8,279 nucleotides of DNA, from NCBI GenBank assembly GCA_963548155.1, contig CAUUTP010000088.1:1-8279 (forward strand), written 5' to 3'. The translations under genes were made by a program, and so were the position numbers. This document shows, in pieces, positions 1-8,279 of this stretch. Below the pieces are notes generated by a model. It searched no databases. It had not been told where the DNA came from and saw only the letters and a program-made list of their open reading frames with translations. The number at the start of each line of letters is the position of its first letter. The stretch's first letter is position 1. This DNA is from an uncultured Eikenella sp. (GTDB taxonomy: Bacteria > Pseudomonadota > Gammaproteobacteria > Burkholderiales > Neisseriaceae).

Positions 1-31
1 GATATTTACGGACAATTTATTTTTGATTCCG

Positions 32-48
32 TGGAACTTGAAGTTCCA
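32..48. promoter_or_regulatory. 17-bp palindrome TGGAACTTGAAGTTCCA (8-bp arms, 1-nt centre), about 70 nt upstream of the rep start. Candidate operator or origin element.
   Basis: Read directly: TGGAACTT-G-AAGTTCCA, perfect arms. Function is inferred only from its position ahead of rep. Confidence 0.35.
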
Positions 49-115
49 TTCTTTCGCAACGTTTCCCAATCTGAATTTGAACAAATCCTTCCACCCTTAG
101 AAAAGGCTGCTTGAA

Positions 116-1420
116 ATGGAGCGCATCGAGAACAGACTAGATCAAGTCAGCGGCCAAGGTGAGCGGCGGCAGGCTGCGGAGCGGTTGGCGGCAGCGCGCC
201 AGCGCGACGCCGAACGCTCCGCGGCTTATGCAGCGTTCGAGCAGCGCATGAAAGAGCGTTGGGGCGTAGATATTAAAGCTGCTCGATTAGCCCCCCCCAC
301 GCTAACAGGGGGTGAGTTACAAAAACAGCGGGCAGTGAGTGAAAAATATCGCCGCATCGTAATTCGCAAAGGCAAAGCCGTTGAAGAAATCTTTAGGCGT
401 GGCATTAACGGCCATTTTGCCTTTATCGATCAATTAACGTTTGTTCTCGAAAAAGAAACCTTAAACAGATTATTTGACGCCCAAACCAACGAGCAAGAAG
501 AAATCGTAGCCCGCATGTCTCTATTCCTTCATGAAATCTTTGGTTTCGGCGTGTCCCATGATCGTGAAAAGTCAGCTAATTTTTATAGTAGCAGTTACAA
601 CATCGGCAATCATGAAATTAGTTATGGTGTTTTGTGCATTGGTGGCGGTATTAACCCGTCTAATCAATCCAGTTTATGCGTAGAACTAACGGCGACTGGT
701 CTAAATGCAGCAAAAGACGGCTGGGAACGGCGTTTGTATAACTGTACGCAAATGAAGGAAGTTCAAGGCTTTCGCTTTACTCGCGTTGATTTAGCCCATG
801 ATTTCCTAAGCGGTGAATACAGCGTTAATGATGCTTTGACCGCTTATAAAAATAGCGCTTTTACTAATTCCATTACTAAGCCGAAATTAAGACTAGAAGG
901 CGATGATTGGTACAACGAAACTAAACACGGCAGAACGCTTTATGTCGGTACTCGCCTATCTTCCCGCATGCTCCGCTTTTATGAAAAAGGCAAACAGCTA
1001 GGCGATAGCGAAAGCCCTTGGGTTCGTTGTGAACTCGAATTAAGAAGCAATGATTTAGTTATTCCGCTAGATGTTGTCATTCATCCGGGCGATTACCTAT
1101 CTGCACAATATCCCGAATTAAATCGTCTATTTGGTGAAAACGGCGTATTCGCCCAATCCCAGCCCAAGAAAATCGCCATCAAACAACGCATGGTTCAGGC
1201 AGGGATTGAGCATAGTATTAAATATTTGCGTATGCAGGGAAGCCGTGCCGTCAATATGCTGCTTGAACTCGGTAAGTCCACGGAAGAGATTATGCGCTTA
1301 TTTGATCCTGAAGCTGGCGTTCCAAAAAGCGTTCATCCCGGGCAGCACTTTGCCCAGCTTTTAAAAATTGATTGTATTTCTGAAAAGTTTCTTAACCCCG
1401 TCTGCGGATATAGCGGCTAG
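116..1420 (+). CDS. Phage replication initiation protein (Rep_trans / RstA-like rolling-circle initiator), 434 aa
   Basis: Motifs FTRVDLAHDF, TLYVGTRLSSRMLRFYEKG and WVRCELELRS match the remembered Rep_trans pattern (R-D-A-D, YxGSRxS...YxK, RxELEx). It is the first large gene of the module, and AAAAGG lies about 10 nt upstream of the ATG. The N-terminal ~60 aa are a GC-rich, Ala/Arg-rich extension, so the true start is somewhat uncertain. Confidence 0.85.
   Translation: MERIENRLDQVSGQGERRQAAERLAAARQRDAERSAAYAAFEQRMKERWGVDIKAARLAPPTLTGGELQKQRAVSEKYRRIVIRKGKAVEEIFRRGINGHFAFIDQLTFVLEKETLNRLFDAQTNEQEEIVARMSLFLHEIFGFGVSHDREKSANFYSSSYNIGNHEISYGVLCIGGGINPSNQSSLCVELTATGLNAAKDGWERRLYNCTQMKEVQGFRFTRVDLAHDFLSGEYSVNDALTAYKNSAFTNSITKPKLRLEGDDWYNETKHGRTLYVGTRLSSRMLRFYEKGKQLGDSESPWVRCELELRSNDLVIPLDVVIHPGDYLSAQYPELNRLFGENGVFAQSQPKKIAIKQRMVQAGIEHSIKYLRMQGSRAVNMLLELGKSTEEIMRLFDPEAGVPKSVHPGQHFAQLLKIDCISEKFLNPVCGYSG
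291..298 (+). repeat. Homopolymeric C8 tract inside the rep coding sequence (codons GCC CCC CCC, Ala-Pro-Pro)
   Basis: Counted directly: ...gattag cccccccc ac... Confidence 0.9.
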
Positions 1421-1467
1421 ATGCCCTATCCGGCACATCAGACGATTATTTAAAAGGAGTAGTAACC

Positions 1468-1788
1468 ATGTTTGTACAAAAAGCAACCCTCATTGGCGCA
1501 AAACAATTCAAAGGCACGATTGAAGGCCGTGAATTTGATACCTGCAAAGTCCGTGTATTGATGGACGTGCCAAGCGAAGCCGAAAACGAATGCGGCTTAA
1601 ACGTAACCGAACTTAATTACGGAAAAAGTAGCAATTATTTAGGTTTGCGTGAATATAAATTTCCTGTCGATTGTGAACTTGAATTGGAAATAGAACTTAA
1701 ATCAGGCAAGCCACAATTAAACCTGAAAAACTTGAAAGTAAAAGCTCGCCAAGATCCTAAAGATAGTATCAAATATGGGGATTTATGA
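1468..1788 (+). CDS. Small protein in the gVp position; putative ssDNA-binding protein (assigned by position only), 106 aa
   Basis: Strong SD AAGGAG (1454..1459) lies 8 nt before the ATG. The gene sits immediately downstream of rep, as gene V does in inoviruses, and its size is typical. I recognise no sequence motif. Confidence 0.6.
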   Translation: MFVQKATLIGAKQFKGTIEGREFDTCKVRVLMDVPSEAENECGLNVTELNYGKSSNYLGLREYKFPVDCELELEIELKSGKPQLNLKNLKVKARQDPKDSIKYGDL

Positions 1789-1988
1789 AAGTCGTATTCG
1801 TTATTCAGGAATTAACGGAAGGCGCGTTTATAGGGGATGATGGTTTAGGCGGTATAGAATACGTCCGCAAATTAGATGAAGCCTTTAGATTTAAAAATCT
1901 AAATATTGCTTTAGAACATGCAAGAAATATAGATAGCAGTTTAAGAACTATCGCCATTTATTCTCTATATGAGCCTGTAATTTATTAA
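1785..1988 (+). CDS. Hypothetical small phage protein, 67 aa
   Basis: The start overlaps the upstream stop (ATGA at 1785..1788), suggesting translational coupling. There is no competing frame. Confidence 0.55.
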   Translation: MKVVFVIQELTEGAFIGDDGLGGIEYVRKLDEAFRFKNLNIALEHARNIDSSLRTIAIYSLYEPVIY

Positions 1989-2016
1989 ATAACTTAAGGG
2001 GCTTTCTGTCGTTGCC

Positions 2017-2065
2017 GGGCGGCCAGCGACATTAAACCTTTGAGAAGCCGCCCACCAATTTTTTT
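2017..2065 (+). terminator. Candidate stem plus T-tract (attenuator/terminator-like)
   Basis: GGGCGGC (2017..2023) pairs with GCCGCCC (2047..2053), followed 5 nt later by T7 (2059..2065). The 23-nt loop is large and overlaps an alternative imperfect hairpin (2008..2030), so this is weak. Confidence 0.3.
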
Positions 2066-2075
2066 GGAAGCAGAA

Positions 2076-2201
2076 ATGTTAACCGGTATTGCAAACATAA
2101 TCGTTCCGCTGGTCAAACAGCAAGAATTAGTCGATATGCTGATTCAAAACATAGGGATGATATTAGCATTACTGCTTCTTTGTTTTGTTTTGAAGCATTA
2201 A
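2076..2201 (+). CDS. Possible 41-aa hydrophobic-tailed small protein (g7p/g9p-like candidate); below the ORF-track cutoff
   Basis: My translation is MLTGIANIIVPLVKQQELVDMLIQNIGMILALLLLCFVLKH. GGAAG lies 5 nt upstream of the ATG. It sits just before the coat gene, where Ff phages carry genes VII and IX. Confidence 0.35.
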   Translation: MLTGIANIIVPLVKQQELVDMLIQNIGMILALLLLCFVLKH

Positions 2202-2263
2202 CGTTATCCGGTAAGTAACTGAAAAATCTTTCACGATCCATTAATTTTTCGAGAGGAGTAAAA

Positions 2264-2413
2264 ATGCCATTTTATAGTTATGAAGAATTTGAAGAAGCCG
2301 TCGGAGAAATCGACGATGCTGAAATGGTAGATGATTTCCATACTTGGGAAGAGCTTCAGGAAGAGTATCCGGATGGCGTATTTGACGAAGATGCCGAATT
2401 TATCCCGTTCTGA
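2264..2413 (+). CDS. 49-aa hyper-acidic protein, function unknown; below the ORF-track cutoff
   Basis: My translation is MPFYSYEEFEEAVGEIDDAEMVDDFHTWEELQEEYPDGVFDEDAEFIPF. It has 19 D/E and no K/R. A strong SD GAGAGGAG (2251..2258) lies 5 nt upstream of the ATG. Confidence 0.55.
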   Translation: MPFYSYEEFEEAVGEIDDAEMVDDFHTWEELQEEYPDGVFDEDAEFIPF

Positions 2414-2497
2414 CTGTTTTTAAGAAATTAACGCTATCCGGGCGGCGTTAATCAAGTCAATGCCCGATTACAAAAACTTGTTTTAAAGGAAAACATC

Positions 2498-2707
2498 ATG
2501 TTGAAACATAAAGCAACAGCCCTGGCCGTTATGGCCTCCGCCTTCATCGCTACTAACGCTTCTGCTGGTGCGGTAGCCGATGCAGTAACCGCCGCTACTG
2601 GCGATTTCAAAGCTGACCTGGCTTCTGTTGGCGGTATTGCCGTAGGTCTCGGCCTGATCGGTATCGCCTTCATCGCCGGTATCCGTTTGATCAAACGCGC
2701 GGTGTAA
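2498..2707 (+). CDS. Major coat protein (g8p-type), 69-aa precursor
   Basis: Signal peptide MLKHKATALAVMASAFIATNASA ends in an A-S-A cleavage motif. The ~46-aa mature protein has an acidic N-terminus (GAVADAV..GDFKAD), a hydrophobic core (GGIAVGLGLIGIAFIAGI) and a basic tail (RLIKRAV). SD AAAGGA lies 7 nt upstream. Confidence 0.88.
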   Translation: MLKHKATALAVMASAFIATNASAGAVADAVTAATGDFKADLASVGGIAVGLGLIGIAFIAGIRLIKRAV

Positions 2708-2725
2708 AGAGTAAGGGCAGGCATC

Positions 2726-3031
2726 ATGGAAGGCTATTTGGCAGGAGGTCAATGCTTCGGCTCTGTGCAGGAAGCGTCCGATTACAAAATGTCCCAAGTG
2801 GTGCCCGCCATTACCGCAGATGGGAGCCTAAAAACTCCCGTCTATCAAAACGGCAAGTGGTATTACGGCTCGCAGGAAGTCAAGCTCACTTTCCCGCCGT
2901 GCGATCCGGCCGCCTACATTACAGATGGCGCCCTAGTCGCTTCAGTCGCCATATCAGTTGCCGCTTTCGCCTTCGTTGTCCGTTGGACAATCCGCGTATT
3001 CCGGCAAACCAATGAAAATCCCGAAAAATGA
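2726..3031 (+). CDS. Membrane-anchored small protein, minor virion protein candidate, 101 aa
   Basis: It has a C-terminal hydrophobic helix (ALVASVAISVAAFAFVV) followed by a basic stretch (RWTIRVFRQ), plus two Cys in the N-terminal part. AAGGG lies about 8 nt upstream, and the gene directly follows the coat gene. Confidence 0.6.
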   Translation: MEGYLAGGQCFGSVQEASDYKMSQVVPAITADGSLKTPVYQNGKWYYGSQEVKLTFPPCDPAAYITDGALVASVAISVAAFAFVVRWTIRVFRQTNENPEK

Positions 3032-3759
3032 GCGATCTGAACAAAATTCAGCCACCGAAAAAAGGCATTGAAATGGTTAAGGGCGGGGGCTATCCCGCTA
3101 AAGCTGTTTCTACCAGTGTTCAGCAACATACCGCACCCATTCAAACCGATATGTATTTGATCGGTGCCCAAGTGGTTCAATGGGCATTGATTGGGCTGGC
3201 TTTCTATGCCGCTCTTCGTTTGTTTAGAAGCGCCATTATGGATGCTCTTGGCTTTAGAAAAAGCCGCCGCGAATTTAAAGAAGCAAATGCACTCAATGAA
3301 AACGGATTGGAAAACTTGGATCAAGATCCAATGAGTGAAGAAGAACAAGAAACATATATTCCAAGTAGTGAGCCATTAGCTGAATATGAAGGTTTTGACG
3401 GAGAAGAACCGCCCGACAATATGCCGGATAGCCCTGAAGAAGATCCGGGTTTGCAATACGATTTAGAAAATGAGCGGTGGGAAATCAATGCCAGTGCCGC
3501 TTTGCAAGAAGGTCATGAATACGGTTCGGATGAGTTTTATAGCCGTATTGCGGAATTAGAGGAAGCGGATAGGTTGGCTGAAGAGTATGAACCTTCTGAA
3601 TCTGATGATGAGCCGCCGGAACACGATATGTCGCTAGATGATGAAGCTTTAGAAATAGCTGTTGCCGAATCAGATGATTGGGAGGCTGAGGCTAACTCCG
3701 GTGCGTTGGATGAGCGTGTGGTACGAATCAAACAGGAATTGCAACAGGAAAACCAATAA
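3028..3759 (+). CDS. Single-pass membrane protein with a long hyper-acidic C-terminal tail, 243 aa, function unknown
   Basis: ATGA overlap with the upstream gene (3028..3031). One TM helix (LIGAQVVQWALIGLAFYAALRLF) is followed by a basic patch (RKSRREFK). The last ~150 aa contain roughly 50 D/E by hand count. Confidence 0.7.
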   Translation: MSDLNKIQPPKKGIEMVKGGGYPAKAVSTSVQQHTAPIQTDMYLIGAQVVQWALIGLAFYAALRLFRSAIMDALGFRKSRREFKEANALNENGLENLDQDPMSEEEQETYIPSSEPLAEYEGFDGEEPPDNMPDSPEEDPGLQYDLENERWEINASAALQEGHEYGSDEFYSRIAELEEADRLAEEYEPSESDDEPPEHDMSLDDEALEIAVAESDDWEAEANSGALDERVVRIKQELQQENQ

Positions 3760-3827
3760 TGCCACCTGAAATCTACTTTCTAGCCGGTTTTGCCGTGGTT
3801 ATTCCCGCCATCATCATGTTTTTGTAA
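3759..3827 (+). CDS. Possible 22-aa hydrophobic micropeptide (MPPEIYFLAGFAVVIPAIIMFL)
   Basis: TAATG stop/start overlap with the 243-aa gene, and AGGAA about 8 nt upstream. It is entirely one hydrophobic helix but very short, so it could be chance. Confidence 0.25.
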   Translation: MPPEIYFLAGFAVVIPAIIMFL

Positions 3828-3864
3828 AACTGCGGCCAGTGTTTAAACTCAAAGGTAAACAACA

Positions 3865-4992
3865 ATGATTTCACTGATTACAGGTCTGCCCGGCATGGGC
3901 AAAACCTCCCTCATGGTCTATATGCTGCTCAATCGCAAAGATTTGCAGAATAGGCCGGTCTATGTTGACGGCATTCCGGAATTACAGGTTAAACATGAAG
4001 AAGTACCCGAAGGCGAAAGTATGGAAACATGGCACCAATGGGCGCCGGATGGTTCGATACTCGTTATTGATGAAGCACAGCGGGTCTTTCGTCCGCGCCC
4101 CGCGGGGGCGAAAGTACCCGACTATGTACAGGCTCTTGAAACGCATCGCCATAAGGGTATTGATATCTTTGTACTCACGCAGCATCCGCGGTTGATTGAC
4201 GTCCATCTAAGAAGCCTGATCGGGGAACATCGCAACATCAGCCGCACCATGCTCGGCCTGCGCCGTGTTTCCTACTGGCAGCGTTGCGCTAACCCGGAAG
4301 CCCGGGCAGATGTGGCCGAAGCCAAAAACAGCATATTCATGCCGAAAAAAAGCGTATTCGGTATGTACAAATCAGCCAGTGAACACACCAAGCTTAAAGG
4401 CTCGGTTAGCGCGTGGATCTACACCATCCCCGTTGTGATTGTCATAGTCGGCTATCTCATGTCCTACGTTTGGGCAAGCTATCAGCGCAAAATTCATCCA
4501 GAACAAGCCCAACAGCAACAAGCCCAACAATATCAACAGCAGCCGCAAAATTACCAGCAACAGCAAGGCGGCCAGTATCAGCCGGCCGGCAGCTATGCCG
4601 ATCAATCAGCGGCCAATCAGCAACCGTCTGATAACAACCTGAAGCCTGAAGATTGGCAGCCTGCCATAGATGGCCAGCCTTGGACTGCTCCCATCTATAA
4701 CAACCATAACCGCAATATCCAAACCATGCCCTACCCTGTTGCCTGTGTGCAAACCGATACAAGCTGCACTTGTTACACAGAACAGGCCACACCCTTAGAT
4801 CTGCCTGCCAAGCAATGTCAAAACTACGTTAAAAACGGCATATACAACCCCTATAAGGCACGGCAGGAAACCGCTGACAACGCACCGCAGGGCAGTTATG
4901 GCGGCGGCAGCGGGGCAAGTGTCCTGAGCTTGGATAGTCCTGCTAAGGCTACCATGGCACATGCGGAAATTAGGGGGACTATGGGGCAATAG
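3865..4992 (+). CDS. zot: Zot-family / pI-type phage assembly ATPase, 375 aa
   Basis: N-terminal Walker A GLPGMGKT and Walker B ILVIDEAQ. A central TM helix (AWIYTIPVVIVIVGYLMSYVWA) is followed by a Gln-rich linker and a Cys-containing C-terminal domain. This is the standard pI/Zot architecture. Confidence 0.9.
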   Translation: MISLITGLPGMGKTSLMVYMLLNRKDLQNRPVYVDGIPELQVKHEEVPEGESMETWHQWAPDGSILVIDEAQRVFRPRPAGAKVPDYVQALETHRHKGIDIFVLTQHPRLIDVHLRSLIGEHRNISRTMLGLRRVSYWQRCANPEARADVAEAKNSIFMPKKSVFGMYKSASEHTKLKGSVSAWIYTIPVVIVIVGYLMSYVWASYQRKIHPEQAQQQQAQQYQQQPQNYQQQQGGQYQPAGSYADQSAANQQPSDNNLKPEDWQPAIDGQPWTAPIYNNHNRNIQTMPYPVACVQTDTSCTCYTEQATPLDLPAKQCQNYVKNGIYNPYKARQETADNAPQGSYGGGSGASVLSLDSPAKATMAHAEIRGTMGQ

Positions 4993-5012
4993 GTTTTAGG
5001 AAGGATGACAAG

Positions 5013-5207
5013 ATGAAATGTGAATATCCGTTTATAAGGATTGAAATGGTTAATGGCTATTATTCGGTTATTTTGTATTTGAGTGAGGATAGGCATTCGC
5101 CTATATCAATGACTTTTTTAGATTATGAGTTATCTAGGAAACTGGCGGAATCACAAGGGGCTTTGTTGGGGGTAAGGGTTTTAGACGGTTATTACAGGGA
5201 TTTTTAA
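5013..5207 (+). CDS. Hypothetical 64-aa protein downstream of zot
   Basis: Strong SD AGGAAGGA (4998..5005) lies 7 nt upstream of the ATG. I recognise no motif. Confidence 0.55.
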   Translation: MKCEYPFIRIEMVNGYYSVILYLSEDRHSPISMTFLDYELSRKLAESQGALLGVRVLDGYYRDF

Positions 5208-5238
5208 TGGTTTCCTTTGTGTGTTTGGATTAGATGCC

Positions 5239-5350
5239 TGGCGGAATTGACTGCTTGCAGTCGATTTCGGCAGGTATCCGCCAAGCGATAGCGCGGCAGG
5301 GGTGCTGCAAATGGCATGAGGCTACCTGAAAAGGTAGCCAAACCTGCCCG
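5239..5350 (+). other. Cluster of nested stem-loops in the largest intergenic region (candidate packaging signal, origin or terminator region)
   Basis: Hairpin 1: outer stem 5239..5245 with 5277..5283 (TGGCGGA/TCCGCCA), and inner stem 5245..5254 with 5257..5266 (one G:T). Hairpin 2: GGCAGG 5295..5300 with CCTGCC 5343..5348, enclosing a perfect GGCTACC-TGAAAA-GGTAGCC hairpin (5320..5339). Confidence 0.45.
5319..5330 (+). repeat. DNA uptake sequence, 12-mer AGGCTACCTGAA (recalled as the Eikenella AG-eikDUS dialect), copy 1
   Basis: Exact 12-mer. It forms the 5' arm of the 5320..5339 hairpin, as DUS often do in Neisseriaceae intergenic regions. Confidence 0.7.
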
Positions 5351-5402
5351 GATTGGTTAAGCTGGCCTTTCGTTTAATTTTGTAATGAAAGGTTGCAGTA
5401 AA

Positions 5403-5558
5403 ATGATTTGGGCTTTATTGATTTTATTAGCTCTTTCTTATATTGCCAGCGGTAAGAAGATGACAAGTGGTTTTGGTGACAAGCTCGCTTGGGTCTTGTT
5501 AGTTCTGTTCTTGGCGGCTTTGGCCTATGGTTTTTATATGGCTAATTATGCGGAATAA
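5403..5558 (+). CDS. Possible 51-aa two-helix membrane protein; below the ORF-track cutoff
   Basis: My translation is MIWALLILLALSYIASGKKMTSGFGDKLAWVLLVLFLAALAYGFYMANYAE. Two hydrophobic helices flank a short basic loop. The SD is weak (AAAGG about 11 nt upstream). The ORF ends 11 nt before the next gene. Confidence 0.4.
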   Translation: MIWALLILLALSYIASGKKMTSGFGDKLAWVLLVLFLAALAYGFYMANYAE

Positions 5559-5569
5559 GGGGGCTTGAA

Positions 5570-5842
5570 ATGGATTGGAATCAATGTTTTTTGATGCAGC
5601 CTGATGGCGGCAGTTATGCAACGAATTTTAATAATTATCTGACTTTTGTCGTGAATGGGTATAACAGTTTGGTACCGAATGGGCAGCCAGATTTTTCTAA
5701 ACCGGTATATTTGGGCGTAATGATGAGTCCGGCGCAGTTGGCTGTATTGCGCGCTAACCGGCATTTATTTGATGAGAGTTTTAATGATGCTTTGGAACGG
5801 TTACAAAAGAGTTATGACAGGCTTCAAGTGGAGGTGGGTTAG
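5570..5842 (+). CDS. Hypothetical 90-aa protein preceding the TspB/pIII-like gene
   Basis: SD AAGGGGG (5557..5563) lies 6 nt upstream of the ATG. The 3' end overlaps the start region of the next gene out of frame. Confidence 0.6.
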   Translation: MDWNQCFLMQPDGGSYATNFNNYLTFVVNGYNSLVPNGQPDFSKPVYLGVMMSPAQLAVLRANRHLFDESFNDALERLQKSYDRLQVEVG

Positions 5843-7427
5843 TTTATTTTCTCTGCTGAGTGTAGCGGTGCCGGTATGGGCAGATGTGCCAGCCTATCCA
5901 CCGCAAAATGTACCTTCTATGCAGCGTTTAGCTGCTGCGCCAAATGGTCAGTTATTGACAGGGTATAACTCTGTTAATGGTAATTGGTCTTATGATATGA
6001 ATTCTGGTGTGGCTAGGGTTGATAGATTCCAGAATGTCAATCGCGGCGCCGGTGGCCTAGTTGGCACCAAAACCAACCCCGTCAATCTTTACGACAATTA
6101 CGGCAACGTCGCCCGCGGCCAGATCCAAACACAAACCGCCATGCCTGCTAATTCTAGGATAGCCCAAGGCCTAGGCTCTATCTATGTTCTGCAAATCGCC
6201 AACCAACATCTAACCAACCTCAAAGCCCAAGGCGTTTCTGAAATGTACAGCCGCGGTTTTGAGAATGGCGATTGGGGCATGGTTGCAGATGCCACCGCAA
6301 GGCTGTTTGACTGGACAGGCTTTGGCGGAAACGTGCGTGATAGTCTTTACGGCAATCCCGATATGCAGCAGATGAATCAGCAATTACAACAGCAAGCATT
6401 GCAACAGGCACAACAGCAATTTAGCCAATATCAAGCCGTCCCCCATCCTGAGCAGATTAACCCTGCTAATTATTCGGATTACGTTTTACTTACGATTAAC
6501 GAGTTTGGCGAGGGGATTCCTCGATTAAGCAGGCAAGTTTTAGTAAGTAAAGCAGATTTTCGGCAAAAGCGCTGGCAGACAGGTGTTGTTCTTCAAAGCA
6601 AGAACATAGAACAAAGCTGGCCTATTCGTATAGGTGCGGTGGAAATTATGCCCCAGCTGCCAATTAACAATTTTAATTGGGTGCAATTGCGGGCAAAGTT
6701 TGCAACTGCCCAAGATATACGAGATTACAACTTGAGAAATTTGCCTCAGTTATCTGAACTTGTACCAAGGGAAGCCGAAGTAGCCCGCCTGCTTGAACAG
6801 ATGCTGAATGATAACAACCGAAATCACACAGAATTAATTAATGCCCTTTGGGGCGCCGGTGTGATTGGCCCCGGCAATACTCAAAGCATGGTAACGGGCA
6901 GTCCTGCCGATAATACTTTCCTGACCCAGCCTTTTACTCCAGAGGGTTCAAACCAAGCCCAACAAACACAATTCATTGTGAACAATAACGGCAGCATTAC
7001 ACAAAACACAATCCAGCGCCCCGATTTGGTTGCCAACAGCAGCCAAGCTCCTACCCGTGCCGAAGTGGCTGCACAGCATCAACAAGGCCAGCAGGATACC
7101 CGCCCGCAAAAAGAAGGCAGTACATCAGAAAAGCCCGATATTTGTGCGCAAAACCCGAATAGCTTGATGTGTGCGCCTATGGGCAATACCGACTATCAGG
7201 ATTTAGTATTACCACAGCAAAACATCAATATCGCCCTATCTCCGCTGCATATCTTTAATACAGATGCAGCCTGTCCCGCTCCCACCTCTTTCAGCATAGC
7301 GGGAACGCAGCAAAGAATGAGTTACGAACCAATGTGCGACACAGCCCGCAAAGCACGCCCGTTTATTATCATGATGGCCATGACTGCCGCATTTTTGATG
7401 GTGTTTAGCGCCCTTAACCGCCGTTAG
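5784..7427 (+). CDS. Large secreted, C-terminally membrane-anchored protein; TspB / pIII-like adsorption (minor coat) protein candidate
   Basis: Signal-peptide-like N-terminus ...KRVMTGFKWRWVSLFSLLSVAVPVWA/DVP. Gln-rich linker (QQMNQQLQQQALQQAQQQ). C-terminal Cys-containing region (DICAQNPNSLMC, ACPAP, PMC). Terminal TM helix FIIMMAMTAAFLMVFSAL followed by NRR. The start is ambiguous: TTG 5769, or ATG 5772, 5784, 5787 or 5814. I chose 5784 because GAGAG lies 5 nt upstream. Confidence 0.7.
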   Translation: MMLWNGYKRVMTGFKWRWVSLFSLLSVAVPVWADVPAYPPQNVPSMQRLAAAPNGQLLTGYNSVNGNWSYDMNSGVARVDRFQNVNRGAGGLVGTKTNPVNLYDNYGNVARGQIQTQTAMPANSRIAQGLGSIYVLQIANQHLTNLKAQGVSEMYSRGFENGDWGMVADATARLFDWTGFGGNVRDSLYGNPDMQQMNQQLQQQALQQAQQQFSQYQAVPHPEQINPANYSDYVLLTINEFGEGIPRLSRQVLVSKADFRQKRWQTGVVLQSKNIEQSWPIRIGAVEIMPQLPINNFNWVQLRAKFATAQDIRDYNLRNLPQLSELVPREAEVARLLEQMLNDNNRNHTELINALWGAGVIGPGNTQSMVTGSPADNTFLTQPFTPEGSNQAQQTQFIVNNNGSITQNTIQRPDLVANSSQAPTRAEVAAQHQQGQQDTRPQKEGSTSEKPDICAQNPNSLMCAPMGNTDYQDLVLPQQNINIALSPLHIFNTDAACPAPTSFSIAGTQQRMSYEPMCDTARKARPFIIMMAMTAAFLMVFSALNRR

Positions 7428-7437
7428 GCTACCTGAA
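7426..7437 (+). repeat. DNA uptake sequence AGGCTACCTGAA, copy 2
   Basis: Exact 12-mer overlapping the TAG stop (7425..7427) of the TspB-like gene. Confidence 0.7.
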
Positions 7438-7456
7438 GAAACGAAAGGAACCAAAG

Positions 7457-7744
7457 ATGGGCAAAACCCTTGCTGGAATGTTTACCGCAGTTCTAACCAC
7501 CTTAGCGGGCAAAATCATCATGGCCTTAGGTATATCCGCCATTTCTTATACCGGCCTAAACCTGCTCCAAACTCAAATGATTAACGCCCTGACTAGCCAG
7601 CTATCCGCTGCTCCACTTTCCGCCGTTCAGATTATGTACATTGGCGGCCTAGGGGTAGCTCTAAACTGGATACTGGGTGCAGTGGCCTTTCTAGTATCGT
7701 TCAATTCAGTAGCCAAGCTCGGCAGCATCTTCCGCCAGAAATAA
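7457..7744 (+). CDS. DUF2523 / pVI-like inovirus membrane (minor coat) protein, 95 aa
   Basis: Multi-helix hydrophobic protein. The segment ALGISAISYTGLNLLQTQ...LSAAPLSAVQIMYIGGLGVALNWILGA resembles the remembered DUF2523 pattern (GxGxVxYTGL...L....L.LLG). SD AAGGA lies 7 nt upstream. It directly follows the pIII-like gene, as in Pf/Nf-type phages. Confidence 0.72.
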   Translation: MGKTLAGMFTAVLTTLAGKIIMALGISAISYTGLNLLQTQMINALTSQLSAAPLSAVQIMYIGGLGVALNWILGAVAFLVSFNSVAKLGSIFRQK

Positions 7745-7919
7745 AGCAACATAGAATAGATATTCTAAACGGCTTAAAACTTGCTTAAACCATAAAGCCG
7801 CATCATGCCTACATTTAGCCTTGTTAGAAAACAAAGGGAAAGATTGGCGGGTGTGGCTTTACTTATGCCAAAAATCAATACGGTATCTTTGTCCACAGAC
7901 ACAATATAAGGATTGCATC
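7745..7919 (+). promoter_or_regulatory. 175-nt non-coding leader upstream of the IS110-family recombinase; candidate regulatory region or structured (bridge-type) RNA
   Basis: No SD-supported ORF. Contains the inverted repeat TAGAATA-GA-TATTCTA (7752..7767) and the stem CGGCTT/AAGCCG (7770..7775 with 7795..7800) around two GCTTAAA direct repeats. GCATCATG occurs at 7800 and again at 7914. Confidence 0.3.
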
Positions 7920-8279
7920 ATGCAAAAAATCGTACTTGGATTAGATATATCTAAATTGACTATAGATGCATATTTCAATGGTCAAGATGATTTTATTCGG
8001 GTCATGAACAATCAAGCAGGAATAGAAAAATTGATTGAGCGCATAAAAAACTATCAGCAACAAAGTAAAGAGATTCATGCTTGCTGCGAATACACCGGCG
8101 TTTATTACTTTCCGCTTGCCAGCGCATTGCATGACTCAGGAATCAAAATCAGTGTAATCAATCCGCTTTCTATCAAGCTATACGCAGAATACAGATTAAG
8201 ACGAACAAAAACCGACAAACAAGATGCGAAATTAATTGCCGATTATTGCGAAAAAGAAAATCCGCCATTATGGGCATAA
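7920..8279 (+). CDS. IS110 / Piv (PivNM-like) family transposase-recombinase, N-terminal DEDD domain only. The frame ends at TAA 8277..8279 after 119 aa, so it may be truncated or a pseudogene.
   Basis: MQKIVLGLDISK (first Asp), CCEYTGVYY (Glu) and RRTKTDKQDAKLIADYC (two Asp) form the classic IS110 N-terminal signature. SD AAGGA lies 7 nt upstream of ATG 7920. The ORF-track start at TTG 7821 is an upstream open extension without support. Confidence 0.8.
   Translation: MQKIVLGLDISKLTIDAYFNGQDDFIRVMNNQAGIEKLIERIKNYQQQSKEIHACCEYTGVYYFPLASALHDSGIKISVINPLSIKLYAEYRLRRTKTDKQDAKLIADYCEKENPPLWA

What the first reader, a model, noticed from the sequence alone, without database searches (positions are those of the whole stretch)
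7745..7919. Non-coding leader ahead of an IS110-family recombinase in a filamentous phage: candidate bridge/guide RNA for phage integration
Seen in sequence: the last structural gene stops at 7744 and the recombinase ATG is at 7920. The 175 nt between have no supported ORF, only a 34-codon frame from ATG 7805 with no SD. They do carry ordered elements: the inverted repeat TAGAATA-GA-TATTCTA (7752..7767); the stem CGGCTT/AAGCCG enclosing two GCTTAAA repeats spaced 11 nt apart; and the 8-mer GCATCATG at 7800, repeated across the recombinase start at 7914. Established knowledge: IS110-group elements encode a structured bridge RNA of roughly 150-200 nt in the non-coding end upstream of the DEDD recombinase, and its loops base-pair with target and donor DNA (IS621 work published in 2024). 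Neisseria Nf/MDA filamentous prophages are thought to integrate with their own IS110/Piv-type transposase at dRS3 repeats. Inference: this leader has the right size and position to encode such a guide RNA, which would make chromosomal integration of an inovirus RNA-programmed. I am not aware of this being demonstrated for filamentous phages.
Basis: partly seen in the sequence, partly recalled or inferred. Interest (0 to 1): 0.7.

Follow-up and report, generated by a model that had tools for sequence, protein, structure and literature searches.

The report
Bridge RNA gene in filamentous phage
The 175-base gap ahead of the phage's recombinase gene encodes a relative of the IS621 "bridge RNA", whose loops match the phage's own joined ends and the host's DNA-uptake-sequence repeats, so this family of filamentous phages very probably chooses its chromosomal insertion site with an RNA guide, although in this copy the recombinase gene is broken.

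Summary
No transcript or activity was tested.

- **Homology:** Window 7790-7919 (+) is a homologue of the validated IS621 bridge RNA. A model built without any Eikenella sequence hits it at 62.7 bits, E=6.5e-15.
- **Structure:** Across 16 phage leaders the three helices are 96% paired, and 17 of 20 pairs show compensatory changes.
- **Target guides:** The right target guide is the reverse complement of CT plus the host flank, and it changes with the flank (permutation p<1e-5). The left target guide follows each host genus's DNA uptake sequence (DUS).
- **Donor guides:** These match the phage right end (…ACGGTAT-CT) and left end (TATATATT…). The two ends are directly joined in circular inovirus genomes from saliva, where they also form a sigma-70 promoter.
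- **Spread:** Nearly all relatives, in Eikenella, Neisseria, Kingella, Alysiella and Suttonella, sit at the right end of Nf-like inovirus prophages.

**Caveat for this window:** The recombinase ORF stops after 119 aa (320 aa in intact relatives). It lacks the catalytic-serine domain, and the right end is gone, so this copy is an orphan guide gene.

I found no paper linking bridge RNAs to filamentous phages.

The parts
7745..7789 (+). 5' part of the leader. It contains the hairpin TAGAATA-GA-TATTCTA (7752-7767), which may correspond to the IS621 5' stem-loop. It is not part of the conserved core.
   Evidence: RNAfold pairs 7752-7767. The region is conserved only among Eikenella copies and shows no compensatory changes. 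The R1 match starts at 7790.
7790..7919 (+). Conserved bridge-RNA core: a target-binding loop followed by a donor-binding loop.
   Evidence: R1 hit of 62.7 bits, E=6.5e-15, + strand only. It aligns colinearly with the IS621 bridge RNA.
7797..7857 (+). Target-binding loop. The outer stem pairs 7797-7804 and 7806-7809 with 7846-7849 and 7850-7857. Inside it are the two target guides and an inner hairpin.
   Evidence: 12 pairs, 10 with changes on both sides, 97.9% of cells paired. RNAfold's minimum-energy fold contains this stem.
7811..7821 (+). Left target guide ACAUUUAGCCU. Its last two bases, CU, pair with the core.
   Evidence: It occupies the same position as the IS621 left target guide AUCGGGCCU. 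Its last 6 nt, UAGCCU, equal the host left flank ...TTCAGGTAGC-CT at L001:1788, L015:848 and L021:1861. Other genera carry ACGGCCU or GCUGCCU, matching their own DUS.
7822..7833 (+). Inner hairpin of the target-binding loop (7822-7825 pairs with 7830-7833).
   Evidence: All 4 pairs change on both sides across the family. The window has U-A where L015 has C-G.
7834..7845 (+). Right target guide AAGGGAAAG (7834-7842; AG pairs with the core), followed by the invariant AUU. The AU sits where IS621 has its handshake guide.
   Evidence: AGATT is invariant in 20 sequences including IS621. In relatives the guide is the reverse complement of CT plus the right flank and changes with it. The predicted right target for this copy is CT-TTCCCTT.
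7879..7888 (+). Left donor guide UACGGUAUCU.
   Evidence: It is identical to the prophage right end TTACGGTAT-CT in L015, L016 and L021. It changes together with the right end in other lineages: ACAGTAT, ACACTAT and ATATTAT.
7890..7901 (+). Hairpin of the donor-binding loop (7890-7893 pairs with 7898-7901).
   Evidence: 4 pairs, 3 with changes on both sides, 96.8% of cells paired.
7904..7913 (+). Right donor guide AUAUAAG (7904-7910; AG pairs with the core), followed by G(A/U)U. AAGGA could also serve as the ribosome-binding site of the recombinase.
   Evidence: It is the reverse complement of CT-TATAT, the first bases of the phage left end (L001:1788, L015:848). Leaders reading CAAG go with left ends that start CTTG (L027 and L041; IS621). 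AAGG is invariant.
7920..8279 (+). Truncated IS110-family recombinase gene. It has 119 codons covering only part of the N-terminal DEDD/RuvC-like domain.
   Evidence: PF01548 matches residues 7-110 of the protein, profile positions 2-106 of 155. Relatives continue ...PPLWKPLSEK to 320 aa, whereas the window reads PPLWA*. The region aligning to the IS621 Ser241 motif (DSGTS) is absent.

Best explanation
Window 7745-7919, with its core at 7790-7919 on the + strand, is the gene for an IS621-type bridge RNA carried by an Nf-like filamentous phage of Eikenella.

**How it works in intact relatives:**
1. The RNA binds the IS110-family recombinase encoded directly downstream.
2. Its target-binding loop pairs with the two strands of a chromosomal site around a CT core. 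That site is the edge of a reverse-oriented DNA uptake sequence, ...TAGC-CT-TTCCC...
3. Its donor-binding loop pairs with the phage's own junction, ...TTACGGTAT-CT-TATATATT... This junction exists only when the right and left ends are joined in the circular replicative form.
4. Recombination at CT inserts the whole ~8.3-9 kb phage genome. The reverse reaction would excise it.
5. The joined ends also form a sigma-70 promoter.

**What is shown and what is inferred:**
- Shown by comparison: homology to the IS621 bridge RNA, helices supported by covariation, guides that track the flanks and the phage ends, and the junction in circular genomes.
- Inferred: that the RNA is made, probably by read-through from the structural genes; that it binds the recombinase; and that it directs recombination.

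**In this window:** the recombinase is cut off after residue 119 and the right end is lost. The guide gene is intact but orphaned, unless a recombinase is supplied by a co-resident phage.
For: **Homology**
- R1, built from non-Eikenella leaders plus IS621, hits 7790-7919 at 62.7 bits, E=6.5e-15.
- R2, built from phage leaders only, finds leaders left out of training: Alysiella 1.8e-15, Suttonella 1e-8 to 2e-11, and the L044 lineage 1.5e-9.
- R2 also finds the IS621 bridge RNA at L040:1797-1946, 19.9 bits, E=0.018.
- The IS621 sequence was verified at 100% identity in E. coli, directly upstream of the annotated IS621 transposase.
- AGATT, AC[AG]GTATC and AAGG are invariant in the alignment that includes IS621.

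**Structure**
- 96.2% of cells are paired and 17 of 20 pairs change on both sides.
- 0 of 500 shuffles reach the observed value; slid controls give 29-42%.

**Target guides**
- Right-guide identity to its own flank is 5.0 of 7 positions, against 2.46 of 7 for other loci's flanks (p<1e-5). The left guide is also p<1e-5.
- L016 and L021 carry the same guide and sit at different loci that share CTTTTCCATT.
- In a second lineage, five guide variants match their own flanks in 8 of 11 loci.

**Donor**
- Circular inovirus genomes OR148979, OR148983 and OR148973 carry the predicted junction, TTGACA-N17-TATATT across ACAGTAT-CT-TGTATATT.
- The integrated copy L028 has a leader identical to that of circular OR148979 (L041), and the two diverge right after the CT core (CTT is shared), into host DNA that matches the right guide.

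**Protein and context**
- The intact recombinase matches IS621 (PDB 8WT6) over its full length at E=1.4e-49.
- Relatives lie at the right end of Nf-like prophages.
Against: - No transcript, processing or activity data exist.
- No promoter-like or terminator-like site lies between the upstream gene and the recombinase.
- The phage-only model reaches IS621 only marginally (E=0.018 in 75 kb).
- Left-guide matches are short, 6-7 nt including the core, with two mismatches further out.
- Right-donor matches are 4-8 nt.
- Some loci match their flank poorly: L025, L031, L023, L047 and L059.
- Relatedness inflates the permutation statistics for the left guide, because loci within a genus share a DUS.
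- In the window itself the recombinase is truncated and the right junction is absent. Target pairing for this copy can therefore be checked only on the left, in L001.
Confidence: 0.85

Rival explanations
1. The leader is only a 5' untranslated region that controls translation or stability of the recombinase mRNA, with no guide function. Its helices would be regulatory, for example masking the AAGGA ribosome-binding site.
For: AAGGA (7908-7912) lies 8 nt before the ATG and inside the conserved 3' part. No separate promoter or terminator was found. The structure is conserved.
Against: A regulatory leader would not carry segments that change together with host DNA outside the element. It would also not match the element's own two ends. 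The region is colinear with an RNA shown by experiment to be a guide (PMC11208160).
Confidence: 0.05
2. The ACGGTATCTTT box in the leader is a DNA recombination site: a third att copy, or the left end of a small ~1.1-kb IS nested in the phage. It would be recognised by protein rather than acting as part of an RNA.
For: The same 11-12 bases occur in the leader, at the prophage right end, and 45 nt inside the left end. This was my own first model.
Against: In circular genomes the right end joins TGTATATT/TATATATT, not the sequence that follows the leader box. A nested IS would have only 29 nt of left end, unlike its IS621-group relatives. The box aligns with the IS621 left donor guide. The real left boundary is at the DUS.
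Confidence: 0.04
3. In this particular window the region is a decaying relic with no present function, because its recombinase is a pseudogene.
For: The ORF is truncated at 119 aa and the right end is replaced by unrelated DNA. The identical truncated protein is indexed in 62 blocks of public assemblies, so the defect is fixed in a lineage.
Against: All helices and guide boxes are intact in the window, including a compensatory U-A where L015 has C-G. Intact recombinases 92-94% identical to this protein exist in the same genus and could act in trans. This rival concerns the activity of this copy, not what the sequence is.
Confidence: 0.6
4. The 34-codon ORF at 7805-7909 encodes a small protein.
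For: An ATG-initiated ORF exists.
Against: In L009, L010 and L021 the start codon reads ACG and a 1-nt indel shifts the frame.
Confidence: 0.01

Closest known systems
IS621 bridge RNA and recombinase (IS110 group; Durrant et al. 2024, PMC11208160; Hiraizumi et al. 2024, PMC11208158)
   Same: - An RNA gene of about 130-177 nt lies directly upstream of the recombinase on the same strand.
- The order is target-binding loop, then donor-binding loop.
- The core is CT.
- AGAUU after the right target guide and AAGG[U/A]U after the right donor guide are invariant. These are the positions of the IS621 handshake guides.
- The donor is nearly the same: ACAGTAT-CT in IS621, ACGGTAT-CT here.
- The right end carries a -35 box and the left end a -10 box.
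- The recombinase is of the 320-aa class and matches 8WT6 at E=1.4e-49.
   Different: - The mobile unit is a whole ~8-9 kb inovirus, not a ~1.3 kb IS.
- The bridge RNA gene lies about 8 kb from the left end instead of about 15 nt from it.
- The junction promoter therefore faces the phage's early region, not the bridge RNA.
- The target is a DNA uptake sequence instead of a REP element.
- The left end carries an extra module that resembles a donor-binding loop.
Nf1/MDA and other Neisseria Nf prophages, integrated by their own IS110/Piv-type transposase at dRS3 (Kawai et al. 2005, as cited in PMC7058167)
   Same: - The gene set is the same: Rep_trans, TspB, DUF2523, Zot.
- The transposase sits at the right end.
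- Insertion is at a CT inside a high-copy chromosomal repeat.
   Different: - No RNA guide has been described for Nf phages in the papers searched.
- The repeat used here is the genus-specific DUS, not dRS3.
seekRNA of IS1111/IS110 elements (Siddiquee et al. 2024, PMC11187229)
   Same: A non-coding-region RNA carries short matches to both strands of the target. That paper places the Piv/IS492/IS621 branch (315-330 aa) among elements whose non-coding region lies upstream of the transposase.
   Different: IS1111-type elements carry the RNA downstream of the gene and have long subterminal inverted repeats. Neither is seen here.
XerCD/dif-dependent integration of inoviruses (CTXphi, XacF1)
   Same: A filamentous phage integrates site-specifically at a short chromosomal sequence.
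   Different: Those phages borrow host tyrosine recombinases and mimic dif. This one brings its own DEDD/serine recombinase together with an RNA guide.

Membership tests
IS110-group (IS621-type) bridge RNA | Encoded in the non-coding stretch directly upstream of, and on the same strand as, an IS110-family recombinase gene | tested here: met
   The 175 nt at 7745-7919 precede an ORF with a PF01548 match. The layout is the same as IS621 at L040:1773-1949 with its ATG at 1950.
IS110-group (IS621-type) bridge RNA | Two-loop architecture (stem, internal loop and hairpin for the target; a second loop for the donor) maintained in evolution | tested here: met
   20 pairs in 3 helices, 96.2% paired, 17 pairs with changes on both sides, 0 of 500 shuffles, slid controls 29-42%. 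An outer stem of the donor-binding loop was not found to be conserved.
IS110-group (IS621-type) bridge RNA | Sequence and structure homology to an experimentally validated bridge RNA | tested here: met
   R1, which includes IS621, hits the window at E=6.5e-15. R2, which excludes IS621, hits the IS621 bridge RNA colinearly at 19.9 bits, E=0.018, which is marginal. Invariant motifs are shared. Rfam holds no such family.
IS110-group (IS621-type) bridge RNA | Left and right target guides pair with opposite strands of the insertion site around a shared core dinucleotide | tested here: met
   Met in relatives: right guide p<1e-5 with 7 or more consecutive matches in 10 of 17 loci; left guide 6-7 nt. 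For the window's own lineage only the left flank exists (L001): UAGCCU against TAGCCT.
IS110-group (IS621-type) bridge RNA | Left and right donor guides pair with the joined right-left ends of the circular element | tested here: met
   UACGGUAUCU equals the right end in L015/L016/L021. AUAUAAG is the reverse complement of CT-TATAT at the left end. The junction is seen directly in circular genomes. The window's lineage has lost its right end.
IS110-group (IS621-type) bridge RNA | A discrete RNA that binds the recombinase and is needed for recombination | not testable with these tools
   No expression or biochemical data are available.
IS110-family bridge recombinase | RuvC-like DEDD domain plus a C-terminal Tnp domain carrying the catalytic serine (IS621 D11, E60, D102, D105, S241; PMC11208158) | tested here: not met
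   The window ORF has 119 aa covering only part of the PF01548 N-terminal domain. Intact relatives meet the feature: PF01548 plus PF02371, and a full-length match to 8WT6 with DSGTS aligned to ESGSS.
Nf-like (Neisseriaceae) filamentous prophage | Rep_trans initiator, Zot-type assembly ATPase, TspB-like and DUF2523 proteins on one strand, with an IS110-type transposase at the right end | tested here: met
   Pfam matches. The same order is found in relatives.
IS1111-type seekRNA element | RNA encoded downstream of the transposase; long subterminal inverted repeats | tested here: not met
   The guide segments lie upstream. The ~105-nt right end holds only a hairpin, a -35 box and the donor half-site.

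The most novel reading that the evidence does not exclude
Neisseriaceae and Cardiobacteriaceae inoviruses would be natural RNA-programmed integrating viruses.

- Their bridge RNA retargets readily among close relatives. Five right-guide variants occur among recombinases that are each 76-96% identical to the L044 recombinase.
- Its left guide has followed the host's DNA-uptake-sequence dialect. Phage integration would therefore exploit the thousands of competence signals in the genome.
- The phages carry a second module at the left end. It resembles a donor-binding loop only and sits behind the promoter that exists only in the circular form. It could act as a natural split bridge RNA, either to favour integration or to resolve replicative-form multimers by donor-donor recombination.
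Probability: 0.35. Interest if true: 0.9.

Novelty: new variant of a known kind. Interest (0 to 1): 0.8.

Why it matters
- **A virus as cargo.** Bridge RNAs are known from ~1.3-kb insertion sequences. Here the same machinery appears to move a complete virus, with the guide gene about 8 kb from the element's left end. That would be a natural precedent for large-cargo, RNA-programmed insertion.
- **An old question answered.** It gives a concrete mechanism for how Nf-type phages, the group that includes the meningococcal disease-associated MDA phage, pick their chromosomal repeats.
- **Predictable integration sites.** Sites could be read from the phage sequence itself.
- **A link to competence.** Integration sites would be tied to DNA uptake sequences, the signals for natural transformation.
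- **Directly testable.** A plasmid assay with reprogrammed guides would settle the idea.

Tried and rejected
- **Rfam scan of the window at E≤10:** nothing in the leader. This is uninformative, because Rfam also misses the real IS621 bridge RNA.
- **Megablast of the whole window against the phage collection:** no match.
- **Protein search with the 119-aa fragment:** only short fragments came back. The full-length relative from L009 was needed.
- **First att model:** I took the 11-nt ACGGTATCTTT at L001:1822 and at the right end as a classical shared att core, with the leader copy as a third site or the boundary of a nested IS. I rejected this once the left boundary was traced to the DUS and the real junction was seen in circular genomes.
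- **Circular overlap:** the ~8.3-8.6 kb contigs have no terminal overlap.
- **C-terminal recombinase fragment P0064:** I tested whether it is the missing half of the window's gene, split by an insertion. It is a different, internally deleted prophage.
- **Outer stem for the donor-binding loop** (AAUC with GAUU in the window): not maintained in Kingella or Neisseria on inspection of A5, so I left it out.
- **RNAalifold on A4:** it recovered only 5 pairs, so I set the helices by hand on A5 and then tested them.
- **Left-end donor-like modules:** model R2 gives only weak hits there, E 0.4-0.9.

Full report
**1. What the window is**

The window is an Nf-like filamentous prophage. Its genes lie on the + strand and match Pfam families as follows:
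- Rep_trans, 116-1420
- Zot, 3865-4992
- TspB-like, 5769-7427
- DUF2523, 7457-7744
- DEDD_Tnp_IS110, the ORF starting at 7920

The host is Eikenella:
- The flanks of identical copies are full of AGGCTACCTGAA, 91 copies in 93 kb of Eikenella loci.
- Homologues are annotated from E. glucosivorans, E. longinqua and E. corrodens.

The same phage, with an identical leader, occurs in many public assemblies.

**2. Checking the observation**

- Relatives L009/L015, L010/L016 and L021 continue ...PPLWKPLSEK... to 320 aa.
- The window reads PPLWA* and then runs into unrelated DNA carrying a direct repeat, GTAACAAAAAAGGTGCTA.

The 34-codon ORF is not conserved: its ATG reads ACG in relatives and a 1-nt indel shifts the frame.

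**3. Homology to the IS621 bridge RNA**

I recalled the 177-nt IS621 bridge RNA from memory and then verified it.
- It matches E. coli genomes at 100% identity.
- It lies directly upstream of the annotated IS621 transposase, at L040:1773-1949 with the ATG at 1950.

A genome scan with the recombinase returned relatives in Eikenella, Neisseria, Kingella, Alysiella, a Neisseriaceae isolate and Suttonella. Their leaders align with the window and with IS621. Three blocks are invariant: AGATT, AC[AG]GTATC and AAGG.

Covariance-model tests:

| Model | Training set | Hit | Score |
|---|---|---|---|
| R1 | Non-Eikenella leaders plus IS621 | Window 7790-7919 (+) | 62.7 bits, E=6.5e-15; next best 8 bits |
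| R2 | Phage leaders only | Alysiella leader (not in training) | E=1.8e-15 |
| R2 | Phage leaders only | Suttonella leaders (not in training) | E=1e-8 to 2e-11 |
| R2 | Phage leaders only | L044 lineage, 36% recombinase identity | E=1.5e-9 |
| R2 | Phage leaders only | IS621 bridge RNA, L040:1797-1946, colinear | 19.9 bits, E=0.018 in 75 kb (marginal) |

Rfam has no family that detects the IS621 bridge RNA itself. Its silence on the window therefore means nothing.

The intact phage recombinase matches the IS621 recombinase structure 8WT6 over its full length (E=1.4e-49) and ISCro4.

**4. Structure**

On 16 phage leaders (A5) I defined three helices and then tested them:
- the outer stem of the target-binding loop
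- its inner hairpin
- the hairpin of the donor-binding loop

Results:
- 96.2% of cells form standard pairs.
- 17 of 20 pairs show changes on both sides.
- 0 of 500 shuffles reach the observed values.
- Sliding the partners by 1-3 columns drops pairing to 29-42%.

The window itself shows a compensatory U-A where L015 has C-G.

**5. Guides and attachment sites**

The guides follow the IS621 layout (PMC11208160):

| Guide | Window coordinates | Sequence | What it matches |
|---|---|---|---|
| Left target guide | 7811-7821 | ACAUUUAGCCU | Host left flank ending TAGC-CT |
| Right target guide | 7834-7842 | AAGGGAAAG | Reverse complement of CT plus the right flank |
| Left donor guide | 7879-7888 | UACGGUAUCU | Phage right end TTACGGTAT-CT |
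| Right donor guide | 7904-7910 | AUAUAAG | Reverse complement of CT-TATAT, the phage left end |

*Right target guide.* It changes together with the host flank:

| Locus | Guide segment in the leader | Right flank |
|---|---|---|
| L015 | TGGGAAAGAT | ATCTTTCCCA |
| L016, L021 (two different loci) | AATGGAAAAGAT | ATCTTTTCCATT |
| L022 | AGAAAAGAT | ATCTTTTCT |
| L028 | GAGAAAGAT | ATCTTTCTC |
| L030 | TCAAAAAGAT | ATCTTTTTGA |
| L032 | AATATAGAT | ATCTATATT |
| L033 | ACTATAGAT | ATCTATAGT |
| L011 | GTTTCAGAT | ATCTGAAAC |

- Identity to the own flank at positions 3-9 averages 5.0 of 7, against 2.46 for other loci's flanks (permutation p<1e-5).
- In a second lineage (L045-L059), five guide variants match their own flanks in 8 of 11 loci.

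*Left donor guide.* It equals the right end of the element and changes with it: ACGGTAT, ACAGTAT, ACACTAT and ATATTAT.

*Right donor guide.* It matches the first bases of the left end, CT-TATAT. It reads CAAG exactly where the left end starts CTTG, in L027/L041 and in IS621.

*Left target guide.* It matches the 6-7 bases that end at the core, and it follows the host's high-copy repeat:

| Host | Guide ending | Host repeat at the left junction |
|---|---|---|
| Eikenella | UAGCCU | TTCAGGTAGCCT |
| Neisseria | ACGGCCU | TTCAGACGGCCT |
| Oral Kingella | GCUGCCU | TTCAGGCTGCCT |
| K. denitrificans | CCUGCA | AAGCAGCCTGCA |

These repeats are the DNA-uptake-sequence dialects of Frye et al. 2013 (PMC3630211). 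The literal 12-mers are from my memory, and their copy numbers are confirmed. That paper also reports that inverted DUS pairs are associated with transcription terminators, which is the context of the insertion sites seen here.

**6. Direct view of the donor junction**

Three circular inovirus genomes from human saliva viromes carry related recombinases and leaders: OR148979, OR148983 and OR148973.
- In them the right end runs straight into the left end...TTGACA-cagaatACAGTAT-CT-TGTATATT... This is also a near-consensus sigma-70 promoter.
- The integrated copy L028 has a leader identical to that of circular OR148979 (L041). The two diverge right after the CT core (CTT is shared), into host DNA (CT-TTCTCG...AGGCAGCCTGAA) that matches its right target guide.
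- This places the crossover at CT and shows that the guide-matching bases are host DNA, not phage DNA.

**7. Context**

Almost every relative lies at the right end of an Nf-like prophage. This is a phage-borne clade, not a set of stray insertion sequences.

**8. What this copy can do**

The window protein keeps the positions that correspond to IS621 D11, E60, D102 and D105 (GLDIS, CCEYTG, KTDKQDAK; inferred from the motifs, because the alignment starts at residue 12 and does not cover D11). It lacks the whole C-terminal domain with the catalytic serine, and the right end is gone. This prophage cannot recombine by itself. The leader is intact, and recombinases 92-94% identical to the window protein exist in the genus, so action in trans is conceivable. 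Without a right end, excision is not.

**9. Expression**

No promoter-like or terminator-like site lies in 7300-8279. Read-through from the structural genes is my inference.

**10. Literature**

Searches combining bridge RNA or seekRNA with filamentous phage, inovirus, prophage or Neisseria found nothing relevant.
- A 2024 paper on Thermus inoviruses notes the IS110 transposase and the parallel with Nf phages, but does not mention an RNA guide.
- That Nf1 targets dRS3 at a conserved CT is known (PMC7058167).
- Only open-access papers and bioRxiv preprints were searched.

**11. Verdict**

The sequence is a new variant of a known kind. It is an IS621-type bridge RNA and recombinase serving as the integration module of a filamentous phage, aimed at DNA uptake sequences. 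I put 0.85 on that reading for the family. The probability that this particular copy still functions is much lower.

Noticed in passing
Outside the window: L001:1790-1905, L015:850-965, L041:2420-2535; alignment A6: Most of the 13 phage left ends aligned in A6 share one layout. It runs: CT|T[AG]TATATT (the -10 box), a hairpin, a box like the left donor guide (AC[AG]GTATCTT), another hairpin, [CT]AAGG like the right donor guide, then a terminator-like hairpin (AGCCCC...GGGGCTTTT) before the first ORF. CAAG occurs where the left end starts CTTG and TAAG where it starts CTTA. It looks like a small RNA gene with a donor-binding loop only, sitting behind the promoter that exists only in the circular form. 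Engineered split bridge RNAs do work (bioRxiv 10.1101/2025.05.14.653916). Model R2 gives only weak hits here (E 0.4-0.9), and the module is reduced in L044 and largely missing in L011.
   Followed up: partly
window 7920-8279 and beyond (L003:8366-8498): The recombinase gene is cut after codon 118. It is followed by GCATAA and two direct copies of GTAACAAAAAAGGTGCTA 22 nt apart, then the 3' end of an unrelated minus-strand ORF (...KDYFSVSDDE*). Six of the eight contigs retrieved break within 47 nt of the stop, which suggests repeated DNA. The identical 119-aa product is indexed in 62 blocks of public assemblies.
   Followed up: partly
window 291-298: A poly-C tract inside the Rep gene is C8 in the window, L001, L003, L004 and L005. 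It is C7 in L002 and L006, and C6 in L014. With C7 the 434-aa Rep is split into 62 aa plus ~350 aa. This could be slipped-strand switching of replication, or homopolymer sequencing error.
   Followed up: partly
window 5319-5330 and 7426-7437: The phage carries two exact copies of the Eikenella DNA uptake sequence AGGCTACCTGAA on its + strand. The second overlaps the end of the TspB-like gene.
   Followed up: no
L011 (IMGVR_UViG_2744054915_000004), 1-20 and 8846-10119: A phage with structural genes about 90% identical to the window's carries a different IS110 recombinase (33% identity) behind about 1.4 kb of extra DNA. Its guides point to AGGCTAC-CT-GAAAC, the uptake sequence in the opposite orientation, with the crossover inside the 12-mer.
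   Followed up: partly
L040:1688-1790 (E. coli NZ_CP024240.1): Upstream of a complete IS621 lies a second partial left end, from the element boundary up to the left target guide (…CCGTATCGGGC-CT|TGTATTATCC…). It looks as if an IS621 had inserted into the target-like guide segment of another copy.
   Followed up: no
L045-L070 (IMG/VR loci): This is a second phage lineage, with donor ACACTAT-CT. Its recombinases are each 76-96% identical to the L044 recombinase, yet it shows five different right target guides. Most match their own flank. L047 and L059 do not.
   Followed up: partly
L043:3363-6534 (GCA_916618725.1): This is a prophage remnant in which Rep and a few small genes are fused directly to the last 177 codons of the recombinase gene. 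It is an internal deletion derivative.
   Followed up: no
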